A DNA stretch of 64,000 bases from positions 51,834,001-51,898,000 of the forward strand of contig CM059432.1 of assembly GCA_030390025.1 (NCBI GenBank), given 5' to 3'. The notes under the pieces were generated by a model, which was given only the letters and a program-made list of their open reading frames with translations, was not told where the DNA came from and did no database searches. How positions within the stretch are numbered: position 1 is the first letter of the stretch; each line of letters opens with the position of its first letter. This stretch comes from Squalus acanthias (Eukaryota). A program made the translations under genes and the position numbers. Positions 1 through 64,000 of this stretch are shown piece by piece.

Positions 1-682
1 CGGGCCCACACGAACTTTAGATTCAAGCCCTCTGCCACATGCAACTGTGCAGTGCTTGCGTGACCCAGAGACGCAATTAGTTCGTGCGAGCTCTGGGATC
101 ACGTGATTCAGTTAGAGCCAATGGCAGCACACTATCTTTCATTCATAGTTTTGACGGCAAGAGCTGTCAAAGCTATGAATATTACAAACCCCCAAAAGTA
201 CAGCTAAACCTCAATTAAATTTTTTTTAAAAGCCATCACATTAATAAAATAAGTATAGTTAAATAAATTAACCACTTTAAACAAAAAGTTAAATTTGGAA
301 AAAATTTAAAATCTTTTTAAAAGTTATAAAAATAAACTTACCTTTCTTTAAAGTCTCTAAAAAAGATAAACCTGTTGAAAATTTTTTTAAAAACACTTAA
401 TTAACTACTTACCTTGTTAAAAGGGGGTCCTACGCCTGCTTTCTTTATGTGTAAAATCTTCAACACTTACCTGCGCGTTCAAAGCTGAAAAAATAACTAA
501 GTGCACTGCATGCGCACAGCCTGTAGCGCGCACGCGGTTCACTTAGGAACCTCCCCCTTTTGAATTCACGAAGTGCCGGTTTCCCGCGCATGCGCAGTGC
601 ATGCAGGAAACCGGCACTTGGAGACCTAAAACGCGAGAGTACACAGTGCGTACTCTTGCGTATTAGGTCTAATTTTCGGGCC
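1..682 (-). mobile_element. Non-autonomous DNA transposon (MITE), cut by the window edge; inverted paralog of 52205-52948
   Basis: Ends in ctaattttcgggcc (reverse complement ggcccgaaaattag). Shares the hairpin cgcgagagtacacagtgcgtactcttgcg, the AT-rich core and the gatcacgtga motif with 52205-52948 in opposite orientation. Confidence 0.8.
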
Positions 683-862
683 AATATCTCCAGCACCAGC
701 CTGGAAGGAGCCAGACGCATAAAAGCTCATAGCCACCATCACCTTCACAGCCACTGGCACTGCGATCCTTGCCCTGCTCTGGGGTTGGAGTTGTGGCTGC
801 AGCAGTTGGCAGTTGGCAGATTTCAGTGGCGACCTCCTTCTTAAAGCGCAGACGTCTCAGAC
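683..862 (-). pseudogene. Decayed Harbinger transposase fragment (second piece)
   Basis: Minus-strand translation CLRRLRFKKEVATEICQL...VAVKV...FYASGSFQAGAGDI aligns with the intact transposase at 10693 (CLRWLRFSKEVVTELCHL...VAVKV...FYATGSFQAAVGDL). Frameshifted. Confidence 0.85.
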
Positions 863-881
863 ATAGAAACATAGAAACATA

Positions 882-1630
882 GGGGTAAAAATTGAGTTGC
901 GCCCCATTTGGGGCGCTAACCTCGCCGGGGCGCGACTTTTAGCGCCCCGAAAAAATTAGCGGCCCCGCGCCGGAACTTCAGTGGTTGCGCCCCAAGAGGG
1001 AAGCGGGGCGCCACTGGAAGCACCCCGCATCCCTCTTGGGGCGCTGCGAGTGAATATCCTGGCGCTACGTGGCGCTGCGGCACGTCGCGCCGCGGTATTG
1101 CAGGCCTTCCTCCCCTTCTTAAAGGGGAGGGACCCTGCGCAGCGCGAACCGGGGCTCAGCTGGGCCCCCAGGGATCGGGAGTGCCGGCAAAAGAGCCCGG
1201 CACTCAAGAGAAGTGCCGGGCTCTTGGAGCGCAGCCGGCACTTCACGGTGGGGGGGCTTCACGGGGGCCGGGGGCAGGTGCTGGCAAGCGGCCAGCAACA
1301 AAAATGGCCGCCTGCCACCTCCCCTTTAAATATCGCCGCCCCGGCCGCACGTACGCCTCCCTGAACCCGTCGGACATAGCGTCTGGCGGTAAATCAGGGG
1401 GCGCGACTGAAGATCGCGGCTGGAGCGCGAGCGGGGTGCTGCGCACGGCGATGACGTCATCGCCGGCGGCGCAGCGCCACAGGGCGCTACCGGCTGGCGC
1501 CGCCGCTAACCTCCCGCTGAATTTTTCGGGAGGCGTGGGCGGCGCTGCGCCCGGGCGTTAGCTGCTTTACGCCCCATTAGCGCCCTCTTAAGGCGCTAAC
1601 GGGAGGCGCAAGCAGCTGAATTTTTTCCCC
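882..1630. mobile_element. Harbinger-type MITE, family A
   Basis: Termini ggggtaaaaattg / gaattttttcccc with a 3-bp TSD ATA (879-881, 1631-1633). The right subterminal region matches the left end of the element at 10181. Inserted in a reverse CR1 3' tail (catagaaa repeats). Confidence 0.92.
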
Positions 1631-1744
1631 ATAAAATCTAGGAGCAGGAGTAGGCCATTCGGCCCGTCGAGCCTGCTCCACCATTCAATACGATCATGGC
1701 TGATCATCCAAATCCAGTACCCTGTCCCTGCTTTAATCCCCACA

Positions 1745-2049
1745 GTACACATATCCCACCCTACCCCCGTAACCCCACGTATTTAATTCCCCCTAACATA
1801 TCCCACCCTACCCCCATAACCCCACATATTTAATCCCCCCCTAACACTAAGGGTCAATTTATCATAGCCAAATCAACCTAACCCGCACATTTTTGGACTG
1901 TGGGAGGAAACCGGAGCACCCGGAGGAAACCCATGCAGACACGGGGAGAATGTGCAAACTCCACACAGACAGTCACCCGAGGTCAGATTCGAACCCGGGT
2001 CCCTGGCGCTGTGAGGCACCAGTGCTAACCACTATGCCACCGTGTTGCC
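1745..2049 (-). mobile_element. tRNA-derived V-SINE (HE1-like)
   Basis: Minus strand has a tRNA-like head (gtggcatagtggttagcactg...gggttcgaatc) followed by the V-domain gtgtggagtttgcacattctccccgtgtctgcatgggtttcctccgggtgctccggtttcctcccacagtcc. A short tandem duplication lies at about 1749-1845. Confidence 0.85.
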
Positions 2050-2061
2050 CTTTCAACCTAA

Positions 2062-2623
2062 CCCACACATTGGTCATTGCTGAGGTTCAGGTAGGAGAAT
2101 TGCTCCCTGAACACCCTGGGTGGATATAGACTCCTGCTGAAAGCCCTTTTCGTCCTCCTTATTCTTCTAGCAGGTTGTCCTGTTCTCCGTGGCCTCTGCT
2201 CATTCTCCCAGTCAGGCTCTATTCCAAGCCTGGGAGCAATTAGCTTGTGCAGAAGCCTTGAAGTCAGCACCTGCCACACCACTCCCTGTACACTTTTGAA
2301 ACTTGAAACAACTATGGAAAGCACCAAAAACATGTATAATTGTAGCAACAGCCAGAAGAAATCAACCAGCAACTAACATGTAAGTAGTTGATGATCCCTT
2401 TAAATAGCGCTGGTGGGGGGTCCTTCCTGATTGACGTCATGATCTGCCTGCTCTGCATACTTCTGGTGGACATTAACTGCGCACGTGCTAACCCCTTTAG
2501 CAAGATGGCGTCCGGTGCACCTCGCATCAGAAGTGTGCGCATGCGTCACGGACCCTATTTTGGATCCATAATGGCATTCGCAGCGCCCAAAAAACGGGCA
2601 CTACCGAGCCCAATATCTCGTCC
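2062..2623 (-). pseudogene. Decayed Harbinger left end plus transposase N-terminus (first piece of the 683-862 relic)
   Basis: YPPRVFREQFSYLNLSNDQC matches YPPRVYREQLSYIHMSEELC of the intact transposase. The upstream ctatttaaagg motif matches the one at about 10490. Confidence 0.8.
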
Positions 2624-2924
2624 AATTACTTTTCAGTAAAGGTGATTGGGCAGTGGAAACACTATGGGTAGAGTTAAGGAACAGCAAGAATGCAAGACTC
2701 TGGTAGAAGTTGCCTCCTTATAGTACGGAGTGCTAAAAAAAATTTATTGTGTGCTCGGTCAGAAGGAGAAGCGCAAAATGAAATCCAGCCTAAAGCGACC
2801 TGAAGCTGCAAAATGTTTTCTGTACTAACACCAGGGACCATTGGTCACATTTGTAAAACTTTTAAATTGCATCTTTCTGGGACTGTAGCTTACTTTACGA
2901 GGTAACTGTAAGCAACTTGGTTTT

Positions 2925-3388
2925 AAAGAAAAAGAAAGACTTGCATTTATATAGCGCCTTTCACGACCACCGGACGTCTCAAAGCGCTTTACAACCAATG
3001 AAGTACTTTTTGAGGTGTAGTGACTGTTGTAATGTAGGAAACGCGGCAGCTAATTTGCGCACAGCAAGCTCCCACAAACAGCAATGTGATAATGACCAGA
3101 TAATCTGTTTTAGTGATGTTGATTGAGGGATAAATACTGGCCAGGACACCAGGTATAACTCCTCTGCTCTTCTTCGAAATAGTGCCATAGGCTCTTTTAC
3201 GTCCACTTGAGAGGGCAGACAGGGCCTCGTTTAAATGCCTCATCTGAAAGACGGCACCTCGGACAGTGCAGCACTCCCTCAGTACTGTATTGTAGTGTCA
3301 GCCTAGTTTTTGTGCTCAAGTCTCTGGAGTGGGACTTGAACCCACAACCTTCTGACTCAGAGGCAAGGGCGCTACCAACTGAGTCATG
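2925..3388 (-). mobile_element. Deu-domain SINE (SacSINE1-like), near full length
   Basis: Minus strand: tRNA-like head (tcagttggtagcg...gggttcaagtccc), Deu-like core gaggtgccgtctttcagatgag...ggcactatttcgaagaagagcag, and L2-type tail gaaaggcgctatataaatgcaagtctttc. Confidence 0.85.
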
Positions 3389-3714
3389 ACTACTGGAGGG
3401 ATGTATAAATACGGAGATCAGGGAAGCATTTTGCAAAAACAATGTGGTTATAATGGGAGATTTTAATTTCCACATAGACTGGGAGAAGCAGAACATTTCA
3501 AGCAGAAAAGACAATGAATTTCTAGAATGTTTTCAGAACAGTTTTCTAGAACAATGGGATGGATTCTGTTCAGGCCCTGAACCGAGAGGCCCGAGGATAG
3601 ATGGACATTGGTTCTCGAGCCTCATCAGCATACTAGTTGAGAACTGTCGGTGCTGGTTGCATCTCCACTGGCAGCTCGCCCATGCAAAGAGATCAATGCA
3701 GAGACGCCTACCTC

Positions 3715-3920
3715 ACTGGAGGGGGGATTGTAGTCTCGGAGGGGGGATTGTAGTGGACTATGGGGTGAGGAGGGCGGGTGGGGCAGGGTGGGGAGTGGGG
3801 TGGACTCCTGCTTCACTGGTAGTGGTCCTCCAGTAAGTCTCGGGAGGGGGGATTGTAGTGGACTAGGAGGTGAGGAGGGCGGGTGGGGCAGGGTGGGGAG
3901 TGGGGTGGACTCCTGCTCTT
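3715..3920 (+). repeat. Two-copy G-rich tandem duplication with G-quadruplex potential
   Basis: gggggattgtagtggacta...gagggcgggtggggcagggtggggagtggggtggactcctgct occurs twice, each with at least four G-tracts. Confidence 0.75.
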
Positions 3921-5729
3921 CCTGGCTCCACAAGAATTGTTTTTTTTTAAAATGTCAACTTGCCTCTGGTTGGCAGCTGCCAGGATCGCTGAAGAATCAT
4001 GAGCAGGGCAGGCCCGGCTCTGTCCCTGCTCATTGGTGACTAATTTCAACAAGGTGCCCTTCAACAGCCATTATGCCCCTCATTTACATACATAAGGGGC
4101 CTAACGTCTGTTTTAGGTATCCGCCTGGGATGCCTGAAAAAAGACCCTCACGAATTTAGCAGTGGGACCAACGCCTGCGCCGATTGTGCAGGCAGTCCCA
4201 CTGCAAAATCGGTATGCTTTGCACCTGTTTAACACCTGAAAGCGAGCGCAATGCATACCGATTTCTACCCCAAGACATTTTAGAACGGACAAGAAACAGG
4301 CCATTCTGTATTTAGTGATGAAAAACGAACCAGAATGAATTAACAATCTGACAGTAAGCATCTTGCAAATCATGACCATAGTATAATTGAGTTTGATATT
4401 AGGTTTAAGAGGGAGAGTCACAAATGGCCTTCAGCTGTGCTGTAAACGTCTATGGTTCTATGGTGCTCATATTGTTTAGAATTAATTAATTAATTAATGC
4501 TTTTTGGAGGCAGGTTGTTGAAAGTATGACTTAAAGTAAGCTCTATTATAACATAAAATGGACTGAAACATATAGGTAGGAACAAGATATTTTTATGGTG
4601 CTATTAAATTGAGTATGATACATAATAATGATTTTATAATAAGAAGACTGTAAAAACGGAGACCCATTAAATCATTTTCTCTTTGGCAAAAGCAGCCCAG
4701 ATTTCTGCTGCTAACAAAGTTTTAGAAAGTGACTAAAGCAAGATACCATTTTTTATTATATAGCATTGTTTGATATGACACCGTCTCAAATACTTACAGC
4801 ATCTGTTACTCGTAAAAAGCAACTAAATCATTACATGGAAAACTCTGTCAGAAGCGAAAACTTGACAGTTCTATTACTGTGTGCTTATGAGCAATTAATT
4901 CAAGGGTCAGATCCCATTACCCGTTCCAACGCAGTCAAATAGGTGGGAGGAAGGTTTGCTGGGTGACAGCTGTAACTGCAGAGGCATCAGTCTCATGTTG
5001 ATTCAATCTGTGCATAATCTGCAAGAGGCTAAAAGAAACAATTATAGCATCTTGAGCCACTGAGACTCCACACCCCAGCAGAAAAAGACACTTGATTCCT
5101 GCCACAGTTTGGAATGTTATAAGGCTATTATCCCATTACACGCCTTCATGGAGGCTCTGATGTATTGCTGAACACTTAAATTGATTGCGCCTGCTGTTGA
5201 TGAGGGATGTGAAGCAAAACATTTTTTTTTTGTCATTTTCCCTTTTGTGTTTGGCAAACGCAGACTACAGTGACAAAAGATAAAAGCTCTTTCAGACATT
5301 TATCCCTGATTTTATTAAGCAGCAGATCTTGCAGCCTGACAAATAAAATTATTACTGGGCTAAATGGTTATCACCAAATCAGCTATTAATTGTTCATTGG
5401 GCATGCAGCGATAATGTCAGCTTCACCGGAGAACTGACTTTGCATTTCAGTCTCTGAAAACTCTCATTAATATTGTGAAGAAATGTTATATAAAATGAAC
5501 ACATATGATAGTCTAGTCCCTCCAAAAAAAGCCAAAAATCTAGAAATATCACAAGTTCTATAGTTAGAATTATTGTAAATCTAGCTCATATTATCCGTAG
5601 AGGTAAAAAGAAAAATCTGTAAATATTGGAATTCTGAAATAAAAACATAAATTGCTAAAAAAAAAATACATTGCAGATCCTTCAACATTTGAACAGAAAA
5701 TATAAGGTAATATTTCAGCCTTTTCATCA

Positions 5730-6790
5730 ACAACAACATCAATGACTTACATTTTTATAATACCTTTATCGTAGGAAAACATCACAAGGCGATTCACAGA
5801 AGGATAATCAGACAAAAAATCAGACAAAAATTGACACCGATCAAAAGAAGGAGCTATTAGGAGGGGTGACTAAAAGCTTGGTCAAAAGGTAAATTTTAAG
5901 GTGGTTCTTAAAGGAGGAGAGAGAGCTGAAGAGGTGGAAGCATTTAGGGAGGAAATTTCAGAGAATAGGGCCTAGATGGCTGAAGGTATGGCCACCAATG
6001 GTGGGGCGAGAGGAGTGGGGGGATACTTAAGAGGCCAGAGTTGGAGGAACACAAATGTCTCGCAGGGTTGTAGGGCTGGAGGAGGTTACAGAGATAGGGA
6101 GGGACGAGGCCCTGGAGGAATTTGAGACGTTGACGTGGGTGAGCGGGACTTGGTGCGGGATAGAATATGGGAAGCAGAGGTTTGGATGAGCTGAAGGCTA
6201 CGGAGGGTAGGGTATGGGTACATGGCTAGGAGAACACTGGAATAGTTGCATCTGGAAGCTACAAAGGCGCAGAAGAAGATGTCAGCAGAAGGTGGGCTGA
6301 GGCAGGGGTGGAGGCGAGTGATGTTATGGAATAAGGTTGAGAGAGCAGGAGTGGGTCTCATGGACAAGGTGAGCTCAGAGAGGGCATGAAGGGTGATAGG
6401 AGAAAAACTAGAGAAAGGTGTGGGTTCAGGGCTAGGGCAGGGAGGAACCTAGGGGGATGCTTGGCTTTGTGGGCAAGGGGAAAGGGGAGATTCAGCAGAG
6501 GCAGCTGACTGAATGGTCTGAACCTCAGTGACAAAGAAGTCCAGGAGCTCCTCACACTTGTTGAGTGTAAAGGGGGCATGGGCGAGGGGTTAAAGGAGAT
6601 GGTTGGTAGTGGAGAAAAGAAGCTGGGGGTTATATTTGCATTGCAGGATGATCCTGAGGTAGTGAGGAGTTTAGGCAGAGGAGAGGATGGCCTGAGAGTG
6701 CTTGATGTGGTCCAGCCAGATCTGCTGATGAATGGCTAAACCAGTTGTGCGCCAGATACGTTCAAGTCTGCAAACCTTGAACTTAAGTGG
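5730..6790 (-). mobile_element. L2 LINE 3' fragment, decayed
   Basis: Translated remnants (HNITRLHPCLS...AFVASRCNYSSVLLA...LQLIQTSASHILSRTK) and an L2-type 3' end similar to 19190-19650 and 55030-55370. Confidence 0.7.
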
Positions 6791-8397
6791 GGGGGGCATA
6801 CTCGGGAAAACGATCTCAGTGGAAGAGAGTGGTCTGTACCCAAAATAGTCAACCTTGTGTCCAGGTACAGACAGATCTGTTGTATATTTCCAGAACTTAC
6901 TATTTTTATCTCATATTGTCATTTCTTTTTTTTTATCATTGGTACCCAAGATCCTTTCTGTAATTCTGCCTCTGTACGCCATATCCAAATGATATTCCAG
7001 CAAAATGTAATTTATAGGAAGAATTATTTTTGTTACTTCTCTGTTAGGCAATATAAAAAATGTTGGGGCTGACTTTCCGACCCTCCCCCTTGCCTGAGTG
7101 CTGGACAGGCCTCAAAGCACATGAATTTGGTGGGGCAGATCACCAATATGTGCCAATCATACTCCCCAGTGCAGACCTGCTCCTGGCAGGGCCTTGTGCA
7201 GAAGCACAGCTGCGAGTCACTTCAGGTCTGCAGCTGAAAAACTGGCCACTGATCTTGGGGCCATCTGATTCCTATTGCAAAGCAGCAGTCCAATGGTGTG
7301 TAAACTCAAAAATCACTAGGCGGGGAAGGGCTACAAGAAAATTGTGGAATATTTTTGAGCTCCTCTTGCATTGCCGCCTGCCGCTCTCAGGCCATTCAAT
7401 CAGAGAGAGCGTTAGGTAGTAGGCCCAATGCCAGCTTTCTTAGGGTGTCACTACATCTGGATGTTCAATCAGTGAAATTAGAGAAAAATTAGACAGGAGG
7501 TGCCCAGAACTCCCTCTTCTACCTCACAGGTCTTTGCTGCCTTTTTCCTGACTTAGCACCCAGAAGTCAGTGGCCCCCAGGCATTTACCCCAGGAAATTC
7601 AACCTTTTGTGTCACAGGTAGTGAAGGGAATGATGCTACAATGAGGTAACAGAGACTGGCGTATTTTGTTCCCACTGTACTGATTCTGGACAGCAATTGT
7701 GAAAAGCATGTATATTTGTGGAAATAGTCGTATGTGGTCACCACTGTATGTTTGCCATTTCACTAAATCATGACAACCGAACTGCTACCTAAATGTGGAG
7801 CAACAAACACTGCCATCTATTCACCACATTGCTCTTTAATGCTTTTGTACTCTGGTGCATTTTAAATTAGAAATAAATATGTGAGTATGAAATTTAGCCC
7901 AGGAGCTAGTGCCCCCAAAAGTTGTCTGATACTCAGACAGAACTGAAGAAATATGCTCTGTAAAGCTTAACTTTATCACCTTACACATGAGGTTATTTTG
8001 AAAATTTTAATTAAAAGTAGTGACCTGTAGTGCAATGACTGATTCACCAATTATCTATCAGGATGGGACTCAGAATATTCCGGAGCCTGGAATTTAAGCA
8101 AGAAACCAGTGTTTTCTGTGACCTGAAGCACCTATTGGAACAAGAATCCACATTAATCTTGTCCAATAGCAGCCATCAGGTGAAGAATGAGTCTCATCTG
8201 GTGACAATTATAACCTTTAATATAAGTTTGAAACATCAAACCAGAAGTCTGGTGGATTTGTCATGGTAGTTTTGCAGCCTGGAAGAAGATCACAAGACAA
8301 GCCTGCACCTACCTTTAGGAAAATAGTTAATTATTTTGAGAGGTAGTGTCAAACTTGTATCACACTGTTGGATGCTTTAATGTATTTCCTTCGGGTG

Positions 8398-9876
8398 AAC
8401 ATAAGAACATAAGAAATAGGAGCAGGAGTAGGCCATTCGGCCCTTCGAGCCTGCTCTGCCATTCAATGAGATCATGGCTGATCTTCTGCCTCAACTCCAT
8501 TCACCGGCCCTATCGCCAAATCCCTTGATGCCCTTACTAGTCAGAAATCTATCGACTTCTGTTTTGAATATACCCAATGACTGAGCCTCCACAGCCCTCT
8601 GGGGTAGAGAATTCCAAAGATTCACCACCCTCTGAGTGAAGAAATTTCTTCTCATCTCAGTCCTGAATGGCCTACCCTTTATCCTGAGGCTGTGGCCCCT
8701 GGTTCTAGACTCCCCAGCCAAGGGAAACATTCTCCCAGCATCCACCCTATCAAGCCCTGTAATAATTTGTATGCTTCAATGAGATCCCCTCTCATTCTTC
8801 TGAATTCAAGAGAATACAGGCCTAGTTTACTCAATCTCTTCTCATACGACAGTCCTGCCATCCCAGGAATCAATCTCGTGAACCTTCGTTACACTCCCTC
8901 TATGGCAAATATATCCTTCCTTAGGTAAGGAGACCAAAATTGTAAACAGTACTCCAGGTGTGATCTCACCAAGGCCCTATCTAATTGGAGTAAGACTTCT
9001 TTACTCCTGTACTCAAATCCTCTTGTAATGAAGGCCAGCATACCATTTGCCTTCCTAATGGCTTGCTGCACTTGCACATTCACTTTGAGTGACTCATGTA
9101 CAAGGACACCCAGGTCCCTTTGAGCATCTGCATTCCCCAATCTTTCACCATTTAGAAAGTACTCTGTCTTTCTGTTTTTTCTACCAAAGTGGATAACTTC
9201 ACATTTTTCCACATTATATTCCATCTGCCATGTTCTCGCCCACTCACTGAGCCTCTCTAGATCCCCTTGAAGCCTCTTCACATCCTCTTCACAACTGACA
9301 CTGCTACCTAGCTTTGTATCATCAGCAAATTTGGAAATGTTACATTTAGTCCCCTCATCCAAATCATTGATATAGATTGTGAATAGCTGGGGCCCAAGCA
9401 CCGATCCTTACGGTACCCCACTAGTCGCAGCCTGCCATCCTGAAAAAGACCCGTTTATCCCTACTCTTTGTTTTCTGTCTGTTAACCAATTCTCAATCCA
9501 TGCTAGTATATTACCTCCAATTTTGTTCACCAACCTCTTGTGTGGGACCTTATCGAAGGCCTTCTGAAAATCCAAATACACCACATCTACCGGTTCCCCT
9601 TTGTCTACTCCACTAGTTACATCCTCAAAGAACTCCAATAGGTTTGTTAAACAGGATTTCCCTTTCATAAATCCATGTTGACTCTGCCCAATCTTACTAT
9701 TAGTTTCTAAGTGCCCAGTTATTGCATCCTTTATAATAGATTCCAGCATTTTCCCAACTGCTGATGTGAGCCTAACAGGTCTGTAGTTCCCTGTTTTCTC
9801 TCTCCCTCCTTTCTTAAATAGCGGGGTTACATTTGCTATCCTCCAATCTGCAGGAACCGTTCCAGAATCTATAGAA
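8398..9876 (-). mobile_element. CR1 LINE 3' part (RT domain and 3' UTR), frameshifted
   Basis: QHGFMKGKSCLTNLLEFFE, VYLDFQKAFDKVPH, SGVP/LGPQLFTIYINDLD, KFADDTKLG, RSHLEYC..WSPY, RRMRGDLIE. Tail repeat acataaga on the plus strand. Confidence 0.95.
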
Positions 9877-10488
9877 TAGGGTGGTTTGTTTTGAGGCCAT
9901 TTTAGTCACAGTCGTCTGGATAGAGAGAAATGTCTTAAATAAGTCAAGCTTGGCATTGGGTATTAGTTAGCTTTCACTAGTTTCATTCAGAGTGAACTAG
10001 CTGGTTTCCTCAACCCTAATTAGTTTGCCATGTGAATTGAGCAGAGGCACCTCAACAATTCTACCATTCGTTCTCCAATAATGTAATTTGTTTCACGCTT
10101 TAATATGATGGATACCTTTTATGGGCTTACAATTTACCAGCTGGAAAATTGTCTAACTGAATGGCAACAGCAGAGCTTTAGGGGGAAAAATTCAGTTGGT
10201 TGCGCCTCCCGTTAGCGCCTTAAGAGGGCGCTAATGGGGCGTTAAGCCGCTAACGCCCGGGCGCAGCGCTGTTTGCGCCGCTCGAGAACTTAACTTGAGA
10301 TTGTGCGGCGGCGCTAAAACTTACCGCTGCGACCACCTGCGCGCGCAGATTGTGACGTCATTCCATGGTGCAACGCCCTTGGGGCGCCCCGGAGCGGAAA
10401 TTGAGTGGCACCCCCTGCCTTACCGCCTGGCGCTTCCAACGACCGGAAGACTGGAACGTTATCAATCGGTGTGGGGCTGGGGGGGGCG

Positions 10489-10500
10489 CTATTTAAAGGG
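10489..10500 (+). promoter_or_regulatory. TATA-like motif (ctatttaaagg) upstream of the transposase
   Basis: About 200 bp upstream of the ATG. The same motif is kept in the relic near 2400 and in the deletion derivative near 31780. Function is inferred. Confidence 0.4.
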
Positions 10501-10692
10501 GGCCTCTTCCTGTCTTTTTCTGTGGTCGACATTTATGCACCACTCGTTCTGAGAGAGAGAGAGAGATTCGGAGAGAGAGAGAGAGAGACTTCTACATTGA
10601 CTCAACGCTTTGTGAGGTAGTTTGGCCTAGTTCATCCTAACTTTGCTGCTACTTTAGTTGCTGTACCTCATTACTTTTCTGGCAAAGAGAAT

Positions 10693-11853
10693 ATGGGGGC
10701 TGCAATAATTGGGGGCGTCGTCCTGCTCCAGCTGAATCGGAGGATAGTGAGACGCAGACAGAGAGTGGCAATGATGGCCAGACGGAGGAGGGCCATCAGG
10801 CGCATGTACAGGAGAGCTTACCCTCCCAGGGTATATCGTGAACAGCTCTCCTACATCCATATGTCCGAGGAGCTGTGTTTGCGATGGCTGCGATTCAGCA
10901 AGGAGGTGGTCACTGAGCTCTGCCACCTGCTGCAGCCAGATCTGCAGCCTCAGCTGAGGTCCAGGACGTCTCTGTCGGTGGCAGTGAAGGTCACAGTGGC
11001 TTTGAACTTCTACGCCACTGGCTCATTCCAAGCTGCTGTTGGGGACCTCGCCAATATCTCCCAGTTTGCGGTGCATCGCTGCATCCGGCAGGTCACCAAT
11101 GCCCTCTTCACAAGGAGACGAGACTTCATCTCCTTCCCTATGACCCCAGACAAGCAGCATGACTGTGCTATGGGCTTTGCGAGGGTAGCGGGCTTCCCCA
11201 TGGTGCAGGGCGCCATTGACTGCACGCATGTGGCTTTGCGTGCTCCGCGAGAGAATGCAGAGGAGTTCCGGAACAGAAAGGGGTTCCATTCCTTGAATGT
11301 GCAGTTGGTCTGTGACCACAGACAGGTGATTCTCGCTGTCAATGCCCACTATCCGGGCAGCTGCCACGATGCTTTCATCCTGCGCCAGAGTACTGTGGCA
11401 GAAATTTTCGAGGCACCGCATCAGCCAGTTGGTTGGCTTCTGGGGGACAAGGGGTACGCATTGAGCACCTGGCTGATGACACCGCTCCGTGCGCCAAACA
11501 CCCCTGCTGAGCTGCGGTACCAGGAAAGCCATCAAGCAACCAGGAACATTATTGAGCGCACAATCGGCGTGCTGAAACAACGATTCCGCTGTCTGGACCA
11601 TTCCGGAGGAGCCCTGCAGTACTCGCCTGAGCAAGTTTCGAACTTCGTAGTCGTGTGCTGCATGTTGCACAACATGGCAATCCTCAGGACGCAGCCAATG
11701 CCACCAGGCCTTGCAGCACCACAAGAGGAGGAGGAGGAAGAGGAGGAACAGGACGAGGACGATGATCAGCAGCAGCACCAAGGCAGGAGGGCGGCCCACA
11801 ATGGTCAAACTGCAAGGGCCGTCCGTCAACGACTAATAGCAAGCCGCTTCTAG
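10693..11853 (+). CDS. Harbinger (HARBI1-like, DDE_Tnp_4) transposase, 386 aa, uninterrupted
   Basis: Motifs GAIDCTHV, NRKGFHSLNVQLVCD, YPGSCHD, LLGDKGY, RNIIERTIGVLKQRFRCL and CCMLHN. HTH-like region (ISQFAVHRCI), Arg-rich N-terminus and acidic C-tail. Confidence 0.96.
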   Translation: MGAAIIGGVVLLQLNRRIVRRRQRVAMMARRRRAIRRMYRRAYPPRVYREQLSYIHMSEELCLRWLRFSKEVVTELCHLLQPDLQPQLRSRTSLSVAVKVTVALNFYATGSFQAAVGDLANISQFAVHRCIRQVTNALFTRRRDFISFPMTPDKQHDCAMGFARVAGFPMVQGAIDCTHVALRAPRENAEEFRNRKGFHSLNVQLVCDHRQVILAVNAHYPGSCHDAFILRQSTVAEIFEAPHQPVGWLLGDKGYALSTWLMTPLRAPNTPAELRYQESHQATRNIIERTIGVLKQRFRCLDHSGGALQYSPEQVSNFVVVCCMLHNMAILRTQPMPPGLAAPQEEEEEEEEQDEDDDQQQHQGRRAAHNGQTARAVRQRLIASRF

Positions 11854-12147
11854 GGCCCCTGCCATTGCTACAAACACGAATCAACCCAGCACGCAACCCC
11901 TAAGCCGGCCAAGGCACCAATAATTCCAACCACCAGCCATGTATATTTTGAATACAGAAACTTATTTATTGTACAAACTCTGTGTGTGTCAATTCCTCAT
12001 GACAAACTCATAGAAATAAACACAAAAAAACAGTCAATAACATAACTGGTTCTCACAACCTGGAGATAATGTCCAAAACACTAAACAAAAGTTGCGCCAT
12101 GAACCTCGGCCTTTAATAAAAAAATGACCAGCATTTTGGCACACCTC

Positions 12148-14024
12148 CTACTTTTTGCCCTTCGAGGGTGATCTCCTTCCCTTGCGCACTTCCCCCCTTC
12201 TAACCCTACTGCTCCTCCGTAATGGGACCTCAGTGGCTGCAGCAAGGCTGGTGGAAGGCTGCTGCTCGTCAGACCCTGACACTGCAGATGCCCCTGAAGG
12301 ACGGCCTCGACCACTTCTGGGCCTGGAGGGCCCGGCTGCAGACTGCACCAACTCTGCATGGGCGGCAGCAGTCTGTCCTACAGGCGGTGGCAAGTGCAGT
12401 GGAGAAGTGACAGTGTTGGCAGCAGGAATGCTGTCATCGTGAGAGAGGACAGCAACTCCCTGCTCGCCCGACACACTGGCACTCCCACGGGGCAGCACTT
12501 CAGCATCCGGAGCAATTTGCCGGAGAACAGATTGCTGGCCTGCTGCGGCGCGGTGACAGCCCCGGGGACATGTGCACGAACCATCGAGGATGGCAGCAGT
12601 CAGTGCTCGCGTGGCCTCAATCTGAGTCTGCATGAGAGCAGTCTCAGATGGGTTCCTGGCAGCCAGTGACTGAATTGCAGCACTAAGCTTTAGTGTGGCA
12701 TCCGCCTGTGCTACAGCGAAGTGCTCCACACTCCTTGCCAGTGCCTCAATGCATTCGGGCACCCTTCCCACTGCACCCATGAGCTCAGTGTGCATGCCCA
12801 CCGCCTGGCTGTTCATTTCTGCAATCAGCCGCTCCTCCTCTGCGTCCATTGCAGTAGGAGTGTCTGGCATACTCTCCCTCTGGGGAGAAGGCTCCCGTTC
12901 TTCCCTCCCCCCCCCATGGCGTTGCTGCAGCCCGCTGGGTCCTGGAGCTTCACCATCATCAGCCCCTTCCCCCCTGCTCCCCTCCGGGGAAGGCGTGTTC
13001 CCAGTGTGGCCATGGGCTTCCTCGGGAGAGGGTGGCACTGATGCTCCGGCTTCCTCTTCCTCCTCAGCTGCAGCATCACTCCCAGTGGCAGCTTCAGGGC
13101 CCGTCTCCTCAGCTGGTGAATCACCATCTGAAAGCAGGGAGGTACAAGAGTGGCTTTAGCGTGAGGACAGGGTAGCAGTAAGGGAGGAATAAGTGCAGCG
13201 AGTTAGCAAGTTGGATTGAAAGTGTCAAAGGCTGGTATTGTGAGGGACAAGTGGAAGGACAGAGGACAAAAAGGTGATGACCTTACCATTGCTGTCCACA
13301 ATGGGGTCGGCGTCCCCAGTGGTGACGGGACCGATCACCCGGCTTGCCACAATCCTGTGGACGCGCTCCTCCAGATCGCTGAGGGGTTGCAGCTGAAGCC
13401 GCCCTCCACCCGTCCGTTGCTGCTGTCTCCGATTATGAGCCAGCTTAGCCTGCAAGAAAAAGGACAGCATCTGAGTAAATATACAGCCATGGTCTTGCCT
13501 GATGTGCCTCCCATAGGTGAATAGCCCTTACAATATGCAGCCATGGTCTTGCCTGATGTGCCTCCCATAGGTGAATAGCCCTTACAATATGCAGCCATGG
13601 TCTTGCCTGATGTGCCTCCCATAGGTGAATAGCCCTTACTGTATGCAAAGTGTGGAATGTGTGTGTGTGTTTGATGAAAGGGCCATAGGTGTTGCATGAG
13701 TGTTGTGCATTGGGGTTTTAAGACCCTCTGGCCATATAGTGAGGTTGAGATGGAGGGATGGAGAGGTATTGAGAAAAAGCCACTCACCCTGACGACCCGA
13801 GTGAGGTCGTTGAATTTTTTGCGGCACTGAACATGGGTCCTGGGCACCATGCTCCTGGAGGAGACGCTCTGAGCCACCTCCCTCCACACTCTTCTGAACT
13901 CGCGTGGCAAAGGCCTCCTGCCACTCTCCGGGAACAGCATGCATCGTCTGCGCTCCACTGCGCCAACCAGAGCATCCAAGGCCCGCTCGGTGAAGCGATG
14001 AGCGCGTTCTCTCACCCTCTCCAT
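12148..14024 (-). CDS. Harbinger Myb/SANT-like DNA-binding partner protein, 3 exons (14024-13788, 13449-13287, 13127-12148), 459 aa
   Basis: Exon 1 encodes RFTERALDALV...W..VA..V...RTHVQCRKKFNDL. Both introns are GT-AG (gtgagt...ttcttgcag, phase 0; gtaagg...ctttcag, phase 1). 237+163+980=1380 nt joins in frame into the 12148-13038 ORF, which ends in a basic NLS-like tail. Confidence 0.9.
13478..13639. repeat. 54-bp tandem repeat, 3 copies, in intron 1 of the Myb-like gene
   Basis: cagccatggtcttgcctgatgtgcctcccataggtgaatagcccttacaatatg starts at 13484, 13538 and 13592 (last copy partial). Confidence 0.97.
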
Positions 14025-14437
14025 TTGGCTGCTCCTGTTAGATGAAAACTCACAAATTTGGTATCATGTATTGGGTTCTATAAGCACTTTAATACATACT
14101 TTATTTTTTTAAATCCTTAGTTAGAATTAAGCTTTGTTATAGCTTTTCCAAAAAACAAGAAAATATTACACGTGCTCTTATCTATTTGGTCATTCCTTGT
14201 GCTAGTCTACATTGGCTGCTACTTAGTTGTGCACTCAGTGCTTTATACTCTGCCCTGACTGCTATCCTAATTGATTTCTAAAGACCTTCTAGTCAGTCAC
14301 ATGTTTATACACATGTCTGCCATCCAGTTATTACACAGTATTTAATAGCATAAAATTGCATACTTGTTATTCATTGACCCCAGTTGAAAGCATGTCTTTG
14401 TGAACATCAGATGAGGGCAGGATCTGGTGTAACTCTA

Positions 14438-17100
14438 ATAAAAACAGAAAATGCTGGAAATACTCAGCAGGTCAGGCAGCATATGTGGAGAGAGAAACAG
14501 CATTAACGTTTCAGGTCGATGACCTTTCGTCAGAACGTGAAAATGTTAGAGATATAACAAGTTTTAAGCAAGTGCAGAGGCAGAAATGTGGGGAGGGTAG
14601 GAAAGAATAAAAGGGAAGGTCTGTGATAGGGTGGAAGGCAGGAGAGATTAAAAGACAAAAGGGATGATGGTGCAAGGCAAAGGAGATGGTAATGGGACAA
14701 GTAAAGCAACAAAAGATAGGTCTAGAAGAGGTGTAAATGGTAATAGCAGAATCATCAACAGCTGCCATCTGAAAAAATGGGGGCAGAGGTTATGATCTGA
14801 AATTGTTGAACTCAATGTTGAGTCCGGAAGGCTGTAAAGTGCCTAAACAAAAGATGAGGTGCTGTTCGTCGAGCTTACGTTGAGCTTCATTGGAACAGGG
14901 TAGGAGGCTGAAGACAGATCAGAGTGGGACAGGAGCGGAGAATTTAAGTGACAGGCAACCGGAAGCTCGGGGTCACCCAATCTGCGTTTGGTCTCCCCCA
15001 ATGCAGAGGAGACCGCATCGTGAGCAGCGAATACAATACGCTAATTTTAGAAGTACAAGTAAATCGCTGTTTCACCTGGAAGGAGTGTTTGGGGCCCTGG
15101 AAGGTGGGAAGGGAGGAACTGAAAGGGCAGGTGTTGCATCGCCTGTGCTTGTACGGGAAGGTGCCGTGGGAAGGGGAGGGGGTGTTGGGGTGATTGAGGG
15201 GTGGACGAGGGTGTCGCGGAGGGAACAGTCCCTTCGGAATACTGATAGGGGAGAGGAGGGGAAGATGTGTTTGGTGGTGGGATCACGCTGGAGGTGGCGG
15301 AAATGGCGGAGGATGATCCGTTGAATGTGGAGACTTGTGGGTGAAAGGTGAGGTCAAGGGTAACCCTATCGTGTTTCTGGGAGGGAGGGGAAGGGGTGAG
15401 GGCAGAAGTGCGGGAAATGTAACAGACACGGTTGAGGGCCCTGTCAGCCATGGTAGAAGGGAATCCTCGGTTGAGGAAAAAGGAAGACATATCAGAAGCA
15501 TTGGTGTGGAAGGTGGCATTGTCAGAAGAGATGCGACGGAGATGGAGAAACTGGGAGAATGGAATCGAGTCCGTACAAGAAGTAGGGTGGTAGGATGTGT
15601 AGTCAAGGTAGCTGTGGGAGTCAGTGGGCTTTTAGTGAATATTGGTCGATAGCCTATCCCCAGAAATGGAGACAGAGAAGTCGAGGAAGGGAAGGAAAGA
15701 GTCGGAGATGGACGACGTGAAGGCGAGGGAAGGGTGGAAATTGAAAGCAAAGTGAATTAAATTTTCCAGTTCAGGGCGAAAGCAGGAAACAGTCATCAAT
15801 GTATCGGAAAAAGAGGTGAGGGAGGGGACCTGAGTCAGACTGGAACAAAGAATGTTCCACATATCCCGCGAAAAGGTAGGCAGAGCTAGGACCAATGCGG
15901 GTTCCCATAGCAACACCTTTAATTTGGAGGAAGTGAATGGAGTCAAAAGAGAAGTTGTTCAATGTGAGAACAAGTTCAGCCAAGCGGAGGAGGGTGGTGG
16001 TGGATGGAGCTCTGTTCAAAGAAGAAGCAGAGCGCCCTCAGGCCATCCTGGTGGGGGATGGAGGTGTATAGGGATTGAACGTCCATAGTGAAAGGAGATG
16101 GTTAGGGCCAAGAAACTGTTAAAGTGGTGGAGGCTGTCGGAAGAGGCGCGGATGTAGGGGGGAAGAGACTGGACAAGGGGAGAAAAAATAGAGTCGAGAT
16201 AGGAAGAAATCAGTTCCGTGGGGCAACAACAGGCTAAAACAATGGGTCTACCAGGGCAGTCCTGTTTGTGGATCTTGGAAAGAAGGTAGAAGCGGGTAGT
16301 GTGGGGTTGGGGGACTATGACGTTAGAGGCCGTGGAGGGAAGATCTCCAGAGGAGATGAGGTCAGTGATAGTCTTGGAAACGATGGCTTGCTGTTCGGTA
16401 GGAGGTGTCAGAGAGTTGGCGTTCAGCCTCCGCAAAGTAGAGGTCGGTTCGCCAAACAACAACAGCGCCACCCTTGTCAGCAGGTTTGATGACAATGTTA
16501 GGGTTGGACCTGAGAGAACGGAGTGCTGCAAGTTCAGAGGGAAGTAGGTTAGAGTGAGTGAGTGGAGCAGAGAAATTGAGATGGCCGATGTCACACCGGC
16601 AGTTCCCAATGAAAAGATCTAGAGTGGGTAGGAGGCCAGAGGGTGGGGTCCAAGTGGAACGAGAATTCTGAAGACGGGAGAAAGGGTCCTCTGTGCAAGG
16701 GGAAGACTCCTGGCTAAAGTAGTGGGTGCGGAGGCAAAGACGACGGAAAAAGAGCTCAGCGTCGTGCCGAGCTCGAATTCATTGAGGTGGGGGCGTAAGG
16801 CGATGAACCGAAGGCCTTTGCTGAGGACTGATCATTTGGGGTCAGAGAGGGGAAGGTCAGATGAGATAGTAAAAACACAGCAAAGGATGAGATTGGAAGA
16901 AGGGATGGGGTTAGAGGAAAGTGAAGGGAAAGGAGGTTCCGGAGGGGTGTTGGTATCCAAGAGTTGTTGAAGCTTGCAATCCTTGACACCTGAAAGGAAG
17001 AAAAAAAGTTTATTGTTAAAGCACCGGATGAGGCGAAGGATGAAATGGAACTGCGGATCAGGACAGCTTTGAGACAGAGTGAGTCGGTGCTGGTGAAGAG
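14438..17100 (-). mobile_element. Penelope-like retroelement (RT and GIY-YIG remnants), multiply frameshifted
   Basis: FYLLSKIHKQDCPGRPIV, LAELVLTLNNFSF, GVAMGTRIGPS, FFRYIDD, LPFLDFSVSI, and a GIY-YIG-like CIGETKRRLGD near 14970-15010. Terminal region carries a hammerhead motif. Confidence 0.9.
14499..14538 (-). ncRNA. Minimal hammerhead ribozyme motif (Penelope-type)
   Basis: Minus strand cgtt-CTGACGA-a-aggtc-atc-gacct-GAAACGTT-aatg: core CUGANGA/GAAA, 5-bp stem II, palindromic AACGTT stem III and 4-bp stem I. Confidence 0.65.
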
Positions 17101-17104
17101 AGTG

Positions 17105-18200
17105 AAAAGAAAAGAAAGAAAGACTTGCATTTATATAGCACCTTTCACGACCACCGGACGTGTCAAAGCGCTTTACAGCCAATGAAGTATTTTTGAAGTG
17201 GAGTCACTGGGGGAAAAATTTGGTTGCTTTGTGCCTCCCATTAGCGCCCTCCGCTAACGGGGCGCAAAGCAACTAGCGCCCAGGTGCGGCGCCGCCAACA
17301 CCTCCCGCAAAATTCAGCGGGAGGTTAGCGGCGGCAGTAACCGTTAGCGCCCCGGCCGCGATCTTCAGTAGCGCCCCCTGACTTACCACCGGATGCTATG
17401 TCCGAAGGGGTCAGGGGGGCCTACCTGCGGCCGGGGTGGCGATATTTAAAGGCGAGGTGCCGGGCAGCCATTTTTGTTGCTGGCCGCCTGCCAGCACCTG
17501 CCTGCGCTCCCGTCCCCGGCCTCCTTACCCGCCCCCCCACGGAGCGCCGGCCCGGCACTTCTCTTGAGTGCCGGGATCTTTTGCCGGCACTCCGATCCTC
17601 GGGGGCCCAGCTGGACCTCGGGTCGCGCTGCGCAAGGGCCCTCCCCTTTAAGAAGGGAAGGAAGGCCTGCAATACTGCGGCGTGACCTGTCACAGCGCGT
17701 GGCGCTGCAGCACGTAACGCCATGATATTCCCTTGCAGCACCTCAAGAGGGAGGCGGGGCACTTCCAGTAGCGCCCCGCTTCCCTCTTGGGGCGCTACCA
17801 CTCAATTTCGGTCACGGGGGTGCTAATTTTTCCGCGGCGCTAAAAGTAGCGCCCCAGCGAAGTTAACGCCCCAAAGGGGGCGCGACTCAATTTTTCGCCC
17901 ACTGTTGTAAGGAGGGAAATGCGGCAGCCAATTTGCGCACAGCAAGCTCCCACAAACAGCAATGCGATAATGGCCAGATAATCTGTTTTAGTGATGTTGG
18001 TTGAGGGATAAATATTGGCCAGGACACCGGGGATAACTGCCCTGCTCTTCTTCGAAATAGTGCCATGGGATCTTTTACGTCCACCTGAGAGAGCAGACGG
18101 GGCCTCGGTTTAATATCTCATCCGAAAGACGGCACCTCTGAAAGAGCAGCACTCCCTCAGTACTGCACTGGAGTGTCAGCCTAACTTTATGTGTTCAAGT
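17105..18200 (-). mobile_element. Deu-domain SINE interrupted by a MITE
   Basis: Colinear with 2925-3388 once 17209-17900 is removed. Confidence 0.88.
17209..17900. mobile_element. Harbinger-type MITE, family A (inverted relative to 882-1630)
   Basis: Termini gggggaaaaattt / caatttttcgccc with TSD ACT. The empty site is visible in the SINE copy at about 3020. Confidence 0.93.
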
Positions 18201-18777
18201 CCCCCCAACCTGGATTCCCTTCCACCCTTCGGAATGGCCACCAGCCACCACTTCCACTCTCATTGCAAGTAAATGCTAGTGGGGGCAGGACCCATCTTCC
18301 CATCCCACTTTCCTCCCATCTAACCTTCTTACTGCCACTCCAAGGGACCACCTGATGGAAGGTGGTGGTAGGTCTGGGGCAACGGTAAGGGATAGGGATT
18401 AGTAGAGGCCTCCTCTCCCTCGTGTTTGGCCCCCATGCACTTATCTGTGTAGGCCTCTGTCGCAGCCTTCTTCTTTGAGGCTTTTCAGACCCTTTAAGAT
18501 AGCGGTTCCACTGCAGCAACACCCAATTATTCTCTTCCACAGTGATGGGATTTCTTTTGGAGACGGGAATTCTACCGGGAGCCTGGCCAATGACCCCTGA
18601 CCGTGGAAAATGGCTCTGCGTTGCTACTCAACTCCAAGCAGGAAAATCCAGCCTTATGCCTCCCAGCGTGCCTTTGAGAGAGGATAGGTAAGGGAGAAAA
18701 ATCAGATATTTAAAGAAGGGAAAAAAGTATGACTTTCATTATCACAATTAGAAATAACAAAATTTATGATGATTGAT

Positions 18778-19185
18778 CAGACTGGGGCTCTTTTCTCTGG
18801 AAAAGAGAATACTAAGAAGAATACCTGATAGAGGTCTTTAAAATTATGAAGGGGTTCAAAAGGGTACACATGGAGAAACTGTTTCCATTTGTGTGAGTCC
18901 AGAACAAGGTGGCATAAATATAAGATAGCCACTAACAGATCAAATAAAGAATTTAGGAGGAATGTCTTTACACAGAGAGCAGTGAGACTGTGGAACTCGC
19001 TGCCATGTGGAGTGGCTGAAGCAGACAGCATTGACTCATTTAAGGGAACGCTTGATGTATACATAAGGAAGAAAGGAATAGAGTTATTGGGGACAGGGAA
19101 GAGGTGATTAGAATGGGAAGAGGCTTGTGTGGAGTATAAACAACAGCATAGACCAGTTGGGCTGAATGGCCTCTTTTGGTGCTGG
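18778..19185 (+). mobile_element. CR1 LINE 3' end fragment
   Basis: RTRWHKYKI...EFRRNVFTQRAVRLWNSLP, the CR1 ORF2 C-terminal motif. Confidence 0.85.
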
Positions 19186-19189
19186 AGAT

Positions 19190-19650
19190 GCAACAGCAAC
19201 AACAATTTGCATTTATATAGCGCCTTTAGTGCAGTAAACATCCCAAAACGCTTCAAAGGAGCGCTATCAAACAAAATATGACACTGAGCATACATAAGGA
19301 GATATTAGGACAAGTGACCAAAAGCTTGGTCAAAGAGGTAGATTTTAAGAAGTAGCTTAAAGGAGGAGAGAGAGGTGGAGAGATTTAAGGAAGGAATTCC
19401 AGAGCTTAGGCCCCAGGCAGCTGAAGGCACGGTCCCAATGGTGCAGCAATTAAAATCAGGGATGCACAAGAGGCCAGAATTGGAGGAGCGCAGAGATCTA
19501 AGGTTTGTAGGGTTGGAGGAGATTACAGACGGGTGATGAGTGAACGGGATTTGGTGCAAGTTAGAATACGGGCAGTAGAGTTTGGATGAGCTCAAGTTTA
19601 CGGAGTGTGCAAGGTGGGAGGCCGGCCAAAAGAGCATTGGAATAGTCGAG
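19190..19650 (-). mobile_element. L2 LINE 3' end fragment
   Basis: Tail caacaacaatttgcatttatatagcgcc on the plus strand; LRSLRSSNSGLLCIP on the minus strand. Confidence 0.75.
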
Positions 19651-20614
19651 TAAATAGTTAAATTTATGATTGCATTTCAGACTTGAATCCTGTCTGCCAA
19701 GTGTAATGTTCCTAGGTGATGTGGGTTTTGGCAGTCTCAACCAAATTGCTAAGCCCCAATTTTAACGTAATTTGCCCACCAAAAATGGGGTTCATTCGGT
19801 TCAGTGTCCGATTTACACCCCGCCCGATTTTCGGCTCCATTGAAATCAATGGAATGTAAAATCAAGCGAGCTATAAGTCAGGAATCCGACCCAAAGGCAT
19901 TAGGTTAAAACCAGGGTCTCCAGTGTCTGTAGCCCAGTATCTCTTCTTGGCCATGTTGAGGTGGAGCGGGACTTCCACCTGCTGCACTAACACCACTGTG
20001 AAGCCAGCCCATTTTCTTGGGTCAGAGGTCATTTGTTATGCTGGGGAGGGTCCTAGCAGGGTCCCCACCATCAAGAGGGAGCCCAGTGCTCCATAACCGC
20101 AAAGTTCCAGCCATGCTGTAACAGACCACTGCTGCAGGTCCTGAAAAGGCGGCCCAACATTTAAAGTGGGTGAAAGAACCCTGAGGAGGAAAGGTGGAAA
20201 TTTTTTTAGGCTTCGGCTGAGATGAGGCCTAAAAAGGTCAGCTTTTTGGGCACATATGGAGGGAGTATAGGTCATTACTAGACCCTGTCCCTCCATTCAA
20301 TCATTTTGGGCATACACTACCGCTGACCCAGGGTCAATTGCTAACTGCTTCCAGGCAGACTCTGAGAATGAGGGAAACAATGGCAATAAAGAGGCAAGTG
20401 GACCTAGGCCTGGAACCCAGAACCTGGGACCTGCACTTCTGCTGACATTTACGTCCAGTGGGTGGGGAATGGATGGCCAGTGGCCTTCCTAGCAAAGGAG
20501 GGAATGTGACACTAGACCTCACTTTTGACCCCTTTTCAGGTGGGATAGCAGAGGAAAGTCCATCAACAAGCCTGACCATAATTGACATCAATTAACAATC
20601 TCACTTTGAGAGAC

Positions 20615-21780
20615 TATAGAATCATAGAATCATAGAAATTTACGGCCGAGAAGGAAGCCATTCGGCCCATCGTGTCTATGCCGGCCGAAAAAGAGCTATC
20701 TAACCTAACCCCACTTTCCAGCTCTTGGTCCGTAACTCTGTGGGTTACGGCACTTCAAGTGCATATCCAAGTACTTTTTAAATGTGATGAGGGCTTCTGC
20801 CTCTACCACCCTTTCAGGCAGTGAGTTTCAGACCCCACCACCCTCTGAGTGAAAACATTTCTCCTCAACTCCCTTCTAATCCTTCTACCAATTATATTAA
20901 CTCTATGCTTCCTGGTTATTGACCTCTCTGCTAAGGGAAATAGGTCCTTCCTATCAACTCTATCTAGGCCCCTTATCATTTTATACACCTCAATCAAGTG
21001 TCCCCTCAGCCTCCTCTGTTCCAAAGAAAACAACCCCAGCCTATCCAATCTTTCCTCATAGCAAATATTCTCCAGTCCTGGCACAATACTTGTAAATCTC
21101 CTCTGTACCCTCTCTAGTGCAATCTCATCTTTCCTGTAATGTGGTGACCAGAACTATACACAGTACTCTAGCTGTGGCCTAACTAGTGTTTTATCTTGTT
21201 CAAGTATAACCTCCCTACTCTTATATTCTATGTCTCGGCTAATAAAGGAAAGTATCCTGTATGCCTTCTTAACCACCTTATCTACCTGTCCTGCTACCTT
21301 CAGGGATCTGTGGAAATGCACTCCAAGGTCCCTCTGCTCCTCTACACTTCCATTGTATCCTACCATTTATTGTGTATTCCCTTGCCTTGTTAGACCTCCC
21401 CAAATGCATTACCTCACACTTCTCTAGATTGAATTCCATTTGCCACTTTTCTGCCCTCCTGACCAGTCCATTAATATCTTCCTGCAGTCTACAGCTTTCT
21501 TCCTCACTATCAACCACACGGCCAAAGTTTGTATCATCTGCAAACTTCTTAATCATGCCCCCTACATTGAAGTCTAAATCATTGATCTATACCACAAAAA
21601 GCAAAGGACCTAGTACTGAGCCCTGTGGAACCCCACTGGAAACAGCCTTCCAGTCACAAAAACATCCATCGACCATTACCCTTTGCTTCCTGACACTGAG
21701 CCAATTTTGGAGCCAACTTGCCACTTTCCCTTGGATCCCATGGGCTTTTACTTTTCTGACCATTCTGCCATGTGGGACTA
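20615..21780 (-). mobile_element. CR1 LINE 3' fragment
   Basis: SGVPQGSVLGPLLF, KFADDT, RPQLEYCV, RRLRGHLIEVYK and a tagaatca tail repeat. Confidence 0.93.
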
Positions 21781-22559
21781 TGAGGATGCTCATGTGGCAA
21801 TCGGGAATATTCACACTCATACTAGATATCCTGAAGTTAAATGCAAGCACTTTCTTTCTTTGAAGTTGAAGTTAAAATTGGAGAAGAATAGTGGGACTCT
21901 GGTCTGCAGACAGTGCATTCTAAATATCCTTAAATATTGGGCATTCTCTATATCGGGGCATTGGTTCGTGGATTGGCATCAAGTTCCTGGATGTGCAATT
22001 TTAACAAAATCATTACCTCGTTTAAAATAAATAAAGACTTCATTAGAGTAGCACACACAGGAACTCGATGAGAATGCATTAATCAGTGCACTTGTATTAC
22101 AGACAGGAATTTCAACCATTAGGATTGCTTGTTATGGACGCGAGGCAACAGTTCCTCAGCACTGACATTCTTGTGCTAATGGGCACGTGTAAATTGGTCG
22201 GAGCTCCATGATGCTGGACCACTGGCTACCTGTTCACCCACCATCATTGCTGGCAGCCGCCCAGTTTTGGACAGTTTGATGAAAATGAGGCTGAATTTAC
22301 ATCATATGCCACACTTTGCATCATTTTCACATCATTTACACTGTTTCCTGTTGGTATCCACTTAAACCGGGTGTCCAAGGTTGTGAGGCACACAGCAAAA
22401 GGCGGAAGAGAATTTAAAGAGTATAGCATCAGTGTTTATAGCATTGGATTTAATTGCTGATTCTTTTTAAAGAGTTTTTTTTTTAATTGATTTGTTATTA
22501 GCAACTACTTTGAAATTTGGCTCTGTATAATTTGATGTGGGGCTGCCATTTCATCTCCA

Positions 22560-22850
22560 CCTACACTTCACACAGGATACAGCGGTTGTCCCACCGAGAA
22601 ATCCCCAGCATCATTGATTTTTGAAAGCAGAGGAGAAACACCAGAGGGATGCCAGGTTGGTCAAACAGTACCGATTGAGCACGGCACCCACTCACACATT
22701 TCTATATCAGAGCATCTGGGCAGAAGCACACATACCTGCATTTGTTAGAGGAGCAGTGTCTATGTAGGCTTCACTTTATAAGGAATGCCATCACTGAATT
22801 ATGCTACATGCTGCACGCGGGCTTTCAGCCCACCTACACCTAAATCAAAA
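22560..22850 (+). pseudogene. Highly decayed Harbinger transposase 5' remnant
   Basis: EEQCLCRLHFIRNAITELCYMLHAGFQP at about 22748-22832 resembles EELCLRWLRFSKEVVTELCHLLQPDLQP. Confidence 0.55.
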
Positions 22851-24220
22851 TAAGGAAACAACTCTGCTTGATATCAGAGGTCCTCGAGGTCCATCGTGGA
22901 TTGTGTGACACCTGTTCTCTTATCTACTCAGACGGCATGTTTCATTTACTATTCTTTGATACTTGTAACCTTGGCGAGTCTATGTGAAAGCATATAAGCA
23001 AGTGAGTGAATACTTTAACACAGTGTAAGGGGAAGGTCATTGTAAATAGCAGACAACAATATAGCGCCTTTGACGTAAAAGGTCCCAAAGCGCTTCACAA
23101 GAGCATTATCAAACAAAATTTGACAACGAGCCAGATGTGCATAACTTAGTGCGTTCTTAAAAAGTGTGGCTAGCTCCTCTTACCATGTCTGACTATTAAA
23201 CTTTTTCCTGCACTGAATATTCCTATTTGGGGTGACTTAGTTCACACTTATTGCCCTGGCCATCTCCTTCCATTGCCCCTGGGCACCTCTGTTTGAGGAT
23301 CTGCCTGGCTCGGTGCCAAACAGGGCCTCCTCTGTCTGCTTGACTTCTCCAGTAGCACTTCCACAGCTTAATCAGAGAACCTGATGGCTCTCTGCCGCTT
23401 GCTAACCTGACATTTTTTTTCCAAACTATTTTTCTCCTATGTATCAAAGTCGATTGTGGTGATGCCTGTTCCTTTAAGCACTGCAGGACTTGGAATCCTG
23501 CCGAGGTATGTTACTTCCCACCCCCAATGGATGAGTTCCAAATCAAAGGTTTTTATGACACCAGGAGCTCACCTGAAATATTAAAATGAGACTGACCTAT
23601 GAAATTATGGTATGGTCAGCATTAGGTAGATGTGATTGATGCTAAACCCTACTTCTGGTTGGAATTGCACCCAAACAGAAAATCTAGACTTTGGTGTCAA
23701 GCCTTTCTCAGTCATAGCTTATGGGTAGACCATCAAAAAAGTAACATTTGAAACCGCTGGGGACATTCCCCAGCAATCGGAGAAGATCAGGGTATGGTGG
23801 GGGGCTCGGAATGCAGCAGCAAGGCGGGATGGAGAGATCGCGGGAAGCGGGAGATTGTGGGGGAATAGGCCAATCACAGGGAGGGAGTGACCACAGCAGA
23901 AGTGGCGGGATTGTGGCCCATGGAATTTTAGGGTCTCCGTGTCTGTTTCCAAAACACTTCCTTTGATCATTTATATTCTGTAATTTTAACTGTCATCTTT
24001 TTATAATTGCATTTCCATTAGAATGTAATGCCAGAGTTAATTTGATTTATGAGAAAACATTGGTTTTGAATAGCATCCAACATAATTAACAGAAAATGTG
24101 GCATTGATCCACGTGAAGCGTTTGTTTTTCTATATTTAGACAGTGTTTATTTAGAATGGGAAATAGGAATCAAATTTCTGAATATAATCTGTCAGAACTA
24201 TTATGTCTTTAAGTATATAG

Positions 24221-25195
24221 TTGTTCACAATTTATATTAACGATTTAGACTTTGGAATCAAAAACACAATTTCTAAATTTGCAGATGACACCAAATTGGG
24301 AGGGATAGTCAATACTGAGGAGGACTGCAACAAATTACAAGAAGACATTAATAAACTTGCAGAATGGGCATATAATTGGCAAATGAATTTCAACACAGAT
24401 AAATGTGAGGTATTACATTTTGTTAAGAAAAATAAGGAGGTCACATATTACTTGGAAAATAAGAATCTAAATGGGGTAGAGGAGCAAAGGAATCTGGGGG
24501 TACAAATACACAAATCACTAAAAGTAGCAACACAGGTTAATAAGGCCATAAAAAAAGCAAACCAAGCATTAGGGTTAATTTCTAGAGGGATAGAATTGAA
24601 AACTAGATAAGTTATGCTAAACTTGTAAGGAACCTTGGTTAGACCACACTTCAAGTATTGTGTACAATTCTGGTCGCCATACTATAAAAAGGATATAGCG
24701 GCACTGGAGAGAGTGCAAAAATGATTTACAAGGATGATACCAGAACTGCGAGGTCATACCTATCAGGAACGAATGAACAGCCTGGGTCTCTTTTCTCTTG
24801 AAAAGAGAAGGCTGAGGGGTGACCTAATAGAGATCTTTAAAATTATGAAAGGTTTTGATAGAGTGGATACAGAGAGTGTGTTTCCACTTGTGGGGAAGAG
24901 CATAACTAGAGGCCATCAATATAAGATAATCACCAAGAAATCAAATAGGGAATTCAGAAGAAACTTCTTTACCCAGAGTGGTGAGAATGTGAAACTCGCA
25001 GGGAGTATTTGAGGTGAATAGTATAGATGCATTTAAGGGGAAGCGAGATAAGTATATGAGGGAGAAGGGTTATGCTGATAGACTTATATGATGAAATACA
25101 GGGGGCGGCTCGAGTGGAGCATAAACGACGGCATGGACTAGTTGGGCTGAATGGCCTGTTTCTTTGCTGTATAATCTATGTAATTCTATGTAATT
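24221..25195 (+). mobile_element. CR1 LINE 3' fragment
   Basis: FTIYINDLD, KFADDTKLGG, RRLRGDLIEIFKIMKG and a ctatgtaa tail. Confidence 0.93.
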
Positions 25196-27620
25196 TTATT
25201 CCCTGTCTTGTCCCTTTTTGCATGGCTTTATTGACACTTATAAAACAAGGCTAGCCTAAAGTGTTCTCACAGGAAATATGCACAAGCTTAATTGCAATAT
25301 TGTAATCAACTTAAATGCATGTTACCAAGGCACATCGAGATTTCCCATCCATTCAGGGTGGGATCACATTGTGCGATCTGCTTGCTTAAGTGGTTGAAAG
25401 AGAAAGCTCCATATGCGATGTAACTCTTAAAGGAGCAGATGATTTTTGTGTATATATTTTTATTATAATTTTTCCAGTGCTTTTTTAGTGTTGGTTTTTG
25501 CTCTTTCTCAAAATTGTCTTATTCTGATTTATTTTTGTATTTATTCTATTTACTTTTGGATTCTTTTGAAAACATGGAGGGAATGTTTATATTGAAATAA
25601 ATGTCTCCAAAATTATTAGAAATCCAACTGTAATTGAAGCATTTACAAAACTTCATCAGATCAGAGCTTAAAAAAGAGCAGACATATAAAGGGGCTTTTA
25701 TTTAAAAAAATTATGTGAGCTCTAAGAGCAACCTAGGCATCTGAGTGTTAACTAGAATTCACCAAGACAAGTTAAAATTAATGATGGGGTCAATTTTAAA
25801 GCATAAGATGAAAGAAGGCACGCCAGGGAGATTAACAGGCACCCGAGCTGGACTACCATATCTGCAGGCCCCGGCAATGACCAATGACAACTGCTTCCAC
25901 AGGTTTAATGTCAGCAGAGATCACAACTACTAGGCTAGAATAGGGAGAACTACAGTATCAACCAATGTGCTACCCACAAATATATCAATCAGGTGACTGA
26001 TGTACTGATCAGCAAGGACAGCACTTTAATTTCCTTTTCCACTGAATAGGAACAGGAATATAACAGTACAGCTGTATTTCGTAAAGTACAAAGAGTCATT
26101 GATGCTGATACCATGTGGCCAAATGGCTGCTACCACTTGCTCCTCGCCTGTTCACTGTGACTCATCCTGTGCTGTCTCCTCAACCTCACTATTCTCTGGG
26201 ATGTATGTACTGGTGCTTCTAAATGTCAGTGAGAGAAGTGAGATGCTGTCTTGTTCCGGGCCACTGCCAGTGCTAGCAAGCTGCGGTTCCTGGCTTACAA
26301 AGACAGAAAATAAGCAAATGCTAACTTCAAGACAAACCTGTTGTGTTTTGTTTGTGGGGTTATTTGTATGTCTACGTGGGAGTGAGTGAAAAGTTGTAAA
26401 AACACATCAGACCTGGATGGTATGAGCCCAGAGCTTGAAGGAGATCTTCACCTTTCCCTATTGCCTCCATGATCTTATATGCCCAGATGTCCAGGGTTAC
26501 CAGCTTTATGGGAGTCATAGGCTTGTAGTTTCTGTTCCCTCGTATTACGCGCCATCTTGTCGTGCAAGCAAGAAAGTATTCTTGACATATAGAGGTAGCT
26601 CTTGACTTTGTGCAATAGTGTAATACGGGTGATAGTAGTTGACAGCCCATTTTACATCTCTCCCAAAAATCACACAAAGTCAAGATCTACCCACTAGAAA
26701 GAGCACATAGTGATATGCAAGAGTGCAGATTGCAGCCTAACCTGTGTGTCAGTAAGTCGTCTTGCAGCTGGGTTGTATTACAATGATTTTGTGTGTCAAG
26801 ACTTTTGAATACACCAGCATGGCAAAGCGTTCAATTGTAAGTAACTGCTTGAATCTGTGCCCTGCTGGAGAACTGTAAGGTTGTGTGAGAGCTTGCAGCA
26901 GTAAATGTGAAACAGGTTCATAGGCAATACTTTGTGACATGCTGTTAAGTTTCTGGGTTATTAAGCTAAATATTTCCTTGAGTTCAGTATCACTGGTGCT
27001 GAGCGCCAGCCTATTTAGCAGAGAGGTCCTGAAACAGGAATGAGGCCCTTCCTTTACAATATAAGGGGCATAATGGCTGTTTTAAATGGCCGACAGGGAC
27101 AGACAAATGAACGATACTCTGTACAAATGGTACATTTGCAATAATTACAACCTTTACTCATCTCAAAATTATGAAACACAACAAAATACTTCTCTGATAT
27201 TAACACTCAACATTAAACTGACACTTGAAATGCAGTCGCTGATTCTACTACCGTGGAATCCTCTGACTAACCTCTTACCCCGGATGGCTCCAGAGTAATT
27301 GCTGTCTTAGTGCAATGACATCCAAGCTATAGCTCCAAATCCTTTTGAAGATATCACATAACAAAGAATATTAAAAACTCTAGGCTAGATTACATGGCCT
27401 CACATTATTTAATGGACTCACAATGTCATTTCCCAACACAAATGCACTTGCCAAATAAAAATACTATGAACAGTCCCACAGGATGCTTGTATTATAATTT
27501 GAATGGTTTGACCCGTTGCTCTGTTGCAGATACTTTGAATGACCTGTTTAAATAGATATCTATCCAAGGATAATGACAGTAATCAAGCTTTCCCAAATAA
27601 GACAACAGGATAAATCTTTT

Positions 27621-28464
27621 GGGCTGGATTTTCAATGACCCGTGGAGTCGGGTTTGGAGGCGTGTGGGGGGTTAAAGTTGCAGATTTGGGGGTCCCGACC
27701 CCATCCCGCCTCCAACCCGCCTCCATGCCAGTTTCTCTGGCGGCGGGTACCCGACCTGTGCTGAGACCCGACTCCCAGAGGCGGGAAGGGATTAGTGACA
27801 ATTAACTGCCTGTTAACAGGTAGTTAACAGGCAGTTTTTTGCATAATCCCTATTTTCATTGCTGAAATGTGGGCTTCCCGACAGGTGGCAACCACGCCAA
27901 GTTATCGGGGCGGGCCGTGGGTCTGCAGGGGTTGGAGGGGTCGATATGTCCGGTGGGCAGGTGAGTGATGGGTGCATGTGTGCAGAGGTAAGTGTGTAAG
28001 GTAAGTGCTAAGTGTTGGAAAAAGTTTTACTTACCTTAACTTCCTCCTGCAGGTGTCAGCCCTTCAGTTCTCGGGAGTTAGAAATCTCACCGGCACAGAA
28101 AGCAGGAAAGCTGTGGTTCTGTCAAAAACTGCAGCCTTCTGTTTTCTGTGCTGGAATGATTTCTAACTCAGCCTGAGAGGAAGGACTGAAGTTAGAAATC
28201 ATATTGTGAGTGTTTGACAGCTTCACAGAGCTGTCAAACGCTGATATTTCATCTGTCAAAAGCTCTTGACAGATGAAATGTCAATCTGTGACGTCACCTG
28301 TTGCCGGGTGGCCCTTAATTGGCCTGCTGAGCCCACTGGGCGGGCTCAACAAGGTCAATCAAGGGAAAATACAATGGGTTGGCCACATCTCGATGGAGGC
28401 GGGTTCACAAGCCAGAATGTGTGATTCCCGACACCAACCCGACCCCAGATTCAAAATCCAGCCC
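27621..28464. mobile_element. MITE family B with 3-bp TSD (Harbinger-like)
   Basis: TIR gggctggatttt / aaaatccagccc with TSD TTT. Paralog at 33290-34134. Confidence 0.88.
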
Positions 28465-29675
28465 TTTGTCTTCACTGTCTTAACCCATAAACTTAACAGC
28501 ATGTTACAAAGTATTGCCTGTGAACCTGTTCCACATTTACTGCTGCAAGATCTCGCACAACCTTATAGTTCTTTCATGTTTACCATGCACACCTATACTC
28601 CAGCAGGGCACACGTTCAAGAGGCTACTTACAATCTGGCAGAGTGGATCACCCGCCCAATTTTGGATTCTTTAAAAGACAAGTGATCTGCTCCACCAGAT
28701 TACCACCTCAGCGATGAAGACAACATTTTCCCCCACATCTTTGCCTTGTTCATAGATTTGTTATCCTGAATGTGTCACAGCAAGTCTGTGATGTGTATTC
28801 TTTGTAGACTGCAAAAATAGCTAGCCATAACCAATTTTATTTCTGTGTGAGCTGTGATTAGCAAGGAAGAATCCAATAAATGATCCATCATAGACAAAGA
28901 TACTTCATTTCTGCCAAGGCTGTGTGAGAGCTTCATGTGGACTAGCAGTAGATGGGAACATAGGAACAGGAGTAAGCCATTGAGCCCCTTGAGCCTGTTC
29001 CGCCATTCAATTAGTTATATTAATTAGTTTATCTAATTAAGTTTTTAATTTAATAAGGTACACTATAGTTTCCCGCTCTTAGTTTAAACCACTGTCCTAG
29101 CTGAGAGAAAAAACGTTAATACTCACCAACCAATCACCTACCTGCTGTCCTGTGATGTCACTCCTTTTTTTTTGTTTTTGAATTCGCTGGAGATATATCG
29201 CCTCCTCCAATGCTGACTCCGCTCAGGTCCGCGCTACCTCGCCTCCCGCTGTTTTATATCTTGCTGCCTCCTCCACTCAGGTCTGCAAACAATAATGTGG
29301 TATGCATGCTTGGGCCTGAAAAATGACACTGTTTGGTAGACTTAAGATGTGCTACCTTCTTCCACATTTGTTTTCAAGTCCTGAGGGTTGTGTAGACACC
29401 ATTAAACATAACCGCCATTTCCCACCAGGCAGGCTGCACTTCTGCCCTCTGAAGAAGATGCCATGAAATACTAAATAGGGCTCTCTCTTCACATGCACCT
29501 CGTACAGCAGCACTGCTATTTCACCAGCCATTGAATGGGGCTTTGGCGCTCCATTATTTGCCCAAAAGATTCATTTCCTACCTTAAAATTTGTTTTGCCA
29601 TCTACTGGTATTGCCACTCACTTCTTTAGCCCTTCAAAAAACTGGAACAACTGAAAAATATTTTCAAAGCTCTAG

Positions 29676-30403
29676 GGGGCAAAAATTGGGTCGCACACCC
29701 TTTGGGGCGCTAACTTCGAAAAAGTTAGCGGCCCCTGTGCCCGAAATTCAATGGTAGCGCCCCAAGCAGGAGGCGGGACGCTACTCGAAGTGCTCCCCCT
29801 CACACTTGGTGCGCACCAGCCCAATATCGCAGCGCTACGTACCGCTGCGCCATGCGCGCCGGCACATCGCGCCGTGGTACTGTAGGCCTTCGTCCCCTTA
29901 TTAAAGGGGAGGGGCCTTGCGCAGTGCGAATAGGGACCCAGCTGGGCCACCAGGGAGTGGGGTGCCGGCAAAAGAGCCCAGCACTCAAGAGGAGTGCCGG
30001 GCTGCCCAATCGCGGTCAGCAACCCGCGGGGGCATGGCAGAAGGGGCAGGTACTGGCAGGTCGCCAGCAAAAAAAATGGCTGCTCGGCACCTCCACTTTA
30101 AATACTGCCGCCTCGGCCGCACGTACGCCCCCCTGACACTGTCGGACATAGCGTCCGGCGGTACGTCAGGGGGCGCAACCGAAGTTTACGGCCGGGGCAC
30201 GAGCGCGGCGTTGTGCACGCCGATGACATCATCGCCGGAGGCGCAGCACCGAGGGGCGCTACCGGCTACCGCTGCCGCTAACCTCCCGCTGAATTTCACG
30301 GGAGGTGTTAGCAGTGCCACGCCCGGGTACTAGTTGCTTTGCGCCCCATTAGTGCTCCCTTAGGGTGCTAACGGGAGGTGCAAAGCAACTGAATTTTGCC
30401 CCC
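29676..30403. mobile_element. Harbinger-type MITE, family A
   Basis: Termini ggggcaaaaattg / gaattttgccccc with TSD TAG. Colinear with 882-1630. Confidence 0.92.
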
Positions 30404-31207
30404 TAGGAGCCTTAGAAAATGCTTAACAGTAATTTATGTCCCCACTTAAAGTAAATGGTAATATCCCTTTTAATTCTCACACACTGTCCTGTAAGAGCTA
30501 ATGATATGCACTATTGCCCACCCTTTTCTCCTTTAGCGAGCGTCCACTTACAGGCCCAAGCCAGGCTGAGAGCTTGCATTGCATGGAAAATGAGGACCAG
30601 TTCCAGAAGATACAGTAGGATAGGCCTTTCCTCATTCACAGATTCATAGAAACATAGAAATTTACAGCACAGAAGGAGGCCATTCGACCCATCTTGTCCG
30701 CGCCGGCCGACAAACTGCTATCCACCCTAATCCCACTTTCCAGCACTTGGTCCATAGCCCTGTAGGTTATGGCACTTCAACTGCATATCCAAGTACTTTT
30801 TAAATGTGATGAGGGTTTCTGCCTCTACCACCCTTTCAGGCAATGAGTTCCAGACCCCACCACCCTCTGGGTGAAAAAAATTATCCTCAACTCCCCTCTA
30901 AACCTCCGACCAATTACTTTAAATCTATGCCCCCTGGTTATTGACCCTTCTGCTAAGGGAAATAGGTCCTTCCTATCCACTCTATCTAGGCCCCTACTAA
31001 TTTTATACACCTCAATTAGGTCTCCCCTCAGCCTCCTCTGTTCCAAGGAAAACAACCCCAGCCTATCCAATCTTTCCTCATAGCTAAAATTCCCCAGCCC
31101 AGGCAACATCCTCGTAAATCTCCTTTGCACCATCCTTAGTGCAATCACATCCTTCCTGTAATGTGTTGACCAGAACTGCACGCAGTATTTTAGCTGCGGC
31201 CTAACTA

Positions 31208-32093
31208 GGGGGAGAAATTCAGTATCGCCCCATTTGGGGCGCAATTATCGGCCGGGCGCAAAGATTAGCGCCTGCCGCTAATTATCACCTCTGACTGCAA
31301 ACTTGACTTTTATCGCCCCTGGAGGTGATTGGAGCACTAAATAAGGCGCTTCACACCTGTCTTAAGGCGCAAAGGCCGAGGAGCGAGGCACTACCTCAGA
31401 GCGCTGGCGAAGCTCATGTAATGTCAGTCAGCAATGGAACACACACACAATGGCACAGGCCAGTTCTTAAAGGGGAGGGTTGATCTTGCTCTCCATCCAC
31501 ATCCTGCTCATTGCAGCCTTGAATCTCGGCCTGGAGAGACCTGCACATCAAATCTGCTGGAAAGAACAATGGAAAGCACCAGGGAAAGAGCTCAGAGTGC
31601 AGCCCCCACAGCCTCTTCTAAATTGGAAGGGCAAATCAAAATGAACCTGCAAAGTGCTGCTCAGTACCCAAAACTCCTTCACACAGCGTTGAATCTCTCC
31701 AGAAGTCTCTCTCCCTCTCTCTCAGAATGCGTGGTTCAAAAATGGCACCAACAATAAAAGGCAGGCAGCAGTCGCCTTTAAATAGCGCTCCCTCAATCCC
31801 TTCATGACTGCAAAACGCTCTCCTCAACATGTCGTTGCTAGCGGCAGGCGGTAAGGCAGGGGGCGCCACTCAATATCCGCACCGGGGCGATACCGGGGCG
31901 TTGCGCACTCGACTGACGTCACGATCTGCCGGCACAGGAGATCGTGGCGGTAGTGTTTAGCGTCGCCGCAAAATATCTAGTTAATTTCGCGAGCGGCGCA
32001 AACATCGCCGCGCCTGGGCGCTAGATGATTTGCACCCCATTAGCGCCCTCTTAAGGCGCTAACGGGAGGCGCAACCAACTGAATTTTTCCCCC
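31208..32093 (-). mobile_element. Internally deleted Harbinger derivative related to the 10181 element
   Basis: About 31700-32093 is the reverse complement of the left end 10181-10580. The other end starts gggggagaaattc. It retains a Myb-like start, MESTRERAQ, at 31569. The TSD is degenerate (CTA on the left). Confidence 0.88.
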
Positions 32094-32695
32094 CAGTGTT
32101 TTATACAGTTCAAGCATAACCTCCCTGCTCTTATATTCTATGCCTCAGCTAATAAAGGAAAATATCTCGTATGCCTTCTGAACCACCTTATCTGCCTGTC
32201 CTGCTACCTTCAGGGATCAGTGGACATGCATTCCAAGGCCCCTCTGATCTTCTGCACTTGTCAGTGTCCTACCATTTTTTGTGTATTCCCTTGCCTTGTT
32301 AGCCCTCCCCAAATGCATTAACTCACACTTCTCCAGATTGAATTCCATTTGCCACTGTTCTGCCCACCTGATTAGTCCATTGATATCTTCCTGCAGCGTG
32401 CAGCCTTCTTCTTCTTTATCAACCACTCGGCCAATTTTTGTATCATCTGCAAACTTCTTAATCATACTTCCTACATTCAAGTCCAAATCATTGATATATA
32501 CCACAAAAACCAGAGGACCCAGTACTGAACCCTGCGGAACCCCACAGGAAACAGCTTTCCAGTCACAAAAACACCCTTTGGATCCAACTTGCCACTTTGC
32601 CTTGGATCCCATGGGCTTTTACTTTTGTGACCAGTCTGCCATGCGGGACCTTATCAAAAGCCTTGCTAAAATCCATATAGACAACATCAAATGCA

Positions 32696-32777
32696 TCGAC
32701 CTGAAACGTCAACTCTCTTTCTCTCTCCACGGATGCTGCCTGGCCTGCTGAGTTTTTCCAGCGTTTTCTGTTGTTAT
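32696..32777 (+). mobile_element. 82-bp Penelope-terminus fragment with 10-bp TSD
   Basis: Matches the reverse complement of 14440-14520. Flanked by atcaaatgca at 32686-32695 and 32778-32787. Confidence 0.85.
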
Positions 32778-33289
32778 ATCAAATGCACTACCCTCATCGA
32801 CCCTCCTTGTTGCCTCCTCAAAAAATTCAATAAAGTTAGTCAGACACGACCTTCCCTTGACAAATCCATGCTGACTGTCCTTGATTAATCCGTGTCTTTC
32901 TAAGTGAAGATTTATCCTGTCCCTCAGAATTTTTTCCAATAATTTTCCCACCACCAAGGTTAGGCTGACTTGCCTGTAATTACTCGGTCTATCCCTTCCT
33001 CCCTTTTTAAACAATGGTACCACGTTAGCAGTCCTCCAGTCCTCTGGCAACACACCATTAGCCAGAGAGGATTGGAAAATGATGGTCATCGTCTCTGCTA
33101 TTTCCTCTCTTACTTCACTTAACAGTCTGGGTTACATTTCATCCGGGCCTGGGGATTTATCCACTTTCAAAATGCTAAACCCCTTCATACTTCCTCTTTC
33201 ACTATGTTTATTTCATCTAATATTTCACACTCCTCCTCCCTGATTGCAATGTCTGCATCATCCCTCTCTTTTGTGAAGACAGACTCAAA

Positions 33290-34134
33290 GGGCTGGATTT
33301 CCTCAGCCCCAAGGAGGCGGGTATGGAAGCAGGACTGCCGGGAAAGTTGCAGAATTTGGGGGCGGGTGGCAAACGTGCCCCCAACCCACCTTCGTGCCCT
33401 CTTGCCAGGAGGCGGGAAGCCGTCCTGCCCCAGGTCCCATCTCCTTGGAGGCAGGAAGGGATTAAAGCCTATTAACTGCCTGTTAACAGGTAGTTAACAG
33501 GCAGAAAATAGGATTAGCCCCATTTTTCGTCCTGAAGTGCGGGCTTCCCGACCTCGGGGAACCCCGCCAGGGTGTAGGAGGCGAGTAGGAGGTCTGCGGG
33601 GGTCGGAGGGGTCTGAAAGTGCGATGTAGAGGTGAGTGATGGGTGCAAGTGTGGAGTGGTAAGTATGTGAGGTGAGTGTAAAGTGTTAGAAAATGTTAAC
33701 TTACCTTTGTTTCTACCTACAGCCTTCAGCTGCTGTGGAGCCGGAGTCCCCGACATCTCCACTGTAGATTTCACAGACTGACTGTTGTATCCTCTGATCC
33801 AACAGCCAGCTGATTTCTGCAAAGTAGAAAGGTTTGATGAGTCCTGAACACAAGGACTCATCAAACTACACAGAATGTCAGTGTTTGACAGCTTCACAGA
33901 GCTGTCAAACGATGACATTTCTTCTTTCAAAAATTCTTGACAGATGTCACGTCATACGTTGACGTGCTCTGTTACTGACTTCCCCCTAATTGGCCTGCTG
34001 ATCCACCGGGCGGGCTTAACAAGGTCAATCAGGGGAAATTCCCGCTGGTTGGCCAGAAGCTGATAGAGGCGGGACTGAAACCCGGCAAGCAGCAGTCCCG
34101 CCTCCAAAAGCTTCCCATTCAGAAAATCCAGCCC
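33290..34134. mobile_element. MITE family B
   Basis: TIR gggctggattt / aaatccagccc with TSD AAA. Inserted in CR1. Confidence 0.9.
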
Positions 34135-34392
34135 AAAGTATTCATTAAGAACCATACCCATGTCTTCCGCCTCCACACACAGGTTACCTTAAGGTCCCTA
34201 ATAGGCCCTACTCTTACTTTAGTTATCCTTTTGCTCTTAATGTATTTATAAAACATCTTTGGGTTTTCCTTGATTGTACTTGCCAATATTATTTCATGCC
34301 CTCTCTTTGCTTTCCTAATTTCCTTTTTAATTTCATCCCGGCACTTTCTATACTCCTCCAGTAGAGTGAGGACTGGAAAAAAGATCCTATAT

Positions 34393-35098
34393 GGGGACAA
34401 AATTCGGTTGCTTTGCGCCTCCCGTTAGCGCCCTAAGGGGGCACTAACTAGCGCCCGGGCGTGGCGCCGCTAACACCTCCCGTGAAATTCAGCAGGAGGT
34501 TAGTGGCAGCGGTAGCTGGTAGCGCCCCGCGGCGTTGCGCCTCCGGCGATGACGGCATCGCCGTGCGCAGTGCCCCGCTCGCGCCCCAGCCGCAAACTTC
34601 GGTTGCGCCCCCTGACGTACCGCTGGACACTATGTCTGACAGGGTCAGGGGTGCGTATGTGCGGCCGGGGCAGCGATATTTAAAGGGGAGGTACCGGACG
34701 GCCATTTTTATTGCTGGCCGCCTGCCAGCACCTGCCCCCTCTGCCGTCCCCCCGCGGCATGCCGGCCACAATCGGGCAGCCTGGCACTCCTCTTGTGTGC
34801 CGGGCTCTCTTGCCAGCACCCCGATACCTGGTGGCCCAGCTGGGCCCCAGTTCACACTGCGCTAGACCCCTTCCCTTTAATAAGGGGAGGAAGGCCTGCA
34901 GTGCTGCGGCGCGACGCAGCGGCACGCGTGGCGACGCGGCACATAGCGCCGCGATATTGGGCTGGAGCGCTCCAAGAGGGAGGGGGAGCACTTCCAGCAG
35001 TGCCCCGCCTCCTGCTTGGGGAGCTACCATCGAAGTTCGGGCGTGGGGGTGCTAACTTTTTCGGGGCGCACAAATGGGGTACAACCCAATTTTTGCCC
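34393..35098. mobile_element. Harbinger-type MITE, family A (inverted)
   Basis: Termini ggggacaaaattc / caatttttgccc with TSD TAT. Confidence 0.92.
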
Positions 35099-35709
35099 TA
35101 TGGCTCTAAGGCAGTGTTACTCACTTTTTTTGTCAAAGACCATAAATAAACAGTGGCCTGTTCAAGGGTCATTGTTACTAGTTTCATCTTTTGCAATAGA
35201 TTTCCTCTCAAGCATAGGGCTGCTGGTCATTCCCGTAAGTGGTCTGAGCACTTTACATTTAGGGACGTCCTCGTACTATCCAATATCTAATTATATGATA
35301 GCATAACCCAAAATTATGACAATAGGATGCCTTGATATGCAAACTAGATATTTGTGTCTTTTGCATGTGCTTCCATGCATGTGCCTGTCCAATTATTTGA
35401 AAGTGGTCCATGTAAAGAATTGACAAGGCTAGATATGAATTGTTAAGCTATTATATTTAACACACAGCAAGCAAACATACAGAGCAATAGCTGTGATCAG
35501 TCTCTCTTAATACAATCAGTATAACTTGTCCTCAGAGAGTAATTCAACATAATGAACTTCCCCACATCAGTGGGGGATCTTTGTTGACGTAATCCAAATA
35601 ACTTGTAATGATCCTCCTTCATCCTAACCTTCTTAGTCTGGGCAAAAACCAGTTCAAGCAGCTTTCTGTTTCAAAACCTATCTGTCAGTGTGTTTCTGTC
35701 TCTATTTTA

Positions 35710-36905
35710 TTCAAGCGAAGGGTCAAGCAAGGCTGTGTCATCGCACCAACGCTTTTCTCGATCTTCCTGGCTGCAATGCTCAATCTCACCCTCAGTAAGC
35801 TCCCCGCTGGAGTGGAGCTAATTTACAGAACAAATGGGAAACTGTTCAACCTCCGTCGCCTCCAGTCCAGATCCAAGGTCGTCCCATCCTCTGTTGTTGA
35901 ATTACAGTATGCAGACGATGTTTGCGTCTGCGAACACTCGGTGGTTGAACTCCAAACCATCGTCAACACCTTCACTGAAGCGTACGAGTGCATGGGCCTT
36001 ACACTAAACATGCGTAAGACAAAGGTCCTCTACCAACCTGCCCCCGCCACACAGTACTGCCCCCTGATTATCAAAATCCATGACAAGGCCTTGGACAATG
36101 TGGACCACTTTCCATACCTCGGGAGCCTACTGTCAACAAGGGCAGACGTCGATGACGAAGTCCAACACCGCCTTTAGTGTGCCAGTGCAGCCTTCAGTCG
36201 CCTGAGGAAGAGAATGTTTGAAGACCAGGACCTCAAACCCGGCACCAAAATCATGGTCTACAGAGCAGAAGCGATACCCGCCCTCCTGTATGCCTCAGAG
36301 ACATGGACCATTTACAGCAGGCACCTCAAAGCACTGGAGAGGTACCACCAACGCTGCCTCCACAAGATCCTGCAAATCCATTGGCAGGATAGGCGCACCA
36401 ACATCAGTGTTCTCGCTCAGGCCAACATCCCCAGCATCGAAGCTTTGACCACACTCGATCAGCACCGATGGATGGGTCACATCGTTCGCATGCCCGATGC
36501 GAGACTCCCAAAACAAGCGCTCTACTCGGAGCTCCGACACGGCAAGAGAGCCCCAGGTGGGCAGAGGAAATGCTTCAAGGTCACCCTCAAAGCCTCCTTG
36601 AAAAAGTGCAACATCCCCACCGACACCTGGGAATCCCTGGCCCAAGACCGCACAAAGTGGAGGAGAAGCATCCGGGAAGGCGCCGAACACCTCGAGTCTC
36701 TTCCCCGGGAGCAAGCGGAAGCCAAGCGCAAACAGCGGAAGGAGCGCACGTCAACCCAAGCACCCCACCCACCCGCCCCTTCAACCACCGTCTGCCCCAC
36801 CTGTGACAGAGACTGTAGTTCCTGCATTGGACTCATCAGTCACCTGAGAACTCATTTTTAATGTGGAAGTAAGTCATCCTCCATTCCGAGGGACTGCCTA
36901 TGATT
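35710..36905 (+). mobile_element. RTE-clade LINE, 5'-truncated, with one in-frame stop at 36175-36177
   Basis: VKQGCVIAPTLFSIFL, LQYADD, FPYLGSLLS, LLYASETW, RWMGHIVRM and a C-terminal zinc finger CPTC...HLRTH. The two ORFs are in the same frame. Confidence 0.92.
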
Positions 36906-38124
36906 CCCTTATGTTCAGAGGTAGGGGAAACCTAAGGCAGACCACATCTGCTAAGCACCTGGAACAATGGGCATGCCAACACAATGGGTGTGAGGTGGTT
37001 ATTGATTACTGAGACAGGCTAACAAATTGCTTATTGTTTTTATTATTTGGGGAGGAAATTTCAATGCTTATTTCATTAGCACATTAACGATATTTCATCT
37101 TAATACTCTTTTTTTAGCCTTTATGCTTCAAAACCCCAATATTCAAATGTAACTATTTTTAAAGTCCTCTCTGTCATGACAGGAATGTCCCAACATGCTG
37201 TGCTATGGAGTGATGAGACATAGATCTTCCCCCTTATTTCTTCACACAGGGGATTCCTATTTTCAATTGTGCTACAGTAGAGAGTTACTAAGTAAATCTT
37301 TTATTTGTGCTGTTGATGTTGGAATAGCCCTTTTCTAAAAAAAGAATCTCTTGTTACACTCCCTGGCAAACAAGACAAGGAAAGAGAGTTGTACTATGAA
37401 TAACACTGCACAAGTGCTTTGACCCAATTGATAATTTGTAGGTATGCAGTGTTACAAAGCAGTATAACAGATCATTAGGAGGTGTATAAGAATGGCCTGG
37501 ACTGTTTCGCCCTCCAGTTGTTCTGGAGAGGCTGATCTGTACCTAGTGCCTCCCCATAATGGCACATCTGGAAGCTGGGAACCACAGCGTGGTGGTGCAT
37601 CATCACATTTCATGTTTCAATAAATGTTTTGATTACCCTACCAATTTGAAGCAAACACCAATCCTTCTAAGAGAGCTGTGGATGTTTCTGTACATCTATC
37701 TCATTAAAGCATGCAGTTACACTACTATTTATGTTGTTGCAAACTTGTTTCTGCTTCCATGAAAAATTATTAATTTAACTCCAAGCTGTGAGGATTCAGG
37801 GTAAACCCTGGGAATGACTGCCACTCTCCTGGGGCGCCACCTCAGCAAACATAGTAATCTGTTGGAGGACAGATTGCTGGACTGCTGTGACACCCTGCAA
37901 GACCCTTTGAACACTGTTATCCGCAGCCATGATATGATGGCAGCAGTCTGAGCTTGCGTCGCAGTAAGCGGACCTTGCGTGACTTCAGTCTGAGCTTCCA
38001 CTGCAGCACTCAGACATTGGGTGGCTTCTGCTTGTGCTGCGATGGAATCTAAAACATCGGCCATTAGATGCTGCTTCATGGTTGGGTTCACTAATGTGTG
38101 AACGGAATTGGCCACCACTTCCAC

Positions 38125-38662
38125 TTCCTCTCCTTACCTAAGAAAGGATATACTTGCCATAGAGGGAGTGCAGCGAAGGTTCACCAGACTGAATCCTGGG
38201 ATGGCAGGACTGTCGTATGAGGAGAGATTGGGTCGACTAGGCTTGTATTCACTCGAGTTTAGAAGAATGAGAGGGGATCTCATTGAAACGTATAAAATTC
38301 TGACAGGGCTAGACAGACTGGATGCAGAGAGGATGTTTCCCCTGGCTGGGGGGTCTAGAACGAGGGGTCACAGTCTCAGGATACGGGGTAGGACATTTAG
38401 GACTGAGATGAGAAGAAATGCCTTCACTTAGAGGGTGGTGAACCTGTGGAATTCTCTACCACAGAAGGCTGTGGAGGCCAAGTCACTGAATATATTTAAG
38501 AAGCAGATAGATAGATTTCTAGACACAAAAGGCATCAAGGGGTATGGGGAGAGAGCGGGAATATGGTATTGAGAAAGAGGATCAGCCATGATCATATTGA
38601 ATGGCAGAGCAGGCTTGAAGGGCCGAATGGCCTACTCCTGCTCCTATTTTTCTATGTTTCTA
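38125..38662 (+). mobile_element. CR1 LINE 3' fragment
   Basis: SPYLRKDILAIEGVQRRFTRL...RRMRGDLIETYK and a ctatgttt tail. Confidence 0.92.
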
Positions 38663-39336
38663 TGGAAAGAATGGGCTCCAAGCTCCGCAAAAAGCCCTGT
38701 GCCAAGTTGGTGCTGGGTTCCTCCATGCTCATTGACCACAGGCTTTCTGGTAGGCTTCCCACTGCACCAAGCATTTCAATGTGTATACCCATAGGCCTTC
38801 TTCTGTAGCCTGCCCCATCTGAGTCCTCTGCAGCAGAACTCGTGAGTGATCTCACCCTCTGGGGAGCTGGCACCTGCGCTCCTCTTACCCCCTGCCCTGG
38901 CTGCAGGCTACTCGTGCCCAGTGTCTCACCACATGCAGATCCCTCGCCTAAGCTATCCTCTAATTTATGTGGAGTGTCAGTATCTGAGCTGGTGGCTGCG
39001 AGTGTGAAATCGAATGACAGTGCTGTGTCTTCATCATCACTTCCTTCTCCCTTCTCCACCTGTTGCTCTGCCACTGCTGTCTGGCCAGGTTGTTGTTCTT
39101 GGGTATTGGAAAGGAGAAAGGCACAAGGGTAGGGTTGTGGTGCGGGGAGGGGGGAATGTAAGATGTGCATGCTTACACCATCTGCAGCTTTTAAATCAAA
39201 ACATATTGTGTGATGAGGGGGTAGTGGGATGTGAGAAGGAGGATTAGGTATGAGGACACCGTCATCTTGGATGGTTTCAGCCCCGCCACTGGCCACGGGC
39301 TCAGGGATTGCCGCTCCAGTTATGTCCAGCACCATT

Positions 39337-39530
39337 TGTGGTAACACAATACAGCTTCCTGTGACTCGAACTTTATTGCATCACTTCCTGTGATTAGTCC
39401 AGGATAAATACTGGACTGATCAGTTGGATCCTGGCGAGGCATAGAGTAAGATCTCTTTTGTATGTAGCACCTTTTTAGTTGATTAAAGCTTACTTTAAGT
39501 TCACCACGCGTAAGGCTCATTCTTACGACA
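39337..39530 (+). repeat. 5' LTR
   Basis: tgtggtaac...ttacgaca. Three substitutions relative to the 3' LTR by eye. Confidence 0.97.
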
Positions 39531-39608
39531 ATTTAATCAACTTTGGAAAACTTCGCACTCAAACTTTTTGGACGAACTCGGAACTAAGGATCCAGGGAAT
39601 CACCCATC

Positions 39609-41459
39609 ATGGAAAACATCCTTAAACCATCGCGTCTTGACTTGGACCCAAACACCCCAGCAGCCGGTAAGGTGTGGAAACACTGGTATCGCACGTTTGA
39701 CAATTTTCTTGAATATTGTAAGGCTGATGATAACTCAAAGTTACGGATACTCATCAACTGTGTCACCCCGAATGTATTTCAGTATGTGGAGAAATGGGAC
39801 AGTTACGAGGAGGCAATTCGGACGCTTAAGAGACTATATACTAAGACACCGAATGAGGTCTATGCCAGACATCTACTAGCTACAGCCCAACAAGGGCCGA
39901 AGGAATCCATTGATAAATTCCTCCAAGAGCTTCGCAGACTTAGTATGGACTGTAACTTTCGGGCGGCCTCAGCTGAGCTGTACCATGAAGAAATGATCCG
40001 TGATGCTTTCATCTGCGGGCTTGCCTCCCCATTTATACGCCAGTGTCTACTGGAAAGTAAGACACTTGAGCTTCAGAAAGCTTATGACATGGCTTGCTCT
40101 CTAGATCTGGCAAAAAGAAATGCAGACCTTTATACAGTGCCCAGACCTCGGTCTACTGCCTTAACTACAGTCAGGCAATTTAAGAGGCCACAGGTAAACT
40201 CTATTAGGGAGGTCTTTATCCCTGACGATCAATCTGATGACTTCACTGATGAAGAGGATGATGACCCCACTGTGGCAGCCTCTTGGCAATCTAAGAAATG
40301 CTTCTTTTGTGGTGATGAGTTCCACCCTCGGAAATTCTGCCCTGCTCGCAATGCGTTTTGCAGTCATTGCAACAAAAAGGGTCATTTTGCAAAGGTTTGC
40401 CTATCAAGAGCCTCTACGAGGGCTTATCAAGCTAAGTCCTACCGAACTGCCCCGGTAAGGGCCTATCAAGATGTTCCGGCTAAAATCTATCGTGCTTCCT
40501 CTCGAAGAAACACACCTAGAGTTTCAGCCACTCTTTGTGCAACGACACCAATTACAGCTGCTTGTCCTCAGAACCTATTCCATGCAGCTACAAAAGCATC
40601 AATTAATGGACATACTTTAGATGCCTTAATTGACTCAGGTAGCACTGATAGTTTCATTAGGGAACAGATTGTTGCAGAGTTAAAGCTACATGTTTTCCCA
40701 TCGGACCAGGCAGTTGCGATGGCTCAGTCATCACTTAATACCAGAATTTCTGGCTTTTGTATGGTTGAAATAACACTTAATGGTCGCAGGTATCCCTCCA
40801 CCCGGCTTTCGGTGCTCAAGGACTTATGTAGTGATCTTATCTTAGGGCTGGATTTTCAAAAGCAGCATAAGAAGCTCACCATTGAGTTCGGCGGATCCAA
40901 ACCTGAACTCACTATTTCTAATATACTACCTCGAGTACCGTTCTGTGCATTGTCAGCAGCTTCACTGGATGAACCCTCACTGTTTTCCAGTATCCCTCCT
41001 CGATGCAAACCGATTATAACAAAGTCACGACGTTTCAGTCAGGAAGACCAGTCTTTTATTGCGGCTGAGATTTCTCGGCTTTTAGCAGAGGATATCATCG
41101 AGCCTTGTTCGTCGCCATGGCGCGCCCAGGTCGTTATTGTTAAGAACCCTCTACAACCTCACAAGAAACGGCTGTGCATTGACTATTCACAGACCATCAA
41201 TCAATATACGGACTTGGACGCATACCCATTGCCGCGCATCGATGATATGGTTAATAAATTGGCTGAGTACACGGTGTTCTCAACATATGATCTAAAAAGT
41301 GCCTATCATCAGGTACCCTTGAAGGTCTCAGACAAGCAGTATACGGCCTTTGAAGCCAATGGACGGCTGTATCAATTTGTCGCCTCCCCTTTGGGGTCAC
41401 TAATGGAGTGGCTGTCTTCCAGCGAGCAATGGATGACCTGGTCAAACAGGAAGACTTGA
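39609..41459 (+). CDS. gag-pol: Gag-protease-RT N-terminal part of the polyprotein (true frame ends at about 41378)
   Basis: Two CCHC knuckles (CFFCGDEFHPRKFC, CSHCNKKGHFAKVC), protease LIDSGS, RT SPWRAQVVIV, RLCIDY, YPLPRID and YDLKSAYHQV. Confidence 0.93.
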   Translation: MENILKPSRLDLDPNTPAAGKVWKHWYRTFDNFLEYCKADDNSKLRILINCVTPNVFQYVEKWDSYEEAIRTLKRLYTKTPNEVYARHLLATAQQGPKESIDKFLQELRRLSMDCNFRAASAELYHEEMIRDAFICGLASPFIRQCLLESKTLELQKAYDMACSLDLAKRNADLYTVPRPRSTALTTVRQFKRPQVNSIREVFIPDDQSDDFTDEEDDDPTVAASWQSKKCFFCGDEFHPRKFCPARNAFCSHCNKKGHFAKVCLSRASTRAYQAKSYRTAPVRAYQDVPAKIYRASSRRNTPRVSATLCATTPITAACPQNLFHAATKASINGHTLDALIDSGSTDSFIREQIVAELKLHVFPSDQAVAMAQSSLNTRISGFCMVEITLNGRRYPSTRLSVLKDLCSDLILGLDFQKQHKKLTIEFGGSKPELTISNILPRVPFCALSAASLDEPSLFSSIPPRCKPIITKSRRFSQEDQSFIAAEISRLLAEDIIEPCSSPWRAQVVIVKNPLQPHKKRLCIDYSQTINQYTDLDAYPLPRIDDMVNKLAEYTVFSTYDLKSAYHQVPLKVSDKQYTAFEANGRLYQFVASPLGSLMEWLSSSEQWMTWSNRKT

Positions 41460-43543
41460 AGGATACGTTTCCTTATCTGGACAATATTACTGTCGCAGGT
41501 CGCAATCAGCGGGAACATGACGCCAATCTCCAACGATTTTGGGACGCACTCCAGCACCGTAATTTGACATTAAATGCAGCTAAATCCATTGAGTCACAAC
41601 CAACCATCAACATCCTTGGCTATTGTGTGGGCAATGGCATCATTAAACCTGACCCTGAAAGGCTTCGCCCACTCCAAGAACTCCCGCCACCTAAGAATCC
41701 GGCCTCCTTGTGCCGGGCCCTCGGCCTGTTTGCATACTATGCTAAATGGATTCCTAACTTCTCGAACCGAATCCAACCTCTACTGAAGGCCAGCACATTC
41801 CCACTAGACACAGCGGCTGTTGCAGCCTTTAACCTCCTGAAAAAACAGTTGGAGAAAGCGACTCTTCACTCCATCGACGAGAGTCTTCCTTTTGTCGTTG
41901 AGTGTGATGCCTCGGAGGTGGCGATCTCGGCCACTCTGAATCAGGAAGGTCGTCCGGTGGCATTTTTGTCCAGGACTTTTCAAGGGGCTGAGCTACATTA
42001 TCCTCCAGTCGAGAAAGAAGCTACAGCCATCATAGAGGCAGTACGGAAGTGGAGTCATCTCCTAGCTCGCCAGCACTTTACCTTAATCACGGACCAGCGA
42101 TCGGTCGCCTTCATGCTCGATAATCGAAAACGGACCAAAATTAAAAATAATAAAATCCAGCTTTGGCGGCTGGAATTGGCCTCTTTTGGTTACACCATCC
42201 ACTATCGACCTGGCAAGGAGAATGTGGCTCCGGATACCCTCACACGAGCATTCTGCTCCGCCATGGCACCCTCTACGCTCGTAGACATCCATGATGGGTT
42301 GTGTCATCCGGGCGTTACTCGCATGCTACACTTCGTGCGGTCCCGAAATCTCCCATTCTCTACCGGGGATGTAAAGAAGATGTGCTCGGACTGCAGAGTC
42401 TGTGCGGAATTGAAACCTCGGTTTTTCCGCCCCTCGGGTGGTATACTCATACATGCGACCCAGCCAATGCAACGGCTTAGCATCGATTTTAAGGGGCCGT
42501 TGCCCTCTTCAACTCGCAACATTTATCTATTGGCCATGGTTGATGAGTATTCCCGTTTTCCGTTTGCCTTTCCCTGCCCCAATATGCTGACGACCACGGT
42601 TATCAGCTGCCTTGAGCAGGTATTTGCTTTCTGTGGCATGGCATCCTATGTTCATTCGGATCGGGGCCCTTCTTTTATGTCAGGAGAACTCAAGGCCTAT
42701 CTCTCGGAACGGGGTATTGCTGCCAGCAAAACGACGCCTTATCACCCGGTCGGGAATGGGCAAGTCGAGCGTTTTAACGCTATCATCTGGAATGCGGTAC
42801 GTCTGGCTTTGAGATCTCGGGGCCTACCCAACCAGCAATGGGAAGCAGTACTTCCAGACGCATTACACTCCACACGGTCCCTCCTTTCGACCGCCACAAA
42901 TATGACGCCTCATGAACGGTTCTTCCGATTTCAGCGTCGCTCATCCTATGGGATATCTCTCCCATCGTGGCTGACTGCACCGGGACCAGTGCTACTCCGA
43001 AGATATGTCCGGGCGTCTAAGAATGACCCCCTGGTAGATGAGGTTGAGCTCACTGACGTCAACCCTACCTACGCCTATATTCGGTATCCTGACGGTTGGG
43101 AATCTACCGTGTCATTGCGGGATCTGGCTCCCTGCCCGCCGAAACATAGAGGGACACCAGGGGATGATATTGTACCAGGCACATCTCTGGGCTCGCCAGG
43201 TGCCTCTCATCACGATCTGTATCTGACGCCGGCTGGTACCTCACTCCAGCGTGCCGACCTGGGGCAGACTGACTATGAGCCCGTCGGGGCTCGCACGCGC
43301 AGCCACGATCCACCCCGTACCGTACGCTCGGAAACGGATCTGCCACAGCCCTGCCCGACACCCGTTCGGGCACCAGTACACAGTCAGAATCGTCCTGACC
43401 CCTCACAGAGCGGGCTGGATCACTCGGACTCTGGTCCACGGCCCGCGGCGGGTAAACGGGCTAGGGGCCCTCTACCGCTACGAGAACCCAAACGGGTGTG
43501 GCTCTCCCTCGTCCAGCGGCTACGAAATGGAGGGAGAATGTGA
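41379..43543 (+). CDS. pol: Pol C-terminal part (RT, RNase H, integrase) after a 1-nt frameshift
   Basis: RLPFGVTNGVAVFQR, YLDN, RNase H VECDAS...EKEA..TDQ, integrase H-H-C-C, IDFKGP, HSDRG and NGQVERFN. Confidence 0.93.
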
Positions 43544-43609
43544 TAACACAATACAGCTTCCTGTGACTCGAACTTCATCCCGGCCTCCTAATCTTTTGGG
43601 GGGGGAGAA

Positions 43610-43803
43610 TGTGGTAACACAATACAGCTTCCTGTAACTCGAACTTTATTGCATCACTTCCTGTGATTAGTCCAGGATAAATACTGGACTGATCAGTTGG
43701 ATCCTGGAGAGGCATAGAGTAAGACCTCTTTTGTATGTAGCACCTTTTTAGTTGATTAAAGCTTACTTTAAGTTCACCACGCGTAAGGCTCATTCTTACG
43801 ACA
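43610..43803 (+). repeat. 3' LTR
   Basis: Follows the PPT and is the same length as the 5' LTR. Confidence 0.97.
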
Positions 43804-44770
43804 CCGTTTCTTCCATGAGGTTTTGGGCATGCAGATACGTCTCTCCCCCTACAGATAGCCCCTGCTGTCTCCGGTTATGTGCCAACTTGTCCTGCAAGAG
43901 AGAGGGAAGTCTGTCAGTGAGTGTGGTGCAATGTGTTTGGGTAATGTGCTTGACATGGTTGAATAGCTGGCAGTGTGTGCAAGCTGTGAGATGTGGGTGT
44001 GAGACAGTGCTACGTTTGTGAGGGTGAGGTGAAGCTTTGAATGTGAGGTATGAGTCATGTTTGATAGAGATTGTTGGTGGTGAGTGATGGGGGTGCATTG
44101 AGCAGTGAGTGAGGCTAGTGGTGCAGTTGGTGGGATAAGGCATTTGAAGCTGAATTCACTGACCTAGACCATTTGTGTGAGGATATTGAACATCTTGCGA
44201 CACTGCATCCAGGTCCTTGGGGCTTGACTCCTGGCATTGACCGCCATGGCTACCTGCCCCCACTCCTTTCGCAGAGTTTGTCTGGAGGGCCTCCCGACCC
44301 CCTATGGATAGAGGACCTCTCTCCTCCTGTGCACCTCTTTCACCAAGGCCTCCAGTGCATCTCTCCCCTGTTGCGCCATTAGTCACTCTACTTACAGGTC
44401 AGACTCTCTTTCCAGCCACTTCCAGCACCTGCTCCAGCCAGAATATACCTTCCCTTTAAGAGGTGCAGGCTGGCTTTAAGTAGTCCAGGCTAGCTTTAAG
44501 TGGTGCTAGCCTTGCACAAACATGGGACCCCTGTTGAGGCATGCAGCCATTCCACAGCGCGTTTAGCATTAGGTGCAAGCTGCAATCATTTAAATTAGCA
44601 GGCTGCATGAAGTTTGCATGCTGCCTGCATCGGACTCAATGGGTGTGGGCTAATCGCGCATCACAATACCCGCGCCCGTTTTCGGGGGCTATCGAATTTA
44701 GCCCCCCATGACTACATGGTGAAATACAGTGTCAGGGGCCTGAGTTATAAGGAAAGACTGAAGAAACTTG

Positions 44771-45163
44771 GGGCTCAATCTTAACCCCAAAAACGAGTAG
44801 GTTGAGGGTGGGTGAGATGTTAAAAGTTTAAAAATCTCAAACCCAACCCCAACCCACCTCTGGGTTTAATGGAGGCAGGACACAGGTACAGGCAGCCAAC
44901 CCACTCCCAGGAGGCAGGTTGGCTATTTAAATATTTTATGAGGTTGTCAGACCGGGATTCCCAGACCTACTCCTGCGGCCTGCTCCGGAGTGCTCCCCGC
45001 CCAACTGGAAACCAAGCTTCTCAATCAAGCTGACTTCTGGGCAGGGAACCTACAGAAAAAAAACTGTGGAGTCAAAACTCCACAGCATGCGGGGAAACCT
45101 GAACTTCTGGGTTTCCCGACAGAACCCCCGCCTGCGCAACCCGCACCTGTCAAGATCGGGGCC
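44771..45163. mobile_element. MITE with 3-bp TSD
   Basis: Imperfect TIR gggctcaatctt / aagatcggggcc with TSD TTG. Sits in a short CR1 remnant. Confidence 0.7.
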
Positions 45164-47639
45164 TTGGGCTTTCACGGCCTTGCAAATGAGAAGGTTATTT
45201 TTAAACAGGTTATGTTATAACATGGATGTAATTCTAATGAAGTTACTTGACCTTGGGTTACAAAAACTTTTCAAATTCAAGTGAAAATAATTCAAGTGAA
45301 AACAGTTCATGTACATCATTAATGTATCGTATAAATAAAATAACTAACTTGGAATTGATAAAACTGTTCAGAATGTCTTAAATATGGCACAATTCCAGTG
45401 TAGCAGTGACAAATCCAATACAGTTTCAACTGATTCCACCAAAGCCTCCCCAAAGCGATGAACCAGCATAACAGTACAGAATGCCTAATAATCTACTGCC
45501 TCACTGATCAGAAGGTTACAGCATGCACAGCAGATGTCCGGCAGAACTTTCAACTTCGGCGGGTACATAAGACAGGTGGTAGCTGATCAGCCACCCATTA
45601 GACACACTGCCCGATTGTCCTTTCCATGACTTCGATGAAAATGAAAATCGGGCGGAGTGTATAACGTGCGGCCGATCCACTAGCACCCATTTTACACCCC
45701 TGCCGATGTTGAAACTTCCACCCTATAGGGTAGTCTCTGCCTCTGAGCAGTGTTCGGGCGAGCGCCTGATAGTTCCGATTTTGATGCCCAGATCTCATTT
45801 GCATAGGGCTGACGGGCTGACGGGCTGAAAACGAGCACCCCAGGGCAGCTCAACGGCTTCAGGCCACCACAATATCACCCGGCCTCCGGCTAAAAGAAGA
45901 TGAGTCAGGGGAAGTCCGTTCTCAGAAGGAAGAGGACACGGTGCGACAGTGGCCCAGGTTATTTTCAAAGAGAACAAAGTAGCACACCTGCTCCTGTTGG
46001 CCCCACAAAAATAAATTAAAACTTACCTATTCAATTCCTCTTCGACTGGACCGTCAGCTAAAACAGTGTGTAGTACGCCCAGCGCTGCCTTAAAATGTCA
46101 ATTGGAGTCCTATGTACATCAAAGGACCTCGTTTTACATACTAAAAGGGCCTACAACCTGACTCAGGCGGGTGGTCCGGCTGCTCAGCAGTAGGCCCTGG
46201 GAAAGATAGGGATGCTGTCAGCAGAAACGGGGCAGTAAGACATTCCCCACCATTTTCGGGGCTCTATTATCCCGTTTCTGCTGGGTGGGAGGCCTAAAAA
46301 TCTCCCTTGTCGTTTCTATGTCAACCTACCTACCGGCCTAATCCCAACTCCTTTGATCAGTACACAAAGCATTGGTAGATGTAACGTGTGTGGGTGGGTG
46401 GTCCCACATGCACTGGGCATTCCAGGTTTCTCTGAAATTCAGACAACTGCAAATGCAGTACATACTGCAGCATGTTCATTCTTGTGCATTCACAGTGGTA
46501 CTTTGAGTTTTGAACAAAGTCAGAGCACCCAATTTTGTCCAAGCAGTACAAACTGGACAACATAACTAAGGTTGCATTATTCACGATACTGATAAGTTAG
46601 ACGTAAAAGGAGCATTAACCAATTCAGTAGTGATACCTCACATCGAAGCTGGAAAATATATGTAGTATGATTACAGTTTAAATCTAAGCAAATAATTTGA
46701 GAACCTCTCATTGCTATGCCTACGGTAAGTGTTCAGTTTAAATTTGCAACAATAGCAGAACATTTTATCATCATGATCTGGAGATTGTTTTGTCTTCCAA
46801 TTGACCTAGTTAGGAATTAGAATTGTGTATCAAAGTAAGAGGACTAAAAGGAAATATTTAAATCCCAAACTCAAAAACAAGAGTGTCCAAAATTAGACAA
46901 AACCTGCAAAATCAGATGGCCGAGGGAAGTGAGAATATTTTGAACAACTGAAGACATCTGAAAGAGTTCTATTGGTAGTTCACAGTTCACAGACTCCTTC
47001 CATTGCTCTTCCCCCATCTTCACTTCTCTGCATGATCACTGAGCAACATCTAGCCCACATGTCCCAGGCTAAATAGGCAGATTTTAATCCAAGGCTGTGT
47101 ACTGGCAAAAAAATAAAAACAAGTGCTGCCTGTTGAATAACATATTCCATACACAATTTGTTTTCAGAAATTAATGAACTATTTTTTGTATGCTTCATTC
47201 ATTATTAACTCAAAAGGAACAGCTGATGCCAGTCAGACCAGATTGTAATAGCTTCTCTTCCTTAATTGGTGAATGCCCGCTTCAGGATCTAGATTGGAAA
47301 AATTCATCAGCTATACCTATGGAGTAGCAGATGATTTTTGACACATGTAATGATGAATATAGCTGGTACTGTCTAAAGTGATGATCATTATTTCCATCAA
47401 TGAAATTTTGTCATGGACTTCCCAACTTTCCTCTGAGCTGTCATCTTCTCCATATAGCTTATGCACAAGTGGAAAAGAGAATAATATAGACACTGAAAGA
47501 AAAATAATCAAAAGAGTTATACCAGAAGGATATAAAATGTAGTGAGGGAAACTCTTGTCCTGTATGGGATATTAAGTCAGCATGTCTCATTCTTGGAGTT
47601 TACCACTTACGTTTTGCAGAGATATACTTGTAAAGATAT

Positions 47640-49990
47640 GGGCCTAGAAATTCCCCGTTGTAGTGCTGGCCGTTAAGGCCGGTTTTGTTGAAAAAATGAC
47701 GGGTGCCTCACTTCTGCCTGCTTCCAGCACGGGACAAGGCGGCCACCATTTTGGTGAGGGACATAGCGCTGACGTTGCCAGCGTTGGCCTCTCAAATTTA
47801 AATGAGCTGATCGTGATGTCAGTCGGCGTGCAACGCCTGTTTTGACGCCAAGACTGCGATTTTGGATGTCACTGCACGCCATAACAGCCTGTCCTAACTA
47901 CGCAAAGAAAAATGTGCGTGAAGTAGCCCTGCAGAGACGCTGTCAGTGCTTCTTAAAGGGACACACACATCTTTCAGGTAAGTTTGGATTTCAGCTTTTG
48001 GACTTTTTTTAATATTTTATTGAAGTAGTGGCTTGGTGCAATACATTTAAAAAGTTGTTAAAGTGTGCAGGGAGTGCTGCTGGACACTTGCAAGGCTTTA
48101 GATGGTAAAGGAAGGCCTCTGAGAAAACAGAAAATGCTGTAAATATTAAGCAGGTCAGGCAGCATCTGTGGAGAGAGAAACAGAGTTAACATTTCAAGTC
48201 AAGATGCTGCCTGACCTGCTGAGTATTTCCAGCATTTTCAGCCTTTATTTCAGATCTCCAGCATCCGAAGTATTTTGCATTTGAGAAGACCACTTGCTCA
48301 CAGTCCTGGGCAGCACATGGAGATGAAGCAGAGACTGCAAAGGGGACAAGCTGCTCACAGAGGGAAGAGGTAGAAGCAGAAAAGGAAGAAGCAGAAGAGG
48401 AGGAAGCGGAAGGAAGGATGCAACCCAGACAGCCCTTTTCTGGTCAGGATATCTGTGATGGAATCTGGCAGTACCAGTGACCACAACCCCAATTCCCCTT
48501 TCAAAATTTGTCCCAAATCTTACCTTCCCACTGTTACTGACCATCTTGGCCACAATGCTGAAATAAAAGCCACAACAAAGCAAACTTTCCAATCCAATTT
48601 TATCCATATATGCATAGAATATTACATCAAAAAATCAACTAATCACCCTTGTGCATTCCCTTAGTGACTGTCTTGCAAATGCCTTTTCCTTTCCTAGTCA
48701 TGTCGCGCAGTGCTACCCCAGTGGCTACAGCATGGCTGGTGGAAGGCTGCTGACTTTCAGTGGGGGACACTGCAGATGGCCTTGCAGGATGATCTCAAGA
48801 AACTGGTGGCTGGGAGTGTCAAATCGAGTGATGGTGTTTCTTATTCTTATTCTTCTTCACTCTCCTCTTCCTCTTCTTGGTCAACCACTGGCTGGGCAGC
48901 CTGGATTTCTTGGGTGACTGAAATGAGGAAGGCACAAGGGTAGGGTTGTGATGAGGGAAGAGCGGGAAAGCAAGAGATACATGCTTACACCATGTGCAGC
49001 TTGTATATCAGAAGAGATTGTGGGATGTGGGGGAAGTGGGATATGAGAAGGAGGATAACATATGAGGATACCAGCATCTTGTATTCTTTCAGCCTCGCCG
49101 CTGGCCAAGGGCTCAGCCATGCCCCTATCAAGAATGGCCTGCACCATCTCCTCCAAGGGGGTGAGGTGAAGATAGGAATGTGAGATGTGCCTCGTGTTTG
49201 GTAGAGATTGTTAGTAAATAAGTGATGGTGGGGGGGTCGTGCATTAAGCAGTGTGTGAGGCAAGTGGTGGAGTTGGTAGGAGACAGCTTTTGAAGATGCA
49301 TTCACTGATCTTGACCACTGGTCTGAGGTCATGAAGCTTCTTTGGGCACTGGAGCCAGGTCATGGGGGCGACACTGCTGGCAGTGACGGCCTCGGTGATC
49401 TGGTCCTGCATCCTTCTTTCTGGAGGGCCTCCTTTCCCTCTGTGGATAGAGGGCCTTTCTTCCAGTGTTGACCCCCTGCACAAAGCTGGGGTGCTGCATG
49501 CAAGACCCTGGGTGCCCTTTTCTTGGCCTGATGAGCCATTTGTGTTGGTGCTGAAGCACTTTTACCATTTTTTTACGTGCAGACGGCTGTTCAGCTTTAA
49601 CAGCTGAAGACTGCCATTTTGAAATTATTTTTAATGCTGTTTTTTCAGAAGGCAGTTGAGCTCTATGAGCTAAAGACTACCTATTTTTAAATGATTTTTT
49701 ATTTTTTTATTTTAGAAGGCAGTTCCCCTTTAAGGGCTCAAGACTGCTTTCTAAAATGAAAGCCTAGCTTTAAGAAAAATGCTGCCTCGCTCCAGGAACG
49801 CTACGGTCACACTATATTGGGCCTCCTGCCTGAAACAGCGTGTTGCATGGTAGGTTCTGCGCTGCAATCATTTAAATCAGCAGGCAGCACTAAAATAATG
49901 GTGCTGCCTGCGCTCTTTTTATGGGCATGAGTTAACCTCGCCCTGCAGTGACACCGCCCGTTTTCATGCATTATCCGATTTCTAGACTCA
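47640..49990 (+). mobile_element. Non-autonomous Harbinger derivative (transposase mostly deleted, Myb-like relic on the minus strand)
   Basis: Termini ggcctagaaattc / gatttctagactc. Minus-strand PMTWLQCPKKLHDL...VK relic at about 49300-49540. Paralogous to 57770-59940. Confidence 0.75.
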
Positions 49991-50652
49991 TGGAATATTA
50001 ACTCAAAGGCCCTCAAATTCCATGGGGTTCTGCTGCTCTCCTGCAGTAACTCCAGCAGAAGACTGGCAGAGCTTTTAAGGAAATGGCATAAGTGGCCATT
50101 TTCCCCCATACATGCTATTTCCCTGGGTGTTTTATCAGTCTCCTGCCAGAGTTACAGTGGGAGACCTATAGAAACCCCATGTAAATTCAAAGGCAAAAAG
50201 CCCGATTTTAACCCTGTCCAACCTATGGAAACAGGGCAGTTGAGTGGTTATAATAGCGATAGAGGACTTACCACTGCATTCCTGATGTTCTCCCGCCTGC
50301 CGCCATTTTAACCATGCACTTTTTGGCGTCGCCTGACCGATATTACTTTGTGTGAGGCAGCAGTTTTCTTTTCATGACTTCATGAAGTCCTCATCTCTGT
50401 CCTGCTCAGCAGAGCTGGGAGAGGACCTCGCCCTTCGGCGAGCTGTCTCCTGCACTGTGTCACTGTCAGCAGTTCCTGAGGCTTCTCACTCGTACTGGGT
50501 GTTTCATCACTTGGAGACCCCTCACTATCTAACCCCGCAGAGAGCCAATGTCTGTGCTGGTGCTTGGGAGGGATGGAGTGCATGACAAGGTGTCTTCTGC
50601 AGGAGGCTCGTGCTGCCGAAAAGGACTCAGTGGAAATAGAAAAGGGACAAGA

Positions 50653-50724
50653 GTTAGGAGATCACTGAGAGAGATAATTGTTCGGAGATCACTGAGAGGG
50701 ATAATTGTTAGGAGATCACTGAGA
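50653..50724. repeat. 27-bp tandem repeat, about 2.7 copies
   Basis: gttaggagatcactgagagagataatt units start at 50653, 50680 and 50707. Confidence 0.85.
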
Positions 50725-51351
50725 TGCTTCAGCATGCAGCCAGAAGTTGTGAAGCTTGCTGAATATTTGCTGAGGTGAATGAAGAGTTACAAGTAATATG
50801 CAGACACCCTGCTCAGGTAGATGCAGATGGCTCTTCCCGGGCTATTAATATCCAGGACTTCTTGCTCTGCTTGGGTGAGGGTTAGGATGTTAGATAGTCC
50901 TCCCTTTGGTCCTCTTCCTCATGTTATGTGCTATCTTGTCCTGCAGAAAGAGAGGGTGAGAGTTAGTGAGTGTCTGTTGAAAAGGTGAGTGGAGATGTGC
51001 AGAGCTTGTGCATAAAGCGCATATGCTGAGAGCTGGAGGAGAAGCTCGATGAACGATGATGAGGAGGTGATGAATATAAAGTGTGGAATGTGAAGTGAGG
51101 AAGGAATGCTGGGAGGAGAACCTGGCTGTGCAAGTGCTGGGATGTGAGAAGAGTATGGTGTTAGTGTGTGGTGTGAAGAGGGGAAAGAAGAAGTGAGTGT
51201 GTTTGGAATGAGAAAGAGAAGTGTTCATTTTGCCCTTGTCAGTGTCTGCTGAAAGATGTGATGGAAGGGAAGGAATTGTTGAGAGTGGTAGAGGAGGGGA
51301 TAGAAGGAGTGTTGACAGGTGTTGTTGAGAGAAATGGAGAGGTGAAGTGTG

Positions 51352-51907
51352 TATTTGGCAAATGAACTTCAATATTGATAAGTGTGAGGTAATACATTTT
51401 GGTAGGAAGAATAAGGAGACAACATGTCTAAATGGGGTAGAGGAACAGAGAGATCTGGGGTACAGATACTTAAAATAGCAACACAGGTTAATAAGGCCAT
51501 AAAAAAAGCAAACAAAGCACTGAGGTTCATTTCTAGAGGGATAGAATTGAAAAGCAGTGAAGTTATTTTAAACTTGTATAGAACCTTGGTTAGACCACAC
51601 TTGGAGTACTGTGAACAGTTCCAATCTCCATATTATAAAAAGGATATCGAGGCACTGGAGAAGGCGCAAGAAAGATTTACTAGGTTGATATGAGAACTGC
51701 GAGGTTATACCTATCAGGAAAGATTGAACAGCTGGGGCTCTTTTCTCTAGAAAAGAGAAGACTGAAGGGTGACCTGATAGAGTTCTTCAAGATTATGAAA
51801 GGGATGGATAGAGAAGATGTTTCCACTTGCAGGCAAGACCAGAACTAGGGGCCATAAATATAAGATAGTCACTAATAAATCCAATAGAAAATTTAGGAGA
51901 AACTTCT
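51352..51907 (+). mobile_element. CR1 fragment inserted in a decayed Harbinger Myb-like relic (about 50350-52200)
   Basis: NKAIKKANKALRFISRGIELKS...RPHLEYC. The flanking minus strand reads LQDKIAHN at about 50920-50945. Confidence 0.85.
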
Positions 51908-52204
51908 GGCACTGACCCTCTCAGCCTGCACAGGTATGGGCATCTTCCTGCGGGTGCTATGGAACAGCACATCCTTCCGTGACAACCTCCAGGGTGGCAT
52001 CAGAAAGTCCTCTGATTCATTTCTGGTGCCACAATTGTGACCAGCGCTGTTGAAACAAAATTCAAAGCAGGGAATACAACTTCACTTTAAGAGGTCCATT
52101 CCCACTTTAAAAAGGTCTTAGGAAGCTTGCTGAAAATTGCGCAGATCACGTGGATGGGCTGCCGATTCTCAACATGAATGGGTGGGCAGCCCCTTAATCA
52201 TATT

Positions 52205-52948
52205 GGGCCGAAAATTGATCCCGGGACGCGAGAGTACGCACTGCGTACTCTCGCGTATTCCCACTCCAATTGCCGGTTTTCTGCATGCCCTGCGCATGCG
52301 CTGAAAACCGGCAATTGCTCTTCTGAAAAGGGGGCGGGGCCTGGGTGCATCGCGTGCCCGCTACAGGCTGCGCGCACGCTGTGCACTTCATGCTTTGGAC
52401 GCGCAGGTAAGTAGGGAAGATTTTGGAAATGTAAAAAGGAGGAGTAAGACCCGCTTTTAAGAAGGTAAGTAGTGAATTAAGTATTTTTTTGAATTTTTTT
52501 TTACAGGTATATCTTTTTTATAGACTTTAAAGACAGGTAAGTTTATTTTTATAACTTTTTAAAAGATTTTAAATTTTTTCAAAAATTTAATTTTTTATTT
52601 AAAATGGCTAATTTAATTAACTATACTTATTTTATTAATGTGATGGGGTTTTTTTTAAATTTAATTGAGGTTTAGCTGTTATTTTGGGGGGGTGTAAGAT
52701 TCATAAGTCTCACAGCCATGCTGTGAGACTTATGAATGGAAGATGGTGTGCTGCCATTGGCTCTAACTGAGTCACGTGATCCCACAGCTCGCACAAATTC
52801 ACTACGCCGCTGGGATACGCAAGCCCAGCACAGCTGATGTCTGGAACATCAAGTTCGTGCGAGCTGGATCAGAAAAAGCATAAGCGAGGTGAGACATCGC
52901 GGGGAAGGCTTACCCCCGCGGGAACAGAGCGAGATCAATTTCTGGGCC
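52205..52948 (+). mobile_element. MITE family C with 3-bp TSD
   Basis: TIR gggccgaaaattgatc / gatcaatttctgggcc with TSD ATT. Internal hairpins; paralog at 1-682. Confidence 0.9.
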
Positions 52949-55029
52949 ATTGAAATGACACTTGGGCTTTAAAGTTGCCCGGGTCTTACACTGACACTGG
53001 CCACTCATGGGGGCTTCCCACTCGCCACATTCCCCCCCACGCGCACCCCCCCTCACCCACCCCACCCGCCTGATTCTCACCCCGAGTTAAAATTAGGACT
53101 AAAATGTCTAGGGTCCTGTCATTCATTATGTTAATAACTGAGCTTTAAATATTAATTGAATCAGTTTCATCGCATTTAAAAAGTGCTTGGATATGCATTT
53201 GAAGTGCCGTAACCTACAAGGCTACGGACCAAGAGTTGGAAAGTGGGATTAGGCTGAATAGCTCTTTTTTGGCCGGCGCAGACACAATGGACTGAATGGC
53301 CTCCTTCTGTGCCATAAAATTCTATGATTCTATCATTCTATGACATGTGTAGCAGTATGCATTAAATCATCATGGAACTTGATTCAATCCTTTATATCCT
53401 TCAGAGTAGCGGTGCCATTAATAAAAGTAAAATTCCATTTGAATGATAGTACAGAATAAAACACAATTGGACCTGAAATTTCTCCATGGGATATTAGCTT
53501 AATGCATTCATCTGAAATAGTTGTTTCTGCTATTTTAGTGGAAACTTTAATACATTTTAAATAATCTACAAAAATAACAGAGTGAGAAATTTTAGAGGAA
53601 TGCATTCATACATTAGCATCCCATGGCAAAATGTCAGGGCCTTTGTCTCAGGAATTCAATTCATTTCATATAGACACTTAGGACAGATGAATATTTATCC
53701 TTTTATTTTTCTGATGGGCTGATGTTCCAGAACTACTGAGTAAAAGTGGAAAATCTGACAACAATTCAGTTTATTCTTCCCTCATTAAAAAATGTTATTG
53801 TGCCTTATCCACCTGAGGCTGATTAGTCTTATAATACATTAAAAATGCATAAAAGTGCAAATAAGTTTATTTTTCTAATATAAAAATTATGATTAGGCTG
53901 GCAACTGTAGAAAATAAAATAATTGCAAAACGATTGCAGATGTAATGGAACTCTTTCTACCACAGAACATTTCTGAGGTAAAGCTCCTACAGGGGAGATT
54001 AGAAAATCATATAAAAAACTTAAGAAGACATGGAATAAGAAATGGCCTTTTGGTCCATCAAGCAGAGGCCCCTGTTTGTCTATTCGCTGAAACAGGATTG
54101 AAAGTTATAGGGTAGGAGTTTAAAGAGAAGAGCAAATACTCCATAGAATGGTCATTGCACTGATGGAATATCAGGATATCTGGAATGAGAAAAAGGAATT
54201 TAGCCAATCAAGTGTATTCCTTCAACAATGTAGAAGCTGTCCCATCAATGGCTCTCCCAGAGGAGCTAAATAACCATATGTAAAACTGCTAATACAGAAT
54301 TGAAATTCCTCCTTGACCTGCAACGTCAAAATTTCCAAAATATATATCTAACATTAAAATCTGATCCGATGCATTTGATAAGATTCTCACAAGCCAGCAG
54401 CATAGAAACTATAGCAATTCATGGAGTATTCAATCATCTGTCTATACGTATACTTAAAATATTCAATCCAATTCTTAATGAACTATTTGCTGAGAGTCTA
54501 TTCTATATAATCCACTATTCTCAATCGTAGAATCATATAGCACAGAAGGAGGCCATTCAGCCCATCGTGCCTGTGCCGGCTCTTTGAAAGAGCTATCCTA
54601 TCAGTCCCACTCCTCTGCTTTCCTACATTACAACATTTCAAAAGTACTACAGTGGCAAGAAAGCACTTGGGGATGTCCTGAGTTTGTGAAAGGCGCTGTA
54701 TAAATGCTGGTCTTTCTTTTGTGCTTTCCCCATAGCCCTGCAAATTTCTCCCTTTGAAATATTTATCCAATTCTCAAGTGCACAAAAATCCTTTTTAATC
54801 CACACAAAACTTGCAATCAATAGATAAGTTGGACACAATTACACTTTCAATCCCAATTTCTTAAAAAAAAATACATCTATTTGAAGGACGTGGGGCCTGG
54901 ATCAGACATTTCCTTCCCCCAATTGTGGTGGTAAGTTGTCAACAAAAAAAAACAAAGCAAAAAGCTCGAGATTATTATAAATTTATTTAAAAAAACACCC
55001 AACTTTTATTTAACGTAATTTAACGTAAT

Positions 55030-55370
55030 AAAACAACAACTTGTATTTATATAGCGCCTTTAACGTAGTAGAACGTCCAAGGCGCTTCCCAGGAGTCAAA
55101 CAAATTTTGACACCGAGCCATATAAGGAGATATTAGGGCAGATGCTTGGTCAAAGAGATAGGTTTTAAGGAGCGTCTTAAAGGAGAAGAGAGAGGTAGAG
55201 AGGCGGAGAGGTTTAGGGAGGGAATTCCAGAACTTAGGGCCAGGCAGCTGAAGGCACGGCCGCCAATGGTGAAGTGATTAAAATCGGGGATGTGCAAGAG
55301 GCCAGAATTGGAGGAGCACAGATATCTCAGAGGGTTGGAGGGCTGGAGAAGGTTAGAGATAGGAGGAGCG
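55030..55370 (-). mobile_element. L2 LINE 3' end fragment
   Basis: Near-colinear with 19190-19520 (LRYLCSSNSGLLHIPDF; tail aacaacaacttgtatttatatagcgcc). Confidence 0.8.
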
Positions 55371-55759
55371 ACCAAGGCGCTTCAGGGGGGAAAAACTAAA
55401 ATTTCTGTGCAAAACTAACATTTTCTCATCTCTATTCACACTTAAGACTTGTTGGCCCTGATTTTGACAACTTTGTTTTATAACTTTAATTTAGGCTTCC
55501 TTGTGGACCCAGAGGAACAAGAGTGCTCCTCCCGGCCTCATGAGGAAGCCTTGGGCCACCCTTGTTCCCCCCTCCCATGTCCCCCCACCGTGGTGGCCAA
55601 AAACACCTTCCCCCGATCACTTCCGTTGCCCCCTCACCCCTAGCTGATTGCCAGGGACCATTCCCACAGGTGGGATTTGAACTCATGTCCCTGGATCATT
55701 AGTCCAGGCCTCTGAATTACTAGTCCAATAACATAACCATGATGCTACCGTACCCATTT

Positions 55760-56455
55760 GTGTGCAAGGTGTGAGATGTGGGTATGAGTTTTGCAGCAGT
55801 GCTAAGTGTGTGAGGGTGAGGTGAAGCTATGATTGTGAGGTATGTGATTGCTAGAGATTGTTGGTAGGTGAGTGATGGGGGTGTGGTGCATTTAGCAGTG
55901 TGTGAGGCTAGTAGTGCAGTTTGTGGGATATGACATTTGAAGATGTATTCACTCACCTTGACCACTCGTGTGAGGTCATTAAACTCCTTGTGGAGCTGGA
56001 TCCAGGTCCTGGGGCAACACACGTGGCACTGACGGCTTGTGTTGTCTCCTCCTGCCGTTCTGCCTGGAAGGCCTCCTGCCCCGCTGCGGGTAGAAGACCT
56101 GTCTTCTTCTGTGTATCCCCACGACCAACGCCACCAGTACTGCATCAGAGAAGTGCCTTGCCCTTTTCTCTTCCCTGTTGAGACTTGGCTACATCTAGAG
56201 TGACAATGAGATGCTTCTGCAACAAAGCACTTCCCCTTTAAAAGTGCAGAGAGCTTAGGCCAAATTTTATTGGCCAGTAGGCTGCGTCCGATATTGGCCT
56301 CCCCACCTCTAGAGTGCTGAGCCAACCAGCAACACATTTAGCGCTGAGCTCAGCGCTCCAATCACTATAATGAGCAGGCAGCACGAATTTTGCGTGCTGC
56401 CTGCACCATTTTTAAATGGCTCCCAGCGCCTGTTTTCGGCCCCAATCCAATTTAA
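55760..56455 (-). pseudogene. Decayed Harbinger Myb-like exon 1 and end region
   Basis: PRTWIQLHKEFNDLTRVVK followed by the gtgagt donor, as in the intact gene. Confidence 0.7.
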
Positions 56456-56459
56456 TTAA

Positions 56460-57755
56460 CATGAGTCTAGATAAAGAGAAAATAGTTAGAAATAGCCAGC
56501 ACATATTTCAAAAAGGACCATCATGTTTGACAAACCTCAGTATTTTATGAGGATGTAACAGACATAGTAGAGGGTGGAAATGCAGTGGATGTATTTACAT
56601 GGGCTTTAGGAAAGTCTTTGATGGTGCCAGATGAGAGATTATTAGAGAGGATTAAGGGGTATGGAATTAGCAGGAGGATAGGCAAACTGGATTAAAAACT
56701 GGTTGAAAGAGAGAAAACAGACTGTAGGAGTTCAGGACAGGTTTTTTTTCGAGTGTTTGAAAGTGGGTAGTGGCATCCCATAGGGCTCAGTTTTGGGGAC
56801 ACATCTGTTCACTGCATATATTAATGACTTCGACATAGGCCTAGATGGAGTTTTTTAAAATTTGTTTATGGGATGGGGTGTCGCTGGCAAGGCCAGCATT
56901 TATTATCCATCCCTAGTTGCCCTTGAGAAGGTGGTGGTGAGCTGCCTTCTTGAACCGCTGCAGTCCGTGTGGTGAAGGTACTCCTAGTGCTGTTAGGTAG
57001 GAAGTTCCAGGATTTTGACCCAGCGATGATGAAGGATCAGCAATATACTTCTAAGTCAGGAACTTGGAGGTGGTGGTGTTCCCATGCGTCTGCTGCCCTT
57101 GACCTTCTAGGTGGAAGAGGTCACAGGTTTGGGAGGTGCTGCCGAAGAAGCCTTGGTGATTTGCTGCAGTGCATCTTGTAGATGGTATACACTGCAGCCA
57201 CGGTATGCCAGTGGTGGAGGGAGTTAATGTTTAAGGTGGTGGATGGGGTGCCAATCAAACGGGCTGCTTTGTCCTGGATGGTGTCGAGCTTCTTGAGTGT
57301 TGTTGGAGCTGCACTCATCCAGGCAAGTGGAGAGTATTCCATCACACTCCTTACTTGTGCCTTGAAGATCGTGGAAAGGCTTTGGGGAGTCAGGAGGTGA
57401 GACACTCGCCACAGAATACCTAGCCTCTGACCTGCTCTTGTTGCCACAGTGTTGCCAGAGTGATGTTGAAATATGCAGATGGCAGTACAGTTAATTCTTT
57501 AGAAGACCAAAGGGAGCTGCAATGGGATATTGATATGATAGGGGAATAGACTAAAAAGTGGCAGATGGAATTTAATGTCAGTAAGTGTGAGGTGATACAT
57601 TTTGGTAAAAAAAAATATCAGCAGTAATTATACTCTGAATGGAAGTCGGCTCGGTGCTGTGGAAGAACATGAATTTGGGGGTATGGGTTCACAAGACATT
57701 AAAAGCGGCACCTCAGGTTGATAAGGCCATAAAAAAGACTAAAGGAATTCTAGTG
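56460..57755 (+). mobile_element. Decayed CR1 fragment interrupted by a minus-strand LINE 3' fragment (about 56855-57450)
   Basis: CR1-like remnants on both sides. The inner fragment encodes RAGQRLGILWRV...KAQVRSVMEYSPLAW...IQDKAARLIG; a second piece of that family lies at about 59550-59800. Confidence 0.75.
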
Positions 57756-57769
57756 GCTAAAAATTAAGG

Positions 57770-59940
57770 GGCTTTATGCCCCCCGTTACCGTCAAAAAAT
57801 GGCGATAGCAGGGCTGCCACCGCTCTTTCGCCATCTGGTGGTGGATCCCGCGGTGTCCTCCATTTTCCGAGGCCCAACAGCACTGCCGGTAAGAATGAGG
57901 GAGCGGTGACGTGCACGCAGACTTAACGTCACCACGGCAAACTTGGACCTTTGCGCTGAGCTCAGTGCTGGGTCCTAAACTCGCCAGGTAAACCCAGCGT
58001 GCAAGCAGACTCACAGAGGCACTGTTAGCACCTCTTAAAGGGACACAAACATCTTTCAGGTAAGTTTGCATTTAAGTTTTTAGACTGGGTTTCCTTGATT
58101 TTACTGAAGTAGTGGTTTGCTGCAATAGATGTTAAAAGTTTTTTCAGTGGTTAAGGAGTGCTGCTGGATGCTTGCAAGGCCTCAGATGGTAAAGGAAAGC
58201 CTCTGAGAAGACAGAAAAAGCTGCAAATACTCAGCAGGTCAGGCAACATCTGTGGAGAGAGAAACAGAGTTTACATCTCAGGTCAAGATGCTGCTGACCT
58301 GCTGAGTATTTCCAGCATTTTTTACTGTCATTTCAGATTTACAGCATCCGCTCACAGAGGGAAGAGGAAGATACAGAAAAGGAGGAAGCTGAATTGGAGG
58401 AAGCCAAAGAGGAGGATGTCAAAGGAAGGATGCAACCCAGACAGCCACTTTCTGGCCGGGATATCAGGGATGGAATCATCCGCCTGCGGTACCAGTGACC
58501 ACAACCCCAATTCCCCTTTCAACATTTGTCCCACAACTTACCTTCCCTCTGTTACTGACCATCACAGCGTCCTCTTGGCCACAATGCTGAAATAAAAGCC
58601 ACCACAAAGCAAACTTTCCAATCCAACTTTATACATCTATCCATCCAATATGACATCAAGAAATCAACTCATCACCCTTATGCATTCTCTTAGTGACTGT
58701 CTTGTGTGTACCTTTGCCTATCCTACTGATGTCACGCAGTGCTACCCCAGTGGCTGCAGCAAAGCTGGTGGAAGGCTGCTGATTTCAATGGGATACACTG
58801 CAGATGGCCTTGCTGGTCGACTTTGAGGAGCTGGTGGCTGGGAATGTGAAATCAAGTGATGGTGTTTCTTCTTCTTCTTCTCCTTCTCCTTTTCCCTCCT
58901 CCTTCTCCCTCTCCCTCCTCTACTGGCTGGTCAGGCTGCATTTCTTGGGTGTGTGAAATGAGGAAGGCACAAGGATGGAGTTGTGGTGAGGGGAGGGCAG
59001 GAAAGCAAGAGTTGCATGCCAGAAGGAGGATAACTTATGAGGATACCATCATCTTGTATCCTTTCAGCCCCGCTGCTGGCCAAGGGCTCACCGAATGGCC
59101 GGCACCGTCTCCTCCAAAGAACCTAGGAACAGGAGTAGGCCATTTAGTCCCTCGAGCCTGTTCAGCCATTCAATGAGATCATGGATGATCTGTGAACTAA
59201 CTCCATATACCCACCTTTGGCCCATATCCCTTAATACCTTTGGTTAACAAAAATCTATCAATCTCAGAGGTGAGTCTAGATATGCCTCGTGATTGGTAGA
59301 GATTGTTGGTAGGTGAGTGATTGCGGGAGGGGAGGGGTGAGTCATGCATAGAGCAGTGTGTGAGGCTAATGGTGCAGTTGGTAGGAGACGGCTTTTGAAG
59401 ATGCATTCACTGACCTTGAGGTCTGAGGTCACGAAGCTTCTTTGGGCACTGGAGCCAAGTGGTGGGGGTGACACTGCTGGCAGTGACGAGCTCGGTGATC
59501 TGGTCCCACATTGTTCTTTCTGGAGGGCCTCCTGGCCCCTTTTTTGTATATTCATTCCTGGGATCTGGGCGTCGCTGGCAAGGCCAGCATTTATTGCCCA
59601 TCCCTACTTGCCCTTGAGAAGGTGGTGGTGAGTCGCCTTCTTGAACTGCTGCAGTCCTTGTGGTGAAGGTACTCCCACAGTGTTGTTAAGGAGGGAGTTC
59701 CAGGATTTTGACCCAGCGACGATGAAGGAACGGTGATATATTTCCAAGTCAGACTGGTGTGCAACTTGGAGGGGAACTTGCAGGTGATGGTATTCCCCTG
59801 TGGGTAGAGGACCTCTCTTGCAGTGTTGACTCTCTACACAAAGCTGGAGTGCTGCGTGCGAGGCCCTGGGTGCCCCTTCCCTGGCTTGCTGAGCCATTTG
59901 TGTTAGTGTTGAAGCGGGTTTGGGAAGTGCTGTCGAAGAA
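57770..59940 (+). mobile_element. Second copy of the non-autonomous Harbinger derivative, with later CR1/LINE insertions
   Basis: Colinear with 47900-49550 (cttaaagggacaca...tttcaggtaagt, the captured Penelope fragment and the Myb relic TWLQCPKKLRDL). Confidence 0.75.
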
Positions 59941-61164
59941 TGTATTTTAAAGGCATTGTAGTTGGTTGTTGGTGTTATTGTAGTTTGCATTGAAACGAAG
60001 AAACAGTTGTTAAGAGTTTAAGCAAAACTAACTTAGCTTGGTTTCTAAAGTAAGGGTCTGGAAAAAGCAAATAATACTTCACAGGTCACGATAAGAATGA
60101 ATCATGAGACCTTGGGCGTGCATATTTTTATTAGAAATTTCTTTCTATGCTACAATGGCTGCCAGGGTAACAAACTTGTTTCAGCCTTTGTTACAGTTGC
60201 CTTCAGCTCTACTCTGTTGTCACATCATCTAATGTACAGCAAAACAATAATACATATTTTTAGAATGCAATGGAAAACTGTATTTGTTTAACGAGTTTCT
60301 ACAGAACCCTATGGCATTACTGTCTCATTTATACTTGTGTGGGAAAAGAATGATGGCATCACCAGGTAGTTTCCTTTCATTTTCTTTCCATACAAAGACA
60401 TAAGCCCTGCAATTCCTATGGAAGGCTTTGTGGGAGCAGACCTGGGACAAAGCAGAATATCTGCCTATTCCCCCCCGCCCCACCCCCCACCCCCGCCCCC
60501 ACTTTCCCATTGCCAACATCCCTGATACCGTCAGAAATCCCAGGGTCATGCTATTTTAAATATTTTGGCTGGGCACCAGTATTGTTCCATTACAACTGCG
60601 GTGCCTGTCCTAGTGTGAAAGGAGGAATTTTACTGTGGCTCTGTGATCAATTGCATGTGTTTCTCCCCCACCCGTCCTCCCCTCCATTCTAATAACACTA
60701 AAACCCAGAAATTCACTGGCCTCCCCATATTCTCACCAGCACAGCTCCAGTCCCAAGCTTGGGATGAGGCTCCTGCACTCCCTCCTAGCTACAGATATAC
60801 CCAAATATCTTGACTGTCTTCCTGTAACTGCTCAAGCCCTAACACAAACATGGCTTTCCTGTGCCCTACAAAGACACAGTCGAAGGTGTAGTTTCAGGCA
60901 ACAGCCTGTCTGCTCCCTCACAATCACATAACTCTCCCATTCTTCCCAGCCCAGGCTTCACCTTCCACTCTCTCCCAGTCACTGCCTTCAGCCCCACTAT
61001 ATCCATTAGCTGTATGTGTTACAGCACCTCCCAAACAGAACATTACTGATCGGGCTGTGGATCTCCATCCATCGCGTTGGCAACAGCAAGTTGACAGAGA
61101 TCACATCCCCAGTGATCAACTTCTTTTTAATATGATAAACGTAGGATGATATGAGTTATGTGGT

Positions 61165-61505
61165 ATATTTCCACTTGTGGGGAAGAGCAAAATGAGAGGC
61201 CATCAATATAAGATAGTCACCAAGAAATCAAATAGGGAATTCAGAAGAAACTTCATTACCCAGAGAGTGGTGAGAATGTGGAACTCACCATCACAGGAAG
61301 TATTTGAGGCAAATAGTACAGATGCATTTTAGGGGAAGCTAGATAAGCATATGAGGGAAAAGGGAATAATGGGTTATGCTGATAGACTTAGATGAGGAAG
61401 GCTAGGAGGACACTCGAGTGGAGCATTAACGCTGGCATGGACTGGTTGGGCCGAATAACTTGTTTCAGTGCTGTGTATTCTATGTAATTCTATGTTCTAT
61501 GTAAT
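61165..61505 (+). mobile_element. CR1 3' end fragment
   Basis: Near-identical to 24880-25195. Confidence 0.88.
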
Positions 61506-62527
61506 GGTATCTCTCTATAATCTGCCATTTTGGAATAAATATTCCTTGGGAGTTTTCCCGATTGCCCACCAGAACTTTGGTGGGAAACAGGCGGAACCCC
61601 CAGAGAAATGGTGTAAACAGCCATTCTTATCCATTTCACCAAGGCCTTCACCAGTCTCCTGCTGAAGTTACAGTGTGAGATCATAAGAACTCCATACAGA
61701 ATTGCCAGGCCTTTAGATGTGGTGATATAATTTTGTATACATATACATACCAACATATAATCAGATATCCAGTATTTAATATGAACCATTAGCAATCTAA
61801 AATGACATTAGGGTAAATTGTGTAAGGCTCTGCTCCTGACACAGAGCCTCGCACAATGGGAGCATGAAACAATGTGTCGAGAGCAGGTGTCATTTTGCCC
61901 AATTTGTGGCACTCCTGATTTTTCAGTGATTAAATTCATCCAGTAATATGATATCTTACATTTCCAAATAGCCCTGGTATTCTGACTTGGCTCACATACA
62001 ATTGGGCTTGTGGCGAGATCCAATGGAATAATTTTCAAAAAGTTATAATTTAGTACAGACAATCAAAATGTAATTCTGATTTACAGTTAGTTTATGAGAG
62101 GAACTATACTAAAGCATGCCTCAATCCATTGATTCATGACTTGGTCTGAGTCACAATCTGGTTAAGACGTGGTAAGTGCCAGTCCAGCAAAGGCTATGAC
62201 TGTCATTGCACTGTTTGCGTACTACGATCATGAAGCCTGACTATTTTATCTGTTCAAATTCTATACATTTACTGGTTTGAATCCCTGACGGAACTTATAA
62301 CTCAGCTGCCCTAATTTGAAAAATACTAATGTTTCAATAACATTTGAGATATCATTGATTTCTGTCAAGAAACTAAATTGCTTCAAATAAGAGTGGAAAT
62401 CACTTTCAAAAGTATTTTCTCATTGTCTTGGCTGTGCTCTTAGTGTGTCTTTGATGTAGGGAAAGATTTGAATACATTTTTTCTGTGTCTATATTGTGAA
62501 TTCTGGGAGATTCTCTCACAGCTACTC

Positions 62528-62563
62528 TACCTGAGGAAGGGGCGACAGCTCCGAAAGCTTGTA
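62528..62563 (+). ncRNA. Minimal hammerhead ribozyme motif in a short Penelope-type terminal remnant
   Basis: tac-CTGAGGA-a-ggggc-gaca-gctcc-GAAAGCTT-gta: core, 5-bp stem II, palindromic AAGCTT and 3-bp stem I. Confidence 0.6.
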
Positions 62564-64000
62564 ATTTTAAATAAATCTGTTGGACTATAACCTGGTGTTG
62601 TGCGACTTCTCAAAAGTATTTTCAGCAGTGGTGTATTCCTTAAACAATACATACAGTGTAAACTATTTATTATTATGGCTCCATCCAATCTAATGGTTAT
62701 CTATATTACTCAGTTCCTGTCTCTAACAGGCACTTTTCCCCAGTACTGACCTCAATTTATTCTAATGGAAAAAAACTTGGGATAAGCTCGGTATAAGCCG
62801 TTAAACCTACTTATTAATAATAGCTTTATTAAGGCAAAAGGTTTCTGTTACTGAGGAGTTGGGTTGCCTTAGATGGCCTTAATTTTGTATTTAGTTGTTA
62901 TTAATCCAAGCTCCTCTTGCTTTCTTCAGAACAACCTGATAAATTAACGGATGAATTCCAAGCAGCTGCTTCATTCACGTTAACATATGACTAGACTGGA
63001 AAGCAAGTTGCTAAAAGCTTTGAACTGAATTCAATTTTGTCAACAGATTTCATTTTAAAATGCTAAATACATGCTGCAGTGTATGCGTCACTTCCAGTCT
63101 CTGACAGAGATTAATTATGTTCATTTTACATAATCCATCTCTTGAGGTTTTTGTCTTGCTGTTTATTTTAAATTTCTAATATTGTATTAGTGTTTATTTT
63201 TGAATTAGTAATTTGAATTATTAATTTTAACTATTAGGAGATTGACATTTGCATTGAGTTTTCAAACTGAAAGTGATGACATTCTCCGGAACAAAATCTC
63301 AGAATAGAAAATATTCAATTGAATGAAGACTAATTAAATGCTATTGCCTTGCGTCAATAGTGGCAAAGAGTGAATGAGTAAGATGACTAAAATTATTGTC
63401 GCTCTTAAAAATCCGCCTTCATTTTTGATGTTCACCCATTCGGATCTTATTCGATTAATGATGACTTACATTGGAAACTAAAATAAGACACAACAATACT
63501 GGAGGCTGCTTTTCATGCACCTTGTGATGAAGGATAATGGGTCAAGATTTAAGGTAGCTGCTTCCCTCATTTATAAATCATTTTCACTCACCTCATTAAG
63601 TCCTTCATTTAAAAACACCACACACCATTCGCTCAGCGAGAACAGCCAATGGGTAAGAATGCAACACGTTAACTTGCCTTCTGTTGATTGTTTCCTTCTT
63701 CCTTTCCTCTAAGAAAGTAAGGATTCTGGTGAATCTGTGAACATTTGCGATCGGAGGCTTCCTGCGGGCGGATGCCTCTGACCTGTAAAATATCTACACA
63801 TTTACCTGGTGGCCCGGGAGATCTTGCGATCCTGGGCCTCTCCGGATACGCGCGGGCAAAGGCCTCCGTATCCCAGGGGCGCAGGCGGTTCGCAAGCGCC
63901 CCTGGGATCACGTGGGCCGGCCCAACCAATAAAAGAAGGGAATCCCCATTCCTATTTATGGGAGTTCCGTACGTACGGAAACCCCATAAGTAGGAATGGG

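Follow-up and report, generated by a model that had tools for sequence, protein, structure and literature searches.

A Ty3/gypsy retrotransposon of Squalus acanthias with a putative primer-binding site complementary to its own LTR

To our knowledge, self-priming, i.e., priming of reverse transcription with the element's own RNA and not with a host tRNA, has been shown experimentally only in the Tf1-type elements of fission yeast. It is described as a hallmark of the Tf1/sushi chromoviruses and has been predicted in Tcn1-like elements and in some copia lineages (PMC10085805, PMC6317226). In Tf1 the first 11 bases pair with the primer-binding site (PBS), the RNase H cut falls between bases 11 and 12 (PMC7175516), and a structured 5′ UTR is required (PMC10085805). 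Tj1 has been read as self-primed like Tf1 (PMC4600332). The vertebrate sushi elements and the wider Tf1/sushi group are predicted self-primers, some of them in vertebrate genomes (PMC6317226, PMC10085805), and the same prediction has been made for some fungal elements (PMC6934838) and for the plant Ty1/copia TAR lineage (Houba, Osr-1; PMC6317226). A further set of described elements is of interest here for its compact structure. Steamer and the Mag C-clade (SURL-like) measure about 4.5-5 kb and have one ORF between LTRs of about 150-220 nt; they are present in many phyla of aquatic animals, often under a K02A2.6-like annotation (PMC8905726). The Steamer-type elements (Steamer, branches C9/C10) carry a tRNA-Leu PBS, TGGTGTCAGAAG, directly after the LTR (PMC8905726), a tRNA-Asn site has been reported for MchSLE1 (PMC11046912), and Benachenhou et al. 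describe 'Mag C' elements with short LTRs and an AYANAACA end (PMC3601003).

The element analyzed here lies in a 64,000-nt stretch of Squalus acanthias DNA, referred to below as the window. Like Tf1 and Tf2 of Schizosaccharomyces pombe and Tj1 of S. japonicus, it has a LTR-adjacent PBS complementary to its own LTR/RNA, no tRNA site, and U5 hairpins between the complementary arms. The integrase of those elements has a chromodomain (PMC10085805), whereas the window element is without one; their hosts are yeasts and their RT reads YxDD, whereas the window element has an animal host and a YLDN RT; and their 5′ UTR forms a three-duplex 'pretzel', whereas one long duplex with a stacked hairpin is predicted here. 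Similarly, the Tf1/sushi group, to which the Tcn1-like elements of fungi and non-seed plants belong, consists of chromoviruses, whereas the clade of the window element lacks a chromodomain, and this clade gave no more than 276 bits against every non-clade gypsy protein compared. The TAR elements share a PBS complementary to their own LTR, but they belong to a different superfamily (copia domain order) and live in different hosts. Steamer and the C-clade are similar to the window element in size and LTR length, and K02A2.6-like proteins occur in the sister group of its clade. A Steamer-like identity was nevertheless set aside, because the clade is without TGG and pairs with its own LTR, with Steamer entering this comparison through its published description. 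The LTR end given for 'Mag C' resembles that of several relatives of the window element, which we take as a lead only. No report of self-priming in a non-chromoviral animal gypsy clade was found in the open-access papers searched. As judged from sequence, the window element is likely to be a copy, dead by frameshift, of a young and abundant Ty3/gypsy family that primes with its own RNA, and not with a host tRNA.

The element and its family in the Squalus genome

The Ty3/gypsy-type LTR retrotransposon spans positions 39337-43803 of the window, with a single gag-pol frame that carries a frameshift inside RT. Its features are the following (coordinates, strand, description and basis).

39332..39336, +, left target-site duplication CCATT; read directly, the right copy being CCGTT at 43804-43808, with one mismatch
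39337..39530, +, 5′ LTR of 194 nt, TGT...ACA; direct repeat, 98% identical to 43610-43803
39477..39487, +, proposed self-primer AGTTGATTAAA in the LTR; exact complement of 39532-39542, covaries in relatives
39488..39500, +, small hairpin GCUUA/UAAGU, predicted in the MFE fold to stack on the primer arm at its 3′ end
39509..39527, +, U5 hairpin CGTAAG(G)/(T)CTTACG; read directly, 7-bp stem in the MFE and centroid folds
39531, +, one-base spacer A from the LTR end (CA) to the primer-binding site; read directly
39532..39542, +, putative primer-binding site TTTAATCAACT, complementary to a segment of the LTR of the element itself; sequence and covariation
39609..41459, +, gag (two CCHC knuckles), aspartic protease and N-terminal half of RT; translation and Pfam
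41354..43543, +, rest of RT (YLDN), RNase H, integrase (H2C2 and core) and a Pro/Ser/Arg-rich tail; translation and Pfam
43529..43575, +, second purine run (GGAGGGAGAA) followed by a repeat of the LTR start (~37 nt); read directly
43598..43609, +, polypurine tract (PPT) GGGGGGGGAGAA, immediately 5′ of the 3′ LTR; read directly
43610..43803, +, 3′ LTR, with the same primer segment at 43750-43760; repeat finder and sequence

The gag-pol frame starts at the ATG at 39609 and is carried by two open frames (39588-41459 and 41354-43543), the second in the -1 frame relative to the first, with the break between ...YQF and RLPFG.... Pfam detected Asp_protease_2 (1.4e-10) and RVT_1 (3.3e-07) in the first part and RT_RNaseH (1.1e-26) and rve (6.1e-17) in the second; Integrase_H2C2 was matched at 4.2e-05 and 24.0 bits, which is under Pfam's cut-off of 25.5 bits. 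The CCHC knuckles of gag read CFFCGDEFHPRKFC and CSHCNKKGHFAKVC. Paired TG...CA LTRs, a target-site duplication and a PPT are the structural marks of a Ty3/gypsy element, the order of the Pfam domains, gag(CCHC)-PR-RT-RNase H-IN, is that of Ty3/gypsy, and the best solved relative was Ty3 Gag-Pol (E = 1.9e-34). No chromodomain was detected in the element by Pfam at E <= 0.01. The RT catalytic motif, YLDN, is located at 41474-41485 (ORF2 residues 41-44) and aligns to the YLDD of Ty3. The preliminary description had listed two CCHC knuckles, a YLDN RT and no chromodomain, and the translations and the Pfam search gave the same picture.

A change at the second aspartate of motif C is unusual for a working polymerase. 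When a strict motif pattern was applied to proteins P0002-P0121, the 70 that matched comprised 64 with Y-x-D-N and 6 with Y-x-D-D, and with a looser pattern the matches listed from the other 51 proteins were mostly Y-x-D-N. The presence of hundreds of near-identical copies of the family suggests that the YLDN polymerase works. A search of the open-access literature for a YLDN motif in a retrotransposon found no paper.

The second purine run with its copy of the LTR start (43529-43575) precedes the true PPT and 3′ LTR by ~70 nt and contains the pol stop codons. It was present in 40/40 scored genomic copies, at 99-100% identity, and might represent a duplication of the site of plus-strand priming. 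Outside the element, a 184-nt direct repeat of 78% identity has one copy abutting its left side (39152-39335) and the other ~5 kb to its right (48964-49147); the insertion was apparently into or next to an older repeat.

With the LTR-leader as query, 822 candidate copies were obtained from the 3.7-Gb genome, and the 40 that were scored were 99-100% identical. Both arms were unchanged in all 29 of the other genomic copies that were fetched, so that the complementarity proposed in the preliminary description is kept in other members of the family. These copies differed from the window element at two positions each (39435 and 39452 in 28 of them, 39452 and 39564 in the remaining one), and, since they are all alike, they are uninformative on covariation. 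A protein search of the same genome gave 51 scored places, and in 31 of these a frame of 1315 residues is uninterrupted. By these comparisons the family is very young and abundant, and the window copy is among the broken ones. A second family of the clade was not detected in this genome with the catshark protein P0115 as query, which matched the same family only. The contigs of four sequencing runs break off at the edges of the LTR, where their flanks vary as in genomic DNA, and hence they are uninformative on the start or end of the RNA. A second LTR subfamily, known from its LTR part alone (39379-39532), was observed in contigs of runs X1, X4 and X12, with 11 differences and 3 indels over 152-154 nt. 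It has 39477-39487 intact and T39476>A, a change that, with T39543 retained, would bring the pairing to 12 nt.

Pairing at the LTR edge in the element and its relatives

The 5′ LTR terminates with ...CTTACGACA at 39530 and is followed by the spacer A39531. The next 11 nt, TTTAATCAACT (39532-39542), are the exact reverse complement of AGTTGATTAAA (39477-39487), and the pairing ends on the outside at T39476/T39543 and on the inside at G39488/A39531. Between the arms, CGTAAG (39509-39514) and CTTACG (39522-39527) form a hairpin that is comparable to the U5-IR stem-loop. No TGG was found within 13 nt of the 5′ LTR, the nearest one, at 39544-39546, being 14 nt away. Hence, a LTR end at 39530 without TGG, an exact 11-nt complement with unpaired neighbours on both sides and a U5 hairpin at 39509-39527, all of which had been claimed beforehand, could be read directly in the sequence, and the hairpin was also present in the predicted folds. 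A displaced tRNA site at the TGG of 39544-39546 was considered and rejected: apart from its distance to the LTR, this triplet is TGA in the contigs of all four runs, and it is absent from the relatives. The window contains no tRNA genes.

The RNA of the window element (39477-39545) was predicted to fold at -15.4 kcal/mol (z = -3.71), with 0/200 shuffles as stable, into the long stem, a hairpin right after the primer arm and the 7-bp hairpin of 39509-39527. The long stem was present in the MFE structure of each of the 12 elements folded, and a hairpin starting directly after the primer arm in 11 of the 12. The small hairpin at 39488-39500 would sit at the proposed RNase H cut site, and it is plausible that the junction between primer arm and hairpin is a mark for the RNA cut. 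In the predicted folds the central duplex was present and the remaining stems were local hairpins, i.e., the Tf1-type three-duplex 'pretzel' was not reproduced.

Of 8000 candidates from sequence collections, 1664 proteins matched the second-frame protein at E <= 1e-10, and the best 120 of these were 55-79% identical. A scan of metagenome contigs yielded 383 related stretches; the best 80 of these were kept as loci L031-L110, and the metagenomic relatives had 42-75% pol identity. No poly(A)-tailed contigs were found among L031-L110. G-rich ...GAGAA/...TGAA runs similar to the PPT of the window element precede the 3′ LTR in L041, L042, L043, L098, L034 and L070, and the other relative loci examined have purine-rich runs ending ..GGGTAAA or ..GGGGCGAA before the 3′ LTR.

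The pairing was analyzed in a set of 13 elements (the window element and 12 loci with both LTRs in the contig) chosen by self-BLAST LTR pairs only, so that the presence of a stem played no part in their selection. At the 5′ LTR edge, 12 of the 13 had an exact complement of 9-17 nt in their own LTR, and in 10 of the 13 it was at least 11 nt long. When the host flank after the 3′ LTR was compared with that LTR as a control, the longest exact complement was 0-8 nt. L081 and L082 had 14 nt with one mismatch, and L098, with an apparent 87-nt LTR pair, had no complement. The 41 loci whose sequence includes the pol-upstream region were scanned as well: the layout was detected in 15, and it was seen by eye in L034 and L070, whose contigs are circularly permuted, which gives 17/41 in total. 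In all of the remaining 24 loci the frame is interrupted no more than 1089 nt before the pol match, and an intact upstream part would need an open frame of about 1600-1700 nt; these loci are therefore decayed or truncated and provide no clean counter-examples.

In the layout common to the 17 loci, a LTR-internal arm with (A/T)T(A/T)AAA at its end is followed by a loop of 38-66 nt, CA, one A and the complementary arm, which is 11-17 nt long and begins with T(T)TAA; the proposed self-primer of the window element (39477-39487) ends in the same clade-wide core. The 'CA + A' before the arm was found in 15/16 tabulated loci, L085 having AA + A. By contrast with this constant frame, the arms themselves occur in at least 12 different forms, such as CAAGTTGATTAAA, CAAGTTTATTAAA, TTTAGTTAGTTAAA, TTTAGCTAGTTAAA and TGAGTCGTTTAAA, or TAAGCTGTTAAAA, CTTTTGTTTGTTAAA, TTTATGTTGATTAAA and TTTAGTGGAATAAA. 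The outer end of the pairing also varied in the relatives (11-17 nt) and did not fall on one conserved initiator-like motif.

Covariation was measured on an alignment of 14 rows (A2). In this alignment 89.9% of the cells were paired and both sides had changed in 14/17 pairs, but the rows had been picked for showing the stem, so that these statistics are partly selected. None of 500 shuffles reached the observed value on any of five measures, and when the partner was slid by 1-3 columns the pairing fell to 27-50% of cells. RNAalifold predicted a 13-bp stem unaided, with 10/13 pairs covarying. Thus, the covariation between PBS and LTR that the preliminary description had asked about was detected in the form of compensatory changes. 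Close relatives differed by matched double changes (L031 vs L033, L041 vs L043), and single mismatches occurred in individual old copies (L032, L054 and L081). Matched double changes together with lone mismatches in old copies are the pattern expected if replication rewrites one arm from the other.

Proposed priming mechanism and alternative explanations

In LTR elements minus-strand synthesis starts at the base adjoining U5, and hence the arm that abuts the LTR is in the position of the primer-binding site. Since there is no TGG at this arm, the 3′ end of a mature tRNA would not bind there, and since the arm changes between relatives in step with their own LTR, a primer shared from the host is ruled out. 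The relatives, with different sequences, keep the pairing of the LTR arm with the post-LTR arm at the exact LTR edge, and this covariation supports the self-priming that had been proposed for the window element. The resulting reading is a Tf1-like self-priming, in which we infer the 5′ end of the RNA, its cleavage and the rewriting of the PBS by analogy with Tf1.

In this mechanism the 5′ LTR would contain the start of the transcript, either at A39477, as put forward in the preliminary description, or further upstream, and the segment 39477-39487 would fold back on 39532-39542 and enclose a 44-nt loop with two small hairpins. The RNase H of the element would then cut the RNA at the inner end of the duplex, i.e., after A39487, where the hairpin is predicted to stack, and the freed 3′-OH would prime minus-strand DNA, which would copy A39531, then U5 and R to 39488, and be transferred to the 3′ R. 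The plus strand would copy the primer, so that the primer sequence would be written into the primer-binding site, and this would explain why the arms stay complementary while both change in the relatives. Finally, the integrase would trim the single A after the terminal CA. A TATA-like ATAAATA is found at 39404-39410, about 70 nt (not about 30) upstream of 39477, and this position, together with the variable outer limit of the pairing, suggests that the RNA may start upstream of 39477, in which case the primer would have a 5′ tail. The ATTAAA at 39482-39487 could be a poly(A) signal; at its position the relatives read GTTAAA, TTTAAA or AATAAA.

Other explanations of the complementarity have to be weighed against self-priming. 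The pairing might have arisen by chance, or as a by-product of A/T-richness, and have no function. The arms are indeed A/T-rich and 11 nt is short: a complement of at least 11 nt starting 0-5 nt after the LTR was found in only 2 of 20000 shuffles of the 30 nt post-LTR, but of 20000 segments of 194+30 nt drawn at random from the window, 84 had such a complement. Such a coincidence is nevertheless hardly credible in view of the compensatory changes that keep the pairing in the relatives, and of the difference between the 5′ edge (9-17 nt in 12/13) and the 3′ flank (0-8 nt). A functional stem is also conceivable that only brackets R-U5, in packaging, dimerisation or positioning of the RT, the primer being a host RNA such as a tRNA fragment. 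Lin and Levin are said to have shown in 1998 that U5 stem-loops near the PBS are required in retroviruses and in Tf1, and a need for such stem-loops would fit this role. However, the 3′ arm lies one base after the terminal CA in 15/16 loci, which is the point where the minus strand starts, there is no TGG within 13 nt of the LTR, and the triplet at 39544-39546 fails for the reasons given above (TGA in the contigs of the four runs, absent from the relatives). In addition, at least 12 forms of the arm, each tracking its own LTR, would not be allowed by a shared host primer, and we consider a host RNA very unlikely as the primer.

A different course of priming with the same LTR segment would be that it acts in trans, from a co-packaged RNA, or as an internal piece of the leader that is freed by two cuts. 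Both would be permitted by an upstream RNA start, as the TATA-like box ~70 nt upstream and the variable outer pairing limit allow it. By contrast, the loops of 38-66 nt and the stacked hairpin predicted in 11/12 folds would fit an intramolecular fold-back, and priming in trans or from a twice-cut leader appears improbable. The fold-back of the element's own 5′ RNA is therefore the reading that we retain below.

Placement, host range and significance of the clade

In the longer-protein search the clade scored at least 419 bits and the next proteins no more than 341 bits, and by pairwise BLAST over the homologous region the values were 418-1123 bits within the clade and 163-276 bits for other gypsy/retroviral proteins. 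A quick maximum-likelihood tree (49 rows, 610 columns) was rooted on two endogenous retroviruses of the same genome; it contained one chromodomain-bearing row (P0230) and was built without named Tf1, sushi, SURL or Steamer sequences. The clade was monophyletic in this tree (SH-aLRT 100, stem 1.02) and sister (95) to a non-chromodomain group with K02A2.6-like insect proteins and the Squalus locus L114, and P0230 was placed in the other half. A tree constrained to join P0230 with the clade was worse by 34 log-likelihood units (AU p = 0.026), the tested group having been named after the tree had been seen. The precomputed Pfam domains of the best 120 homologues contained no chromodomain (PF00385; 0/120). 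Within this sampling, the suggestion that the element might belong to a lineage outside Tf1/sushi is supported by the chromodomain-less element and homologues and by the separate position of P0230, and the clade is probably a self-priming lineage outside that group.

The chromodomain search of the own genome gave 16 matches, all in frames of no more than 251 residues; with none in a long open frame, this genome offers no chromovirus for comparison. The search of the control genomes for clade-assignment references gave 0 matches, and the cluster look-up of related proteins returned only 'uncharacterized protein' names. The own-genome matches to PF17921 (Integrase_H2C2) were mostly retroviruses with an extra RNase H, together with one tRNA-primed gypsy family. 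The strongest of these integrase zinc-finger matches, L112, L113, L115-L118, L121, L122, L124 and L125, belong to endogenous retroviruses; these have a second RNase H domain, and their long open frames reach 1512 residues. The gypsy family (L114, L120 and L123) provides a contrast to the window element, as it has TGG one base after the LTR and no self-complement of at least 6 nt at the LTR edge. This TGG primer site may resemble the 3′ end of a tRNA-Ser. L114, at G000:C18:34730800-34740700, is a compact single-ORF element with a 1335-residue frame and a gag with a PNMA-like match; the LTRs of the family are 224-245 nt long, and they are 100% identical in L114 and L123 and 97% identical in L120.

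Related proteins were found in cnidarians (Nematostella, Xenia, Hydra and Sanderia), crustaceans (Palaemon and Caligus), an insect (Periplaneta), a tunicate (Clavelina), molluscs (Gigantopelta and Argonauta), nematode and fluke parasites (Trichuris and Opisthorchis) and, among fishes, catshark (Scyliorhinus), electric ray (Narcine) and hagfish (Myxine). The pol proteins of these named hosts are 52-75% identical to that of the window element, and their distribution is patchy across phyla, which may reflect horizontal transfer.

What is new here is a self-priming signature with strong support from covariation in a separate, animal-wide gypsy lineage without chromodomain, with its own fold and a YxDN polymerase, and the inclusion in the same lineage of a very recently amplified vertebrate family. 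We give about even weight to the proposal that a deep non-chromoviral Ty3/gypsy lineage, with a YxDN RT and a range from cnidarians to sharks, evolved self-priming independently of Tf1/sushi, and that freedom from host tRNAs, and perhaps from tRNA-fragment silencing, may partly explain the near-identical pol across phyla and the hundreds of copies in a vertebrate. If the self-priming of this lineage is confirmed, tRNA-independent priming would have arisen more than once within Ty3/gypsy, and annotation pipelines that define the PBS by a tRNA match would misjudge the whole clade. The family would then also provide an animal system for asking whether self-priming escapes tRNA-fragment defences and eases the spread of an element from host to host.
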